Virus record (IMG/VR): IMGVR_UViG_3300006192_000008
Coordinates: 1 to 64,000 of that record
Strand: one strand, 5' to 3'
Source: a virus
DNA: 64,000 bases
The position numbers were made by a program, and so were the translations under genes. Under the pieces are notes generated by a model. That model saw only the letters and a list, made by a program, of their open reading frames with translations, was not told the origin of the DNA and did no database searches. This document shows positions 1 through 64,000 of the stretch, piece after piece (position 1 is the stretch's first letter; every line of letters begins with the position of its first letter).

Positions 1-85
1 CACCAACATCTCCAACTTTCATACCTTCGTGCTCTGAACGGATACGCTTCACTTTGTCGCCGATGTTGAATTTAAATTGTGTCAT
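1..85 (-). CDS. Hypothetical protein, 5' part (runs off window)
   Basis: ATG at 85 after GGAGG; MTQFKFNIGDKVKRIRSEH open to the edge. Confidence 0.7.
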   Translation of the reverse strand, partial: MTQFKFNIGDKVKRIRSEHEGMKVGDVG

Positions 86-114
86 CTGTATTTCCTCCAT
101 TGTTTACTTTGTTT

Positions 115-192
115 TGGTGGGTCTTGTCGGATTTGAACCGATCTGTCCTTCGGTTATGAGCCGAGCGCATTTACCAATTATGCTAAAGACCC
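115..192 (-). tRNA. tRNA with CAT anticodon (Ile2-like or Met)
   Basis: Acceptor stem GGGTCTT/AAGACCC, loop CTCATAA, T-loop GTTCAAATC, encoded CCA. Confidence 0.9.
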
Positions 193-197
193 TTGTT

Positions 198-275
198 TGG
201 TGCAGCTGGTGAGACTCGAACTCACACTATCAACGGTGTAGAAAACCGCTGCTTATCCAGTTAAGCTTCAACTGC
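198..275 (-). tRNA. tRNA-Arg(TCT)
   Basis: Acceptor stem GCAGTTG/CAGCTGC, anticodon arm GCGGT-TTTCTAC-ACCGT, GTTCGAGTC, CCA. Confidence 0.9.
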
Positions 276-299
276 AAATTCTGTCTTACGTTTTACAGT

Positions 300-3079
300 C
301 TAGTCCTTTTCCTCAATCTTTGCAAGCTGACTCTGCAAAAGCTGCAACAAATAATCCCTCTCAGAGGTTGGAATAAGGCTACATAGCCGACTAACCCACA
401 CTTCCAAACTCCCCACCTTAGTATCAGCCAAATACTGCTGATCTTTAGGGAATGCAGAGACTACATTCTGTGCAACAGCCTCTACATTAGCAATGATTAG
501 GCTAGAAAGCAAGTCTGATTTCTCAAACTCATGTGCTATTTCTGCTTGGATGCTTTCGGTTGTGTTGTTCATTTTATTTTGAGTCCTAGGTTTAGGGTTT
601 CAATCACAAGTTTACAATCACTCAAACCATGATTGTATCCAGCGCCCTCTACTTGTTCATAACTAGGCCCGTATTCACTATCAGGCCCACCATAGTGAGA
701 AATGTCTTGTGGTGGGAATGTAATCTCCACAAGATCAAGTGCTGCATTGAATCCTTGCCAACGTGCATCAACCCATTCTTCATTATATGAGCCATCTTTG
801 TTACGTTTCAAATACTGCCGATACTGAACATACTCATGTTCAAACAACTCCCGACGAGTGGATTCTACAGATTTGCTCATTTTATTCTCCAGTTTCGTTA
901 ATGTGCAAGCATTGTGAGGCATCTAGGAGTGGTTGTCAAGCCTCAGTGATAAGAATATTCCAGACCACTACGCTCAAGCAAAAGTTCAATAGTTTCCTTA
1001 GTGCTGTTATCGAAGATAACGTCCTCACTGTCTGAACTGTGACCATCAACTTGTTGAGCACCACTCACATGCATTTACTACACCGAACTCACGAATGTAG
1101 TTTTCAAATTCATCTGCTTTACATTGTGATGAAATCACGCCTTCAACTGGTGGAATTTCACCCGGACTTCCGTATGGGATTTTAGTCATAGAATATACAC
1201 CTCCACTATAACCTCATTATTCACATCATCCCAGCCTACGTTTTCTTGTTCCACTTTGGCAATATCCTCATAAAGCATTCCGTACTCTGGGTCATAACCT
1301 CCATATCCAACCACTCTAGCATCCTGTGGCATTTTCCGCAAGGCTTCGATTAGTTCTGATACGATCACTGTGCAGCCTCCTCAAGTTTCCTAATAAAATC
1401 ATCCAATGCTGCTGTCTGTTCTGCATTAAGCATACCACAACAAACACTAGAATGATCAGCATACTCACCATCGTCTAGATTACGAAGCATCTGATAAACA
1501 GCATTTCGTAAGTAAAGTGTATCAACTTGGATTTTCATTTGATTTCCTCGCACTCTCTAAAGCTTTCTCAAGAAATTCAACCGCTGTAGGCCAACTACCG
1601 TCTAGTATAGAGGCATTTACAGAAGCGTCAATACCCTCATTCATCCAACGATTGATAAAGTCTTCAGACACTCCCTTTTCGATTAGGTGTCTAAGGTCTT
1701 TGCAGGTTTGGCATTGGCAGGTCATGTTTAATCCTCACAAGGTATTGTCATCAATCAATCTTTGTTTTTCCAATTCCAATCTTATGTTGTTTTGTTTTAT
1801 AATAGACTCTTTTGAATCGTATTTATTAGAAATCATGCCAGAAAGTTTAAGTTTCGTGTATAAGTCTGTCCCAAACTCAGCATGAAGGTGTTTACCACAG
1901 TCTAAACATTTCGCAATGATCCAATAAGAATCGTCTTGTGAATCATAATTTCCTTTGTCAGATTTATATTCACCTTGCACAAGATCATGAGAGCATTTAT
2001 TTTGCCACTGTTTTATTTTAATCTTGTACTCTGACACTTTAGCTTCAAGGTGTGTTGTGTTAGCTCTTATAAGTTGTGCCTCTGTATGAGTCATCATTTG
2101 ATAGCTTCCTCGATAGTGTAAAAGTATTTATGCTCAGTGTCTGTATTTAGAGTTGTGCAGTAGTCGTCATCGTCCCAATCTAGATGCACATCACCTTCAC
2201 GTTTTACGCCAATTGTTGGATAAGGGCCATAAGAGACAATAAACCCTTGAATAGTTCCATCAGGATAGCGTTTATAAATCTTCTGACCTTTTACAAGAGT
2301 GTCTTTGTTAATCATTTCCCAGCCCCCCAAATTTCTAGCGCCTCAATAAAATGTTCCCAACTCCCTACGCTATCATGTAGAAAATCCTCCTGCACCAAAC
2401 CGCTGATTAAGTATACAGCATTCCAGTCGTAGTATTCTCCGTTGTGTTTGATCATTTCAAACCCGCCTTTGTCAGTAGGAAAGATGCCCAACAGGCATTC
2501 TGATAGGCCGTATGACCTTCCCGCCCGTAAGCTGCAATAATTTCATATTTAAGTTTCAATACATCAGAGTAAGGAATAAATGTCTGAGCTTTGTTCTGCT
2601 GGACAAGCTTAGGCAACTCTCCTGCTACAGTTGTGTACATGTTTAGTTGTGTGATCATTTCCCGTAAGCCTCCATCAAATAACTAGCAATCTCATAATAA
2701 TTCTCTCGTGCTGCTCCACTTCCTGCCCAAGAATGAGTGCCTACAGATTTACCATTTCTTGTGTAGCAATGAATCCCATGTGTACGACCTACATCAATTC
2801 CTGTCAGCTCAGCTTCGATCTTACCGATGATTGTGTAGAATGTCAATTCGTCTGTTTGTGTGGTGTTCAATTGAAATACACTCCATTTATAAGTGATAAG
2901 GCTTGATCTTCGTTCATCCATTGAAGAGTTTCTGAACAATCATTACAACCAAGAAAGTAAACAGTTTTAATATCGTGCATGCGCAAGCGACCATCTTGAA
3001 TGTCTGAATGTTTCTCATGGTAAGAGAACCACTGAATATCATCGCCACCACAGTTATTACAATCAGTGATCCGCTTCAT
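300..3079 (-). CDS. Cluster of small hypothetical phage genes (300-572, 569-~879, 1186-1368, 1365-1553, 1522-1725, 1735-2097, 2094-2330, 2452-2658, 2655-~2870, 2867-3079)
   Basis: Tightly packed same-strand ORFs with overlapping stop/start codons and purine-rich RBSs; no family recognised. Confidence 0.7.
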
Positions 3080-3227
3080 TTGCCTTCTCCTATCTTAGTC
3101 TGCACAAGATGCACTTTATCGCTAATTAACAAATGCATTCCTTTGTCAAGAGCTGCATTCAATGCTTGAGATTTAGTATCACCTTCTGAGCATCGTTTGT
3201 AAACACCATTTATGTAGATTGCGTAGA

Positions 3228-4223
3228 TCATTTGGTTCTAATGCCTCCGTTTCTCTCATAGATTTCTATAATCTTTTCCAAATTATAGACCCAAGTTGTC
3301 TCAGACCAGCCGTCTTTCATATCTCTTTTCAAGACTACTCCACATTCCAACTCTTGTAAACACTCTCTTTCTGCTTTCTTGCAAGAAATTGTATCAGGGA
3401 ATTTGTGTATACTGTGCTGTTCTAGACTGTATAAAGCCTTTGAGTTCTGCTGTTTAATGCGGACTTCGCTGTTGTTAGCTATGCCAAATTTAATCGCCAC
3501 GGCGTGTTTGTGTTCATCGAGCAACCAATTTATATAACACTCTTGCTGCCTATGGTTTGAGCAGGCACAAGGACGATAACCATTCTGTAAATTACCACTT
3601 ACACTAGTTCCGGTTCCTCCACAAAGTGGGCAGTGTACATCCCAGTATGGATAATAACCATTAGCGTTTGTTCTATCACTTCTATAAAACCTAGTCTCGG
3701 ATGGGAAAGCTCCAGAAGCAAAGAATGAGGCAATCATAACTTCGTCAGCCTTCCTTGTCATGCCACCCTTACAGGAGGGGCAACCATTACTCTGATGTAA
3801 GAGGCTGGTTATTGTACCGGTGACCCATTCACCATGCTCCTTACAGTTCAGGATAATCCCCGTCCCGCACCCATTCCAAGGTTCAATAAAGTCTAGGAAT
3901 TTATATCCAATTTCATCAGCTTTACGACTACATAATGTTTTGTACTGAGGGATACTCCAGTCACTTCTATCACTGCAACCACATGGGATAGATTTCATAT
4001 TAATTAGTCGTCCTTTCTTTCTACTGAAGTATCCTTCACCAAACAACTCCGTGTCTTTAGAGCAGTTGTTGCATTTGAGCACATACATCTTAGCCCCAAA
4101 GTTATCTCTACCACTCCAGCCAATAACAGCTAATTGCCCATCTTCCCCAAACCTTGGTTTTGTTAAAGACCACTCATCTTGTTGTAGTCCGTAGTTAGGG
4201 TCTAACACATCTTCTAAATTCAT
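3228..4223 (-). CDS. Putative homing endonuclease: Zn-binding repeats plus C-terminal GIY-YIG-superfamily (T5orf172-like) domain
   Basis: Several CxxC motifs; C-terminal CYI...IKFGIA...RIKQQN...AE...GWSET pattern. Confidence 0.7.
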   Translation of the reverse strand: MNLEDVLDPNYGLQQDEWSLTKPRFGEDGQLAVIGWSGRDNFGAKMYVLKCNNCSKDTELFGEGYFSRKKGRLINMKSIPCGCSDRSDWSIPQYKTLCSRKADEIGYKFLDFIEPWNGCGTGIILNCKEHGEWVTGTITSLLHQSNGCPSCKGGMTRKADEVMIASFFASGAFPSETRFYRSDRTNANGYYPYWDVHCPLCGGTGTSVSGNLQNGYRPCACSNHRQQECYINWLLDEHKHAVAIKFGIANNSEVRIKQQNSKALYSLEQHSIHKFPDTISCKKAERECLQELECGVVLKRDMKDGWSETTWVYNLEKIIEIYERNGGIRTK

Positions 4224-4261
4224 TAATCACCTTATCTCTTATTACTATCTAATATATCTAT

Positions 4262-4633
4262 TGTCTTAGATCAAGCTTAGGAAAGATAGATCAACCCTAT
4301 GGAAAGGCCATACAGGAACTACCTGCCTAAGACCTAACCGTAGTCTATCTCTCCCAAGCTGTCAACGATTCATTGTCTTGAGTCGCGCTTGAGGCTGCTG
4401 TGTAGCAGAACGCTTCGTATTAATAGAAGCAGATTAGTCATCATTCCACAAACAAAGATTTCTCCTTGCGTTGCGTCAACACCATCGCTATAATGACCTT
4501 CGATTCAGCTTGCTCTAGATGGTTTACCTCTTCGACTGAGCTTTAAGCTAGGTGCGGTGAGTGATCCTTACGGAGACATATCTTTCCTAGCCGAGCTGAA
4601 TCAAGTGCCATCTCTGTTAAATGACTCAACGGC
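4262..4633 (-). ncRNA. Candidate structured RNA or long 5' leader
   Basis: No ORF of 60 aa or more; nested helices with G-U pairs valid only on the minus strand; promoter directly upstream. Confidence 0.6.
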
Positions 4634-4637
4634 AACC

Positions 4638-4665
4638 ATTCTACACGAGATTTTCAATAATGCAA
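4638..4665 (-). promoter_or_regulatory. sigma70-like leftward promoter
   Basis: TTGCAT-N16-TAGAAT. Confidence 0.65.
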
Positions 4666-4698
4666 TAGGCTTGTGAAAATAAATTTATAGAAATTCAC

Positions 4699-4726
4699 TT
4701 GACTCTCACCTACAAGGGTGTAGAAT
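4699..4726 (+). promoter_or_regulatory. sigma70-like rightward promoter
   Basis: TTGACT-N16-TAGAAT ahead of the rightward gene block. Confidence 0.75.
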
Positions 4727-4761
4727 CACTCCCATCAACACAAACAACGTAGGAGATTGAG

Positions 4762-6367
4762 ATGATTGAAGTTACAGATGACTATGTGAAATTGGGTGAC
4801 ATTGTGGTTCCTCATAATGAGTTTGTGTGGCGTTCCTGTACAAATCGCCATACGACGACCTATGGTAATTCTTGGGGTTGGATTGAGAATGCTCCCGGTA
4901 ATGTCTGCTGGAGCAATGATCCGAAGGAGAAGCTTGATAGTAAACAAGCCCAAGCTCTAGTAAGTGCTCACAACAAATGGCTAGAAGACATTCAGCCTAT
5001 CCAGCTTAAAATTATCAAAGCCAAGAAAGCTGTAAAAGACCTTACACAAACCTTCAAGGAAAAGGAGCAAGCCTACTTGAAGGCTAAGGAGATGCTTGAG
5101 AAAGCTAAAGATAGTCTTGCTGAGCTTTTGGAAAGAATGTAGCAGTTAGGCTACAATTTCGCCCAATAACACCTAAATTGTAGCCCAAGAGTGCAATAAA
5201 TGTTGCACAGGCATAACAAAGACATTAGAATGTTTCGCATACAGAACACAAAGGAGAGGAATGGTGGACACAAACTTTAAGGCAATACCACAGGTTGACA
5301 AGGAATACATGGTCTTTGAGCACATCAATGGTCAGTACGAGCAGTTGACCGTGGTGCTTCCTCTACGAAAGGCTCAGGACTATATGCAGAATGCTTGCAT
5401 TCGCCATGGAACAAAGTATATTCTTACAGAGGTTGTTCAGTATAAGTATGTGAAAGAGGATTGAGCTATCACCGCCCACAAACCCATAGCGATAATCAAT
5501 TAGACGTTGCAGGAATGTGTGGTAGGATACCAGCGTATGAAATAGAGTTGTTGGGGGATGAAGGTAAATTGAGGAGAAATGAGATGAACAAAGTTCAAGC
5601 AGCGGATTTAATCTTGGCTTTAGATAAATACGCCCGAGGCGTTTGTCGGTATGAGTATGGACTGCCCACTTATGATAATAACTATGGGGGCATGGAAGAT
5701 TATATGAGCAATATGATTCAGATTGTCTTGGCTGCTGTTAATAAGGAGAATCAAGAATGAAATTCACCAAAGATCAAGCTCTAGCAATCATGGGATTTAC
5801 AGGCTTCACCACTACAAATTTCAGTACATTCCATGAGGATGTTGAGAAGCGTATTGGTCATCCTGTATGGACACACCAGTTTGCAGATGAGGAGTTTTCT
5901 GATAAAGTGAAAGCTCTGTATAAAGATGATTTTCTTTCATTTTGTGAGGAGTATAAATGATGAACGACTACGAAACACGCGAACGCATCCTCTCAGAAGC
6001 TCTAGAGGAACTAAAGCAGAAAGTAGGCTCTGAGCTGAACAGCATTATGGGCAACCTGTATTCTGATTATCTCCCTCACGTTGTAGGTGACACAGATGCT
6101 AATATTAGCTATCGTGTAGAAGGGTGTATTAAGAATATTCTTCAGGGGAAGATTCACACTGACGAAGATTATCCCAATCTATGCTGGGTTGATGATAGTT
6201 ATGGTGGTCGCCATATAATCAGTTTATCACCACACAGTCTTGACTTGAAACCTCTTGCTGATATTATGGGTGAAACGATTCAGACTAACAGAATTAAACA
6301 GCTTGAGCAGGAAGTGGAGAGCTTGAAGACTCAGCTTAAGAATGCTTATGAATATCGGAGTTATTAA
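4762..6367 (+). CDS. Small hypothetical genes (4762-5142, 5261-5464, ~5584-5760, 5757-5960, 5957-6367)
   Basis: ORFs with AGGAG RBSs and coupled stops/starts. Confidence 0.75.
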
Positions 6368-6369
6368 AT

Positions 6370-7011
6370 ATGAAAAATGGTAGAGTTGATTACGATAAAA
6401 TTATTGACGGAAAGTACATCCGATCTTTTGTGGCGGGTGCAGTTTGTTATCATACAAGAGCTGGCATTCTGTGGTCTTCTATGATACAAAGAGTTAGGAC
6501 GGGAAGCAGTGCTCAAACTGACAGAAATTTATACTCAGGTACTTCACAAGAATTTGGAGATTTTAATTCTTTTGCAATTTGGTGCAACAACCAAAAAGGT
6601 TATTTGAATAAAGATAGTAATAATAAGTTTTGGTCATTAGATAAAGATATTATATTACCCTTCAATAAAGTCTACTCAGAAGATACTTGTGCTTTTGTTC
6701 CAAATGAACTTAATTGTTTACTAACATATAGTTCTAAAACGAGAGGTGAGTATCCCCTAGGTGTACACTTCGATAAGAGGGGGCAGAAGTTTGCGGCACA
6801 AGCTAGTTTGAACGGAACTAGAAAATTCCTGGGCTATTCTACAAATGCCATGACTGCGCATCGCGCATACCAAGTATTTAAGATAGATAAATTTTCAGAA
6901 ATGATAGTAAAATATGAAGGGTTGGTTGATTCTCGCGTAATTAGTGGACTAGAGTTGCACAAACAGCTTTTTATAGAAGATATAATTAATTTTAAGGAGA
7001 CAATTCGATGA
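6370..7011 (+). CDS. HNH-type homing endonuclease with AP2-like C-terminus
   Basis: WSLDKDI...VYSEDTCAFVPNELN...YPLGV...FLG...AHRAY; AT-rich. Confidence 0.75.
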   Translation: MKNGRVDYDKIIDGKYIRSFVAGAVCYHTRAGILWSSMIQRVRTGSSAQTDRNLYSGTSQEFGDFNSFAIWCNNQKGYLNKDSNNKFWSLDKDIILPFNKVYSEDTCAFVPNELNCLLTYSSKTRGEYPLGVHFDKRGQKFAAQASLNGTRKFLGYSTNAMTAHRAYQVFKIDKFSEMIVKYEGLVDSRVISGLELHKQLFIEDIINFKETIR

Positions 7012-8262
7012 ATTTGGAAAATATTACAGAGGAAGAACTTATTGAACTTTACCATAATCAAGCTCGGAACATGTCATACTATGCGGCGGCAGAAGGCCAA
7101 TCATGGTATGCTGAAGCCAGTGATCGTGAAGCTTGCTCTGCTGAGTTTAGGAAAATTAATGAAGAGCTTAAGCGCAGAAATCTACCTATTCCACAAGGGA
7201 ATTACTTGGTATGACATATGACCCAGAAAATTGCTCAATTGTCCTGACGGACCACAATGGTAAAGAATACTGCATTACAGGATTTGCTGATGCTGACTTG
7301 AAATTTGAACAGATGTGGCACAGAATTATCAATGTTCAAGACGATGGTTCATACCTTGTCTATTGCATGGACAATAATTTCTGTGGTAGCACTATACATT
7401 TCACAAAAGAAATGTATCATAAGCACATAAAGGATTTGAAGCCTAGTGTTGAGAGTCCGTTTAAGTTTAATAAGGTTGATCTATGAGAAACCCTGTGAAG
7501 CGTCATATGCACAAGTCTGTAAGAGCCTCTGTGGAGGCTTCTAAGCGACGTTCGTTGCAAAGTGAGGCTACCCTACAGGAAATGTCTGAATCGCTCTTAA
7601 ACGATGCTGTAGAGCCTCAAACAATCACTTTTGAGAGCGGTTCTGAGGTGCATTGGGATTATTCAGAAGATTCTTTACAAGGTTGTATGAATGATGTAGG
7701 ATCAAGTAGTATTTCGATTGATTGTGAGGAGGATTGAGATGAGCTATGCAAAACTTGCACCCAGTGGACGTATTATTCCCTCTGTAGAACATTGTGGAGA
7801 GCTTCAGTGGAAGCTACGTTATGCACAAGACAGCTTGACAAAGCAGGATATGTTGGTGATTGCTCATTATTTATCTCAGTACGCAGCATTTCATGAGCAG
7901 ACTAATAAACATAGGAATGAATGGTTTAAAGAATATAAATTGGTTTGGGAGAATGAGTGATGAACAAACAATATGAACTATACATTGACAGCTTTACATT
8001 CTTTGTTAATGTAACAGGCTACTGGCACCAACCAGCTCTAGGCCCATCAGCGGATAATGACGTAGATTGCTATGGGTATACAGAGGTTGATTGGGATGTC
8101 ACTAGCGTGACATATTGCGATGAAGATGGGAATGAATTTGAAACTACTGTAGATATTGAAGAATATTCTGAATTGATTGAAGAGAAGCTTCTTGAGATTA
8201 GGAAGGATGAGGTAGACAGTCAGGATTATGATGACTTTGATGATGGTTATGATGGGTATTAA
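7008..8262 (+). CDS. Small hypothetical genes (7008-7214, 7211-7486, 7483-7737, ~7739-7960, 7957-8262)
   Basis: Contiguous coupled ORFs. Confidence 0.7.
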
Positions 8263-8478
8263 GGAGAATAAATAATGGGTTGGACATATGAAGTTACTAA
8301 GTTTGTAAAAGTTGACAACTATTATCAAGACGTGTTTGAATATCGAGGAGAAAGCTTATTGAAAGCTATTCTTGCTATTCTACGAGCACGGAAAGAGAGT
8401 GGGTGTGTTACGTTTACTTGGAGAGGTTGATGGGTATTGAGGATGGTAAGCTAGAGATTTTTGGATAGTTGTGTTTGG

Positions 8479-9076
8479 GTAATTAATTGGAGGAAGAGAT
8501 AGTGGGACTTTGTATTATTCCGATAACTTTTAAAAAGGCATGTGAATTTGTAACTAGTCTTCACAGGCATAATAAAGCCCCTCGTGGGCATAAGTTCAGT
8601 ATAGGTTTAGTTAATGAGGAAAAGCAGTTAGTTGGGGTGGCAATGGCTGGCCGACCAGTTTCTAGACATTTTGATAATGGTTTAACTTTGGAAGTAAATA
8701 GGACTTGCACAGACGGGACAAAAAATGCAAACTCTATGCTATATGGTGCTATCTGGAGAGCTGCCAAAGCAATGGGTTACGTTAGGTGTATAACATATAC
8801 ACAATCAGAGGAAACGGGAGCATCTCTAAGAGCCGCAGGATGGGTAAAAGTGAGAGAAATTAAAGCTAGAAAGTCATGGGCTGAAAGCAGTACAGGAGAG
8901 TATGCAAAAATGAGGGACCCCATTGGTAATGGGGGAGTTGAAAGGGTTTTGTGGGAAATAGTTTCTAGTAAGAACCTTTTAGAAAGCTCTACTGTCGGGC
9001 TTGTTGAGTAGTAATACTAGAGATTATTACTTCATATCAATTTAGGTATAAAGAGCTTTGTAATTAATTGGAGGAA
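8479..9076 (+). repeat. 17-bp direct repeat GTAATTAATTGGAGGAA (8479-8495 and 9060-9076)
   Basis: Identical copies flank the Mom-like gene. Confidence 0.85.
8502..9011 (+). CDS. XF1762-family / Mom-like GNAT-fold protein
   Basis: HRHNKAPRGHKFSIG, GVAMAGRPVSR, LEVNRTCTDG, ITYT...E.GASLRAAGW motifs; GTG start after GGAGG. Confidence 0.7.
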   Translation: MGLCIIPITFKKACEFVTSLHRHNKAPRGHKFSIGLVNEEKQLVGVAMAGRPVSRHFDNGLTLEVNRTCTDGTKNANSMLYGAIWRAAKAMGYVRCITYTQSEETGASLRAAGWVKVREIKARKSWAESSTGEYAKMRDPIGNGGVERVLWEIVSSKNLLESSTVGLVE

Positions 9077-9081
9077 ATAAA

Positions 9082-10800
9082 TTGGCTTGTGTAACTAAGA
9101 TTAAACATGATGTACCACATTGCACAGCAGATAAGGGTTTGCAAGTATTCTACGACGATGGCAAGAATACTTTTACGGGCTACTGTTTTAGCTGTGCAGC
9201 TAAAGGCTTAGAGGCTTATGTCTCCGACCCTTATAATGGGAAACTCCCAGCTCCACCAAAGCGTAAGTCTGAGGATGAAGTCTTTGAAGAGATTCAGGAG
9301 ATTCGTAATCTAAAATCTCCTCGTGAAGAGCATCGTGGGATTGCACCAGAATACTTTGCTCGGGCTGGGATTAAACTGGCATACAGTGAGTATGACGGCA
9401 AAACTCCATTTACATTCAACTTCCCTTACACAATTGATGCCAAGCTTGTTGGTTACAAAGCTATCATGCTTGATAAGAAAGCTATGTGGTCTATTGGTGA
9501 TATTAAGGGAGCTGATCTGTTTAACTGGGAGATTGCCAAGAAGAATGCCAGCGGCCCTAAGCCTCGTCTTTATGTGACAGAAGGTGAATGGGATTGCCGA
9601 GCACTAGAGCAGATGCTTGAAGCTCATGCAGCTAAGCGTAAGAGTGCTTACAACAAGTTCTCTGTTACAAGCCTCCCGCATGGTGTTGGAAGTGCCGTCA
9701 CAACTCTCGGTCGCATGCGTAAAGAGATTGATAAATTCTTTACTGAAATTGTGCTAGTGTTCGACAGTGATGAAGCCGGACTTAAAGCTGTAAAAGATGT
9801 ACAGAAGATTCTGCCAGACGTTAAGACTGTAACCTACCCAACCAATGCCAAAGATGCAAACGAGGCTTTGTTAAAAGGTGATGGTGATTTGTTTGCGGAT
9901 TTCTGTATTTGGAAGAGCGCAAAACCTGTTACTGAAGGTGTTGTTAGTGTTGGTACAGTGCTCAGTCGTGACCTTGAGCCTCCACAACCGGGCTTCTCCT
10001 ATCCTTGGCAAGCATTTACGGACATGAACTGCACCCAGCGAATGGGTGAGGCTACGTGTACCGCCGCTGGCGTTGGTCTGGGTAAGACTTTGATTGCTCA
10101 CATGAAGCATGCACACAATATTATTGAACACAAGGAGAAGACATTTCTTGTTTTGTTGGAGGAACCAAACCGAACAACTTTGTATAACATGGCAGGTAAG
10201 ATTGATGGGATTCCATACCACGTACCAAGCATCCATGAGAAACATCGTGAGCAGTATCTTGAAACGGCATACAGTCTGGAAGGTAAATTGTTCCTGTGGG
10301 AAAGTGAAGGTCAAGCGGCACACAATCGCTTTGACATTGAAGAGATTGTAAAAGCTGTTCGTTACAATACAATGGAGTATGGTGTAAGATTCCATGCAAT
10401 TGACAACATGACACGTTTGGTTGATCACCTTTCCACTGGTGAAGCTAATGAGTTTATCAACAAGTGGTCTAGTGAGCTTGCAAACCTAGCTGCTGAGCTA
10501 AACATTCACATTGACCTCTACAGTCACCTTAACCCACCAAAGGGTAAGGATTCTAGGGATCATGAGAATGGTGGTGAAGTGCTGGCTAGTCAGTTGACGG
10601 GTAGTCGTGGTATTATGCGTGCTTTCCCACTGATTATGAGTTTTGAACGTAACAAGCATGCACAAGGTGACTTGAAAGCAAACAGCTTCTTGGGTTGTAT
10701 CAAGAACCGTATGTTTGGTGGTGAAGATAAGTTCAAGACACGTTACGAGCAAAGTACAGGCCGACTCCTTCAATACGAGTGGGAAGGCGATTCACTATAA
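9082..10800 (+). CDS. DNA primase-helicase (T7 gp4-like)
   Basis: N-terminal Zn site, TOPRIM VTEGEWD/FDSDEAG, Walker A GVGLGKT, KNR motif. Confidence 0.95.
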   Translation: MACVTKIKHDVPHCTADKGLQVFYDDGKNTFTGYCFSCAAKGLEAYVSDPYNGKLPAPPKRKSEDEVFEEIQEIRNLKSPREEHRGIAPEYFARAGIKLAYSEYDGKTPFTFNFPYTIDAKLVGYKAIMLDKKAMWSIGDIKGADLFNWEIAKKNASGPKPRLYVTEGEWDCRALEQMLEAHAAKRKSAYNKFSVTSLPHGVGSAVTTLGRMRKEIDKFFTEIVLVFDSDEAGLKAVKDVQKILPDVKTVTYPTNAKDANEALLKGDGDLFADFCIWKSAKPVTEGVVSVGTVLSRDLEPPQPGFSYPWQAFTDMNCTQRMGEATCTAAGVGLGKTLIAHMKHAHNIIEHKEKTFLVLLEEPNRTTLYNMAGKIDGIPYHVPSIHEKHREQYLETAYSLEGKLFLWESEGQAAHNRFDIEEIVKAVRYNTMEYGVRFHAIDNMTRLVDHLSTGEANEFINKWSSELANLAAELNIHIDLYSHLNPPKGKDSRDHENGGEVLASQLTGSRGIMRAFPLIMSFERNKHAQGDLKANSFLGCIKNRMFGGEDKFKTRYEQSTGRLLQYEWEGDSL

Positions 10801-10810
10801 GGAGGCTGTT

Positions 10811-12955
10811 TTGAAACCTATTTACAATTGGAAGCTCGCTACTGTGGCGGACTTGGAATCCGATAATTTGCTAGACCTTGCTACTAAGTTGCATGTGCTT
10901 GGTTTTCAAATGAATGAAAAAGAGATTAAAACTTTCCGAGGCTCAACAGAAGGTGAGAGGATTGTCAAATTCTTTAAGTGGCACGTAGATAACGAGATTC
11001 CAATTGTAATGCACAATGGTATTTCTTTTGACGTACCTTTGATGGAAAAGTTGTTTGGTGTTGATTTGTCCAATCTAATGCTGATTGATACCCTTGCTTT
11101 GAGCTGGTATCTCAACCCTGATCGCCGTCAACATGGCCTTGGCACATTCTGGGAAGATTATGGTATTGAGAAGCCTGTTGTAGAAGATTGGTCTGAACAG
11201 CTTTATGAGGTTTATCAGAATCGAGTTGTAGAGGACGTTAAGATTAACCAAGCTCTTTGGAAAGACTTGAAGAAACGTCTTATTGAGCTTTACACAACAG
11301 CTCGTGTTGAGATTGATTCTGGTGCTGTAGGTGGCAAACGTCTGTCCGATGATGAGGTGTTGTATATTGATAGTCTGGTTGGCTTGTCTGTTGAAGAGCA
11401 TATCAACCGTCTATTAACATTCTTGATGTTTAAGATGGACTGTGCTCGCCTACAAGAGAAGACACGTTGGGAAGTGGATGTTGATCTGTTGCTTGAGACA
11501 GAGAAAAAGCTTGAAATTATCTGTGAAGCTGCAAGGTCTGAGCTTGAAAGTGTAATGCCAAAGGTTCCACAATTTACTAAGAAAGAGGCTCCAAAGAAGC
11601 CTTACAAGAAGGATGGTACACTTTCTGCTATTGGGGTTAAGTGGGAAGAGCTGATGCGTACTTACGATGCCAAGGAAGTTGATGAGTACGGAACATTGAA
11701 GGTTCAACAAACTGAGGTTAAGGGTGTCTACAAGGTGCTGAACGGTTATGAAGAGCCAAGCGCCTCTAGTCCAGCCCAAGTCAAAGCTTTGCTTTACTCT
11801 CATGATTGGGTTCCGGTCAGCTTCAAATATGAGAAGGATGAAGAGAAGTTTAATGCATGGATTGCCAAGAAACCAAAGGAAGGTTCACACCATAGCAAAT
11901 GGACAGAGTGGAAAGAATCACGTCCTGAAGAACGTGCAATCCCACAAATCACTGTAGGAGGTGAAGATGGTAAAGAGCTTTGCGAATCTGTATTGGAATT
12001 GGCTGAAGATGTTCCAGAGATTCGTAAGTATGCAGAGTACAACGTAGCCAAGCATCGTCTTGGTGTGGTTAAGGGCTTTATCCGTGATCTGAAAGATGGT
12101 AAATGGCTTCAAGCTCGTATTGGTGGTTTCACTAACACCCTACGTGTGCAGCATCGTGAGCTTGTAAATCTTCCGGGTGTAGACAAACCTTATGGTGAAG
12201 ACATTCGTGGCGTTCTAATTGCTGGCGATGGTAAGTGCCTCCTTGGCTCAGACATGAGTAGCCTTGAGGATCGTGTGAAGCATAACTTTATGTTGCCACA
12301 TGACCCTGAATACGTTGCTACAATGCAAGAAGAAGACTTTGACCCCCATATTTTAACTGCCTTCACTGCTGGCATGGTGACAAAGAAAGAGTATGAAGAC
12401 TTTAAACGTGGTGAGAAATCTGCTAACGCCAAAGCTGCACGTAAGAAGGGAAAGACCACAAACTATGCTTCTGTGTACAACGCAGGTGCTGCTAAGATTG
12501 CACAAGCTGCTGGAGTCTCACTAAAGGAGGGTAAACAACTACATGAAGGCTATTGGAAGCTTAACTGGTCTGTTAAAGCCATTGCTGAAGAACAGGTAGT
12601 GATCCGTGACAGTAAAGGTGGCAAGTGGTTGGTGAACCCAATCAACGGTTTCTGCTACTCCTTGCGTAAGGAATCTGATAGATTCTCTACGCTCGCTCAA
12701 GGTACTGGCAGTTATTTCTTTGACATGTGGGTTGACAACATCCTTAATGAGACTCAAGCTAGGTATGGTAGAAAGACTCTGACAGGCAGCTTCCATGATG
12801 AGTGCATTCTTTGTGTGAAAGACAGCGAGAAATTTAAAACTGAGTTTGCAGAAATCATCAAAGAAGCAGTTGACAGAGTGAACGTAGAGTATAAACTACG
12901 GAGGAAGCTTGGTTGTGAAGTGCAGGCTGGCAAGTGTTACAGTGAGATTCACTAA
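10811..12955 (+). CDS. Family A DNA polymerase with 3'-5' exonuclease
   Basis: ADLES, HNGISFD, DMSSLEDR, KTTNYASVY, FHDE motifs; probable TTG start after GGAGG. Confidence 0.95.
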   Translation: MKPIYNWKLATVADLESDNLLDLATKLHVLGFQMNEKEIKTFRGSTEGERIVKFFKWHVDNEIPIVMHNGISFDVPLMEKLFGVDLSNLMLIDTLALSWYLNPDRRQHGLGTFWEDYGIEKPVVEDWSEQLYEVYQNRVVEDVKINQALWKDLKKRLIELYTTARVEIDSGAVGGKRLSDDEVLYIDSLVGLSVEEHINRLLTFLMFKMDCARLQEKTRWEVDVDLLLETEKKLEIICEAARSELESVMPKVPQFTKKEAPKKPYKKDGTLSAIGVKWEELMRTYDAKEVDEYGTLKVQQTEVKGVYKVLNGYEEPSASSPAQVKALLYSHDWVPVSFKYEKDEEKFNAWIAKKPKEGSHHSKWTEWKESRPEERAIPQITVGGEDGKELCESVLELAEDVPEIRKYAEYNVAKHRLGVVKGFIRDLKDGKWLQARIGGFTNTLRVQHRELVNLPGVDKPYGEDIRGVLIAGDGKCLLGSDMSSLEDRVKHNFMLPHDPEYVATMQEEDFDPHILTAFTAGMVTKKEYEDFKRGEKSANAKAARKKGKTTNYASVYNAGAAKIAQAAGVSLKEGKQLHEGYWKLNWSVKAIAEEQVVIRDSKGGKWLVNPINGFCYSLRKESDRFSTLAQGTGSYFFDMWVDNILNETQARYGRKTLTGSFHDECILCVKDSEKFKTEFAEIIKEAVDRVNVEYKLRRKLGCEVQAGKCYSEIH

Positions 12956-13359
12956 AATAATTTAAATTTCACTTGCGCTATCAAAGAAAATGTGAAACAA
13001 TGGCTCCACATTAAACAAGAGGAGGATGTGAGATGGAAGACAATAGTAAGATTCGGTATGAACTGACAGACGTTCAATTTGAACGGTTTGAGAAAATCCT
13101 TGATGAGGTTTGTGTCAAGGATAATGGTAAGCTTCAAGGGCTGTTAAACCGCCCAAAGCGTTGGGCTAAATCTGAGGAGGCTACAAAATGAAATCATATA
13201 TCTATACATGCGTAATCAAATCCTCGGGTATCCCTATTCAAGACATTGCTTATTCTCGCCAAGAAGCACGTCAAATGAAAAGCTTGTATGAAGGTGTATA
13301 AGGGTAAGGTGAACATCTTGCGTTACGAAAACCCAGCTAAAATTCGATAAGGAGGAAAT

Positions 13360-14007
13360 ATGAGTAACATTCCAAAAGGTTATCAGTTGCACATTACGTC
13401 TTGGACAAACGATGCTGACAACTACAACACAACTATTCACAGCGGTCTTAGTCCAGATGATGTAAACTTTCTACTTCAAATTGTAAAACCATTTAAAAGT
13501 CGCCACTCTGGCGGTAAGTTTGGTAACAATGAAGGATGTACAATGGCGATCAATGAACATATCTTTGAGTGCTGGCAAGGACATAATTCCAAAGAGCATT
13601 CTGCATATGCAGAATGGTTTGAGGATCGTGATGAAGAAGACGAGGACTACGCAGAAGGTTTGTCTGACCTTGCATACGATCTTGTTGGTTGTGATGAATA
13701 CTGCGGCTGGCGAGTATTTGATGGGGCTAAGGTGTTCCACTTCCCAGTTGAAGTAAAAGAAGTAACTGAAACTTTTATCTAAGGAGAAACAACAATGAAT
13801 GCAAAACAGGCTCGTAAACTACGTCAACAAGCCCGTACATCTGGTGCAGCTGTTGAAACAACATACACAATGGAAGTGTACAATAAGCAATATTTTGATG
13901 TGTTGACGGGGAAGATGAAAGCTTATAAAGTGTATTCCAGTAGCATGGATTTGTGTGTTCGATCTGTGTATCAGGAATTGAAGAAATCATTTAAAGAGGG
14001 TAAGTAA
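13360..14007 (+). CDS. Two hypothetical proteins (13360-13782, 13795-14007)
   Basis: ORFs with strong RBSs. Confidence 0.75.
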
Positions 14008-14206
14008 TATGGGTTATAGTAAAGATAGTGTCTTGGCTCTGCTGTTGAATGCAATTGCACAAGCAACCAATGATCTGAATATGGAGCGTGTGACTCTTTT
14101 GTCGCAAGCTTATCAACGAATCGCAAGCGTAAATGCTTGAGATAATGCAGTAAAACAGTCTCACCAATAGTGAACAAATAATACACAACGTATAGAGGAA
14201 ATAAAT

Positions 14207-14884
14207 ATGACTACAAGTATCATTGTAAAACAACTTCCTAAGTCTGGTACTTTGGAAACCTTCAACGTCTACATCAAGAACACTCCTGTATTTTATGCAG
14301 CAGTTCATGAACCTAAGCTGAAATATCAGAGCACTGACAAAGAGTTTAGTCTGACAGCTTTCGTGGACGAAGAGACTAAAGATAAGCTGATTGACGAAGT
14401 GATGTTGAATAAGAGCTTCGCACAAGTTGGTAAGGATAAGACCAGTAAAGCACCACGTCGCATCAAGTATCCCCTGTCCTCTCAGGTTGAGGAAGGTAAG
14501 GTAAATTATGATGTAGTGGATGGCTTGTTTGGTTTTAACGTAGCCAAACCTGAGTTCAGCAAGAAGGGCAATCCTATGAGTGTCAACGTGATTGATGCAG
14601 AGGGTAATACCTTTACCGAGAACGTAGGTAACGGCTCTGTCTGTACTCTCAAGCTGTTTGGTTACAAGAACCAAGATGGTCAACTCACTGTCACTCTGGA
14701 CACTGTTCAAGTGATTGAGCACATTCCTTATGAAGGTAAAACTTCTGCTGATTCTGTTGAGGATGATGTATTGGGGGTGAGTTATAAAGTGAAGAAGTCT
14801 GATGTTAAGCCTGCTGAACAAGAAGCTCCTAAAGCTGCTCCGGTTGTACAACAAGAAGCTGAAGACTTCGACGACCCGTTCTGA
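14207..14884 (+). CDS. Probable single-stranded DNA-binding protein
   Basis: Follows the polymerase; NVGNGS motif; acidic tail ending EDFDDPF. Confidence 0.7.
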   Translation: MTTSIIVKQLPKSGTLETFNVYIKNTPVFYAAVHEPKLKYQSTDKEFSLTAFVDEETKDKLIDEVMLNKSFAQVGKDKTSKAPRRIKYPLSSQVEEGKVNYDVVDGLFGFNVAKPEFSKKGNPMSVNVIDAEGNTFTENVGNGSVCTLKLFGYKNQDGQLTVTLDTVQVIEHIPYEGKTSADSVEDDVLGVSYKVKKSDVKPAEQEAPKAAPVVQQEAEDFDDPF

Positions 14885-14899
14885 TCTAAGTTGATCTAA

Positions 14900-14928
14900 A
14901 GCCTCTCTGAAATATGGGAGGCTGTTTT
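14900..14928 (+). terminator. Intrinsic terminator
   Basis: AGCCTCTC..GGGAGGCT stem followed by GTTTT. Confidence 0.6.
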
Positions 14929-15117
14929 AAGGAGACTTATGAAGCCCAATCCATCTCATATCCCCAGGGGCTACATGTGTATCACTTGTGAACACAAGCA
15001 TAGAAAGTGCAATCATCTAGACTTCACTAAGATGCAAGTGATTGGTGTTTTCAAAGATGACGGTACTCGTGAAGTAAAATGTACTGATTTTATTAAAACT
15101 GAATAGGAGAAATAAAC

Positions 15118-15366
15118 ATGAAAGATAAACAAAACCTCTACAGCCGAGCTTACCAACTGGCTCAAGAAATCATCACTCTGCAAGAAGACTTGAAAGAGCT
15201 GAAGGGTGAGTTCAGTTACGACAAAGAATACAACACTGAAGGCTATGACAAGAAAGAAGTGGCTAAAATCATCAAAGCTGCTGTTGCTAAAGCGAAGGAA
15301 GATGATCTGAAGACTAAAGCTGATGAACTTAATGAGCTTCAGGAAATTCAAGAGACTTATTCGTAA
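15118..15366 (+). CDS. Small dsDNA-binding protein (DsbA/GapR-like)
   Basis: Basic/acidic helical protein, EDLKELK...GYDKKEVAKIIK. Confidence 0.5.
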   Translation: MKDKQNLYSRAYQLAQEIITLQEDLKELKGEFSYDKEYNTEGYDKKEVAKIIKAAVAKAKEDDLKTKADELNELQEIQETYS

Positions 15367-15377
15367 GATTAATAAAC

Positions 15378-15404
15378 AGCCCTGCTTATGTGGGGCTTTC
15401 TTTT
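15378..15404 (+). terminator. Intrinsic terminator
   Basis: AGCCCTGC..GTGGGGCT stem plus TTCTTTT. Confidence 0.65.
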
Positions 15405-15946
15405 AGGAGAGACTATGATTGATGTTTTGCGACGAATAGAATATGGAGATACTGGTTCTGGTGATTTTGCAGAAATCACAACTGAGTCTATGCAGAATTT
15501 TGCTATTCTACTTGGAAATGAGAGTGTCTCTGGTGATCGGAGATTTGTAGTTTATGAGTCTGATGTTAACGCCTTGATTGATGCTCTAGTTGAACTTAAA
15601 ACAATGCTTTAGGAGGAAATGTTATGGGTGTTATTACAACAGCTCGCTTGATGGTTGGTCTTATGTATGAAGACATTGAAGACTGGGTGAGTGAGAACAG
15701 ACGTGATTGTGATGGGCCTTACAGCAACTCCGAAGACCCTATTGACGTATTAGAACGCCTCAACCTTACAATTGCTTCACCTTATTACGATGCTGGCTAT
15801 GAAAACTCCTTTATTGGCATCGAAGTGGAAGATTGTGATATTGCTGAAATCGTCTGTGATCGTATCAAGATTGCTGCGAAGCAGTTTGAGGAGTTGACAG
15901 GTATTATTGGGACTGTTCATGCAGCAGCTGATGTGGGGTGATATGA

Positions 15947-17032
15947 ATGACTAAACAATACACAGCTCTCATCGACGTTGACACCCTTATCGTACACGCA
16001 GGGATTGCAGGGCAAGAAACTTATGTAACTGTTACACACAACACTACTGGTTGGACAAAGGAGTTTAAGAATCAGACTGAGTTCTTTGGTGATCATCATA
16101 AGAAAGCTGGTGGCTGGTTGGCTGAGATAAACAAGAGCAAAGAGGAAAAAGGACTTCCTATTGTATCACCAGATGCTTTTACGATTGAAGCTGGCGTTCG
16201 TTTGATTGAGGATGTTGTACATGAAAATGGAACAGCGATTACGCCAGAACAGATTGTTAAGGGGCGATTCAAATCCAAGATTGAGGCAATTGTAAATCAA
16301 CCTTGGTGTAAAGACTTCAAAATCTGCTATGGTACAGGCACTAACTTTCGTTATGATATTGCTGAAACTGTTCCATATAAAAATGAACGTCCAAGTAAAC
16401 CTTTACTGTTTGATGTTGTCAGAGACTATATGCTGTGGAAATATAAAGACCACATGATTACAGTAGACAATGTTGAGTCTGATGATATTCTAACAGCAGA
16501 GCTTCACAGTGCATGGATCAGAGCAAAACGTAAGCATGAGAATCTCGATGTTGTGTCCTGTCACATTGACAAGGATATAAATCAATTCCCTTGTTTGCAC
16601 TTCAACTTTGACAAACCTGAGCTTGGTCTTGTTAAGATTACACCGCTTGAAGCTGCTAAGAACCTTGCAAGCCAAATGCTTCAGGGTGATACTGTAGACT
16701 CTATTCCGGGTTTACCTAAGCTTCCTGATGAGATGCACAAGAAGTATTCCATCAGACGTTCAGGAAAGGGATTGGGAGAGAAGACAGCAAGAGCTTTGAT
16801 TGAGCCTTGCCAAGATACTAAGGAAGTGTTTGAACGTGTTGTAGAGGCTTACAGAGGCTTCTATGGGGAAGATAAGCAACCATTCACATCTTGGTATGGT
16901 GATGAGACAGGACGTAACTGGCTAGATCACTTGAATGAGCAATATAGGTTGCTGAAGATGCGTTCTGTTGTTGATGCAGATGTTGGTCATGTAAAAGATT
17001 TTCTTACTAAACTGGAGGTGAGTTATGAATAA
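15947..17032 (+). CDS. 5'-3' exonuclease
   Basis: ALIDVDT, NFRY...YK, ESDD, IDKD, GDTVDSIPG motifs. Confidence 0.85.
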   Translation: MTKQYTALIDVDTLIVHAGIAGQETYVTVTHNTTGWTKEFKNQTEFFGDHHKKAGGWLAEINKSKEEKGLPIVSPDAFTIEAGVRLIEDVVHENGTAITPEQIVKGRFKSKIEAIVNQPWCKDFKICYGTGTNFRYDIAETVPYKNERPSKPLLFDVVRDYMLWKYKDHMITVDNVESDDILTAELHSAWIRAKRKHENLDVVSCHIDKDINQFPCLHFNFDKPELGLVKITPLEAAKNLASQMLQGDTVDSIPGLPKLPDEMHKKYSIRRSGKGLGEKTARALIEPCQDTKEVFERVVEAYRGFYGEDKQPFTSWYGDETGRNWLDHLNEQYRLLKMRSVVDADVGHVKDFLTKLEVSYE

Positions 17033-19262
17033 AATTACTAAAGAATATCTGGAAGACTACGTTGCAGATATGGGGATTTTTGAGAAAGAGCATCGTAAAT
17101 ACTCAAGCTTCTATTGCTCGGCTACCTACACAATCACTCAGACTGATATTGAAGAGCTGAAGACTGAAGGTATTGATGCTTCTGATTTCTTGAATGTCTA
17201 CATCACTCTGAATGGTACGTGGGATGACAGTAATGGTACAGAGTGGGATTCTATGTACTTCTGTAAAGTAGAAGAATATCAAGAGCTTGTTCCTGAGCAA
17301 GTGATTCCTGCTCATTATGTCACTAATTGGAAAACAGAAGTGTTTGTACCTGTATGGGAGTGAAAACAGAGCAAGAGGCAATCGACTTTTGTAAGTATGT
17401 GTACTCTCAAATGCCAGCAGTCACTAAATACGAAGGCTATACATTTGAGAACTACATGAACTCTGTGTTCCTTGCTAACGAGGGGTATGAGGACTATTTT
17501 ATTAAAGTGTTTGATGAGGCTTCAGATAAAGGTGTAGGATTGTACAAATATTCGGAGTTTAAAGGTGTAATTGATGAATAAGCCTTGGCTCACTCCAGAA
17601 GGCAAGAAGATATGGAAGACAGAGGCTCAGTATTGGGGTTGGCTTAGAGGAGCTATTAGACGTATCTGGGCTGACTATCCTCTACGAAAGGAATGGAAAG
17701 CAAGGAAGCTTCGCCCAATCACACAAGAAGAGAAAGAAAGCAAGAAGTTTCATCCATCTACAAAGAATCTTGGCCAGTGCCACTATTGTGAGGAATGGTT
17801 TGCAGGATCAAAGCTTGAGTGTGATCACTTAGAGTCTTCTGATGGATGTACAAATAAAGTTGAAGCTGAGTCTTTCTTGTGGTATTGTGGTAACGGTATT
17901 GGAGATGAGTGGGTCTTGGCCTGCAATCCCTGCCATAAAAACAAGACCCATTCCGAAAGACGTGGGATTTCAATGCAAGATGCTTCTTATGAGAAGATAG
18001 CTATAGACCTTGAGAAGAAAAAGCTTGTATCTGTTTGGTTGAAAGGAAAAGGTGTAACACCAGCCAGTAATGCCAAGCTTCGTAGGCAGCAAATTATTGA
18101 TAAGCTAAGAGAGGAGAAAGAGAATGAAAGTTGAAATTATTCAAGACAAAGAAAATGAAATGTTAAGTATCTCTGTTAATGGTACTTGTTTCTTTTACGG
18201 TAATTACTGGGATTTTAATGTACCCGGAGATATTAAAGACTTGATTAGTTTCATGTCCCGTAAAGGTGATGTTGAGTATGATTTTGATCAGAAGGTGCTG
18301 GACTAATGACTGACAAGCAACCAAACAAAACCTACATCATTCAACACAAAGAAACCAAAGAAATGTTTATTGCACGTTCTGGTAAGTCTTCTTGGAAGCA
18401 ACCCGGACATGCGAAGAACGCTTGGAATCAGAGTATCTTTGGTTGGAACCTTGAGAAGTATGGTCTACCACGGATTGTGGAGCCTAAGAGCTGGGATGCT
18501 AATTATGTCCGTGTTCCTAAGTTTGATGAGCAAGGTGTGTTTGAAGTTGTTGAGCTAAAACATAAAGCTCAGAGTGATCTTGAAGAAGCTATTGAACTCC
18601 TTAATCACATTCAAGGGCGTTGTGATTCAGCTGGCTGGGATATGATTGAAGATTTCTTGAAGAGGGTGAAGCTTTGATTTCAGATACAGACTGGGAAATT
18701 TTAGAACGTAGATTAAAATCTATTGAAGCTTCAATTCAAATGCTTGAGTCTGTCTTTGGGAATCCCATGAAACATGTAGGAGGCAATGGTGATGTGGATT
18801 ACGTTCTACAAGAAGGCAGCCTCAGTGATGCAGGAACTGTCCAAGTTTGGAATAATAACCAGAAGCTTGCAGATTGTATTTCAACTACTAAGCTGGAGGA
18901 ATAAAGATGATTAAGAAAATCTACGCATACTTGTTCTACGACTTCTGGAATAACCACTACAATGCAATGATCGTGGATTACTATTTTCGGTTGTTCCTTT
19001 GGTTTCCGTTGGCGCTTAATTAGGAGGGCGCATGTCTGACATAATCAACCTCTTTGATGAGAAAGCTAAACGACTTGTAATATTCAACATCTCACAAGCT
19101 GAAGCTGATGTTCAGAAATATAAAGATGTTGTTATGAAGAGTGTAAGAGATTTCCATACGTTTAGTGTGCAAGAGAAAGTAGAGCTGTATTCTAGTCTCG
19201 CTGCGTTCAATATAGAAATCCTGAAGCAATTATTGGAATATAAGAAAGGAGAAGTGGTTTGA
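17025..19262 (+). CDS. Further hypothetical genes (17025-17363, 18124-18306, 18306-18677, 18674-18904, 19032-19262)
   Basis: Coupled ORFs within the replication block. Confidence 0.65.
17571..18134 (+). CDS. HNH/Zn-binding endonuclease
   Basis: CHYC...ECDH...LACNPCHKNKT. Confidence 0.7.
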   Translation: MMNKPWLTPEGKKIWKTEAQYWGWLRGAIRRIWADYPLRKEWKARKLRPITQEEKESKKFHPSTKNLGQCHYCEEWFAGSKLECDHLESSDGCTNKVEAESFLWYCGNGIGDEWVLACNPCHKNKTHSERRGISMQDASYEKIAIDLEKKKLVSVWLKGKGVTPASNAKLRRQQIIDKLREEKENES

Positions 19263-20146
19263 GTAATGATTGGAAAGTAGAAGCAGAACAACTAGCACGT
19301 CAAGGTAAATCGTGGCGTAAGATCGCTGAGCATCTTGACCAACCAAAAAGCACAGTGTCTGACCACTTGCGTAAGGTGTTCAGTCAAGATGTTGTAGATC
19401 ATAAACATTCAAGTGATGTATATTCTGTGCGCAAGGTTGATCGCGAGGAAGATAACAGTCGTATTCTGTTTATCAGCGATATGCACATTCCTTATCATCA
19501 CGTAGACACAATTGCTTTCTTGAAACACTTGAAAGCTAAATACAACCCAACACGAGTAATCTGCCTGGGCGATGAACTTGATAAACATGCTCTGAGTTAC
19601 CATGACTCTGATCCAGACCTGCCGAGTGCTGGTGATGAGCTGAAGAAAAGCTTGCCTGTGATTCAAGAGTTGTTTGAAATCTTCCCGACAATGGATATCA
19701 TTGAGTCAAATCATGGTAGCCTTGTTTGGCGTAAGGCTAAGACATTTGGGATTCCAAAACACTATATCAAATCATATAATGATGTACTTGGTGTTGATGG
19801 TGGGTGGAAGTGGAGCTTTGACTTGACTGTTAATCTCCCGAATGGTCAGAAGTGTTACGTGCATCATGGTAAGACAAGTAATGTGATTCAGCTCAGTCAA
19901 CAGATGGGTATGTGTGCTGTGCAAGGCCACTTCCATGAAAGCTTTAAGATTGACTATTGGGGCAATCCTACAGGTTTGTATTGGGGTATGCAGTGTGGTT
20001 GCCTGATTGATGATGACACAATGGCATTTAACTACAACAATGTGAACATTAAACGCCCGATAATTGGTACTGGACTTGTGATTGATTCTATGCCAGTATT
20101 GGAGCCGATGGTACTTGATGTAAATGGTCGTTGGGTTGGTAAATAG
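19259..20146 (+). CDS. Calcineurin-like metallophosphoesterase with N-terminal HTH
   Basis: SDMH, LGDELD, SNH, HHG, GHFH motifs. Confidence 0.85.
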   Translation: MSNDWKVEAEQLARQGKSWRKIAEHLDQPKSTVSDHLRKVFSQDVVDHKHSSDVYSVRKVDREEDNSRILFISDMHIPYHHVDTIAFLKHLKAKYNPTRVICLGDELDKHALSYHDSDPDLPSAGDELKKSLPVIQELFEIFPTMDIIESNHGSLVWRKAKTFGIPKHYIKSYNDVLGVDGGWKWSFDLTVNLPNGQKCYVHHGKTSNVIQLSQQMGMCAVQGHFHESFKIDYWGNPTGLYWGMQCGCLIDDDTMAFNYNNVNIKRPIIGTGLVIDSMPVLEPMVLDVNGRWVGK

Positions 20147-20155
20147 GAGGAACAA

Positions 20156-20719
20156 ATGGAAGAAAACTATGATCTTCAGGTTGGTGATGTTATTCTTGTA
20201 ACTGACAGTGGTTGGGGGTTAGTTGAGGACAATATAGGTAAATATGTTGAACTGTTGAAGTATTGTGGTTACGAAGAGCGGTGGTGGGTAAGGGGTTACA
20301 ATTGTGAATTGATTAATCATGAACCTGACTACGCAATTGATGAAGGTACTTTTGGCAAGAGTCCTATGGTATTGCTGAACACAAAAGAGGAAGTTACAAA
20401 AGGTGGCTTCCACTCTCCACTGGAATCCCGCAAGAATGATAAAAACCAAATGGAGTTGGTTGACACAGGCTTCCCAAATGCTCTTATGGTGCTTGGTGAG
20501 GTGATGACTTGGGCAGCTAAGAATAAAGGGTATTTGCCAAATGATTGGAAAGATATTCCTAATCCTAGTATGAACCTGCTTGGTGCTGCCAGTCGTCACC
20601 GTAATAAGCGCTTGAAAGGGGAAGAGTTTGATGATGAGAGTGGTCTTCCTCATCTTGCACATGAAGCGTTTAATGTGCTTGCGCAGCTTGAGCTGTTGAT
20701 GATGGGTAAATTGAAATGA
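20156..20719 (+). CDS. dATP/dGTP diphosphohydrolase-domain (DUF5664-like) protein
   Basis: Y.PNDW...AASRH...DDESGLPHLAH motif. Confidence 0.7.
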   Translation: MEENYDLQVGDVILVTDSGWGLVEDNIGKYVELLKYCGYEERWWVRGYNCELINHEPDYAIDEGTFGKSPMVLLNTKEEVTKGGFHSPLESRKNDKNQMELVDTGFPNALMVLGEVMTWAAKNKGYLPNDWKDIPNPSMNLLGAASRHRNKRLKGEEFDDESGLPHLAHEAFNVLAQLELLMMGKLK

Positions 20720-21264
20720 GTAAACCCATTTTAGGATGTGACGTTGATATCTGCTTGGCACCTTCCGATAAGGGTTGGATGGAGTACATGAAATACTTCA
20801 ACGGCTTCGGAAAGGTTGTACATCGAACAGATGGTTTGCTAGAATACGACCTAAGTAAGATGTACCCAACTGTAGCTGACCCATACGAATATTGGCGGAC
20901 ACTTGACTACAATCAGTTCAAGCCACTGGAAGGCTCTGTAGAAGCTCTGGATGCTTTGTCAAAGTATTTTGATATTGCTTTTATTAGCCAAGCGAAAGGC
21001 TTTCACCACAAGAGTAAGTACTACTGGCTAGATCGACACTTCCCATTTAAAACTGGTGTAATGCTCACCAAAGAGAAATGGTTGATGAAGGGAAGTGTTG
21101 TAGCAATGATTGATGATCGTCTTGACCATTTGAAAGGGTTTGACTTTGATCAACGTATTCTTTTCGCCACTAACTACACACAATCTGTAGAATGCGATGT
21201 AGCTTATTCATTCTCGGAGTGGAGTGAGGGTGTTGTTGAACGGTTGTGTGAATTGTATTTGTGA
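20716..21264 (+). CDS. HAD-family 5'(3')-deoxyribonucleotidase-like protein
   Basis: DVDIC, K..WL..HFPF, MIDDR. Confidence 0.75.
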   Translation: MSKPILGCDVDICLAPSDKGWMEYMKYFNGFGKVVHRTDGLLEYDLSKMYPTVADPYEYWRTLDYNQFKPLEGSVEALDALSKYFDIAFISQAKGFHHKSKYYWLDRHFPFKTGVMLTKEKWLMKGSVVAMIDDRLDHLKGFDFDQRILFATNYTQSVECDVAYSFSEWSEGVVERLCELYL

Positions 21265-21287
21265 AAAGTCTTTAGGAGGATATATAA

Positions 21288-21929
21288 ATGGCGAAATATG
21301 CTCACTGCATGACTGCGGATTTTAAAAATGAAAGTGGTTTATGGGTAATTTCTTATAATCCAGAGCCTTACGTTAAAGCATGGACGACAGCAGGGAAGTT
21401 ATGGACGAACCTAAACCAGAGGTTGAGGGCAAAAACTAAAAATAATAAGCTTTACTCTGAGTGCTCTAACAACTTTAAAAGTTTTCAAGAGTTTGCTGAG
21501 TGGTGTCAGTTACAACATGGTTATCTTAACAAAGAAGATAATGGTAATTATTGGAGCCTTGACAAAGATATTCTAGGTTGTGGGAAGTCATATGACCCAA
21601 GCTCTTGTTTGTTTGTACCAAACTTCATAAATGTGTTCTTTAGTTACAATAAAGTTAACAGGGGTAAATTTCCCATAGGTGTAAACTTCCACAAAGAGTC
21701 GGGTAAGTTTGTGGCTCAATGTACTGTTAATGGGAAACAAGAGCATTTAGGATTATACCTACACCCCATGGAAGCTCACAAGGCGTGGCAAGAAACTAAA
21801 CTTTTGCAATTAGAACAACTACTTAGTTGGTCCTTGGAAACAAAGCATGAAAAGCTTATTACGGCGTTATCTTACAGAGTAGAATTACTTAAAAACCAAG
21901 TAATTAAAGGACTGGAAACTTTAAACTGA
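21288..21929 (+). CDS. HNH-type homing endonuclease with AP2-like C-terminus
   Basis: Same family as 6370-7011: WSLDKDIL...CLFVPNFIN...FPIGV...AHKAW. Confidence 0.75.
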   Translation: MAKYAHCMTADFKNESGLWVISYNPEPYVKAWTTAGKLWTNLNQRLRAKTKNNKLYSECSNNFKSFQEFAEWCQLQHGYLNKEDNGNYWSLDKDILGCGKSYDPSSCLFVPNFINVFFSYNKVNRGKFPIGVNFHKESGKFVAQCTVNGKQEHLGLYLHPMEAHKAWQETKLLQLEQLLSWSLETKHEKLITALSYRVELLKNQVIKGLETLN

Positions 21930-21937
21930 GGGGAAAT

Positions 21938-22420
21938 ATGAAGGACTTTAGTAATATGTACAAACGCATCATTTCTTGGAACAATCGGGCAGGTGTTAAA
22001 GAGCATGCCTTTGGGACCCTCAATTGGGATTCCGCAACACTTTTACAGTGTAAGCTTCTTGTAGAGGAGGCGAGTGAAACCCTGGAAGGTATTGAATATG
22101 GGAATATGGTGGAACTTCTAGACGGGACTGTTGATAGTTTTGTCATCCTTGCTAAGTTGATTGATATACTGGAAAAAGCCGGTTTTGACTTCATAGGAGC
22201 TTGCGAGGCTGTCATGGACAATAATGACCTTAAAATTTATGATAGCTATTACACTGCTGTAGAGGCTAAAGAAAAGCTTGAGGAACGTGACGATCAAGAG
22301 TATAGTATTGAGACAGCAATTTGTAATGGAATGCCCTTTTACAGCGTCCGACGCTTCGACGGAAAGATCATGAAGAAGGTTGGGTTTGTTCCTGTGAGTC
22401 TCGATGAGTTTGTCCCATAA
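21938..22420 (+). CDS. MazG-like NTP pyrophosphohydrolase
   Basis: EEASE...ELLDGTVD...VMDNN.K...DGKIMK. Confidence 0.75.
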   Translation: MKDFSNMYKRIISWNNRAGVKEHAFGTLNWDSATLLQCKLLVEEASETLEGIEYGNMVELLDGTVDSFVILAKLIDILEKAGFDFIGACEAVMDNNDLKIYDSYYTAVEAKEKLEERDDQEYSIETAICNGMPFYSVRRFDGKIMKKVGFVPVSLDEFVP

Positions 22421-22689
22421 ATCTGTAGGGGGAATTATGTTGATTGGTTTGGTTCCAACAGGTAGAGTAAAAGAAGATTATAGGCTACACATTAAGAACA
22501 AACGTGACTACGATATTGCGGTAAGTTCTGGTGTAGCATGGGTAGCTTATGAAAACCTCCCCTTGTCTTGGTCTGAAGCAGAGCTAGAGATACTTGCTTA
22601 CAAAGCTAAAGTAGAATATTGTGAATGCACTAGAGCTGATAATTATGAAGCGTCTAGTCGATTGGATAGTTGAATAAGGAGGAGGAAGA

Positions 22690-23754
22690 ATGACACAGAT
22701 TACAGCGAGGGTAATTGCTCACAGTAAGAGTGCTGTGAATGGGAAAGAAATTATTACGTTTGAGTTGGAATTTCCTCGACTGATTCTCGCAGAGTTCAAC
22801 ACTCACAACGCCTTATCCAAGAATGCTTCCAGCTCTCGTGCAATTCCTGTAGCCAAGATGCTAGAGCAAGTTCGCAACAATCCTGCAATGCCTGTACGCT
22901 TTGGTAAGAAGAATAAAGGCATGCAGGATGATGGTGAACACAATGACCTAGTGATTATGACCAACCAACAAGCAGACTCTTGGGGCGGTATGTACCCAGA
23001 AGATGCTTGGCGGTATGCTGCAAACATTGCTGCTGATTTTGCTCAAGCCTTTGATGATGCCGGATATGCTAAACAAATTTGCAATCGTCTGATTGAGCCT
23101 TTCCAGATGATGAAGGTTGTGATGACTGCAACTGATCTTAATAACTTCATCTGGCTTCGTGATCATCCAGCAGCAGACCCAACGATTGAAGTGCTGTCTA
23201 AGGCTATTAAGGTTGCAAAAGAAGAAAGCACACCCTTTCTTCTTCAACCCGGTGAGTGGCACTTACCTTATGTAGAGACAACTCGTGACTTCAGTGGTAA
23301 GATTCTGTATATCATAACAACAGACAGAGATGATCCAGAACGTGTCCCAGATGTTGAATATGATCGGTATGTGAGGATTCTAAGTGAAGAGGATGCTCTT
23401 GCGATAAGCGCTAGCTGTTGTGCTCAAGTTAGTTTTAGATCACTTGACGATAGTATTGAAAAAGCGTATAGTGTTGTTCAAAAGTTGAATCTTGGAGGTG
23501 CTGATAATGAACCAGTACATGCAAGTCCTCTGGAACATCAGGCGTCGCCGATGAAAGAAACAACTTATCATCGTGTAGATAAGTACCCAGATATGTACGT
23601 GACTAAATCTCTAGATCAGAATAATCCAGAGAATATTAAATCTTGGCAAGAGGGTATTACGCATGTGACACGAGAAGGGGAGTTTGGTTCTGGTAACTTA
23701 AAAGGCTTTATTCAATACCGCCAACTTATTCCAAACAATGTAAAGCGAGGTTGA
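22690..23754 (+). CDS. thyX: Flavin-dependent thymidylate synthase
   Basis: PRLILAEFNTH...NASSSRAIP, KQICNRLIEPF, HASPLEH. Confidence 0.85.
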   Translation: MTQITARVIAHSKSAVNGKEIITFELEFPRLILAEFNTHNALSKNASSSRAIPVAKMLEQVRNNPAMPVRFGKKNKGMQDDGEHNDLVIMTNQQADSWGGMYPEDAWRYAANIAADFAQAFDDAGYAKQICNRLIEPFQMMKVVMTATDLNNFIWLRDHPAADPTIEVLSKAIKVAKEESTPFLLQPGEWHLPYVETTRDFSGKILYIITTDRDDPERVPDVEYDRYVRILSEEDALAISASCCAQVSFRSLDDSIEKAYSVVQKLNLGGADNEPVHASPLEHQASPMKETTYHRVDKYPDMYVTKSLDQNNPENIKSWQEGITHVTREGEFGSGNLKGFIQYRQLIPNNVKRG

Positions 23755-23947
23755 TTAAATGAATGACTATCCAAAATCACAATGGATTTTTGAGCTTGTA
23801 AACATTATGTCTAAGCGTCAATTGATTCCTAAGAAAGATGCTCTGTGGGCTATCATGGAAGAGATTGAGGAATATGATGAAATGTTTGCAGAGGGTTTGA
23901 GTCCACAAGAAGTTTATGCAGAAATCACAGAATGAATAAGGAATAAT

Positions 23948-24334
23948 ATGAATATTGATTACAGTGACACATACAACCAATTTTTATCTTTTGTAGACCT
24001 TGAACGTGATCCTGAATGGAATGATGCTTGGAAAGCACAGGACGAAAAGAAAGTAGAACAACTACTACATAAGTATGGTGCTGATCTTAAATACGGCTGG
24101 GAAGTAGAAGTAATCCTCCATCGTCCACGTACAAGCAATGCAGCAGAATATGGCCCTAAGATTAACTTTGTAGAGCGTACAGATGCTGAGTTTGCTCCCT
24201 ATGTAGCTACGGAAGATATGATTGCTAATACTAAAGACTCGTTCTTGAAAGCAGAACTAATGGTGATGAGCAAGCGTAGTAACTTTAGTGGTGATTTGAT
24301 TGACCGATTCGGTGAAGAAGGGGATGAGATTTGA
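23948..24334 (+). CDS. Hypothetical protein
   Basis: 128-aa ORF coupled to nrdA. Confidence 0.7.
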   Translation: MNIDYSDTYNQFLSFVDLERDPEWNDAWKAQDEKKVEQLLHKYGADLKYGWEVEVILHRPRTSNAAEYGPKINFVERTDAEFAPYVATEDMIANTKDSFLKAELMVMSKRSNFSGDLIDRFGEEGDEI

Positions 24335-26184
24335 AAGAGGGGAATGTAAAGCAACACCTTGGTATTTTGATTGATTACTCACGAGACTCTGACATTCCAG
24401 AGCAGGGTTTCTCAATGTTGACTCGAAAAGGGTTTTATAAAAAGGACTGGGAGACAAGCCCTCAAGAAGGTTTTGCACGAGCTGCGACTTGCTACTGTTT
24501 TGGTGACTATGACTTTGCTCAACGTATTTATGACTATGCAAGTAAAGGTTGGTATACTAACGCAAGTCCTGTTCTGAGTAATGCTGTTGAGGTCGAGTGG
24601 CCAACTTTCACCAAGGAGCAGTTTGATGAAGCTGGCGATTGGATGGAAGAAAATGTTTCTCCCGAAGGTATGCCAATCTCTTGTTTTCTCGTGAAGATTC
24701 CTGATACTAAGGAAGGATTGGTAGAGGCAAGCTGTGAAACTAAGTGGCTTTCAATGGCAGGGGGTGGTATTGGTGTATGGGCTGCTAATCGTAGTCCAGA
24801 TGAAAAGTCTACTGGTGTAATGGCCCACATGAGCGGATATGATGCTGATACACTTGCATACAAGCAAACCGGCTCTCGACGTGGTAGTGTTGCAGCTTAT
24901 CTTGATATTGACCATCCTGAGATTATGCAGTTTATTGGTATGCGTGACCCTGTTGGTGGTGATCAGAACAAAAAGTGTTTTAATATGAACAACGCAGTAA
25001 CAATCACTGACAAGTTTATGGTTGCTGTGATTAAAGGGGAAGACTACGAACTGGTTGACCCTAAACATGGCCCCACTGGACGTTACCTGAGTGCTAAAGA
25101 GGTATGGGAAAAGATTCTACAGATGCGCTTTGAGACTGGTGAGCCTTACATCATGTGGAAGGACACAGTTAATCGGGCAATTCCTGAATGGATTAAGAAC
25201 CCGCACTACCATGTAGGACAAAGCAACTTGTGCAGTGAGATTACACTTTGGACTTCTGAGAAAAGAACTGCGGTTTGCTGCTTGAGCAGCCTGAACCTTG
25301 ATAAGTACGATGAATGGAAAGATACACAAATTGTTGAAGACTTGGTTCGTTATCTCGACAATGTGCTTGAATACTTTATTCGTCTTGCTCCAAAAGAGCT
25401 TAGTAAGGCTGTCTACTCTGCAAGCAAAGAGAGGGCTATTGGTTTAGGTACACTTGGCTGGCACTCTTATTTACAAAGTAAGATGATCCCATTTGAGAGT
25501 GGTGGGTTTAACAGCGCGATTCAACATACTCATCTAGTGTACGGCAACATTAAAAAGAAAGCTGTTGCTGCAAGCCTGATGCTGGCCGACGAGCGTGGCG
25601 AAGCATCTGATTGTGTTGGTAGTGGTATGCGTAATAGTCACCTACTGGCAATTGCACCCAATGCATCTTCATCTTCCTTAGTTGGTGTTAGTCCAAGCAT
25701 TGAGCCATGGAAGGATAACTGTTTTGTTGCTGATGGTCGTGCTGGAGCATTTCTAATCAAGAATAAATACCTTGAGAAGACTTTAGAGAAGTATGGGCAG
25801 AACACAAAAGAAACATGGAAGAGTATTCAGGATAATGGTGGAAGTGTTCAGCACTTGGAATACCTGAGTGACCTTGAAAAAGAAGTGTTTAAAACATCAT
25901 CTGAAGTAAGCCCAATGTACATTATCGAGCAAGCAGCTGCACGGACACCTCATATCTGTCAGGCCACATCTGTTAACATCTTTGTTACTGCGGATATCAC
26001 TAAAGAAGAAATGTCAGATATTCATATGGCTGCTTGGGCTAAGGGTGTTAAAACTCTTTACTATTGCCGTGCTGAAGGTGCAGATAAGGCAAACATTGGT
26101 ACGGGGGCAGACAAGCCGCTTAATGCTGTCAGTGTACGAAAGAAGATTGAATATGATAATGGCTGTGTAGCTTGTGAAGCATAA
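24331..26184 (+). CDS. nrdA: Class I ribonucleotide reductase, large subunit
   Basis: PISCF, SNLCSE, VCCLSS, KTLYY, C-terminal CVAC. Confidence 0.95.
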   Translation: MKEGNVKQHLGILIDYSRDSDIPEQGFSMLTRKGFYKKDWETSPQEGFARAATCYCFGDYDFAQRIYDYASKGWYTNASPVLSNAVEVEWPTFTKEQFDEAGDWMEENVSPEGMPISCFLVKIPDTKEGLVEASCETKWLSMAGGGIGVWAANRSPDEKSTGVMAHMSGYDADTLAYKQTGSRRGSVAAYLDIDHPEIMQFIGMRDPVGGDQNKKCFNMNNAVTITDKFMVAVIKGEDYELVDPKHGPTGRYLSAKEVWEKILQMRFETGEPYIMWKDTVNRAIPEWIKNPHYHVGQSNLCSEITLWTSEKRTAVCCLSSLNLDKYDEWKDTQIVEDLVRYLDNVLEYFIRLAPKELSKAVYSASKERAIGLGTLGWHSYLQSKMIPFESGGFNSAIQHTHLVYGNIKKKAVAASLMLADERGEASDCVGSGMRNSHLLAIAPNASSSSLVGVSPSIEPWKDNCFVADGRAGAFLIKNKYLEKTLEKYGQNTKETWKSIQDNGGSVQHLEYLSDLEKEVFKTSSEVSPMYIIEQAAARTPHICQATSVNIFVTADITKEEMSDIHMAAWAKGVKTLYYCRAEGADKANIGTGADKPLNAVSVRKKIEYDNGCVACEA

Positions 26185-26192
26185 GGAGAACT

Positions 26193-27209
26193 ATGTCAGT
26201 TTTTGAAGAGAGTAAATCGTATCGTCCATTCACGTATTCTTGGGCTGCGGAGGCAGCTCAGAAACACAATATTGATATGTATTGGGACGTACATCAAATT
26301 AACTTGCAAGATGATATTCAGCAGTATTTTTCCAAGGATGGTCTGAAGACGAAGAGTATTAGTCACGAGCAGAATAAGAATATCCTTGATAAGACTTTGT
26401 GTCTATTTACAGAGATGGACAAGACTGTTGGTGGCGGTTATACAGAAGTTTTGCATCTGATTAAGAACAATGAAATCAGAAACATGCTTATGACTTTTGC
26501 AGCTCGTGAGGTTATTCACCAACGTGCATATGCTCTAGCTGCTGAGACTTTTGGTTTTAGTAACGATGATTGGTCTGCTTTTGCTTCATATAAAGAGATG
26601 GCAGATAAACTAGATGTTATGGTAGAAGATTTGACGCCAGTTGGGGCAAGCGACCAACTGCGAGCTGCAATCAAGCTGACTCAGATTCTTATGGGAGAAG
26701 GTATTGGTTTGTTTGGTGCCTTTGCAACATTGCTGAATCAGAAGCGCTCAGGTATCCTTAATGGCTTCAATGATATTAATGAGTGGTCACTAAAGGATGA
26801 GCAGGAACACGTAACCAACAATATCCGTACTGTCAAGGAAATAGAAAATGATCTGACAGAAGTAGAACGCTTGGTTCTGAAGGATGTTACATTTAAGCTT
26901 GTTGAGAAATTTGAAGAGGTTGAAGGTGTTTACATTGATTTGGTGTTTGAGCTTGGCGGTGGAGAGGATTTAACTGTAGAGGGGATGAAAGAATTTATTC
27001 ACTACCTCGGCAAACTTCGCTTGTTCCAACGTGGTTATATCAGCTTTACAGAAGTCCCTAAGAATCCTTTGGAGTGGATGGAGTGGCTACTTAGTGCTGG
27101 TAGACATAAGAACTTCTTTGAAGCTAAGGTTGTTGATTATGTGCACAAGGAATTGCCGGGGGAAGTGAATTACAATAAATACCTACACATTCTTACTGAA
27201 CGTGCTTGA
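26193..27209 (+). CDS. nrdB: Class I ribonucleotide reductase, small subunit
   Basis: REVIHQRAY, DEQEH, NFFE..V.DY. Confidence 0.95.
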   Translation: MSVFEESKSYRPFTYSWAAEAAQKHNIDMYWDVHQINLQDDIQQYFSKDGLKTKSISHEQNKNILDKTLCLFTEMDKTVGGGYTEVLHLIKNNEIRNMLMTFAAREVIHQRAYALAAETFGFSNDDWSAFASYKEMADKLDVMVEDLTPVGASDQLRAAIKLTQILMGEGIGLFGAFATLLNQKRSGILNGFNDINEWSLKDEQEHVTNNIRTVKEIENDLTEVERLVLKDVTFKLVEKFEEVEGVYIDLVFELGGGEDLTVEGMKEFIHYLGKLRLFQRGYISFTEVPKNPLEWMEWLLSAGRHKNFFEAKVVDYVHKELPGEVNYNKYLHILTERA

Positions 27210-27439
27210 CAACAAAATCTGATGTATTACTCTTAGCCCCCATAGCCTCTGGTTGTGGGCGTTTTCTTAGGAGGGATTTATGTACGACTTAGCTAACTTC
27301 ATCCCATTCAAAGGTAACGAGAGTAAAGTGACGAACGGCAGTCACGCTGTACTTACATGGAGCAAAAAATCAGGCTACTATTTCACTGAATTTGGGTTTT
27401 GTGTAGAAGCCCTTGTAATAGCAATTGAGGAGGTGTAAG

Positions 27440-28386
27440 ATGGAAATTGATATTCGTACAAAGACTAAAGACGTAATCGACCGTATCCGCTTTGATGAAC
27501 CTACTGCACAAGAAGATGGATTGTTTGCAGATACCCTTTGGTTTTACTCTGGGGATTGTAATGTTTGGCTGAGCAAGTCTACTGAACCAGATGCTATTCT
27601 TGGCATTCGTAATATTAGGCAAGCTGAAAACTTGATCAAATCAATTCAGAAAGCTATTGATCTTGGGTGGTTTGAATGAGCCTTGCAGAACTGCTACTCA
27701 AAATAGATAACCAGTACAACCAGCATTACCAAACAGTAATCAACGGACTTACTCTTGAACAAGGGATTGCCATTTGCAAGGAACTTGAGGAGTATACAGG
27801 TGGTCAACATAGCTTTGTTCTAGAGCTGTGGACAGATGGAGCCTTCACTATCTATAAGAAAGATGGGATTGCTCTTGGTGAAGATCAGATGATTGTTTCT
27901 ACTAATTAAGGAGGGTTTATGCGTAAACACAAAGGTAAGTGGATTGTAAATGTAAAAGATACCTACCACTTGGGAGAGATTGATAGTGCTGTGCTTGCTC
28001 ACATCCAGAAGCTCTACGATACTATCAAAGATCGTGAGACTATTGGCATCCCAATGACTTATGTAGAGAAACAAGCGGTCATCCAAGGATTGGAAGATAA
28101 ATACTCAGACGATGTTGACTTGGACGCCGCACATCAGCTACGCTTGCGTGATTTGGAAGAGTTGATTTGGGTGTTCACAGACAATGAACCAAAGATTCAA
28201 GATTATGACTTTGAGATTAATTTCATTGGCGGAGAGCCAACAGAACGTGGTACTATCCCTTGCACAGTGGAAGTAATTAACCAAGAAGGGCGTGATCGCT
28301 ATCACGAGGACGAGAAGGTCTACTGGGAACGTAAGCTGAGAGGCTACGAGCTTGCTGGTAAGTTGTGGCGTGAATTGCAGTGGTAA
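27440..28386 (+). CDS. Hypothetical genes (~27440-27679, 27676-27909, 27919-28386)
   Basis: Last ORFs of the rightward block, with RBSs. Confidence 0.7.
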
Positions 28387-28399
28387 TTAAATAGCAGAC

Positions 28400-28445
28400 A
28401 AAAGAAAGCCCCGGCAAGAACCTTCATTGGCTCTCCGGGGCTTTA
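28400..28445. terminator. Terminator at the convergence of the two blocks
   Basis: AAAGCCCCGG...CCGGGGCTTT with flanking A/T tracts. Confidence 0.8.
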
Positions 28446-28543
28446 TCATTTCTAAGGAGGCATAATCGCATGGACAATTATGTCACACGAGAGACTCTTT
28501 CTTGCGAAAGATGGCTTGCTAAATACAAGCTCTTATAATTGTT

Positions 28544-28882
28544 CTACTTTGAGATGGTATTTGTGTTCGTGTTAATCACTCTTGAATTTGATTTAGCACG
28601 AGCTTCAAGAGAATCCATCCTACGCTCCAGAACATATATCCTACTGGATATAGCACTCTGATAAGCATCAGATGTTCCAGCCACTCGATTCACTTTATCC
28701 TCAAGGTAAATCACATTGCTGAACATTGCATCATTCATTTCTTTCTTAGCAGCACTAATCGAAGAATCGTTATTGTTATTATCCCATCTATCGTAAATCA
28801 GAATTGCAGCCAAAAGAAGGAATGTAGCATTCACTGTTGTTTGAATTGTTTGTGCTATCAAGGCAGTTTTCCTTCTTTCCAT
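28544..28882 (-). CDS. Membrane-anchored protein in lysis cassette
   Basis: N-terminal hydrophobic helix plus coiled coil. Confidence 0.55.
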   Translation of the reverse strand: MERRKTALIAQTIQTTVNATFLLLAAILIYDRWDNNNNDSSISAAKKEMNDAMFSNVIYLEDKVNRVAGTSDAYQSAISSRIYVLERRMDSLEARAKSNSRVINTNTNTISK

Positions 28883-28888
28883 GAAATG

Positions 28889-29203
28889 TTACCTGCGTTT
28901 GTCGCTGTAATTATCTTGTTGGTTTTGGTTCATCTTAATCAGAAGGTCTAGCTTAGAGTTCATATCTGTTCGCATAGAAGAGATTTGGTTGTCTACGTGT
29001 AAACGCACACCATCAATACTCTTGCTAATACGATCTTCTAGGACACGAGCCTTAGCTTCTGTAAAGCTTTCTGCTTGAAGGTTGTAGACACGATCTTCAA
29101 GCTTAGCTTGTGCGTTATACTGCCAACTAACTATTAAGAAGAGAGCGCTGATAGCAACCTTCTCTAGAATATTGACAAGTCTAGTGTTATCAGGGGTTGC
29201 CAT
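28889..29203 (-). CDS. Membrane protein, possible holin/antiholin-type
   Basis: Single N-terminal TM segment next to the spanins. Confidence 0.5.
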   Translation of the reverse strand: MATPDNTRLVNILEKVAISALFLIVSWQYNAQAKLEDRVYNLQAESFTEAKARVLEDRISKSIDGVRLHVDNQISSMRTDMNSKLDLLIKMNQNQQDNYSDKRR

Positions 29204-29477
29204 AAATCAGCTCCATTTCTTTCTTATGTCTTCGCTGTTTCTCAAGGAGTAGCTTATACTGCCCCAAGCAGGACGTATTAGCGACGTATCCCTTCGCGAG
29301 TAGGCGTACAGTATCTCCAGCACTAATCGCCTCACAGGGATCAACTAGGAGGCTCTCAGGGGTGGTCACAATTATTTCCTTTTGCACGTAGACATACTTC
29401 GGAGAGCAACCTGACAAGATCATCACTAAGCCTAGCGTCAAGAGACGCAGGAGTGTCTTTGGTTTGTTCCTTAACAT
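29190..29477 (-). CDS. o-spanin (Rz1-like lipoprotein)
   Basis: Lipobox ILSGC; overlaps the i-spanin in another frame. Confidence 0.8.
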   Translation of the reverse strand: MLRNKPKTLLRLLTLGLVMILSGCSPKYVYVQKEIIVTTPESLLVDPCEAISAGDTVRLLAKGYVANTSCLGQYKLLLEKQRRHKKEMELIYGNP

Positions 29478-29793
29478 TCTCTTGCCTCTTTGGGTTACTT
29501 TCTATTTGGACGGGCACTGATGGGAGTTTATCAATATCGTTCAAAACACCATCTCTTTCTTTAACAATCTCTTGCTTTTCTTTAGTGTAATCGGAGACAA
29601 TAGCGTCTGTGATTTTACAAGCTGTTTCTTTCTTGTCTAAAGACTCTTTCAAATCTTTGTTAGCGTCTACAGCTGTAACCAGCTGGGATTCAGCTACAGT
29701 TTTGTCAGAATAGAAAGAGTAGGATAGATAGCCAAATAAGCAATTCAGGGAGACTGAAACAAAGAGTGCAATGATCAGAGGTTTACTCAGCAT
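29356..29793 (-). CDS. i-spanin (Rz-like)
   Basis: N-terminal TM segment, coiled coil, C-terminal Cys. Confidence 0.8.
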   Translation of the reverse strand: MLSKPLIIALFVSVSLNCLFGYLSYSFYSDKTVAESQLVTAVDANKDLKESLDKKETACKITDAIVSDYTKEKQEIVKERDGVLNDIDKLPSVPVQIESNPKRQENVKEQTKDTPASLDARLSDDLVRLLSEVCLRAKGNNCDHP

Positions 29794-30010
29794 CTTGGTT
29801 ATCCTCTAATTGTTGGTCGATAAAGCGACCTACCAACCCAAACAAACCAAAGCTGATAGCTAATCCAGCAAGAAGAGGAAAGGCGATATCAGAAGACAAT
29901 ACACCAAGAACAGCCAGTCCACTAATGCTAAGGGCAATAAGAAAGTTTCCTAGCATAGAAAGGAATGAGTAGGACTTCAGAATCTTCTTTTTATTTGGTA
30001 ACAGTTTCAT
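29783..30010 (-). CDS. Probable holin
   Basis: 75 aa, two TM helices, charged termini. Confidence 0.65.
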   Translation of the reverse strand: MKLLPNKKKILKSYSFLSMLGNFLIALSISGLAVLGVLSSDIAFPLLAGLAISFGLFGLVGRFIDQQLEDNQDAE

Positions 30011-30327
30011 TAGGTTCTTTAACCCCTTCTAGGCAAAGTTTATTCTCAGCTTCCCGACGAAGAGTAAACCCTTTCAGCCTCTTACCCCGCTTTATCCCAC
30101 CGAAGAAGTTGATTACAAGCATCAACTCTTTGCCCTTCAACGGCTTCTTGAGGAGAGTGGATTTTGAGAATGCACCAACATTATATGAAAAGAGAGACTA
30201 TTAAAATATAAACTTCTTGAACAACACCCTCAGATGGTGCAGCATGGTCGTATGCAACAAAAGCAGCCGGGGCACTAAGTCCCACTGCAATAAATGCCGC
30301 AATTAGTCTAGTTTTTATACTTTTCAT
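29993..30327 (-). pseudogene. Decayed SAR-type lysozyme (endolysin) gene
   Basis: MKSIKTRLIAAFIAVGLS...SEG, then out-of-frame FSYNVGAFSKSTLLKK, GQRVDACNQLLRWDKA, KRLKGFTLRREAENKLCL; central part missing. Confidence 0.8.
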
Positions 30328-30352
30328 TTTACACCATTATCGATTGGCAGCA

Positions 30353-30390
30353 AATAATCCCGACCTAGCTAAAGCTAGGTCGGGATTATT
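30353..30390. terminator. Perfect 18-bp inverted repeat (probable terminator)
   Basis: AATAATCCCGACCTAGCT-AA-AGCTAGGTCGGGATTATT. Confidence 0.75.
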
Positions 30391-30479
30391 CATTACTTAC
30401 CTATAAAAGCAGCACCCCTTCACATGGTAGAGTCGCTCCCGTATTTCAGAGAGAGTCATGGGTTTCTCTTTAAGCGGGA

Positions 30480-32384
30480 CTAGCCCCGCTTACTCGGAAT
30501 ACGCAACTGACAGCCTACTGCCCCATTGGACCCCGTATGGACCAGCTTCAGTTCACCGTTAGGGCTGGCGTCAATGACCGCTGGAGTCGTGCCTGTGGCG
30601 GCCACGAGAGAGTAGAAGTCGGCAGGGCGATACCCTAGTGGGAGCGTAGCCAATACGGTGCCTGAAGTGTTTGTTCCAGCGTTGAAGCCCGTAGAGATTA
30701 CAACGTCACCATTCTCCTCCTTCCAAAAATCGCCGCCAAGCCATCCATTTGCTAGGGCAGGCTGAGTTCGCAGTGTGTTGTAGGTGCCATATCCATTGTC
30801 TACGACCATCATGGGAAAGCGCGAAGCGGGCCTGGGATTCGCGACGGTTCCCTTAACAATGTTATCCCTACGCGGCATGGTGTATTGGGCATTCCCCGTC
30901 AGATACAGGTCTGCGACAGAAGGAGCGCCCATCGTGTTGGCTGTAATATCGGTAAGATTAGCATTGTTTACATAGATCAGGTAGTCCAAATTGGTGCCGC
31001 CGCCAAGATTACAGTTTTCTATACGCACGCCTTCGCACGGCCTGGAAACTCCCTCTATTACGATATGGGCGCGCTCTGCGGATTGGGACTGCGCGGCTTG
31101 CTGCTCAATCTGGACATTGCGGATCTTTATCTGAGAACCGTCTTTAACTCTGATTGCACAATCACGATTGACTAGCGTGCCACCATCTACTGTCGTACAG
31201 TAAGCTCCGTCCAGAAGTTGAAGTATAATCCCAGTCTCTCCACCAACCAAATTATCATAGAGCTTATTGCCATCAGCACTTGGATCGGCGGGCGTTCCTA
31301 TAGTTACACCTCTGCCAAAAGTGTTATTTTCGATTAGGCAGAATGCGAATTTGGTGGCAACTAAGTCCCTGGCCCCAACGGGGGCGAGCATGTTACAGTT
31401 CCTAATGATAGCATTAAAAATAGGCATGCCAGCCGTATTCTCGATAACATGCATGCCGCCGCCGTTATGAAACAGCATCATGTTCTCAATTCGCAGATCG
31501 CGGCAGTCCAACAGACCGCCGTTATCCGTGATATTCATATTGAGTAGGTTGGTGTACTGCCCTGCACTATCTGCGCGAATGAACGTTGAGCGTGATCCTA
31601 CTCCAATGATGGAGGTCGCAACATTCATCGTAAGGCACGCGCTTCCCTGCCCACTAACTTTGAATCCACCTTCAAAAAGAACGGTGCCAACTCGATCATT
31701 TAGCGCGTCATTCAGCGCATTAGTTGTGTCAAGCACTGGGTTTCCCGACCTAGAGTCCTCCAGCTCCGCCTTAGTCAAGTAGTGCGATATGCTCCTAGTT
31801 TTATCCAGAACTATAATATTGATCCGTTCACCGATAGTTCCGGGTGCATATTTAGTGGAAGGATTGTAGCCTACTAACCCCGCTCCCTCAGTCGGATCAG
31901 TGTCATCTGCAAGATCACCCCTCAAAGCATCAGTATAACCCTGTGCTTGCCCCTGTACAACATCTAGTTTAGCCTGTGTGGCGAAGGCGGTCACATCCTC
32001 AAAAGCAGCGGTGCCGAGAGATGATACTGTTAATTCAACAGCGCCCAACCTAGAAGCTAGTTGTGAAGGGGAGTCAATTAGAGAGGTACTGCTGCCATTA
32101 TACTGGTAGGTGTTACCAGTAGGGCGATCTTTAAATTCAAACCATTTAGGAACAGGGGTACTAAAATAGGTGGTTCCTACAGCAAAGTAAAGACGGTTAT
32201 CTGAGGTATTATAGTGGACTTGACCATTCACAGCAGAAGGTAGGCTCGCTACGATACTATCTACATTACGGTCGAACAAGACGGAGAACTTCAACAGATT
32301 AGAATCCATTCCTGCGTTCCAACCGTTCTCGCCATAGGCCCACCCATAAGCCGTTTCAAGCCAAGGTGATTGTTGTTGAGACAT
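30480..32384 (-). CDS. Tailspike / receptor-binding protein with beta-helix (possible depolymerase)
   Basis: N-terminal anchor (YGWAYGENGW), GAGLVGY junction, Asn/Gly-rich beta-helix repeats. Confidence 0.75.
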   Translation of the reverse strand: MSQQQSPWLETAYGWAYGENGWNAGMDSNLLKFSVLFDRNVDSIVASLPSAVNGQVHYNTSDNRLYFAVGTTYFSTPVPKWFEFKDRPTGNTYQYNGSSTSLIDSPSQLASRLGAVELTVSSLGTAAFEDVTAFATQAKLDVVQGQAQGYTDALRGDLADDTDPTEGAGLVGYNPSTKYAPGTIGERINIIVLDKTRSISHYLTKAELEDSRSGNPVLDTTNALNDALNDRVGTVLFEGGFKVSGQGSACLTMNVATSIIGVGSRSTFIRADSAGQYTNLLNMNITDNGGLLDCRDLRIENMMLFHNGGGMHVIENTAGMPIFNAIIRNCNMLAPVGARDLVATKFAFCLIENNTFGRGVTIGTPADPSADGNKLYDNLVGGETGIILQLLDGAYCTTVDGGTLVNRDCAIRVKDGSQIKIRNVQIEQQAAQSQSAERAHIVIEGVSRPCEGVRIENCNLGGGTNLDYLIYVNNANLTDITANTMGAPSVADLYLTGNAQYTMPRRDNIVKGTVANPRPASRFPMMVVDNGYGTYNTLRTQPALANGWLGGDFWKEENGDVVISTGFNAGTNTSGTVLATLPLGYRPADFYSLVAATGTTPAVIDASPNGELKLVHTGSNGAVGCQLRIPSKRG

Positions 32385-32386
32385 AT

Positions 32387-32806
32387 TTACTCCTTAGATG
32401 GGTTAATTGGTCGGAAATTTTTGTCTGGAAAATTTTCATGTTCAGGCCACGCCCTCAACGCTTTCCTGTACGTTCGCCATTCAGCTACAGAACCAAAAGC
32501 TTTATCATCAGAATCCTGAACTTTCTCTAGCTCATCCCTAGCCCGTTCAATCTCATATCTGCACCAAGAAAGTTCAGAAGCTATAGCATTTAGTTCCATT
32601 AAGGGATTACTAACCCAGCAAGGTTGTCCATCTTTAGACCCCCTTACTTGATCTTCTGGTGGAGCCGAAAGAGCATATTCCTGAAAAACCCTGTAAGGAA
32701 CTTCTTTGGCATCATCCGGCCAAGACTGTGCTTTGTTATACTTTTTCTTATCTTCCTCTAAGTAAAAAGATGCCGTCTTCTCACTAAAATATACTTTAGA
32801 TGCCAC
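32387..32806 (-). CDS. Tail fibre assembly chaperone
   Basis: WPDDAKEV, GQPCW, WRTYRKALRAWP. Confidence 0.8.
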   Translation of the reverse strand: MASKVYFSEKTASFYLEEDKKKYNKAQSWPDDAKEVPYRVFQEYALSAPPEDQVRGSKDGQPCWVSNPLMELNAIASELSWCRYEIERARDELEKVQDSDDKAFGSVAEWRTYRKALRAWPEHENFPDKNFRPINPSKE

Positions 32807-33686
32807 ATGCCCTCCAGTAAATCCGTCCAGTTGGTATAGACCCTGATGAGCTTATAATATCTTGTCTGGAAGCTGAAAATCCTGTGGTACTGGGGGAAAG
32901 CACTTCTGCAACTACAGTGTAATCAGCTTTTCCTGCGTTGTAGCCAAAACAAGCTACAACAGAAAAAACTTTAGATGGGAATGCAATAGGAAATGTGACA
33001 GGGTAGACTGCATCTGGAGATGCTGCTGCAATATACCCCCACTGCTCTATTTGTCCACCAGGGGTTTTTTGAAACCCTATATCAGTGAGGGACTGGTTAC
33101 TCCCTTGGAAAGATTCTTTTAGTCTTAGTGGAGTTAAAATTGTAGTGTTACTAAGCCATCCCTGAGATTGTGCAGTAGATGCAACAGTAGTCTTGGCATC
33201 AACTTCAGTTTTAGTGTAAGTTTGAGCTTGAGAATAGACACTAAGGTTTGTACGAGCTGTTGCAGTATTTGTCAGATCAGCAAGGTTCTGAGTCTTAGCT
33301 AGGTAATTAGCATCTGATTGAACTTTAGTATAGAAATCCCCAGCATTAGCAAAAGCAATTTCCCAATGAGTTCCTACAGTTGTGGTTGGGTCCTGATTCG
33401 TGTTTACAGTAAGTGCTCGGTAAATTGTACCGTTACTACCCATCACAAGGGACTTAGCACCACCTACAGAATACTGATACTCTGTCACACTATCCCAAAC
33501 GGCAATACCATGCTGATTGATATGTGCAAGAGCTGTATCTTGGCGATTATCCAGATAGTTGAACCATTGGCGCGCTGGGATTTCTACCTGCCAACCAGTT
33601 GCATACTTAGTGTCGCCGGGGTTTAGTACGTCACCACCAGAGGCCCATGTAAGGCTCAGGTTGGTGGGTTTCAGGATTTGGGCCAT
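32796..33686 (-). CDS. Tail fibre protein
   Basis: WASGG...GW..EIPARQWFN, NLADL..TATARTNL, EQWG...VTFPIAFP. Confidence 0.85.
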   Translation of the reverse strand: MAQILKPTNLSLTWASGGDVLNPGDTKYATGWQVEIPARQWFNYLDNRQDTALAHINQHGIAVWDSVTEYQYSVGGAKSLVMGSNGTIYRALTVNTNQDPTTTVGTHWEIAFANAGDFYTKVQSDANYLAKTQNLADLTNTATARTNLSVYSQAQTYTKTEVDAKTTVASTAQSQGWLSNTTILTPLRLKESFQGSNQSLTDIGFQKTPGGQIEQWGYIAAASPDAVYPVTFPIAFPSKVFSVVACFGYNAGKADYTVVAEVLSPSTTGFSASRQDIISSSGSIPTGRIYWRACGI

Positions 33687-33690
33687 GTGT

Positions 33691-34188
33691 TTATTCCTTA
33701 GAAATTAATTTGTATTCTTTTAAGCCAGAGAGGCAAAGTGTTTTTTCATCTTCACGTCTATTGACAAGGCCGCGAAGTTTCTTGCCTTTTGCAAAAACCC
33801 AACGAGTTAGTTGCTCACAAGCTTCTACTCTCTGATCTTTATTAAGAAGTTTCAACAGAGTGGAGGACTTAAAGTTACCAACACCCACGTTGTAAGTGAA
33901 AGATAAATAAGCAGCATGTTCTTGAGCAGATAGAGGGACTTTGATATGCTTACTCATCTCTGTATTATGTTTAGACAGGTCTTTAGCCAATTGCTCAAGG
34001 CACTCATCTTCAGAGAACTTCTGTCCAAGTCTCAACTCAGGGCCAGTGTGTCCATAGCAAGATGTGACAATTCCAACCGGGTCCGGGTAGGTTCCCAATA
34101 CCAATCCTTCATGTTTTGCAATAAACATACCAGATGTTGCAAGTGCAGAAGACAATCCATACACAAGAAGTTTGTTTTTAATATTCAT
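33691..34188 (-). CDS. GH24 lysozyme, SAR-type endolysin
   Basis: HEG...YPDPVGIVTSCYGHT catalytic E-D-T, FTYNVG, GLVNRR. Confidence 0.9.
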   Translation of the reverse strand: MNIKNKLLVYGLSSALATSGMFIAKHEGLVLGTYPDPVGIVTSCYGHTGPELRLGQKFSEDECLEQLAKDLSKHNTEMSKHIKVPLSAQEHAAYLSFTYNVGVGNFKSSTLLKLLNKDQRVEACEQLTRWVFAKGKKLRGLVNRREDEKTLCLSGLKEYKLISKE

Positions 34189-34200
34189 TGTACACTCACA

Positions 34201-34992
34201 CTAGAATAACGATGCAAATTGCCCACCACCTGCTTGAGAGAAGTCAGAGTCACCATAACCAAGTCCATAACCCAAACCCCAACCGAAGGTTCCTGTAAAC
34301 TCACCAAAACCTAAAGCTCCAGTTGCACCTTGAAAGCCAAAGTAGTTGCCAGCAAGGAACCAGCCAAAGTTAATTCTTACACCAACTGTTTTAGGAATAA
34401 GGCGGGAAGGATAGCCTTGACTTGTGGAAACATAATTCAATAATACTTGTTCAAAAGTAGAAAGCTCTCTACCAAATAGAACAGTGTACGCAGCATTACC
34501 TTCAGAGATAATTGCTGTAGCCTCTGTTCCAAACAAGAAGTTAACAAAAGCAAGAAACTCTTCTGGTGTAGATGCTGTACGGTTCTTTAGAATTTTAGCT
34601 TTGATGAATAGGCGATATGTTTCATCGTCAAGAAGTACGTTACCACCAAGAGGTGTACCAAAGTCATAGAACCTAGAACCAATAACGGGTTGACCAAAGT
34701 CACCAAAAGTATCTGCTTTGAGGGCACCTTGAAAGCCAAAGAAGTTGAATAGATCAGCAGAGATAAGTTCTCTGGGCTGACCTACAATCTCACCAATGAT
34801 ATCTAGTGTAGCTCCAGTGGCCTCATCAATACTTCTTTTCTGGATGAGGTCTTTGAATACTTGCTGGATACTTTCTTGTTGGTCAATTAGGAGTTGAAGA
34901 TATTTGTCAAATACTTCCTTTCCTTTGAATTGTTCAGTAACACGTTCTCTGGCTTCTTCTAAATATGGATGTGTATCAAAAGGTACGAGCAT
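34201..34992 (-). CDS. Baseplate wedge protein (DUF2612-like)
   Basis: GATLDIIGEIVGQPR, LDDETYRLFIKAKI. Confidence 0.85.
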   Translation of the reverse strand: MLVPFDTHPYLEEARERVTEQFKGKEVFDKYLQLLIDQQESIQQVFKDLIQKRSIDEATGATLDIIGEIVGQPRELISADLFNFFGFQGALKADTFGDFGQPVIGSRFYDFGTPLGGNVLLDDETYRLFIKAKILKNRTASTPEEFLAFVNFLFGTEATAIISEGNAAYTVLFGRELSTFEQVLLNYVSTSQGYPSRLIPKTVGVRINFGWFLAGNYFGFQGATGALGFGEFTGTFGWGLGYGLGYGDSDFSQAGGGQFASLF

Positions 34993-35002
34993 AAGTACCT
35001 CC

Positions 35003-36466
35003 TTAAGATACTACAATATTTATGTTGATTGATTCGAATGAACTGATGTCTGCAAAGTCAATTACAATATTGGCAGTGCCTACAGGACTAGGAGTTGTAC
35101 CAATAAACAAGCTATCGATCTGATGCCCCGGCACTGTGTTGATTGGGGTGAACATGCGGCTGTAAATTACATCCTTACCAACACCAAAGTTCTGAGAAGC
35201 GTAAGTCTGAATAGCAGCCCTAATCTGATCAGCACCATCACTAGGAAACTGAATAGGTGCTTCAGGGTTAAGACTAAGTGTCATGCTGATATAGACGACA
35301 ACAGGAGTAGGTCTTTCAAATCCAATGTTATGGAGAAACCCTTGAGTGTCTGTAATAGGAATAATCGTATTACCTTGACTCTTAATGCCCATCGGCTTGT
35401 TCTGCCAGATAGTCTCGGCAATGATCTGACTAGACCCACCAAGGACAACAGGGAAAAAACTATGAGGAAGAACACCATTAGAGTCTGTAATATCAGTATC
35501 GTTCTCATAGATAGCTAGCTCCTCTACACCATCTACGTTGAGTAGGGCAGAATATAGGCTATCAAGAATGTTAGAGCTGCGTTCTAGCTTAGTGTTACGA
35601 AATCGTAAGCGAAGCTCTTCGTCAGTTTCTACAAGCCTACCCGGAGAAGCATCTAAAGGATTTGTTACACTATCCCAACCAAGAACAGGAGTTACAATCT
35701 CATTGATGGTGTTAGCATCCTGATTGATTTCACCGACTTCTACAGCAACCAATTGACCAATCTTCTTAACTTTTGTAATTGCAAGATTGGAGCTAGTAGA
35801 GAATGTGCTTGCTTGAAACACATCAACCATATCCACTATAAGAGTGTTACCCACCAAGGAGGCTGAAAGAAGGGGATGAGATGAATCAATAATAGCTTTG
35901 ATGCCAGTGACAATCTCGTTAGCTGTAGCAGCTCCAGAGGACGTGTAGCTGATCGTATTACTACCAGTGATACCTGCGGTATAGGTGAGTGTGTAAAGCG
36001 TTGTGTTGGCCACTACAGAGACTGTCAGAGTGATACCAGCAGACTGTGATGGGGAAAGAGCTACGCTACCACTAACAGAGAATTCATTGTTATCAGCAGA
36101 ACGTACTACACTTCCACCAGCAATCAGTGTACCATTATCACCAGCAAACAAAGCTGTAGCTGTACTAGCAGAGGCTGGGAAGCGAGCAATACCACCATAT
36201 TGAACAAGGTTGTCTAGAGAGATACCTGTAGCCGAGTTTGGATCAAAAGCACTCCAGCATTGCTGAGCAACTTCCCATAGGTCTGCGTCACCGGGAGCAT
36301 CTAGAGCAATCAAACGTCCAAGTGCTGTGCTTGTGCTAGTGTCTACGATTTCACCTGCCGGTAAAAGATCAGCAAAAAGTTGTTCAGCTTTTATCTTCTG
36401 CTCATCTAATATATTTTGCAACCTTTTTAAAACAAATCCGCTGTCAGTTATTCCAAAATTTGCCAT
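35003..36466 (-). CDS. Baseplate J-like wedge protein
   Basis: ATGISLD, GRLVETDEELRLR, ENDT...GVLPHS. Confidence 0.9.
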   Translation of the reverse strand: MANFGITDSGFVLKRLQNILDEQKIKAEQLFADLLPAGEIVDTSTSTALGRLIALDAPGDADLWEVAQQCWSAFDPNSATGISLDNLVQYGGIARFPASASTATALFAGDNGTLIAGGSVVRSADNNEFSVSGSVALSPSQSAGITLTVSVVANTTLYTLTYTAGITGSNTISYTSSGAATANEIVTGIKAIIDSSHPLLSASLVGNTLIVDMVDVFQASTFSTSSNLAITKVKKIGQLVAVEVGEINQDANTINEIVTPVLGWDSVTNPLDASPGRLVETDEELRLRFRNTKLERSSNILDSLYSALLNVDGVEELAIYENDTDITDSNGVLPHSFFPVVLGGSSQIIAETIWQNKPMGIKSQGNTIIPITDTQGFLHNIGFERPTPVVVYISMTLSLNPEAPIQFPSDGADQIRAAIQTYASQNFGVGKDVIYSRMFTPINTVPGHQIDSLFIGTTPSPVGTANIVIDFADISSFESININIVVS

Positions 36467-37395
36467 TTCAATTTCCTATATTGACTGTTTTGAATATCCA
36501 ACAACTCTCCCAGTTGGCAGATTCCTACAGTCTCAGTGAATCCGCTGGGAAGTTCATGTTTTTGAAAGTAGGGTTGGAATGTATCCTTGAGAACTTTCTC
36601 ATGTTGACTTGCATCCAACCCATTCGTGTAATTCCACACAAAAGATAAGTCAAAAGACACACCTAAAAATTTACAAAGTTTGTTGTGCTGTTGGAGTCGT
36701 CTTTTTAGATCACAAGTTATTCCATATTTGTACCCCATAAGGATTCCATCTTCTGATACCACCTTAAGAACATACAGGCTTGCAGGTTTGTTCTTTTGAA
36801 AACCATACTTCGCGCAGGCTGGACAGCCCCTTCCCGCTGACAGTGAAGCGTAGGACGTTACCCAGTCATTCTGACAAATGTTACAAATAAGGGAGACTTT
36901 AAGTTTACTTGTGCTTCCAGTTGGTTTATAATCAAACCCCTTGAGACTAAAATTAGCTGCATTTGTAAACTCTGCTATTCTTTGATAGATAATTTCTTCA
37001 GGAAGTTTTTCAGACTTATTGCAAACACCGCAACTGGCACCCTTAAGGGCAATTGAATTATAGCTGGCATCCCAGACTTTCCCGCAAGAAAGACACTCAA
37101 CACGCAGTGGAGACTTTGAACCACTAATAGAATCTTGTAGAAGCTTTATCGGTTTATTTTTGATAACATCCAAAACTCTGTTGAACATTTTCTCTGGAGA
37201 GTTGTACGCCTTTCCGCTACACAGGCAAGGTTTTCTTCCAGAAAGTATACTAGATGCGGCAACAGAATTTACATCTCCACACACTACACAGCGGAGTGTA
37301 AAATGACTCCTTTGATTATCACCGTACTCAATAATTTCATAGTTCTCCCCATTCTGTGAGTATTTACTATCTTTATAGTATTCAGACAGAAGCAT
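36448..37395 (-). CDS. Putative homing endonuclease: Zn repeats plus GIY-YIG-like domain
   Basis: CxxC repeats; LYVL...YKYGIT...RRLQQH...GFTE. Confidence 0.7.
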   Translation of the reverse strand: MLLSEYYKDSKYSQNGENYEIIEYGDNQRSHFTLRCVVCGDVNSVAASSILSGRKPCLCSGKAYNSPEKMFNRVLDVIKNKPIKLLQDSISGSKSPLRVECLSCGKVWDASYNSIALKGASCGVCNKSEKLPEEIIYQRIAEFTNAANFSLKGFDYKPTGSTSKLKVSLICNICQNDWVTSYASLSAGRGCPACAKYGFQKNKPASLYVLKVVSEDGILMGYKYGITCDLKRRLQQHNKLCKFLGVSFDLSFVWNYTNGLDASQHEKVLKDTFQPYFQKHELPSGFTETVGICQLGELLDIQNSQYRKLKWQILE

Positions 37396-37404
37396 AGCTC
37401 CTCC

Positions 37405-37791
37405 TTAACTTGTTGGGGTAACTGTGATTAACCCAGACTCTTCCCCAGTAGTCACTTTCACACGGAAGGTCATAGAATATTGTCTGTTTACAAAAGTAGA
37501 TTCAAAGAATGTCAGTTCTTTTACACCGTTCTCTGCTAAGATTGCTTTCTGAAAGATAAGATCAACAGCAGATTTACTTGTCTTGTGTCCGAGGATGGAT
37601 TGGAAGTACGGGATGCCGTATTCCGTGTCTAAGAACCATTCGGTCTTCCATGTACGAAGAAGTACAAGAAGTCTTTGACCAACTACATCAACCCGAGATT
37701 GGGTAGTTTCTTCTTTTCTTAGTGGGCCATTACGCCATACAATATCCCCATAAGATGGAGAGACAGGCTCTTTGTCGATTAACAGGTCCAA
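37405..37791 (-). CDS. Baseplate gp25-like protein
   Basis: EWFLDTEYGIPYFQSILG. Confidence 0.8.
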   Translation of the reverse strand: MDLLIDKEPVSPSYGDIVWRNGPLRKEETTQSRVDVVGQRLLVLLRTWKTEWFLDTEYGIPYFQSILGHKTSKSAVDLIFQKAILAENGVKELTFFESTFVNRQYSMTFRVKVTTGEESGLITVTPTS

Positions 37792-37800
37792 TTAACTCTC

Positions 37801-38586
37801 CTAGGATGTTGGTCCACCAGTGAGACTTGGGCCAGTCTGCACACCAGTGTGTTTGTGTGTATCAAATACAATACTATTGAATGTGGCAGTGCCAACCAAC
37901 GTATAGTTACCAGTGTGGTTGATATTACCGATCCAACTTGTTTCACCAATTGCAAAGGTAGCAGTTCCTGCTGTAACATCTAAGTTGGTGCAATCGAGTG
38001 TAATGTCAGCTTGAGCTGTAACAGTTGCGTTGTTGCAATTAACCTCTACGTTCTGGTTTGTATTGATTACAATATCACCAGAGGCTTTAAGTCTTACTTC
38101 GCACTCTTGACCTGTTCCAATATTATTTACCAGAACAGTATCTTCTGTGGAATGATTCCATGTACGCTTAGATGGGTTGTTTACGTTTACACCCGGAGGT
38201 TGAATACCGGGGATGAATATAGCATCGCCCTTGTCAAACTTAGCAAAGTTCAAAGGTGTGGTTGGCCTGCCTGAACCATTCTTCCATGCGTCTAAGTTAC
38301 GCATGGAAAATACAGCAATACCAGTTGTCCCTACTTTAATAGGGAACGTAACACCTGCTGTAGATGATACAGGAAAGGATACTGGGACACCAAGGATCAC
38401 CGGTCTTTCCTTAGTTGTACCGTCCTTAAAACGCTGATTGACTGTTGGTTGTATGTCAACCATAGCTCCGTTTAAAGAGTCTCTTACAGCCACTACAATA
38501 CAAGGAATTGCTGTATTCACGTTACTCATTTGATTCTGGAAAGCAGCAACTAATACTTCTTGTAACGAGCCTTCACAATCACTCAT
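37801..38586 (-). CDS. Baseplate central spike (gp138-like)
   Basis: TAIPC...VDIQP; C-terminal HKHTGV iron-binding tip. Confidence 0.85.
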   Translation of the reverse strand: MSDCEGSLQEVLVAAFQNQMSNVNTAIPCIVVAVRDSLNGAMVDIQPTVNQRFKDGTTKERPVILGVPVSFPVSSTAGVTFPIKVGTTGIAVFSMRNLDAWKNGSGRPTTPLNFAKFDKGDAIFIPGIQPPGVNVNNPSKRTWNHSTEDTVLVNNIGTGQECEVRLKASGDIVINTNQNVEVNCNNATVTAQADITLDCTNLDVTAGTATFAIGETSWIGNINHTGNYTLVGTATFNSIVFDTHKHTGVQTGPSLTGGPTS

Positions 38587-39335
38587 CAGTCTGTAATCTC
38601 CACACAATACTCCATAAGAGCTTTATAGGCTAAAGGAGAAATAGAATCTTTCCAATCAAGAGCTTTACGTTTTATTACAGACTCTTTAAAACACTTGTAA
38701 GCATGAAATGCCTCATTCTCCGTGGTAAACTTTCCAAGAATAACTTGTACACTCTCATGGTCACGGCAACGGGCCTTAAAACCACCCGACGAGCACTTAA
38801 AAACTCCAATAGGAAGCAGTGATCGGTGGGTATTATTTGTTTTCAAAGCCCCATTTATATCTCTTGGTAAATAAACACAAGTGGATGGGGAATAGAGTCT
38901 ATTTCCCTTTACCAATAAATCTTTATCAAGCTCCCACCCATCTAATCGGTAAGCATCCTCTATGTAGAATTTTGCGTAAGATTGAAAGTTATGCCAATCA
39001 TTACTGACAGTGCAGTCTTTATATGTTACTTTAAGTTTGTGAAGCCTTTCATCATAGCAACGCTTGAACATGCTATGCCATGACTCCAAAGCTTTAGCGA
39101 CAAGTTCCTTTGGCTTGTCTTTTGTAAAAGAGCCGTCGCCATAGAAGCCTACCCCATATATAATTCTAGCCATGCAATCTTTTACATCACCCTTACGTAC
39201 TTGATTTTTGTCGTAAGTGCATGTATATCCGGTATCTACAAATTTTATCGTTATTTTGCCCGGCGTTCTTGCAATAACCTCAAATCTGCCATAGTTTTTA
39301 CTTTCCCTCAAATCTCCAATCTTTATAACACTCAT
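38586..39335 (-). CDS. HNH-type homing endonuclease
   Basis: WHSMFKRCY...WELDKDLL...YSPSTCVYLPRDIN...LPIGV. Confidence 0.8.
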   Translation of the reverse strand: MSVIKIGDLRESKNYGRFEVIARTPGKITIKFVDTGYTCTYDKNQVRKGDVKDCMARIIYGVGFYGDGSFTKDKPKELVAKALESWHSMFKRCYDERLHKLKVTYKDCTVSNDWHNFQSYAKFYIEDAYRLDGWELDKDLLVKGNRLYSPSTCVYLPRDINGALKTNNTHRSLLPIGVFKCSSGGFKARCRDHESVQVILGKFTTENEAFHAYKCFKESVIKRKALDWKDSISPLAYKALMEYCVEITD

Positions 39336-39368
39336 CCTTTGAACTCCTGATAATTAAATGAAGCAACC

Positions 39369-39397
39369 ATTCTACACTAGATTTTAATTGAAATCAA
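39369..39397 (-). promoter_or_regulatory. Internal sigma70-like promoter for the HNH gene
   Basis: TTGATT-N17-TAGAAT. Confidence 0.55.
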
Positions 39398-40281
39398 GAG
39401 TTACTGATGACTTTTTCTATGGCACTGCACCTAAATTCTGACCACCAAGCTGTGCCTCTCCAGTCCCCTGAGTGGCGGATATCAGTAACTTTATACCATC
39501 CCGTAATCAGAGTGTCTTCAAGTCGGATAATATCACCGGGAACAATATCTGGATTCAACAAAGTCTTGAATTGTACAGATTGAATCTTAGCTTTATCTTT
39601 CTTACTTCTACGAATATCACCAGAGGCTCTATAAGCATTCTCAATCAAGCCTGTGTACTTACTAATCACATAAGCATCTTCAAACTTCTCTGAGTTACCA
39701 CGATCATTGTCATGGACATAGAGAACATCATCATCAATCTGCCAATCTAGGTTGTACTTCTCAGACAACTCATTGAGCATGTCTTTTGGTGTCCCTTGTA
39801 ATGGATAGCCATAGATGATTGGGTTGTTCAGGTTAGTACCGTTGAAGACGCTTCTGGAGACTCCGGGGAGTGCCTTACGAATGTCTTCAGCAACATCCTT
39901 AACTGTCCTACCCGGAGCAACCAAACTACTCAGGGCTTGATGATTTAGCTCTGTATAGGCACCACCCATGAGAATCTGTGTGATACGATCTGTACCACTC
40001 TTACGTGTGGTGACATTAGTAACTTGCCCAGCAAACAGACGCTTAATACCAATGTCACGATAACCAGCACTAAATACTGCTGCTGGATAATCTACGTCCA
40101 AGAGCTTGAGGTTGTCATTGCTAAGATTATAGATTTCAATGGAAGCAGAATTAGTCTTATCTTTGTTACTGCTAGACTTACTAATATCAAACGTAACTTG
40201 AAGATCATTAATCTGAAGCCCTTCACCAGAGACTGCATTACCAACGATCAGTTCATACGCTCTGTTGATTTGTGGCTGCAT
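39394..40281 (-). CDS. Baseplate hub protein
   Basis: IEIYNLS, AGY, LLNP.I.PG pattern; position. Confidence 0.8.
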   Translation of the reverse strand: MQPQINRAYELIVGNAVSGEGLQINDLQVTFDISKSSSNKDKTNSASIEIYNLSNDNLKLLDVDYPAAVFSAGYRDIGIKRLFAGQVTNVTTRKSGTDRITQILMGGAYTELNHQALSSLVAPGRTVKDVAEDIRKALPGVSRSVFNGTNLNNPIIYGYPLQGTPKDMLNELSEKYNLDWQIDDDVLYVHDNDRGNSEKFEDAYVISKYTGLIENAYRASGDIRRSKKDKAKIQSVQFKTLLNPDIVPGDIIRLEDTLITGWYKVTDIRHSGDWRGTAWWSEFRCSAIEKVISNS

Positions 40282-40617
40282 TTAATCCTCGCTTTGGAAC
40301 GTATACACCAACGAATAATATTGTTTAAGTTTATCTGGAAACTCTTTATATGGTTCAGACTCAAGAGTTCCTTTCTGGATCAACAAGAAGAATCCTGTAA
40401 GGTTTGGTAGGGCATAATCAAACATGATTGGATAGCCGGGAACCAAAGCAGCACTCAAGACAATAGGGTTTCTATCAGCATCATAAAGAGACATGAAATA
40501 TAACTGAGAACGTTCGTTATAGATCATCTCAATAATGTAAGAGTTACCTTCCAGAGATACAGAGTATTCATAGATAGGGGAATCGTCTAACAGGAGGTCT
40601 ACATAAAGGTCAGCCAT
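40282..40617 (-). CDS. Small baseplate protein
   Basis: Position; SVSLEG...YNER. Confidence 0.7.
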   Translation of the reverse strand: MADLYVDLLLDDSPIYEYSVSLEGNSYIIEMIYNERSQLYFMSLYDADRNPIVLSAALVPGYPIMFDYALPNLTGFFLLIQKGTLESEPYKEFPDKLKQYYSLVYTFQSED

Positions 40618-40629
40618 AAATCTCTCCTA

Positions 40630-41436
40630 TTAGATTGGGAATATCCCAGTTGTGTTTTCTTTAGAGGCTTTTACAGAAGCAGATGAGTTGGTGTCTTTCT
40701 GTGTACTGTCGCATTTACCAAGAGATTTTTTATCTGTAGCCTTTTTTCTTAGTGCAGCTTGAACTACATCAGGCGGTATCCGCACTTTCTTCAAGTTCGC
40801 AAAACGTACACGCTCATAGGTAATATCTGCGTACAACGCAAAGCCAGTTTCGGTGTCCTCTCTAAAATTGATAGAAGTGATGACCAAGAAGGTAGTATCA
40901 TCTGCCGGAAGTTTGCGAACCAGAGTAAGAAACCCATCTGTCTCATACAAAACTACTGGGCGAATGAGTGTTTCAAATTGACCAGTTATTTGGTTGAAGC
41001 CCTCTCCCGACTGGAGGTTGACAAGAATATCTTGAATCTCTTCTGTAGTGTCTCCCCTAACATCGTCCATCACTACCTGTGGTAGAGTGTCGGGGAGGAA
41101 CTGCCCAATGACGTTAGGGACAAACTTCATCAGCAAACTTTGGTCGTCTGAACTGACTAGAACTTCAGTGGGGGCTGGCCTTGCATTGTAGGGAACGTCA
41201 CCATTCTCATTCTGCAAGGCAATTGTGGAAATTGACAAATCAGTTCCACTAATTACAGCACTCATTGTAAAGACTGGATTGTTGTTGATGTAGTGATCTG
41301 TTACGTTGCCGCCAGCATCAACAGGGTGACGTGTAGTCTGCCCTGTAAACGAGCGATTCCAGTTGGTTACTGCATCAAAGTAGAGGAAGCCTCCGGCTTG
41401 AATAGAGTCAGCTTCCCAGCCTAGTGCGAATGACAT
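40630..41436 (-). CDS. Baseplate / tube initiator protein
   Basis: T.HPV..G..VTDH motif; follows the tape measure gene. Confidence 0.75.
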   Translation of the reverse strand: MSFALGWEADSIQAGGFLYFDAVTNWNRSFTGQTTRHPVDAGGNVTDHYINNNPVFTMSAVISGTDLSISTIALQNENGDVPYNARPAPTEVLVSSDDQSLLMKFVPNVIGQFLPDTLPQVVMDDVRGDTTEEIQDILVNLQSGEGFNQITGQFETLIRPVVLYETDGFLTLVRKLPADDTTFLVITSINFREDTETGFALYADITYERVRFANLKKVRIPPDVVQAALRKKATDKKSLGKCDSTQKDTNSSASVKASKENTTGIFPI

Positions 41437-41437
41437 A

Positions 41438-43621
41438 CTAGCCTCCAGTATTAGGGTTTTGCATCAAGGTTTTCTGAAGCTCAGTTTGGAAATAATGTAC
41501 AGTGAACTTCCCTACTTCCTCTGCATCAGTTGCTTGTGTATTAATAACAAACGCCCCAGGCTGTACCATAACTTGAGTTTGACCACCACCCATAAAACTT
41601 TCTTTAGATCGTCTTAGGAAATCAATTCCTGACATTGTAGGAGGAGCTTCAGGTTTACGGGCATTCATAGCATCATTAGTCAAACCACTATACTTCAATA
41701 CCATAGTAAGCGGATGATCTGGAATCAGCCACATAGGGTTTGACATAAGCTCTTTCAATGCAGGGCTATCTTGCGTCATCTCCCCAACCTTTTTAGTGTA
41801 AGGAGCTGCAAAGTTGAGAGCTGCTGCACTCAAAGAAAGTACACTGGCTGCTGCTTCATACATAGAGTCACGAAACGGTTTCATTGCTTCATACATCTCT
41901 TTTTGAGCTTTTACATATTCCCTCATACTTGGGATAACTTCGTCCGAAAGCGTACGAGACATTTGCTCTTCAAGCATCACGTTGGTCAAACGAGCTTGAT
42001 CAGCTTGCACTGTACTGGAGAACTCTTGTACTCGTCCCATACCAGCCGCTGCTGCTGTTTTATAAGCATCAATAATGAGCTGAGAAGTAATCTCTCTGTT
42101 GGAAACAGCATCTTTAAATGTTGTTTCATCTTTCCCAGTTTGTTTGGCATACTCTTTTCTGATATAACCTAACATAGCTGGGTTGGCATCTACTAGCTGT
42201 CTATTCAGTTCATCACCTTGTGCATAGCCAAGGCCAAAGATTTGTTGTAACGCATAGGCTTGACGTTCCATCTGAACTTGACCAAGGCCAGCAGAACGGG
42301 TTGCAATAGACATATCCTTATAGATACCAAATGCTTCGTCAGTTGTACGTCCCTGAGTAAGCATTTGCTTCATAAACTTTGCGTAAGGGTCAATCATAGG
42401 TTCAGCTTCAACGCCAAGCTGATTACTTAACTCAAAGAAGCGTTTATTAGAAAAGTCTTTCCCGTAACGACTAGACTCACCACTGGCAATATCCAATTGT
42501 ATACGCTGGCGTTCACGTAATGCTTGACTATTACCTAGAGCGACGCTACCTTGTTGTACAGCAACACCTGCTGCTAATGGTGCAGCGGCTGCAAGTAGTT
42601 GCGGAGGCAACACCCCATAACCGAGGCTGAATCTGTCGGAGAACACTTGCCCGCTCGCGTGGGCGATGTTATGTGTAGGGTTGTACCCGCCTCCACTACT
42701 CACCCTTGGCTTCGTTACTCTACTGAGTTTAACTGCATTCTTTTCACGAATTTCAGCAAGTTTCTGTTCGTGACGTAGTGCCATACGTTCAACTGTTTGC
42801 TGATGTGTTAATCTGCGACTATCTTCTCTTCGCTTAAGGTCAAGTATTCTACGCTCAGAAGCTTCAACTTGACTCTGTACTTGGACACCTTCAACACGGT
42901 TAGACCTGAACGCCGCAAGCCGTTCTTGTAACGACCCCCTGCTTGGTGCTCCATAGGTAGAAGCATTCCTACCAATACGTCCAAGTGCAGATACTTCTCC
43001 AGACACTCTTTGTGCTTTACTGCTTTGGTAGTTGCCAACCCTACCGTATGAGCTAAATGCTTGTGCATTTTTCCCAATACGTCCAAGTGCAGACACTTCA
43101 CGCATTTTACCCATGTTGGGGAGGTTTGCGAAGTGAGGGGAGTTTCTACCAATACGCCCTAGTAGATTTCCCTCCTCACGAACTTTGTTTGCAAGTTTGT
43201 TGAGGTCTTTAATCCTCACGTCAGCAGCTTTGAACATATCCTTATAGATAGACACAGCATCTGCGCGGTCACGACTACGAGATGGTAGTGGACTTCTCCC
43301 CATTGCAGGGAACAGTTTGTTGATGGATTCGGCGTTTCGCCTAATAACCTTCTGCTGATTAGTGACTGCTTGTGTCAGTTTGTTTGTTACAATGACGGCA
43401 GCAGCTGTCTCTTTATTAACAGCCTTTTGAGCAGAGACTTTACTCTTAGCACCATCTACTGTAGTCTTAGTCTCTTTCTTAACGGCTTTCTCAAGGTCTG
43501 TAGTGCCCTTGACATTACCTTTAAGTCCTTTCTCAAGATTCCCAAGGAAAGCGTCAACTTTCTTCTGATCTTGCTTATTTACTTGTATACCTAATGCAAC
43601 AAAATAGTCAGCAATTTTCAA
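41438..43621 (-). CDS. Tape measure protein
   Basis: Long helical Ala/Gln-rich ORF after the chaperones; ALQQIFG...GDELNRQL. Confidence 0.85.
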   Translation of the reverse strand: MKIADYFVALGIQVNKQDQKKVDAFLGNLEKGLKGNVKGTTDLEKAVKKETKTTVDGAKSKVSAQKAVNKETAAAVIVTNKLTQAVTNQQKVIRRNAESINKLFPAMGRSPLPSRSRDRADAVSIYKDMFKAADVRIKDLNKLANKVREEGNLLGRIGRNSPHFANLPNMGKMREVSALGRIGKNAQAFSSYGRVGNYQSSKAQRVSGEVSALGRIGRNASTYGAPSRGSLQERLAAFRSNRVEGVQVQSQVEASERRILDLKRREDSRRLTHQQTVERMALRHEQKLAEIREKNAVKLSRVTKPRVSSGGGYNPTHNIAHASGQVFSDRFSLGYGVLPPQLLAAAAPLAAGVAVQQGSVALGNSQALRERQRIQLDIASGESSRYGKDFSNKRFFELSNQLGVEAEPMIDPYAKFMKQMLTQGRTTDEAFGIYKDMSIATRSAGLGQVQMERQAYALQQIFGLGYAQGDELNRQLVDANPAMLGYIRKEYAKQTGKDETTFKDAVSNREITSQLIIDAYKTAAAAGMGRVQEFSSTVQADQARLTNVMLEEQMSRTLSDEVIPSMREYVKAQKEMYEAMKPFRDSMYEAAASVLSLSAAALNFAAPYTKKVGEMTQDSPALKELMSNPMWLIPDHPLTMVLKYSGLTNDAMNARKPEAPPTMSGIDFLRRSKESFMGGGQTQVMVQPGAFVINTQATDAEEVGKFTVHYFQTELQKTLMQNPNTGG

Positions 43622-43625
43622 GGCA

Positions 43626-43907
43626 TTACCCCTTAGCAGATTTCTGTTTTTGTTCTAGAATAGCCTGATCGTGGGCTGCCTTCTTTATGGAATCATGTAC
43701 ATCTAGCACTTCAAGCATACTATAGAGCTGTCCAATGGAATATTTATTATCCATGTCAGCTATCAAATGCAAACCACCCAGCTCATGTGTAGCTACTCGG
43801 TAAATTTCCCATTTTTGGGAAAACTCTTCAGCTATCTTACGCTCAAGGGGTGTACTACTATTGCCACCCGACTCTTTGGATTTTAGTCCTCGGAATCGGG
43901 AGCGGTA
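43626..43907 (-). CDS. Frameshift extension of the tail assembly chaperone
   Basis: -1 frame open from the GTTTTTA run to TAA at 43626-43628. Confidence 0.7.
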   Translation of the reverse strand, partial: YRSRFRGLKSKESGGNSSTPLERKIAEEFSQKWEIYRVATHELGGLHLIADMDNKYSIGQLYSMLEVLDVHDSIKKAAHDQAILEQKQKSAKG

Positions 43908-44209
43908 AAAACGTCTTCAAAGTTGTAGTTCAGCACTGCTTGGTACAAAGAAGATAGGTGCATAAAACGTCTAGCAAAAATAACATCGAACGACTGGATT
44001 GTAATTTGTTTGTTATCTTTAGCAACCGACTTAACAATTACTTCACGCATTGTGGCAAGATCACTCTTACCTGTTTGAATGGCTTCTTGGTACTTCTCCA
44101 TAAACTGCAATGCATAGGATGCAGGGAGTGCAGTAACCAAATAATCTACTTCATCAACTGTAATCACTTCTTGAGGAAGTGCTACATCATTCATATTAAG
44201 CTTACTCAT
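43883..44209 (-). CDS. Tail assembly chaperone
   Basis: Between tube genes and TMP; NFEDVF end. Confidence 0.8.
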   Translation of the reverse strand: MSKLNMNDVALPQEVITVDEVDYLVTALPASYALQFMEKYQEAIQTGKSDLATMREVIVKSVAKDNKQITIQSFDVIFARRFMHLSSLYQAVLNYNFEDVFTAPDSED

Positions 44210-44282
44210 AAATATCTCTCATTATTTAGTGTTGTAAAACTTTAAGACCGTTTCCATGACAGTCTTAAAATCTATTGTTTGT

Positions 44283-44789
44283 TTAGAAAATGTTGGAAAC
44301 AGTATCAATAGCACTGTTAGCCAATCCAGAAGCAGCTCCAAAGATACCACTAAAGATGTTGACAATCTGAGCATTACCACCAACAGTGTAACTACCAGTT
44401 GTCTGACAGAAGATTCTCCACTGACGATATTCAAACTCACCAGAGTAGACAACTTCAGGGTATCCTACAATGTAAGCTTCTACAGAACTGAATACACTTG
44501 TACCTTTCAGATCACTCACTGTAAGGGAAATACGCCCTGTACCATTCTGAAGGTCAAGCTCATGAATCCGTGAGAATACATCATTACTCATAGAAGTTTG
44601 AAGCAGTGGAATAGTAATCATGCAACTTGTGTCAGCATTTCTTACTCGTGTATGTTTGCCACGAATGCCACGAATAGGCTTGAAAGCATCTACACTTCTT
44701 GCAATTGAAATACTCTGCCAACCTGTTACTGTATAACCACCGAAGGTAAGGACTACTTCTTTTGGACTATAGCAAAATACTTTAGACAT
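44283..44789 (-). CDS. Tail tube-like protein
   Basis: YSPKEV...ITIPLLQTSMSN. Confidence 0.75.
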   Translation of the reverse strand: MSKVFCYSPKEVVLTFGGYTVTGWQSISIARSVDAFKPIRGIRGKHTRVRNADTSCMITIPLLQTSMSNDVFSRIHELDLQNGTGRISLTVSDLKGTSVFSSVEAYIVGYPEVVYSGEFEYRQWRIFCQTTGSYTVGGNAQIVNIFSGIFGAASGLANSAIDTVSNIF

Positions 44790-45289
44790 TAGAATAGCCC
44801 CAATCCCGGTAGTGCAGAAACTGCAATGTTGGTAATATCATTCAACAAGGAGCTGACTTCTTCGTTGCCGCCAATGTTGATAACAGCATAAGCAGATTTA
44901 ATCACCCACACACGACTATCAATTGCATTGCTCTTTGTGAGACTAGGAATCCCTTCAATCCAAGATTCAGTGGAGAACAATAAGTCACTACCACTTTGAT
45001 CTTTGATTAAAAGGGGAAACTTACCCCTCTGAGTAATCTCATCAACTTGCCACAATTTAGTGAGAAGATTATTAGTCTCAGCACCATTGTGTAAAGTAAT
45101 TGTAATTGTATATGTTTGACTGTTGTTATACTTTCTTGCTATTGTCCCATCAGGCATCCGTACACTGCTGTAAGGCATTTCATCTTTATCAACAGAGATG
45201 AATGTACCATCGACAAACCCTGCAATTGGGATAAATCCAGCAATTAGGCATTGTACTGATTCTGGAACATAATTAAACAGCGTGGTCAT
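44789..45289 (-). CDS. Tail tube-like protein
   Basis: GFVDGTFI, IKDQSG. Confidence 0.75.
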   Translation of the reverse strand: MTTLFNYVPESVQCLIAGFIPIAGFVDGTFISVDKDEMPYSSVRMPDGTIARKYNNSQTYTITITLHNGAETNNLLTKLWQVDEITQRGKFPLLIKDQSGSDLLFSTESWIEGIPSLTKSNAIDSRVWVIKSAYAVINIGGNEEVSSLLNDITNIAVSALPGLGLF

Positions 45290-45339
45290 AACTTCTCCTT
45301 AGAGTTAAAGGGCTATATTTCAAGCCCTTATAAGGCTAG

Positions 45340-45861
45340 TTATGCTTGCCAGCGTGGATCAACTTCACCACCTACTGCGTTAACAGCTTGAACAGCAGCA
45401 GCATCCAATGGGGTGTTACCGCCAATGTAGTTGTCAGTATTGAACATGAAGAATGTCCAGTCACGTTGTTCTGTGGTGCTAGACAAAGTAACATCAGGAG
45501 TAGTAGCAATAATCGTCTGACTAGAGAAGAACATTGTCTGTCCACTTTGGTCTTTAATTGTCATTGCAGCTACATATGTGTTACCATCATCACCTTCATC
45601 AGCGCGTTGAAGTGCTTGCAGAACGTAGTTGGATTGTGCATATTGGTGTAGGCTTACGGTTACGTTCATAGAACGATTGCGGCGTTTTACACGACCGCCA
45701 CTTAGGTCACTGCCAATATAGGGTTCACTCGCTGGAACCATACGGGTTGCTGAGATAAATGTACCCTCAACAAACCCTGTTACTTGGTGAGTAAAATCAC
45801 CAACCGAGATAATTACGTTTACAGCCTCGGGACTGTAATTACCAATTAGAATATCAGGCAT
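45340..45861 (-). CDS. Tail tube protein (DUF3277-like)
   Basis: YSPEAV, GFVEGTFI, IKDQSG; directly after the sheath. Confidence 0.8.
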   Translation of the reverse strand: MPDILIGNYSPEAVNVIISVGDFTHQVTGFVEGTFISATRMVPASEPYIGSDLSGGRVKRRNRSMNVTVSLHQYAQSNYVLQALQRADEGDDGNTYVAAMTIKDQSGQTMFFSSQTIIATTPDVTLSSTTEQRDWTFFMFNTDNYIGGNTPLDAAAVQAVNAVGGEVDPRWQA

Positions 45862-45879
45862 TATTTATATTCCTTTCCG

Positions 45880-46185
45880 TTATACGCTGAGGAAGCCGTT
45901 GATGATGACCTTGCGAATACTTCCCGCAAGACGAGCACGGAATACAAAAGCACCTGCAATACGTTGAGCACGAAGGTTCTCCGGTATGGCCAATACGTCA
46001 GGAGTTTGGACAACCCATCCGCGATCAATAAGACCATTGGCTTCTGCTTGAGAAAGAACACTTCTAATTTCATTCTCGATAATCAAAAGTCCGGGATTTG
46101 TAAGGGGTACCTTGAGACTGTTGATTAGGCGGAAGTACACTGCCTCTTGGAGGCGAGCGTACAACCAGTCAATACCTACAATTTC
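45880..46185 (-). CDS. Tail sheath protein, exon 2
   Basis: EIVGIDWLYARLQE...LAGSIRKVIING. Confidence 0.9.
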   Translation of the reverse strand, partial: EIVGIDWLYARLQEAVYFRLINSLKVPLTNPGLLIIENEIRSVLSQAEANGLIDRGWVVQTPDVLAIPENLRAQRIAGAFVFRARLAGSIRKVIINGFLSV

Positions 46186-47274
46186 CGTTTATGTTCATGT
46201 AAGGTCATTACTCTTACACCGCTTTAGGTTTTCTTGACCAACCGTGATGATTTCTTTTGCACCAATTTTCAATAATGTAATATTCCACATTACCGTAATA
46301 TTGTGCGGCAAATATCGGGCTATCAAATTCCAAACCTTCTGGAGATACGAATTTATTCTTACTTCTAGAAGAGGACTTGTGCAGGAACTCTTCATTTCTT
46401 TCTGCGTTTTGTATAATATTATCATTAAGCTGCTTTGAATTTGCAGCTTTTACTACAGCACCAAGCTTCTGCATTGTAAGCAGTTGTTGGTAATTTTCCT
46501 CTTGACCTGACCAAGCTTTCATTTGTTTAGCTTTCTCGGCCTTCCACTCATCTGTGTGATTTTGACCTCTCCATGCGTCATTAGCCATCTTACGAATTTC
46601 ATCCATGTAACCAGATTCGATACGTTGTTTAGCTAAGTCCCTCGCATGTTTTCGCTGAGCTTCATTATTGGCTAACGGGCGAATTCTATCCAGAAGACCT
46701 GACTCAACATTGGCCTTTCCACGAGCAATAACCTGCTCAACTTCCTGTCCAGCCATCATTAGCCATGCCATATAGTCAGAGGCTTTTTTAAAGGCTTTCC
46801 AAAGCAATCTATGGGCAAATATGTGTTGTCTGTATGTCAACCTAATAAGGTTTTCTTTTGAATCATCGCCTCCTGCATGGCGAGGAATGATGTGGTGCTT
46901 TTCTGTGTAGACACCAACCTCAAACTCTTGATTCTTGTATTTCTCAATAAACGCAAAATAAAGTTTTTCGTAATTCATAACTTCTCCATAAGCAGCTCAT
47001 GCTTTCACGTGAGACCAGACTATATCTTAACGTACAGCATCACCTGTTTACGTTCTCCCCATTTCGGGTCATTTGACCCTACGGCATTCCTGCCTAGTCG
47101 TTGAACCTTCCCTTTCGGGCTTGGCTGCTGATTGTCCAATTTCTGTCGTTTTCAAACATTCACGCTTAAACCAGTTTACACAGGTTTTACGTTGTAGTCT
47201 ACAGAACTTTAGGAGTTTCCAGCAATTAAAGGAGTTTTCACTAAACCGTTTCTGGTTTAGGCGACTTGTTTCAA
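46186..47274 (-). mobile_element. Group I intron in the tail sheath gene, carrying an HNH ORF
   Basis: P1 CGAT/GTCG with U-G; core AATTGCTGGAAA, AATCAGCAG, TCAACGACTA, AAGATATAGTCT; terminal G; splicing restores the frame. Confidence 0.92.
46214..46978 (-). CDS. Intron-encoded HNH homing endonuclease
   Basis: EKHHIIPRHAGG...NLIRL...HIFAH. Confidence 0.9.
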   Translation of the reverse strand: MNYEKLYFAFIEKYKNQEFEVGVYTEKHHIIPRHAGGDDSKENLIRLTYRQHIFAHRLLWKAFKKASDYMAWLMMAGQEVEQVIARGKANVESGLLDRIRPLANNEAQRKHARDLAKQRIESGYMDEIRKMANDAWRGQNHTDEWKAEKAKQMKAWSGQEENYQQLLTMQKLGAVVKAANSKQLNDNIIQNAERNEEFLHKSSSRSKNKFVSPEGLEFDSPIFAAQYYGNVEYYIIENWCKRNHHGWSRKPKAV

Positions 47275-48285
47275 ATCGATTGGCGAACCACCAAAAGTGT
47301 CACCGTCTTGGAAGATATCAACACCAGCAACACGAGTGTACATGTTGCAATTCTTGCCGCGAAGATTTACACGAGCTGTATCATTGATAGTCGAACGAGT
47401 TACGCCAACAGCGCGCTTCTTATCCCAATCGTTAGAACCGGGGGTGTAAGGAAGTTGAGCACCGATCCAAGCAGCTTCTGGGTATTCAGTATCAGCAGTT
47501 GGGAGATAAACACCAAAGGTGCGGTCTGCTGTTTTAGCACTGAGCTTATAAGCAATGTCAGTGATACCTGTAGTGATTGCAACTGGGTCAGCAGTGGACG
47601 TACCCATGATTTTGCGTTGTGCTTGAATCACGTCACTGACGGCTTCTACAATCGCAGCGTTATGAGTATCAAGGATCAGTGCGTACCAAGTGCTGTTTTC
47701 ATCACTAACAGCTTCTAGAGCTTCGGGATAGGTTTCAGTTGGCGTAGTAACAACGACACTTAGGTTACTGGAAGCTACAATAGACCAATTAGACCCTGGA
47801 GTCACAACAGCCACGGAGAATGTACCGTCAAGGTTGTTTGTAAAGGTGACGCCGGTCACAGGGGCAAGATCATAAGCTGCTTTGAGGCCAGCTACGATTT
47901 CTGTTGCAAGTGCTGTGGCATCTGAAGTATAAGTAAACACAGTTGGTGTTACACTAGATGGTCCAGCAATAGTTACAGTGTATGCAGTACTGTTAGAAAC
48001 AGTTGCAACGGAACCAGCAACACTGTTAACCTGACGACGGCCTACTACAATGCTTGGTGGACGAGCACCAACAGTAGTTTGACCAAAGAGCTTTTGAGCA
48101 ATCTTATAAACTTCATCTGCACTGTCAAAGTCATCTTCAACAGCAGAGAAGTCAGTGTAAGAGCGAGTACGTTCAGAGAATTTAGTATGTGTTGCAAGTA
48201 CAAGGGGGATTTGGAAAGACGCAGTTTCTACAGGGGTAGATTCTCGCGTAATCGTGATTTGAACGATCTGGTCGAGTTCCGCCAT
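47275..48285 (-). CDS. Tail sheath protein, exon 1 (DUF3383-like)
   Basis: 337 codons ending GGSPID; spliced product 438 aa. Confidence 0.9.
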
Positions 48286-48306
48286 CGTTTATTTTCCTTT
48301 ATTAGG

Positions 48307-50167
48307 TTAAGGGTTTATTACTAGGTCTTCAGGTATTGTAAAATTGTCTTGGATTGTGTCGTTGTAAACACCCTCGACTGTAATACCCTCTACAATATCC
48401 ACCACTTGTTTAGTAACTACATGGTAGGAAAATGTTACGTCTAGATTGTGGTACTCTACCCAAGTGGTATCACGCTTCTGAGGGGCACGTCTTACTTGAC
48501 TCTTTCTCATAAAGCCAAGCTTGTTACGAGCAGCCTCTTCTAACACCAGAGGGTTATTGTTTATTCTTTGGTAGAGACTGTAAGCCATCTCACCAGATTG
48601 ACTACCAACAAAGCTTAATTGAGCCATCACTTCATAAGAGACTTTAATAGTTTCTTCAAATTTGGCACCATTAGCTTCAACAAGACCACTGCTTACATGT
48701 CGTCCTGTTTGATCTACGTTTAAAATGCTAACTGTTACATAAGAGCCAGCTGGCTCATTACCATTGGCATGAGAATAAATGACCAGAGGGTTAGTGAACT
48801 CATCCAAAGTTTTGAGAGTGACGTTCCTGATGGCACCACGCACTGTAGAATAGATATTCATCCTGCACTAATCTCCAGACGGGCTGCTGTTGCACGGTAA
48901 TGGTCAAGGATTGACATGGAGTAATGTTTTACTTTCATCACTTTATAGCGATCACCTTCATAAACAAACTCATCAGCCGACCAACCAGAAGTTCCCTGCT
49001 TATCCATACGAATCTCATTGGCACAGTAAATCTTGTACCATTCCCTTGACCTGTCAGCTTCAGGGAGTAACAGTAAGTCTTGATCTTTAAATGGTTGAAT
49101 GTTTACTTCTAAGGGTACTTGTGTTTGTGTACCTTCTACCCATTCACCATTAACATAACTGCCTTGTGTAGCCCTATAGAAAGTAATAGGTATCTTCTTA
49201 GTGAGAAGGAATTGTGGTTTTAGCATTAAGTCCCTCTCTTAGCTGTCTTAGAAGTTACGTTGGAGATAAGTTGTCTAGTTTCATTCAATGGGTCATCAAA
49301 CCCTTTCTGAGCGATTGTTGAGTCAGCGTTACCGGGAGTATCCCAAGCACGCATAACATCTTTCAAGGTATCTTCAAAAGCTACACCCTCTTTACGGAGG
49401 ATTTTGAATACATCCCTGCCCATTGCAACTTCAGTGAGGATTCTTTTAAAACTTCCTTTATCACTACCCTTCAAAAGAGCAGCTTTTAATCCAACCCTCA
49501 TGAAAGGGCGAGGAGGAATACCAGAACCGTTTCCTTGACCTCCCTCAGTCCCTTCTTCTTGCCACTGAGCTACTTGGGCCATTGGCAAGTTATCATTGTC
49601 AGGGCCATAGCGATTTTCTTCAAACCAACCAAGTTGATTTTCAAGAGTCTCAGCCTTAGCAAAGGATTTCTTCAGAGCAAGCCAAGGGCTTTTGTCTACT
49701 GTTAATTTCATAGACATTTGTTAGCAACCACATGATTTGATTCTAAATGGGTTTGTGTAAGAGAACATATTACCATCACACAAACGAATACCAATCAAGC
49801 CTGGACGAACATTATCTGGATTGCGATCATTTGCACAAACGTCTTCATAGCTAATACCAGCAGCGTAGCCAAGAACACCCTTGGGAAAGTTTACGGCCAA
49901 ACTGTCTTTGATGAAGTTATCTAGTGCCACTGTATAAGCTCTGGCAATATCATTGTATACGTGAATGTCTCCCGTAATTTCCCTCGTGTTTACACTGGTT
50001 AGTGCAAGTGAGAGTGATATTGCAGCCATTCTTGCAGCTTGTACTAGATCACCATTGCAATAGTTAATGAACCACTGAATCTCTTCGTCTGTTAAATAAT
50101 CGTGAAATGGATTAGCTGGTGTCAGACCTATAAGTAGCCTGACCACCTCTACATTAGTCAGTGCCAT
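48307..50167 (-). CDS. Neck/head-tail genes (48307-48861, 48858-49226, 49226-49717, 49721-50167)
   Basis: Position between capsid and sheath; IPPRPF and VRLLIG motifs. Confidence 0.75.
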
Positions 50168-51014
50168 TGTAGTACCGCCCTTTATATAGGTTGTATTTTC
50201 GGGACAATCTCAGACTCTCAGTTGTGTTTAAATAAAGACTATCAAGTACAGCCTTGCACTCTTCAAACCTTCCTGAGTACGTATGAAACAGTGCCTTATT
50301 CTTAGAGTCTGGTGTGATAGTCATGTGCATATCAGGGACAATAGATTTGCAATAAACCAACCACTGATGACAAAGAGTTTCACTGCCACAGATTTGCATT
50401 TTGGTACAAGACTCTAGCTTAGAAAGATAGCCATCACCTTCAAGAACACCTCTCCAGAAATCTCTGTTAAACAAAAATTGTTCTGGGCACTCTTCCTTGG
50501 TAGACTTTCTTGGAGCCAGACCAAAGGCAATAAGTCTCTCTGTTATAGGTTCATATTGAAAGCCAAAAGAACACATGGAATACGTTTTGCCGGTTCTTTT
50601 ATCAAACCTATGGCGCTCTCTAACTATATTTCCATTACGAATGTAAGCTTGTAAGCTTTTCAAAACCTCAACATCTTTCAAGGAAAGTTCAACGCTGACA
50701 TTGTGTCCGTACTTTGTTTCCCTGAGATTGCCGTCAGTCAAAAGCCAACCATAGAAGTAAGCACACTCAGGTTCAAAAATATCTAGAAAAGCATTTTCGT
50801 TGATGGTATGACCCATCGAAAACCTATTTTCTTTTCTGGTCTTGATTGGTACTCCAAAATCACGTAAGACTTTAAGAGCAACATCCTCTGCAAACGGCAT
50901 ATCAAGGCAGATTTTTCTGGCACTTTCTCCGGCTTGATACCTTTCAATGATGACAGGTACATGCTCCGGTTTTACTTTCTTGTAAGGCCAGGTTTCAAAG
51001 TTAGGGTGTTCCAT
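50154..51014 (-). CDS. Free-standing LAGLIDADG endonuclease
   Basis: Two motifs YFYGWLLTDG and FWRGVLEGDG, LSRKY end; probable ATG at 51014 after AAGGAG. Confidence 0.8.
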   Translation of the reverse strand: MEHPNFETWPYKKVKPEHVPVIIERYQAGESARKICLDMPFAEDVALKVLRDFGVPIKTRKENRFSMGHTINENAFLDIFEPECAYFYGWLLTDGNLRETKYGHNVSVELSLKDVEVLKSLQAYIRNGNIVRERHRFDKRTGKTYSMCSFGFQYEPITERLIAFGLAPRKSTKEECPEQFLFNRDFWRGVLEGDGYLSKLESCTKMQICGSETLCHQWLVYCKSIVPDMHMTITPDSKNKALFHTYSGRFEECKAVLDSLYLNTTESLRLSRKYNLYKGRYYNGTD

Positions 51015-51072
51015 AAAATACTCCTTTAGAAGATAGAACCCACAGAATACCACTAACCTTGATAAAATACAA

Positions 51073-51288
51073 TCAACTTGCAGCCATCAAACCAGCAGTG
51101 ACCAGTTTACCCAGAAGGGCGTCAAACTGTACCTTCAAAGCAGCCACATCAGCAGCAGCAGCTGGTGCTTGGTACGGCATAATGTTGGTATCTGGAACTT
51201 CTGCGTTCACTTCTGTAATGACACGCTGGATTACAGTGTGTGCATCAACCCAAGCCCGTTCTGGACCACTTACATCGGCAATAGCCAT
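51073..51288 (-). CDS. Small head-fibre-like protein
   Basis: A.DVAALKVQFDALLGKL..AGLM motif. Confidence 0.6.
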   Translation of the reverse strand: MAIADVSGPERAWVDAHTVIQRVITEVNAEVPDTNIMPYQAPAAAADVAALKVQFDALLGKLVTAGLMAAS

Positions 51289-51310
51289 AATCTTATTCCT
51301 CTAGAATATG

Positions 51311-51329
51311 GAGGGGCTTTACGCCCCTC
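51311..51329 (-). terminator. Hairpin after the major capsid gene
   Basis: GAGGGGC/GCCCCTC stem. Confidence 0.5.
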
Positions 51330-51338
51330 ACGTCACTC

Positions 51339-52382
51339 TTAGTTAGAGCTGATAACTTTAACCAGCGATGCAGGTTTGGTGCAGAAGTACAGAGGAGCCA
51401 TTTCAAGCTCAAAGTCAACGTACTCATCGCGGTCATCAACGTACTGACGAACAAACATTTCACGACCCGGCTGGTTAGCCTGAGACAGTTTGTTGCTAGG
51501 GCCAGCATAACCACGGAACAGGTCACGTACACCAAGACCATAAGCATGACCAGTGTTGTCAGCAACACCTTGCTCAGTAGTACCGTTAGGCAGGTTGAAG
51601 GTGGCGTCATAGGAGATGAAACGAACACCACGGTATTCAAACACTTCCATGATACCCCAACGCATGTAGTTTGCGAGGTCATCACGCAGACGCTGAGTGC
51701 CACTGTTCTGATAGAACTTGAAGGCATCACGAATCATTGCATGGTTGATCAGCTTGTCAAAGAAGATTGGGTCAACCAGAACTTCGATACCGCTGATGGC
51801 ACCACCTTGTTTAACATTGTTAGCTACGGCACGCTTCAGCTCAGCAATCTTAGCATCTACGTTAGTAGTGCCAGTACCAAGTACGAAGTCGATGGTGGTT
51901 TGAGCAACACCAAACTCAGTGAACATATCCGCAACAACTTTACCGTCTGGAGTCTTGAAGACACCTTTGAAAGCTTGCAGCTTCATGTACTCGTTGGTCT
52001 GGTCAGCAGCCATACGCATGTCTTGCAGTTTTTCAGCAGTAGCGCGAGCCAGAGTTTCTTGAAGCTCCTGACCCGGCTGACGCCAGCTTTGAATGTCTTC
52101 AGTCATCAGACGGTCTTGATGCTTGAAGTAAGCCAGTTTCAGAGCAAAGGTTTCCACTTCACGCTCTTTACCTTGGGTGGCGCTGTGATCACCACGATTT
52201 ACTTGTGGGAGCAGGGTAATGTCATGCTTGTTAACGTCAAAGATGATGGCAGTTTGGCCAGTAGACTTCATGTTGAAGTAGTTACGGCTGTTTACATAAC
52301 CATACTGATTTTCAATCTCGTTGATTGCATCAGTCATTTCGGTTGTTTTAAAGCTGTTGTAGTAATCGCGGATCACTGACAT
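51339..52382 (-). CDS. Major capsid protein
   Basis: 347 aa, strong codon bias, Phage_cap_E-like pattern; position. Confidence 0.9.
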   Translation of the reverse strand: MSVIRDYYNSFKTTEMTDAINEIENQYGYVNSRNYFNMKSTGQTAIIFDVNKHDITLLPQVNRGDHSATQGKEREVETFALKLAYFKHQDRLMTEDIQSWRQPGQELQETLARATAEKLQDMRMAADQTNEYMKLQAFKGVFKTPDGKVVADMFTEFGVAQTTIDFVLGTGTTNVDAKIAELKRAVANNVKQGGAISGIEVLVDPIFFDKLINHAMIRDAFKFYQNSGTQRLRDDLANYMRWGIMEVFEYRGVRFISYDATFNLPNGTTEQGVADNTGHAYGLGVRDLFRGYAGPSNKLSQANQPGREMFVRQYVDDRDEYVDFELEMAPLYFCTKPASLVKVISSN

Positions 52383-52419
52383 TCTAAGGTTTCCTTATTT
52401 CTTATTTATTTAAAGTTGA

Positions 52420-52815
52420 TTACACTTGAACGCGATCAACGATGCCTTGAACGGCCAACTGAGTGACCATGCGTGCTTTACCTGGGGCATCCACAGCACC
52501 ATCATAAAGGAGTGCAGCAGAGGTAATGCCGGTATCGCCACCACGGATCAGAACAGCAAGTTCGTGATCACCAGCAGCAAGGTTAGGTACGTCTGCGAAA
52601 TGGTCAACAAGCACAGCAACGCCACCAGTCAATGTTGCAGAACCTGCTTGGTCAATCCAAACATACTTGCCACCAGAGAGTTTCAGCGCTGCACCAATAT
52701 CCATACCCGCTTTTACGGTTACGGTTACGGTTTCACGGCAATAGCCATATTCAACACCACTTTCAAAAGCGATGATGTTCGAGAGTTTGTTAGGGCGAGA
52801 TGCAATAGCAGTCAT
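52420..52815 (-). CDS. Head decoration protein
   Basis: GYCRETVTV; immediately upstream of the MCP. Confidence 0.75.
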   Translation of the reverse strand: MTAIASRPNKLSNIIAFESGVEYGYCRETVTVTVKAGMDIGAALKLSGGKYVWIDQAGSATLTGGVAVLVDHFADVPNLAAGDHELAVLIRGGDTGITSAALLYDGAVDAPGKARMVTQLAVQGIVDRVQV

Positions 52816-52826
52816 TTTCTTTTTCC

Positions 52827-54188
52827 TTATTTATTCTTGGTAGGCAGGAAGCTTTTGAAGCTGACCGGCTCTTTGGTTTCTTCATTAACGTCTGTACTCT
52901 TCTTTTCAAAAAGATCAGAAGTTTCCAGTTTGTCTTCTTTCTTCTTCATAGAAGCCAGTACGACATTAAAAGCAGTATCATCTACAGTTTCCAGAGATGC
53001 ATACAACTTATCCGCTTGCTCTGCATCAGCCTCAACCGAAGCAATAGCCTCTTTACGGGCAGCGACTTTAGCTTCCTTAGCGGCGGTTTCCAGTGCTGCA
53101 CGATCAGCAGCTACTACACTCAACTCTTCCTTAGCTTGGACCAGTTCAGCAGACAGGGAGGCTACAGCATTGAGTTGCGCTGCAAGCTCGGTTTCCTGTG
53201 CGTTGAATTTAGCTTCAAGTTCGGAATGCTGCGCTTGCAGTTCCTCAAATTCTTTCATTTGTACCTCATCAATTTCCAGTTCAGCAGTCTTCCCATCAAC
53301 AGGTTGCTTGCTAAAACTAAATAGTTTATTGTTTGTAAACATTTTATTGTCCTTCTGGGCAACGTCTGCGAGATAATTGTAAAACTCATCGTGAGTCATT
53401 ACTTTATCAGCCAAGCCAAGAGAAATAGCATCTTTAGCCATAAAGACTTTAGCTTCTGTTTTCTTAACTTGATCCACATCCATTTTTCGCATACTTGCTA
53501 CATAGGATGTAAATTCTTCATACAAGGCATCAACTTTCACTTGAATGTCTTGAATAAACTCTGGTCTAAACGATCCGTCTTCTGCGAAAGGAACTTTGCT
53601 CCCACCAGCATAAACAAATGAGCGTTCGTAACCTTTTTCTTCTAGTGCTTTGGAGTCATTCATTAAACGAACAACAACACCAATGCTACCAACTTCTGCT
53701 TGAGGGTTTAGAATAACTTCATCTGCAATGCAGGTAACACCATAGCAAGCTGAAGCAGCCATGCCGTCAACATAGGTAAGGATTTTGATACCCTTAGCAT
53801 CTGCTTGCTTACGAATGTAACTGCCAAGCTCCTGCATACCATAAGCTTCACCACCACCAGAGTCAGCCATGAAGACTAGGGTTTTCATTCCCATGTCAAC
53901 CATAGCATTAAACTCTTGTACAATACCTTCGTAGGAAGTTCCACCACATAGGGCTTCCCAACCAGAGGATTTATATGTAAGAGGCCCATCAATATCAATA
54001 ATACCTACTTGAGTATCAGAGTAATATTGAAGTTGTTTACCTTCTCGTGGTTTGTTACCAGCAGAGATATTCATCTCGCCTTGGTTGCGTTCTTTTAAAT
54101 AAGTAATCACACTTTCAAAGCTCGATGGCTCAATCAAGTGTGGTGTGTTATATAGCTTCTTAGTTAGAAGCCTTAAACTATGAGCCAT
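52827..54188 (-). CDS. Prohead protease (S49) fused to scaffold-like domain
   Basis: DSGGGE, MAASACY, GSIGVV; acidic coiled-coil tail. Confidence 0.9.
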   Translation of the reverse strand: MAHSLRLLTKKLYNTPHLIEPSSFESVITYLKERNQGEMNISAGNKPREGKQLQYYSDTQVGIIDIDGPLTYKSSGWEALCGGTSYEGIVQEFNAMVDMGMKTLVFMADSGGGEAYGMQELGSYIRKQADAKGIKILTYVDGMAASACYGVTCIADEVILNPQAEVGSIGVVVRLMNDSKALEEKGYERSFVYAGGSKVPFAEDGSFRPEFIQDIQVKVDALYEEFTSYVASMRKMDVDQVKKTEAKVFMAKDAISLGLADKVMTHDEFYNYLADVAQKDNKMFTNNKLFSFSKQPVDGKTAELEIDEVQMKEFEELQAQHSELEAKFNAQETELAAQLNAVASLSAELVQAKEELSVVAADRAALETAAKEAKVAARKEAIASVEADAEQADKLYASLETVDDTAFNVVLASMKKKEDKLETSDLFEKKSTDVNEETKEPVSFKSFLPTKNK

Positions 54189-55679
54189 CTACGTATTTTC
54201 TCCATTACCTGTGGATTGATCCCCACCACCAGTTGCGTCACCTGTGCCAGATGGCATGCCCTCTTCCATACCTTCACCCGAATTAGACGAGTAAGCTGTC
54301 ATTTCTTTCCTGACATCTTCTGTAGAAATAGTGGTGTCTGAGAAAGGCTTAGGCATGTTGGCTTGCTCGGCGACCCAGTTAGCAGTCTTAGCGTTTGCAC
54401 TGATCAACCCTTGTGCGCCTGCGCGTTGTAGGAACTTAGACAAAACGTCAAGGTCAGGACTAACAAGATCACCAAAGTAAAATTCTGGCATCACTTCAGT
54501 TGACCAACCATTAAGTTCAAACAATTGTTTAATCAAGTCATGGTTGAGTTGATCTTGAATCTCAATCAACTTAGCCTCAATAGCCATGTTGGAGATGCCT
54601 TGTAGACTCTCTGCAAGAGAGAAGCTACCACCGCCATTCTGACCAAGAGTCAACTGAGAAGCCATAAGGCTTGTAATAATCTCAGAACGATAACGTCCAA
54701 TAATATCTGATACGTTGTAGCTACGTTGGCCGTTAATACCAAGAAGCTCAAGATCGGCAATCACTTCTTTGCCGTTCTCATCTTTCAAGCTTGGAACAAT
54801 TACGCCGCTTTGCTCACCCATGTGTAGGTTACGCATTACGTTCTTCCAATACTCAAAGGTCTGCTTATCTAAGTCACTAGCATCTTCTGCCATGTATCGG
54901 GGGTTAAGCTTCAATACTTTAAGACCACGAACATCAGAAGCTACGCCAGTACCTTCAAACTTCTCAAGCTCTGTTTTATACCTCCAAGCTTGCCAACATC
55001 CATTGAGAGGGGATTCGCCGATTGGTGAGTCTTTAAGCGGATTGTTTCGAAACAGGAGAAACTTCTCTCTGCGAATCCACTGTTCAACACCTTTCTCAAC
55101 AATATCTACTTTATTCTTACCAGCAGGTACGTTCGGGTATTGATATAGCCCAGTAAGCTTACGTCCTGTATCTGTCCAATCCCAAGACTCAATACTATCT
55201 TGAGTAATAGGAGGAAGAGAGGCAATACCTACAAGACCATCATTATACTTACTACCATTCTTCTTATAGCGCTTACGATACACTTTCTCATGGGCGGCAA
55301 AACCATAGCGGTTAAAGCTTACCACTTGACGTATGAAGCTACCCCAACTATGATCCATATCATTGATACACTGCTTGATAAAAGCAGCTTTATCTTTGAG
55401 TTGGTCTTCATAACCTTCTGGTACACGAATATGCCAAGGAACACGAGCAATAGCCATTTCTACAAGATTTAGTGCAGGAGCAATAGTTGCATCCTTTGCC
55501 ATGTCCTTGTAGGTTTTCATGCAATGTGGCCAACGAAGTTCGTGTGCGCACTCTTCAAAAATGTTCCCAGAGAATACGTTCAAGCCGTTGTAAGACACTT
55601 GACTAAGACGCATTCTGGGGATTGTACTATCTTCCCCTTTAGTTAGAGAAGGGGTAAGGTCTTCTGTTTCTTCCGCCAT
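54189..55679 (-). CDS. Portal protein
   Basis: Follows terL; YGFAAHEKVY, GGSFSLAES. Confidence 0.9.
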   Translation of the reverse strand: MAEETEDLTPSLTKGEDSTIPRMRLSQVSYNGLNVFSGNIFEECAHELRWPHCMKTYKDMAKDATIAPALNLVEMAIARVPWHIRVPEGYEDQLKDKAAFIKQCINDMDHSWGSFIRQVVSFNRYGFAAHEKVYRKRYKKNGSKYNDGLVGIASLPPITQDSIESWDWTDTGRKLTGLYQYPNVPAGKNKVDIVEKGVEQWIRREKFLLFRNNPLKDSPIGESPLNGCWQAWRYKTELEKFEGTGVASDVRGLKVLKLNPRYMAEDASDLDKQTFEYWKNVMRNLHMGEQSGVIVPSLKDENGKEVIADLELLGINGQRSYNVSDIIGRYRSEIITSLMASQLTLGQNGGGSFSLAESLQGISNMAIEAKLIEIQDQLNHDLIKQLFELNGWSTEVMPEFYFGDLVSPDLDVLSKFLQRAGAQGLISANAKTANWVAEQANMPKPFSDTTISTEDVRKEMTAYSSNSGEGMEEGMPSGTGDATGGGDQSTGNGENT

Positions 55680-55687
55680 ATCTCTTC

Positions 55688-57096
55688 CTATGCGAATGGG
55701 TTGTTAGTTTTAAGGAGGTTGTCTGTTGATTTAAGACCAGACATGTAGTTGGGGATTTGTATTTTCTGAGCAAGAATTGCTACGGTATCAGCCAAGGCGT
55801 CAACAATGTCCTCGTGACCCGATTCGCCGGACTTACGAAGACCAGTAAAAGCTTCCAATTCTTTATATACAAAGTTATTATCGTTTAGAATTTTATTCTC
55901 GTGGTCAGTACCACAATTCTTTAAGAAAACTATGTGGCCATTTTGTGCTAAACTGGATACTGGACGAAAGCGATCAAGCTTACTTTTTGTAGTCTGTAAC
56001 GTCCTTACTCTAAACCCCTCTTCAGAGATTTCTCTTGAAAGCATACCTGTTGCGGCTTTGGCTGCTGCCCCAGGATCGAGTGGGAGAACTATATCCACAT
56101 CATATCCGTCCCTGATAGCGTTATCTAGGATGAACTGTTTCCAGTCACCAAAACGAATACGAGTCTTTTGTACATCATGTACGAAGTATTCCCCACTCTT
56201 CAACTTAGAAACTTTGCAAGTTGCAGTGTAGTCTGGGGATGGATTAGCATCACTTTTGAGTGTGGACGCAAGGTCATAAGCCCTGACAGTTTTAACAATC
56301 TCACTCTTAGGCGGCTCTTGAATTTCTTCTCTACACCAGCTACGCAGAAAGTGCGTACTTGACTGTTCTCTGGCAGTCCAATCGCCAAGTAAAAGTCTGC
56401 GACGTTCTACATCCGGCATCGCCTCAAGCGAACCCAAGTATTCGGGTTGATTTTCAATGAGCCACGGATTATCGTAGATGGTGCCTAGAATCACTTGGAA
56501 ACTAAGGGGCTTAACTTGCTTAGGGTGGTCAATTGGTAGATTAGGATTACCATATCTAACAATCATTTCCTCCTTAGAGTCTCCCCAGAATATCACACCT
56601 TCTCTACGAAGAATCCAACGAGTGATCCCATTCTTTTCGGGGTCAGGTAGGCCATATTTTTCATGCCCTTCCGGGTAAAGCCACCACTTGACCCAATCAA
56701 ATAAAAATGAATCTGGATCAGGGTTACAACTTAACCAAATCGAAGGGTCAAGATTTGCCTTTGTCCGTAGACGAGAAACTAGCCACCAAATATGACTTTC
56801 AGAGGCATGAGTACACTCATCATAAAATACGTTTGAGAGTTCAAGGCCATGGTAGAGCTGACCAGCTTTATCGTTCTCATAGTGAGAAAAGGATACCGAG
56901 CTTCCTGAAGAAAACACGATGCGCTGGTCTTTCATTTTAATTTTAATATCATCTACTTGAGAGTAGAGGTGAACAGCGGCGTCAAAAAGACCACCGCTTT
57001 TCATGATAGCTGTAGAGTTTTTACGGATACAGAAACCACGATAAAGTGGGTCATCCATCCAGCGCAAATGGCGCATTAAACCTACGTGACTTTTAG
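55688..57096 (-). CDS. terL: Terminase large subunit, exon 2
   Basis: Walker B FYDE, SCNPD, nuclease RAYDLA and HEDIVDA. Confidence 0.92.
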
Positions 57097-57382
57097 CAAA
57101 AATGTTCAAGATAGTTCGCTAGTCCTATCTCCGCACCATTATGTGCAGCTATATGTTTCCATATAGAGCAGACCATATCATCACACCTGTAAAGGTGAGC
57201 TTGCCGCTTCCACTCGCTTGAGTGTACTCTACTCTGTTCGGTGGCAGCCTCTATGACTGCTCTTAGCAACCGCATTTCGATGGTCGTTACACCTTCCTAT
57301 TTCTAGGCTTGGCTCGGGATTGCCCTCGTCTTTACGTTAGGATGTTCCCCGAGTTCAACAAGTTTAAAGATCGCCTAAGTCA
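57097..57382 (-). mobile_element. ORF-less group I intron (286 nt) in terL
   Basis: P1 GGATCGT/GCGATCT with U-G; P10 TTAG/CTAA; core GAACTCGGGGAA, AATCCCGAG, TAACGACCA, GATATGGTCT; terminal G. Confidence 0.92.
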
Positions 57383-57479
57383 ACGATCCTGCTGCGCCAC
57401 CCGCAACCAAGATTCTTGCGTCACTTTGCAAGTATTTTTCTTGGAAGGGTGACTGCGGAGCAACAATAATTTCACTCAT
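57383..57479 (-). CDS. terL: Terminase large subunit, exon 1
   Basis: MSEIIVAPQSPFQEKYL...GGAAGS; splicing gives Walker A GGAAGSSKS. Confidence 0.9.
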
Positions 57480-58299
57480 CTTTAGAGTTTCCCTTGTATT
57501 CCAGCCACTGCTGATCTTCTGCCGGAATCCAACCGTCTTTAAACTTATCCACGAGACTGTTGAAATAATGTCCCGGTAGATTTGTCAGATTGAGCTTATT
57601 GTAGGAAGTCAAGAACCTAGATTTAGTAGGTTTTCCACACAACACCCACGCATCATAGTATATATCTGCCGAGGTCCACTTGTGTTTGTGCGCAAGGGCG
57701 TCTGGACTATATTTCAACCATGGTAACATTGACCGGCTCGGGTTAGGCTGACACCCGCAAGATTTAACTTTACCATTAGTAAAGCTTGTTCCTCGTTTTA
57801 CTACGGTATTCCCACAAACACACAAAAGCTTCCAGAAAGAGACACTCTGCTTTTTACTACTATCAGCTTCCCAGTGAGAGAATTCAATGACTGTAAGTTG
57901 GTTATTAGACATACCAACAAGATTTTTAAACATGCTAGATTTATCTTTACTTAGGTCTGTATTGCTACGCATTTCAGTCATCTTAACTTTTGCACTTTTG
58001 GAGTACTCTTGTTTCAGTTTTGCGTATATTTTTGAAGACCTTACAGTGTCCCGAGTATGACTCATTAACCAAAACGCCCGCATTAGTGCGGTAGACTCCG
58101 GATGTGTTTTCCACAGTAACCAGTGTGCAATGAAGTGCTCTCTAGCCGTGAACAGGACAAGGTTATCTTTTGAATTACCACCACCTAGACATCTAGGTAT
58201 AATATGGTGAGATTCATGATAACCCTCAAGAGCTGACTTATTCAAGCCCCTTACTTTACACTTCTCAACCAACTGATCATATATCTTTTTGTAGTTCAT
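57472..58299 (-). CDS. Free-standing HNH homing endonuclease
   Basis: ESHHIIPRCLGG...NLVL...HFIAH; C-terminal CVCG/SCGC. Confidence 0.88.
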   Translation of the reverse strand: MNYKKIYDQLVEKCKVRGLNKSALEGYHESHHIIPRCLGGGNSKDNLVLFTAREHFIAHWLLWKTHPESTALMRAFWLMSHTRDTVRSSKIYAKLKQEYSKSAKVKMTEMRSNTDLSKDKSSMFKNLVGMSNNQLTVIEFSHWEADSSKKQSVSFWKLLCVCGNTVVKRGTSFTNGKVKSCGCQPNPSRSMLPWLKYSPDALAHKHKWTSADIYYDAWVLCGKPTKSRFLTSYNKLNLTNLPGHYFNSLVDKFKDGWIPAEDQQWLEYKGNSKDE

Positions 58300-58565
58300 A
58301 ATTACCTCTCATTAGGCTTAATAGGTGTAGACTAGCCAGATGAATGAGCATCTGGCGGGCTTGCAATCCCGTTCATCTACATTGATTTGCAACTTTAGAA
58401 TTTAGTAGCCCTGCATGTACTTCCGGGCATCAGAAGTAGGAGGAGAAACACGCGAGGTAAGCAACGTGCTTCAGACGACATGCTCGCCTAGGAGAAATCT
58501 TTAACGTGACTAAACCTAACGGTTGTACTTACGAAAGATAGTTTGTAGCAAGAATAGAAGTGCCA

Positions 58566-59402
58566 TTAACCAGCTCCGAGGTTTACAAGTTCAGCCCACC
58601 AACCAGAAAACACGCCAGTTGCTGTACCTGAACCAAAGTTTTCAAGACGCCAGTAGTAAGTTCCTACACCAACACCACGTTGATCAAACGACTTACTACC
58701 AACAGAAGATTGTTGTGCTGTTGCGTTAGTTGCCACAACCCTAACTCTATCAATAACTACACCTCCAGTAACTCCTGTACCACCTGTGAACAAGGTATTC
58801 TGGAACGTGTAGAATGGTGTCTCACGAAGAGTCATTGCATTCTTTGGAAGAATCGGTAGAGGAGTTGCATAAGTACCAGTACCTGTAGAACCTGCATAAG
58901 TGGATAGGCGAATACTGCCTGCATCTACTACACAACTTACATCATACAGAATCGTGTCAATTGCCACGTTAGCTTGGACGTAAACACTAGCGCCCGATGC
59001 TATCGAGAATTCATAGAATGTGCGAGCTTCTCGGCCACTATGGAAGGATGTCTGTCCTGTGTCTACTTTAACCCTACGATATAACTCATTAGGACTTGTA
59101 TAGATATCATGAGGAAGGTCTACACCGGTAAATGGTGTGATTGTCTCTGTAACCTTCTGAACCAAAACAGGGCCAGTACCACCACGAATCCAGATAGGAT
59201 CACTTGTTGCGTGTACCAGCACTGTCTGACCAGAGAGTAAGGGATACTGGTCACTGTCTGCTAAAGGAGGAAGAGATGCTTGAACTAGATATGCAGGAGA
59301 AGATGTATTATTGGTGACAATAAGACTTGTACCAGTATCAAAGTCAGAAAGCGTATAAAGATTGGTGTATGTGAAAGGACTTGGGATACTTACTACTTGC
59401 AT
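58566..59402 (-). CDS. Hypothetical beta-rich protein, possibly virion-associated
   Basis: 278-aa Thr/Gly/Ser-rich ORF. Confidence 0.7.
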   Translation of the reverse strand: MQVVSIPSPFTYTNLYTLSDFDTGTSLIVTNNTSSPAYLVQASLPPLADSDQYPLLSGQTVLVHATSDPIWIRGGTGPVLVQKVTETITPFTGVDLPHDIYTSPNELYRRVKVDTGQTSFHSGREARTFYEFSIASGASVYVQANVAIDTILYDVSCVVDAGSIRLSTYAGSTGTGTYATPLPILPKNAMTLRETPFYTFQNTLFTGGTGVTGGVVIDRVRVVATNATAQQSSVGSKSFDQRGVGVGTYYWRLENFGSGTATGVFSGWWAELVNLGAG

Positions 59403-59448
59403 TGCATTCCCCTGATGGAATTGTTATTTGTTGTAATGTGAGGGAATG

Positions 59449-59522
59449 TGGTGCTCTGTGAGTGAATCGAACACTCATCTGTTCCTTACAAGGGAACTGC
59501 TTGACCTTCCAGCAAACAGAGC
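59449..59522 (-). tRNA. tRNA-Thr(TGT)
   Basis: GCTCTGT/ACAGAGC, GTTCC-CTTGTAA-GGAAC, CCA. Confidence 0.88.
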
Positions 59523-59527
59523 GTATT

Positions 59528-59603
59528 TGGCTGGCGAGATACGATTCGAACGTATGACCTAAGAGTTAACAGCTCTTTGCAACTACCGCTGTGCTACTCG
59601 CCA
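59528..59603 (-). tRNA. tRNA-Asn(GTT)
   Basis: TGGCGAG/CTCGCCA, AAGAG-CTGTTAA-CTCTT, CCA. Confidence 0.92.
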
Positions 59604-60227
59604 AGAATAAGTATTGGGTCGCCACACTACCGTGCTCCCAATCAACAGGACAACGCTCCTGCTCTCTCCACCGTTTGCGTACCGAAGCACGACTTAATAC
59701 CCTACCGTCTAGGGAGTGCCTTTACAGGAGACTAAATATTACCCGTCGGTAATAAGTGCTGGAATACCACCAGCCTGTACTACATGGCTCAAAGGCCAAT
59801 TGATGCTTAGGTAGCGATCACACCTTCGTAGAACTACTGCACTTGTACCACTCTCGTAGTTGGCCCTTAAATACAGCATCCCGGTTGAACGGGCTGGTCT
59901 TTTGCTATTTTTACATAGCGACTCGTCAACGTACTACGCCGCGTATGAACGTAGTATCCGTAAAACAGCCTACCGCCAGATAGGCTTTCTTCAACTAGGC
60001 AAGTCGAAGTACCAGACCGAAGCCTGATTAGGATGACGCTGTGCTGGAGGAAGACGAAGTATAACTAAATACACAAGTCAACCCTAAGTAGTGTCCAGCC
60101 TTTCGATAAACCAACATCTCACCTTACGTGCAGTGAATCCATACACTATCTGCCGAGGTCGCTGTGTACTGTCATTGGTCTATCTAACGTCAGTTCTTTC
60201 TGTCCACTGTCCATAAACAGCGAACGC
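59604..60227 (-). ncRNA. Candidate large structured non-coding RNA
   Basis: ~620 nt without an ORF of 60 aa or more; many hairpins and long-range helices; G-U pairs favour the minus strand. Confidence 0.7.
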
Positions 60228-60605
60228 TTAATCATCACTCTTAGTGATTGAAACTACTTTCGTGCTAAATCGTGCTTGAGGCTGAGCGACAGGCTCTTTT
60301 GGATCGTCTTCAGGGTCTTCTAGCTGATCCTTCTCACGGCCATACACCTCATTGCGAAGGCTGATAGCGTTATCAACAATCAACTTTACAGCACTTAACT
60401 GTGTAGTGGATGTGACGTTCTTACTATCAAGCGGCTCATCAAGGATAGCTTCAGCTTTCTTCAAGGCTTTCGCAAGCAGAGGATCAATATAGTCCAATAC
60501 TTGCTTTATTTTAGTCTGACGCAGTGAACGAGATGACTTACTATTTAAAGGTCTACCACCTCGGGCCTTTCCAACACGTCCCAACTTATCTGGTTTCTCT
60601 GACAT
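60228..60605 (-). CDS. Probable terminase small subunit
   Basis: N-terminal GGRP, helical; first gene of the late block. Confidence 0.5.
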   Translation of the reverse strand: MSEKPDKLGRVGKARGGRPLNSKSSRSLRQTKIKQVLDYIDPLLAKALKKAEAILDEPLDSKNVTSTTQLSAVKLIVDNAISLRNEVYGREKDQLEDPEDDPKEPVAQPQARFSTKVVSITKSDD

Positions 60606-60628
60606 ATTCTTTCCTCAAGTTCAATATA

Positions 60629-60657
60629 ATCTTACAGTACTAATTGAACTTTGTCAA
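60629..60657 (-). promoter_or_regulatory. sigma70-like promoter
   Basis: TTGACA-N17-TAAGAT. Confidence 0.75.
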
Positions 60658-60885
60658 GCGTTATTTGATATAATGTGACAATTATTGTCACTCATCTGGA
60701 AGAATCGTCCAGAATTGCGTATTTGGCACTGTATCCACTTCATGAGCGTATTCAAATTTGAAGTCCTCCTCAGAATAGGGGAGGGTTGTTGTCAAATGGC
60801 AAACACATTCACTGACCAGTGGAGTACAGTGAGGACACTGTTTCTCTTTCATTGGTAGTTCCTGTTTTGTGCGGTTGAAGGTGTC

Positions 60886-60913
60886 AGTATACACCCAAAA
60901 GCGTTCTTGTCAA
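60886..60913 (-). promoter_or_regulatory. sigma70-like promoter
   Basis: TTGACA-N16-TATACT. Confidence 0.7.
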
Positions 60914-61344
60914 TAGATTTTGACTATTATTTCAACTTTTCATTAAAATAATTTATATAATCCAAATAACCCTTAGCTCGTTGGTAGTTCTGATTGATAT
61001 TCACACCAATCTGTCCTGACTTACCATAGGACAACCAAACCCATTCCATGATTGCACCTTCTTTAGGTTTTATAAACCTTCCACCTGATTTGTACTCTAC
61101 TTCACACTCAAGCAACCCTTCAAACCATTCACTACGTTTGTACTTCTTAAACATTATCTTTCTCCTCCAATCTTTTCTCAAGAAACAAAATATACTCCAT
61201 CAACTCCTCCACTTGCCTACTGACTCTCCAACTCTCTGAATTCCTATTCTCTCGATAGCCTTCAAGAAGGCCGTGTGGCTTTCCTCCTTTGAGGAAGTGC
61301 TCAAGCATATCATTACGGTCTTGTACTAATTTCAATACACTCTC

Positions 61345-61884
61345 CTAGAATGGGCCGTTATCACACCCAGAATCATCGTTATACGCATCTTTAGATGCAC
61401 CCCAGTAGGGTAGCCTAGGCTCTGGTGTGATCGTTGATTTAAGGGGTGTTTTAGTAGGGATTTGACCCTTCCCAGACCACTCCTTAACAACCTTATTCTG
61501 CTTCACATCACTTCTCCAAAAGTCCTCTGGAATCTCTGGAAGTATTTCAGTATTATCATTATCTACATACAAGATAATGTCAAGGACTTTCTCATATCTC
61601 CAATTCTTGTGTTGACCAGCTTGACCTTTATTGGCGACCATCAACCCACTGTCAATAAATCCACGTATGATCCTACCAACCTGTTTCACACTCACACCAC
61701 AAAGCTTGGCAATATCTTCTTGCTTGTCAAAATGCTTGTCAAAGAATGTGTTACGTTTCTTCATCACAACGTAGACGTTCTTGTCGTTAGCTGTCAGTTC
61801 TATCAGCTCACCCGTCTTAGGGCTAACGTAACCAGTCGCTCTCATCAGCACCTCTGGGTACTTGTAAAATAATGTCTGTTCCAA
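61345..61884 (-). CDS. HTH DNA-binding protein, replication-initiator-like
   Basis: LTANDKNVY...KQEDIAKLCGVSVKQVGRII...GL winged-HTH pattern; acidic-Phe C-terminus. Confidence 0.65.
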   Translation of the reverse strand: MEQTLFYKYPEVLMRATGYVSPKTGELIELTANDKNVYVVMKKRNTFFDKHFDKQEDIAKLCGVSVKQVGRIIRGFIDSGLMVANKGQAGQHKNWRYEKVLDIILYVDNDNTEILPEIPEDFWRSDVKQNKVVKEWSGKGQIPTKTPLKSTITPEPRLPYWGASKDAYNDDSGCDNGPF

Positions 61885-62074
61885 ATCTTCACCTCAGTTC
61901 TAAAGTTCTCTAGGTGGTGTCCTGTGGATCACCTTTCGTTTTGTATACTATCAAGCTGCATAAGTTTTACTAGGCATTCTACAATGAATGCTTGTCTTGA
62001 CATTCCTCCTCTTTTCTTATCAACCCATTCCAAGATGGTAAATGGTAATTTTATGTTCATCAAACCTCCTCAAA

Positions 62075-62342
62075 GGACATACTGTCTCTGTCATGGGACA
62101 CGAAGTCCTATAACGGTTTATCTTTCCTATCGCTTTGCTCTTACACAACAAATGATGAAAAGAAGAAAAGCAAAAGCGCTGGATACGACTACAATCTTAA
62201 ACAGATTGGTGTTAATCATCATAGGACTTTATGTCCTTTAATCTTTCTTTGTATAATTCTATCTCTATTTTCTATCTCTCTATTGGGACTTCTTGTCCCT
62301 TAAATGTGGGACACGGTGTCCTATGACCTAGACAGGAAGTCC
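62075..62342. repeat. Six GGAC-N5-GTCC palindromic repeats
   Basis: Starts at 62075, 62096, 62224, 62286, 62309, 62330; first and last each have one mismatch. Confidence 0.85.
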
Positions 62343-62731
62343 TATGACCCTCCATTCACATACCCAAAGTAGTCCTTCAAAATCCAGCACATCTTAGACC
62401 ACAAATCGAAGCTGCGCTTTTCCATATCTGCCAACCCTGTACCAATTCCTGCTGCTGGAAACACAATTGTATGTGTCTTAGACAGCTTGTACAACCCGCG
62501 CAGGTCATTCAGCACACAGTCAAATTCATCTTCTTTATCAGAGAAGAATGCCCAATTATCCATACTCGGATAACGCTTTGTTGCAATACCGTAAGCATTT
62601 GGTTCATCTCTAATCACAGCTTGTCCACGCTTACCATAGCGCTTCATGTTGTCACCAAAGACATAAATCTTCTCTGGATTAGCACGCAACAGCCTCTCTG
62701 TAAACAGCCTTTCTTCAATTTCTACATTCAT
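62342..62731 (-). CDS. Conserved-looking phage protein (YVFGDN...GQA..IR motif)
   Basis: Alpha/beta protein with GIGTGLA loop; function uncertain. Confidence 0.6.
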   Translation of the reverse strand: MNVEIEERLFTERLLRANPEKIYVFGDNMKRYGKRGQAVIRDEPNAYGIATKRYPSMDNWAFFSDKEDEFDCVLNDLRGLYKLSKTHTIVFPAAGIGTGLADMEKRSFDLWSKMCWILKDYFGYVNGGS

Positions 62732-62760
62732 ATAAGCCTCCTTTTATAAGCTTGCCACTA

Positions 62761-62858
62761 ATCATACACCCATTTCCTCAGAATGCAACCCTCATCAGAA
62801 AATAATTTACAAGAATCTTCTCCATACCTCTTGACTCTCAGGAATATTGCTGTAGAAT
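62761..62858. promoter_or_regulatory. Divergent sigma70-like promoter pair
   Basis: Minus: TTGCAT-N16-TATGAT (62761-62788); plus: TTGACT-N16-TAGAAT (62831-62858). Confidence 0.7.
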
Positions 62859-62892
62859 GGTAGCCACATTAAGCAAATCCTAGGAGGATAAA

Positions 62893-63873
62893 ATGAAAGC
62901 GTATGTTGTTAGTGATGACGAATATTGCACCATTGAATTTGCTGAACACAGGGCAACTGCCCAAGCAAATGGTGCGAATGAGCTGAACAGCGAATTTATC
63001 TATGTGCGTTGTCGCAGAGCACCGGAATTTGATCAGTATGCAGAAGCTCGTAAGGTGCCGTGGAAGGTTTTGATTGAAGAACATGGCTGGTCGCAAGAAT
63101 GTGGATTTTGTTACAAACGAGTGTATTCAGATGAAGAAGGTCGTGTCTACAATGATGGTGAAGACCAAGCTTATTGCAATAGTGAATGTATGCATAAAGC
63201 CAAGGAACAAGAAGCTAAATACCTTGAAATGGTCAAGGCTCTATGACCTCTAAAGAACACACCTACACCAAAGGATCATGGGAGATTGTCACACAAGAAA
63301 TAAAAGCCCATCTTGGAATAAACTGCTTGACACCTGAGCTTGCGAAGACTATCCTAGCACTGTACATCAAAGGTGCCAGTGTAACAGAGATTATTAAACA
63401 ATTGGAGGAAGAGAAATGAGTGATGTAGAGTGTGAAATCAGGTGGGAAGATGTGAACACGTTTTCGTGGAAAGAACTACATGGCAAACAAGTCCACGTAA
63501 TCGTAGTTGAAGACAGTGGTGTGCAGAGTGCTACGTTGTATGATAGTGTCACTCAAGAGTTTTTCGTTGTCAGTGTTAAACAAATAGGAGAAAATAAATG
63601 AATCTGTTTAAAGTAGAGAATTACCCTGAGTGTGGCATTAAAGATAAAATCATCCTTAAACTTTTGGAAGAGCTTGCTGATGCACAAAGGAGCAGCGCCT
63701 CTTGTGGTTATGAATGGAATCTTGCATTTGACTTAGAACTGATGAGTCCAATATGGACTAAGTTAGATTTTGTGACTTACTATATCCCACACAGTGTAGG
63801 GGAAATAAATGATCACAACAACCATAATCATCCTATACTGCATCATCGGCTTTATATTCCACGTAGGTATTAA
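62893..63873 (+). CDS. Small hypothetical genes (62893-63246, 63416-63601, 63598-63873)
   Basis: ORFs with GGAGG RBSs after the rightward promoter. Confidence 0.7.
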
Positions 63874-64000
63874 GAAAGAAGCATCACAAGATACAAGTGG
63901 TGATTTGGATAAGCTGAGTCCAATGTTTGTCAGCATTATGATTTGGGGAGCAAGCATGCTCTGGCCTTTGTTGATTGCCGGAGCTATCATTCGTAAATTT

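Follow-up and report, generated by a model that had tools for sequence, protein, structure and literature searches.

A minus-strand structured RNA outside Rfam, very probably a new family, at the head of a phage tRNA slot

The roles of structured RNAs encoded by phages are almost wholly unknown, as GOLLD, ROOL, the RNAs of T4 bands C and D and the PAK_P3 sRNAs illustrate. The put RNA of HK022 consists of two hairpins and makes RNA polymerase resistant to terminators. The RNAs of T4 bands C and D are encoded with the tRNA cluster and co-processed with it. Where Chevallereau et al., 2016 (PMC4933390) deals with them, PAK_P3 sRNA1 and sRNA2 are given as ~100 nt each, of unknown function and among the most abundant late transcripts by RNA-seq, and the T4 RNAs of bands C and D (species 1 and 2) as stable and still without a known function. 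In the part of Kretsch et al., 2025 (PMC12286853) that concerns it, GOLLD is described as having a conserved and a variable region, lying near tRNA islands and being able to carry tRNAs in a linker.

We analysed a 624-nt interval (59604–60227) of the virus record IMGVR_UViG_3300006192_000008; ‘the window’ is the whole 64,000-nt stretch of that record in which the interval lies. The interval encodes a minus-strand structured RNA outside every Rfam family, and we consider it very likely that a real new RNA family is present here. This family is a clean case, with strong covariation, one copy per genome and a fixed place beside one protein family, where the tRNA slot and the late genes begin. It has a cultured member, phage vB_PsaM_M1 (M1), and expression, processing, partners and knock-outs are therefore directly testable.

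A sequence-only reading had proposed a densely structured RNA of ~620 nt between a putative terS gene and two tRNAs. As it stated, the region is part of the longest ORF-free stretch of the window (59403–60227, without an ORF of at least 60 aa, 825 nt including the two tRNAs). It adjoins tRNA-Asn (region end 59604, tRNA start 59603). The locus contains the following features.

60629–60657, minus: sigma-70-like promoter (TTGACA, 17 nt, TAAGAT) upstream of the small ORF; a consensus match only, at 10 of 12 positions
60228–60605, minus: 125-aa ORF directly upstream of the RNA, called ‘terS’ in the sequence-only reading
60202–60225, minus: hairpin right behind the stop codon, from the MFE fold; same in L004, variant in L008, L010 and M1
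60033–60195, minus: Module A, accessory 5′ domain; present in M1 (84%), L008 and L010, shortened in L004
60175–60185 with 60105–60115, minus: long helix of Module A; L004 swaps the helix interior for UUCG
60094–60099 with 60043–60048, minus: Module A helix GCUGGA/UCCAGC with an apical hairpin, in which 4 pairs changed on both sides
59966–60031, minus: conserved 5′ block (HP1–HP3); model R2, 73.3 bits
60011–60028, minus: HP1, 7-bp stem with UUCG loop; 105 of 105 cells paired in the loop-anchored count
59989–60009, minus: HP2, loop UUGCCUA; 64 of 74 cells paired in the same count
59967–59986, minus: HP3, loop UGGC; 83 of 84 cells paired in the same count
59825–59965, minus: Module B, accessory, with TACTACG, GCUAU, CCCG and GAGA-capped hairpins; common to L003 (93%), L008 and L009 (80%)
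59698–59824, minus: Module C, accessory, with GCUGG/CCAGC, UAUUACC/GGUAAUA and CCCUA/UAGGG hairpins; common to L008 and L009 (97% to L009)
59678–59691, minus: short capped hairpin CGUGC-UUCG-GUACG directly ahead of the 3′ block; equivalent in L008 CGUCC-UUGC-GGACG
59602–59677, minus: conserved 3′ block; model R1, 66.6 bits
59664–59669, minus: GGAGAG strand of the 3′ block
59645–59662, minus: HP4
59614–59641, minus: HP5
59604–59613, minus: AU-rich tail
59528–59603, minus: tRNA-Asn(GUU), adjoining the RNA tail; Rfam, 57.9 bits
59449–59522, minus: tRNA-Thr(UGU); Rfam, 56.2 bits

We identified 16 related phage contigs, including the cultured Pseudomonas phage vB_PsaM_M1. What these contigs conserve is not a 620-nt RNA, as had been supposed, and consists instead of two short blocks of ~65 and ~75 nt. 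Both blocks occur in 13 of the 16 contigs; L019 and L024 carry the 5′ block only and L017 the 3′ block only. Since the blocks can occur singly, they may be two separate RNAs. In the related phages, both blocks are found once per genome, in constant order and directly behind one family of small ORFs. Model R2 (5′ block) matches 15 contigs, and model R1 (3′ block) gives one match per record in all six complete phage records searched, three of them weak. The window agrees with this family definition, having R2 and R1 matches downstream of the ORF at 60228–60605. In the family 5′ block, HP1 is capped by UUCG, while the loops of HP2 and HP3 are GCCUAG and UGGC, respectively. GGAGAG, two hairpins (the HP5 loop ending in GUGG) and an AAUUAUU-like tail make up the 3′ block. 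The short hairpin directly ahead of the 3′ block is found in other members too.

Covariation among homologues had been named as a check, and both conserved blocks show strong compensatory base changes. In the 3′ block (10 sequences), 88.5% of cells are paired vs 61.7% in shuffles, a value that none of 500 shuffles reaches; 13 of its 15 pairs have changed on both sides, and slid controls are 35–61% paired. HP1 and HP3, taken together in a plain MAFFT alignment of 12 sequences, are 96.7% paired vs 83.1% in shuffles (0 of 500 as high), with 28 cells changed on both sides vs 9.3 in shuffles and slid controls at 27–47%. HP2 is out of register in model R2 (66% paired), and a loop-anchored script count is the better measure of it. 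By that count, HP2 stems that are wholly different between members yet pair in 64 of 74 cells.

The minus-strand call of the sequence-only reading was correct: only on the minus strand do stems contain conserved U–G and G–U wobbles (U–G at HP1 position 6 in 14 of 15 sequences and at HP3 position 2 in 10 of 12). The local hairpins that it listed are also present, namely TATTACC/GGTAATA (59737–59754), GCTGG/CCAGC (59758–59774), CCCTA/TAGGG (59700–59714), AGCCTATC/GGTAGGCT (59967–59986), TACTACG/CGTAGTA (59932–59956), both UUCG-capped hairpins and the GAGA-capped hairpin. Its four longer-range helices fared unevenly. The helix GATAGACCAAT/GTTGGTTTATC is kept in L004, where its 59-nt interior is swapped for a UUCG loop, and GCTGGA/TCCAGC is invariant in 4 of 4 relatives and encloses an apical hairpin that covaries. 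The pairing CGACTTG/CGAGTCG conflicts with the covarying hairpin HP2. Relatives do not conserve the helix AAGGGCCAA/TTGGCCTTT, of which L003 shows only the first arm, and AAGGU/GCCUU, a local alternative to it, shows compensatory change. We also searched by eye for tertiary contacts, both of the HP2 loop with that of HP3 or HP5 and of GGAGAG with any partner, and claim none, because of too little variation in the loops or too little consistency in the fits.

Folding energy does not set the stretch above chance (z of −1.31, with 17 of 150 dinucleotide shuffles folding equally well), contrary to what had been expected; the plus strand gives a z of −0.3. An earlier test with 20 shuffles only had given −2.0, and as the result is non-significant with 150 shuffles, z-scores are not used as support here. 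The 624-nt stretch is non-coding: it contains no ORF of at least 60 aa, and close relatives differ by indels of 1, 2 and 20 nt. We also considered a mini-ORF at the 3′ end of the HP4 loop (GGAG, then AUG, UUG or CUG 9–12 nt on; 12 sequences listed), and rejected it as coding because its frames run to 2–23 codons and share no common peptide.

About 450 nt of the stretch in the window are lineage-specific modules that are patchy among relatives. The minimal relatives (L015, L018, L020 and L022) have their blocks 15–45 nt apart, in ~150–170 nt in all. These minimal forms show the essential parts, and the range from ~150 to ~620 nt amounts to a natural ‘deletion series’ that reveals them. The window copy is the largest known because Modules A, B and C sit before and between the blocks. 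The three modules are inherited separately. Module A is missing from L005, L003, L009 and all minimal forms. Module B is found in L009 without exactly the GCUAU...AUAGC hairpin; its indels of 2 and 20 nt rule out coding, and 1 of its 42 predicted pairs has changed on both sides, the copies being too alike for covariation. Module C is 97% identical to that of L009 although the upstream ORF is only 63% identical (protein), a 26-nt piece of it recurs in L026, and in L008 its GCUGG/CCAGC stem has become GCUAG/CUAGC, a compensatory change. Because Modules B and C are near-identical between relatives, their folds rest on single-sequence prediction and two or three compensatory changes. The 97% module identity could reflect recent exchange rather than selection. 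In L003, an ORF of the homing-endonuclease family (HNH) lies inside the region; near-identical modules in diverged phages together with such a gene offer a view of RNA-gene shuffling among phages.

Membership in the GOLLD or ROOL classes had been suggested, and a cmscan search of 59604–60227 alone at E≤10 returned no match to either. The same 624 nt, searched against Rfam 15 (all 4227 families) at E≤10, matched no family at all, the RNase P, tmRNA, 6S, Y RNA and known self-cleaving ribozyme models included. At E≤1, a search of 58500–61500 found the two tRNAs and nothing else, and at Rfam gathering thresholds for the whole window nothing was found in the RNA region. The region of relatives L001 and L003–L005 has no Rfam match at E≤1 either. 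The RNA belongs to no Rfam family, in line with one of the two options in the sequence-only reading.

Several other identities were considered and rejected. The group I intron model (RF00028) has no match in the region at E≤10; the same search finds two group I introns elsewhere in the window (95.3 and 66.4 bits) and all four tRNAs. An intron interrupting a gene was rejected, as the upstream ORF ends at a conserved stop and an intact tRNA or nothing follows. As to a tRNA or pseudogene, ARAGORN finds only Asn and Thr with default and -ps settings, and RF00005 has no match in the region. At 70–80% of its threshold ARAGORN makes 3–4 odd pseudo-tRNA calls, and its tmRNA mode finds none.

The family was sought more widely as well. 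In blastn against 50,697 phage records only M1 matched, and the same was true when the small ORF was used in tblastn. None of 185,579 prokaryote genomes matched in a pattern scan. Phages Bitten and Pyxpy02, which carry relatives of a 278-aa ORF of the window, have tRNA arrays in the slot and no R1 match (best 8.8 bits). L021, a 226-kb viral contig with the HP1 pattern, an R2 score of 22 bits and no R1 match, was set aside as a probable chance match. A narrow literature search of main texts found no account of the RNA and no paper naming vB_PsaM_M1.

The RNA lies beside tRNAs, as the sequence-only reading had it, and occupies the slot that houses the tRNAs of this phage group. In the related phages, which are water-borne and have genomes of ~85–93 kb, it stands at the head of that slot. 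Of the 14 contigs with a 3′ block, 7 have a tRNA adjoining it, so that the proposed release by tRNA 5′ processing is applicable to these and inapplicable elsewhere. The flanking tRNA varies among relatives (Asn, Pro, Gly, Trp, Thr) and is missing in L008, L015, L018, L020, L022 and L026. Behind the 5′ block of L024 come first an intrinsic terminator and next a promoter with tRNAs; in L017, a TTGACA-17-TACAAT promoter lies behind the tail. This arrangement suggests that the RNA is independent of the downstream genes.

Homologous ORFs of 116–139 aa precede the RNA in 14 of 14 loci examined. The gap from ORF stop to HP1 is 3–234 nt, and in L022 and L026 the 5′ block begins only 3–4 nt past the stop. 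The 125-aa ORF of the window has a basic N-terminus rich in arginine and lysine, a predicted helical middle and an acidic tail. The ‘terS’ label given to it finds no backing in Pfam, PHROG or NCBIfam, none of which it matches. An Atlas search with it returned only unnamed viral clusters, and a profile of the ORF family found no PDB relative by sequence. The versions in L017 and L024 reach Pfam DUF5681 (27.9 bits; cut-off 27.5) and match PAK_P3 gp161 (E 9e-13).

Contigs of relatives from two RNA libraries, belonging to two studies, cover parts of the region: a 425-nt contig from X21 lies on 59797–60199 and a 180-nt contig from X23 on 59666–59829. Contigs of relatives cannot show ends, strand or level, and this support is weak because such libraries can contain DNA. 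Neither library covers the flanking ORFs. The cDNA libraries X18 and X20 have summed depths in the hundreds over 59804–60205 vs <30 over the small ORF. Parts cannot be ranked by contig depth, and relatives are summed here, so no conclusion is drawn from depth or absence.

We read the locus as a co-transcribed island of RNA modules that is matured, like tRNA precursors, into stable RNA, and give this reading about an even chance. The site at 60629–60657 is the probable start of the transcript that carries the RNA. The co-transcription put forward in the sequence-only reading would be in keeping with the layout: this promoter-like site precedes the small ORF and no minus-strand promoter-like or terminator-like site is listed inside the RNA interval; a transcript shared with the ORF is what we infer from that layout. 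The island would be transcribed from the host-type promoter (60657–60629) as a 3′ extension of the small-ORF mRNA, and the RNA would be cut out in the manner of a tRNA precursor. In this phage, the 3′ end would be made by RNase P, acting where tRNA-Asn begins; in phages with no tRNA behind the RNA, it would be made by cleavage within the AU-rich tail. A stable RNA, or several, would result and build up in the course of infection. Its working surfaces may be the invariant loops and the GGAGAG strand, and the accessory modules may be dispensable stabilising or add-on domains. Most likely, the RNA would act in trans, bound by a partner of phage or host origin or serving it as a scaffold, with the product of the ever-present upstream ORF as the first candidate. 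The closeness of 3–4 nt to the stop fits a cis role on the ORF mRNA at least as well as a role in trans.

Such a cis role, in which the RNA is a 3′-UTR or leader element on a transcript that extends from the small ORF to the tRNAs and to late structural genes, we regard as unlikely. It could make the polymerase terminator-resistant (like HK022 put), bind the basic upstream protein (like N/nut) or control mRNA decay or processing. Upstream, the layout suits it: the RNA always follows the same ORF, down to 3–4 nt from the stop, a host-type promoter lies ahead, and the whole stands at the head of a long same-strand gene block. Downstream, the layout suits it less, as the tRNAs have their own promoter in L017 and L024 and L008 and L003 have a different following gene or none. 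The hairpins HP1 and HP2 stand 1–3 nt apart and in L024 an intrinsic terminator comes directly after, but 58300–61300 of the window contains no minus-strand terminator-like site. The arginine- and lysine-rich N-terminus of the ORF product would befit an RNA-binding partner of the N type; against this, no Rfam match indicates homology to put or nut, and accessory modules of up to 450 nt are unexpected for a small cis signal.

Rather improbable, in our view, is one large ornate RNA of ~600 nt that forms a single particle, in a new class comparable to GOLLD and ROOL, whose cages consist of RNA only, with Modules A–C as integral peripheral parts. Minimal members lack all three modules, the modules differ in phyletic pattern and the long-range helices that would tie the domains together are not conserved, even though the domains form a continuous string without internal promoter or terminator and a single RNA-library contig, that of 425 nt, extends over Module A, the 5′ block and Module B. 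The replacement of a helix interior by a tetraloop (L004) and the clean loss of a single hairpin (L009) resemble events in large folded RNAs, but L003 accommodates an ORF of 197 codons between its Module B and 3′ block. GOLLD, too, combines a conserved part with a variable one near tRNA islands, in the portion of its description that bears on this (PMC12286853); neither GOLLD nor ROOL matched here.

There is a slim prospect that the five-hairpin core is the RNA half of a ribonucleoprotein with the small basic ORF product, serving as a packaging-associated RNA of a terminase-type phage (a functional counterpart of phi29 pRNA) or, with the protein, as a switch committing the polymerase to the late operon. 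If true, the 0.6-kb form in the window would be an ‘ornate’ elaboration of that particle and a new large phage RNA class with a tractable cultured member in vB_PsaM_M1.

We also weighed a DNA-level site, either a pac site bound by a neighbouring small-terminase-like protein or an origin, and find it very improbable. Pac sites are often in or beside terS genes, and HP1 is almost invariant over 20 bp. The stems nevertheless keep pairing through compensatory changes, the conserved U–G wobbles would be A–C mismatches on the other strand, and in records with terminal repeats the RNA is internal. HP1 may have an additional DNA role. That the stretch is debris, left by tRNA genes in decay or by a former group I intron and its homing endonuclease, is scarcely credible. 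In its favour, relatives carry arrays of tRNAs in this slot, two group I introns lie elsewhere in this phage, an HNH-family ORF lies inside the L003 region and low-threshold ARAGORN makes its odd calls. Against it, the Rfam tRNA and group I models at E≤10 find nothing in the region, and the family, with one copy per genome, has hairpins that covary under selection. A group I core would not fit into the 150-nt minimal forms and, with the stop of the upstream ORF at one position in all relatives, no exons are left for joining.

Our preferred reading of an island of modules matured into stable RNA can be set beside the described systems. Like put and nut, the RNA presents paired hairpins shortly behind a promoter and a small gene, and the adjacent protein is small and basic; unlike them, it has no predicted downstream terminator in the window, and it has five hairpins with large add-on modules. 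The RNAs of T4 bands C and D are, like the product proposed for the window, small stable RNAs of a virulent phage, set beside it here by description and belonging to a different phage group. With GOLLD and ROOL it shares being a phage-encoded structured RNA of unknown function, and these are often near tRNA islands in the part of the account that treats them (PMC12286853). The window RNA lies near tRNAs and has a conserved and a variable part as GOLLD does, which is a likeness of context only. It differs from both in having a conserved unit of ~150 nt in two blocks, compared to 580–800 nt, and in its hosts.

The closest positional analogues are sRNA1 and sRNA2 of PAK_P3, which occupy the same slot in a Pseudomonas myovirus of ~88 kb (KC862299). 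With filters off, the best scores in 80000–88097 of KC862299 (8.1 kb) are 7.9 bits for R1 and 7.7 bits for R2, giving no detectable RNA homology, and homology between the 272-aa gene of PAK_P3 and the 278-aa ORF of the window was undetected. PAK_P3 also differs in having a further ORF between gp161 and sRNA1. Its order is otherwise gp161 (the small-ORF homologue), sRNA1, the tRNAs with sRNA2 between them, the 272-aa gene and terL.

Comparison of sequences shows a new structured RNA family, built on two conserved blocks and present once per genome, in the minus-strand stretch 59604-60227. Its carriers are phages of ~85-93 kb that form one small clade and come from fresh water, wastewater and the sea, and the window copy is the family's most elaborate member. 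The viral record containing the window is 87,455 bp long; among named phages, the marine Pseudomonas phage vB_PsaM_M1 (M1), filed under Ounavirinae, is its nearest relative.

Gene order around the RNA, with the group I introns of the window
60657-60629, minus strand: sigma-70-like promoter, first in minus-strand order, ahead of the small ORF
60228-60605, minus strand: small ORF, 125 aa
59604-60227, minus strand: 624-nt RNA stretch, after the small ORF
Downstream of the RNA stretch, minus strand: tRNA-Asn, then tRNA-Thr
Downstream of the tRNAs, minus strand: 278-aa ORF, HNH gene and intron-interrupted terL, in that order
57149-57415, minus strand: group I intron (Rfam) inside terL, adjoining the HNH homing-endonuclease gene (57472-58299)
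46996-47283, minus strand: the other group I intron (Rfam; 95.3 bits here and 66.4 bits for the intron in terL)

Together with the two tRNAs, the 624-nt stretch is the window's longest part without an ORF of at least 60 aa. The second longest (4224-4734, 511 nt) goes unmatched by Rfam at gathering scores. A small hairpin (59403-59425, minus strand) encloses the ribosome-binding site of the 278-aa ORF; this hairpin recurs in M1 and in the related loci L003, L008, L009 and L017, and reads AUUCC-UAGG-GGAAU in most relatives; tblastn did not find a homologue of the ORF in the examined parts of the L008 and L003 loci, though the leader is kept. At intergenic positions 60876-61000, summed contig depth in the cDNA library X20 is 700-2000, and promoter-like sites lie at 60913-60886 (minus strand) and 60920-60949 (plus strand). 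This depth may reflect a further small RNA or a conserved stretch common to many relatives.

We gathered related loci through the small ORF, the 278-aa ORF, GenBank phages and an exact scan for the motif of hairpin HP1, and found the related RNA in 16 distinct phage contigs. Side-by-side reading of these sequences revealed the conserved core.

Elements of the conserved core, 5' to 3' on the minus strand
5' block (59966-60031), HP1: AUCARGC-UUCG-GYYUGGU, 7 bp
5' block, HP2: loop (U)UGCCUA kept, stem sequences quite different between members
5' block, HP3: covarying stems of 7-8 bp around UGGC
3' block (59602-59677), first element: strand (A)AGUGGAGAG, ahead of HP4
3' block, HP4: hairpin between the (A)AGUGGAGAG strand and HP5
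3' block, HP5: covarying stem of 7-10 bp, inner GGC/GCC, loop ending GUGG
3' block, last element: AAUUAUU-like tail

In four relatives (L015, L018, L020 and L022) the blocks are spaced by 15-45 nt, for a total length of about 150-170 nt, and in L022 and L026 the core begins 3-4 nt past the small ORF stop codon. R1, a covariance model of the 3' block, has a single match in each of six complete records (weak in three). The HP1-HP2 pattern has no match among 185,579 prokaryote genomes.

Both blocks covary. In a model-fitted alignment of ten 3' blocks, 88.5% of cells are paired versus 61.7% in shuffles (slid controls, 35-61%), with both-sided changes in 13 of 15 pairs, a level reached by 0 of 500 shuffles. 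For HP1 and HP3 in a plain MAFFT alignment of 12 sequences, the figures are 96.7% versus 83.1% in shuffles, with both-sided changes in 28 cells versus 9.3 (slid controls, 27-47%). A model-fitted alignment of HP1-HP3 in 15 sequences gives 88.4% versus 74.3%, with HP2 poorly registered (66%). When anchored on the loops, the paired cells number 105/105 for HP1, 64/74 for HP2 and 83/84 for HP3, and at their variable positions HP2 and HP3 each have between four and eight types of pair. Close relatives differ by indels of 1, 2 and 20 nt, which excludes coding.

The sequence-only reading had expected better-than-shuffled folding and took its failure as refuting. The stretch folds at z -1.31, with 17 of 150 dinucleotide shuffles folding as well (z -2.0 with 20 shuffles; z -0.3 for the plus strand). 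That criterion alone would fail the RNA; comparison with relatives rescues the case.

In all 12 sequences listed, an AUG, UUG or CUG lies 9-12 nt after GGAG (window 59645-59669), and this triplet always falls at the 3' end of the HP4 loop. The resulting frames span 2-23 codons without a common peptide; the spacing could be a ribosome-docking feature or coincidence.

A homologous small ORF (116-139 aa) lies upstream of the RNA in all 14 loci examined. Its earlier label, terS, is a guess: the window's ORF has no family hit, and those of L017 and L024 just reach Pfam DUF5681, with matches also to gp161 of PAK_P3 and to ORFs in phages Bitten and Pyxpy02. Nankokuvirus and other Pseudomonas phages have the ORF family too, and there it heads a tRNA array without the new RNA.

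Small-ORF family members without the RNA
PAK_P3 (L037), 4705-5061
Bitten (L029), 4982-5359
Pyxpy02 (L028), 1255-1572

A tRNA abuts the RNA tail in 7 of 14 contigs having the 3' block (Asn twice, Pro, Gly, Trp, Thr and one detected only by Rfam) and is absent in six. L017 carries a TTGACA-17-TACAAT promoter after the RNA tail (1793-1960); in L024 (930-987 and downstream) an intrinsic terminator comes after the 5' block, and then a TTGACA-16-TATACT promoter driving five tRNAs. We favour, at about even confidence, a trans-acting, partner-bound RNA. It would be co-transcribed with the small ORF, matured through the tRNA-processing machinery and through cuts in its AU-rich tail, and accumulate in a stable form, acting through its invariant loops and GGAGAG strand. 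That the same elements instead work in cis on the late transcript is rather unlikely.

Outside the core, the window copy carries three accessory structured domains.

Accessory modules
60033-60195, minus strand: module A, common to M1, L008, L010 and L004
59825-59965, minus strand: module B, near-identical among carriers
59698-59824, minus strand: module C, near-identical among carriers

Pairwise blastn shows mosaic sharing with the window RNA: M1 is 84% identical over RNA positions 33-233, L003 93% over 226-403, L009 97% over 402-530 (its neighbouring ORF only 63% identical in protein) and L008 91% over nearly the whole length; L004 shares positions 118-241. L004 keeps the long helix of module A with a UUCG cap in place of the 59-nt interior, and the module's apical hairpin under GCUGGA/UCCAGC has both-sided changes in four pairs. 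Modules B and C show little covariation because they are near-identical among carriers; L009 lacks exactly one hairpin of module B, and L008 changes GCUGG/CCAGC to GCUAG/CUAGC. L005, L011, L003 and possibly L009 have a different 5' domain. Five of the 16 members (L015, L022, L020, L009 and M1) place a GAAAGA-loop hairpin between the blocks, with covarying stems (ACCG/CGGU, CUAG/CUAG, GUCAG/CUGAC).

L003 has a 197-aa ORF (1929-2522), inserted after module B and ahead of the 3' block, matching the C-terminal part of the HNH-endonuclease PHROG phrog_953 (E 1e-43); co-conversion with it may be the source of near-identical tracts in otherwise diverged phages. The 97% identity of module C (59698-59824) with L009 (4396-4524) reflects either recent exchange or very strong constraint. 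Near-identical modules in diverged phages and an endonuclease-family gene in the region suggest that, in addition to selection, there was exchange through recombination or homing.

The sequence-only reading was largely right in observation, its listed hairpins being present where described, and partly right in interpretation. Two of its four long-range helices are contradicted (CGACTTG/CGAGTCG clashes with covarying HP2, and another is not conserved). The RNA family is genuine and new, but it takes the form of an island of modules built on a core of ~150 nt and is not a separate 620-nt class; one large GOLLD-like particle is an unlikely reading. U-G wobbles are conserved (14/15 and 10/12 sequences), which fixes the strand, and a DNA site is very improbable.

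Rfam 15 returned nothing in the region at gathering scores over the whole window, no family match within the stretch at E<=1 over the surrounding 3 kb, and none at E<=10 with the 624 nt alone. ARAGORN found no tmRNA there, only sub-threshold pseudo-tRNA oddities. Debris of a known RNA is the least probable reading, since the same library picks up both of the window's group I introns and all four of its tRNAs, yet matches nothing here even at E<=10.

RNA-library contigs of relatives (two libraries, two studies) cover 59797-60199 and 59666-59829, as assemblies that show neither strand nor ends, from a type of library in which DNA may be present. By R1 or R2 (the 5' block model), sRNA1 and sRNA2 of PAK_P3 are not homologous to the new family. 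Record features place them in the same genomic slot, and their report describes ~100-nt transcripts, of a function unknown to its authors, that are among the most abundant late in infection (PMC4933390).
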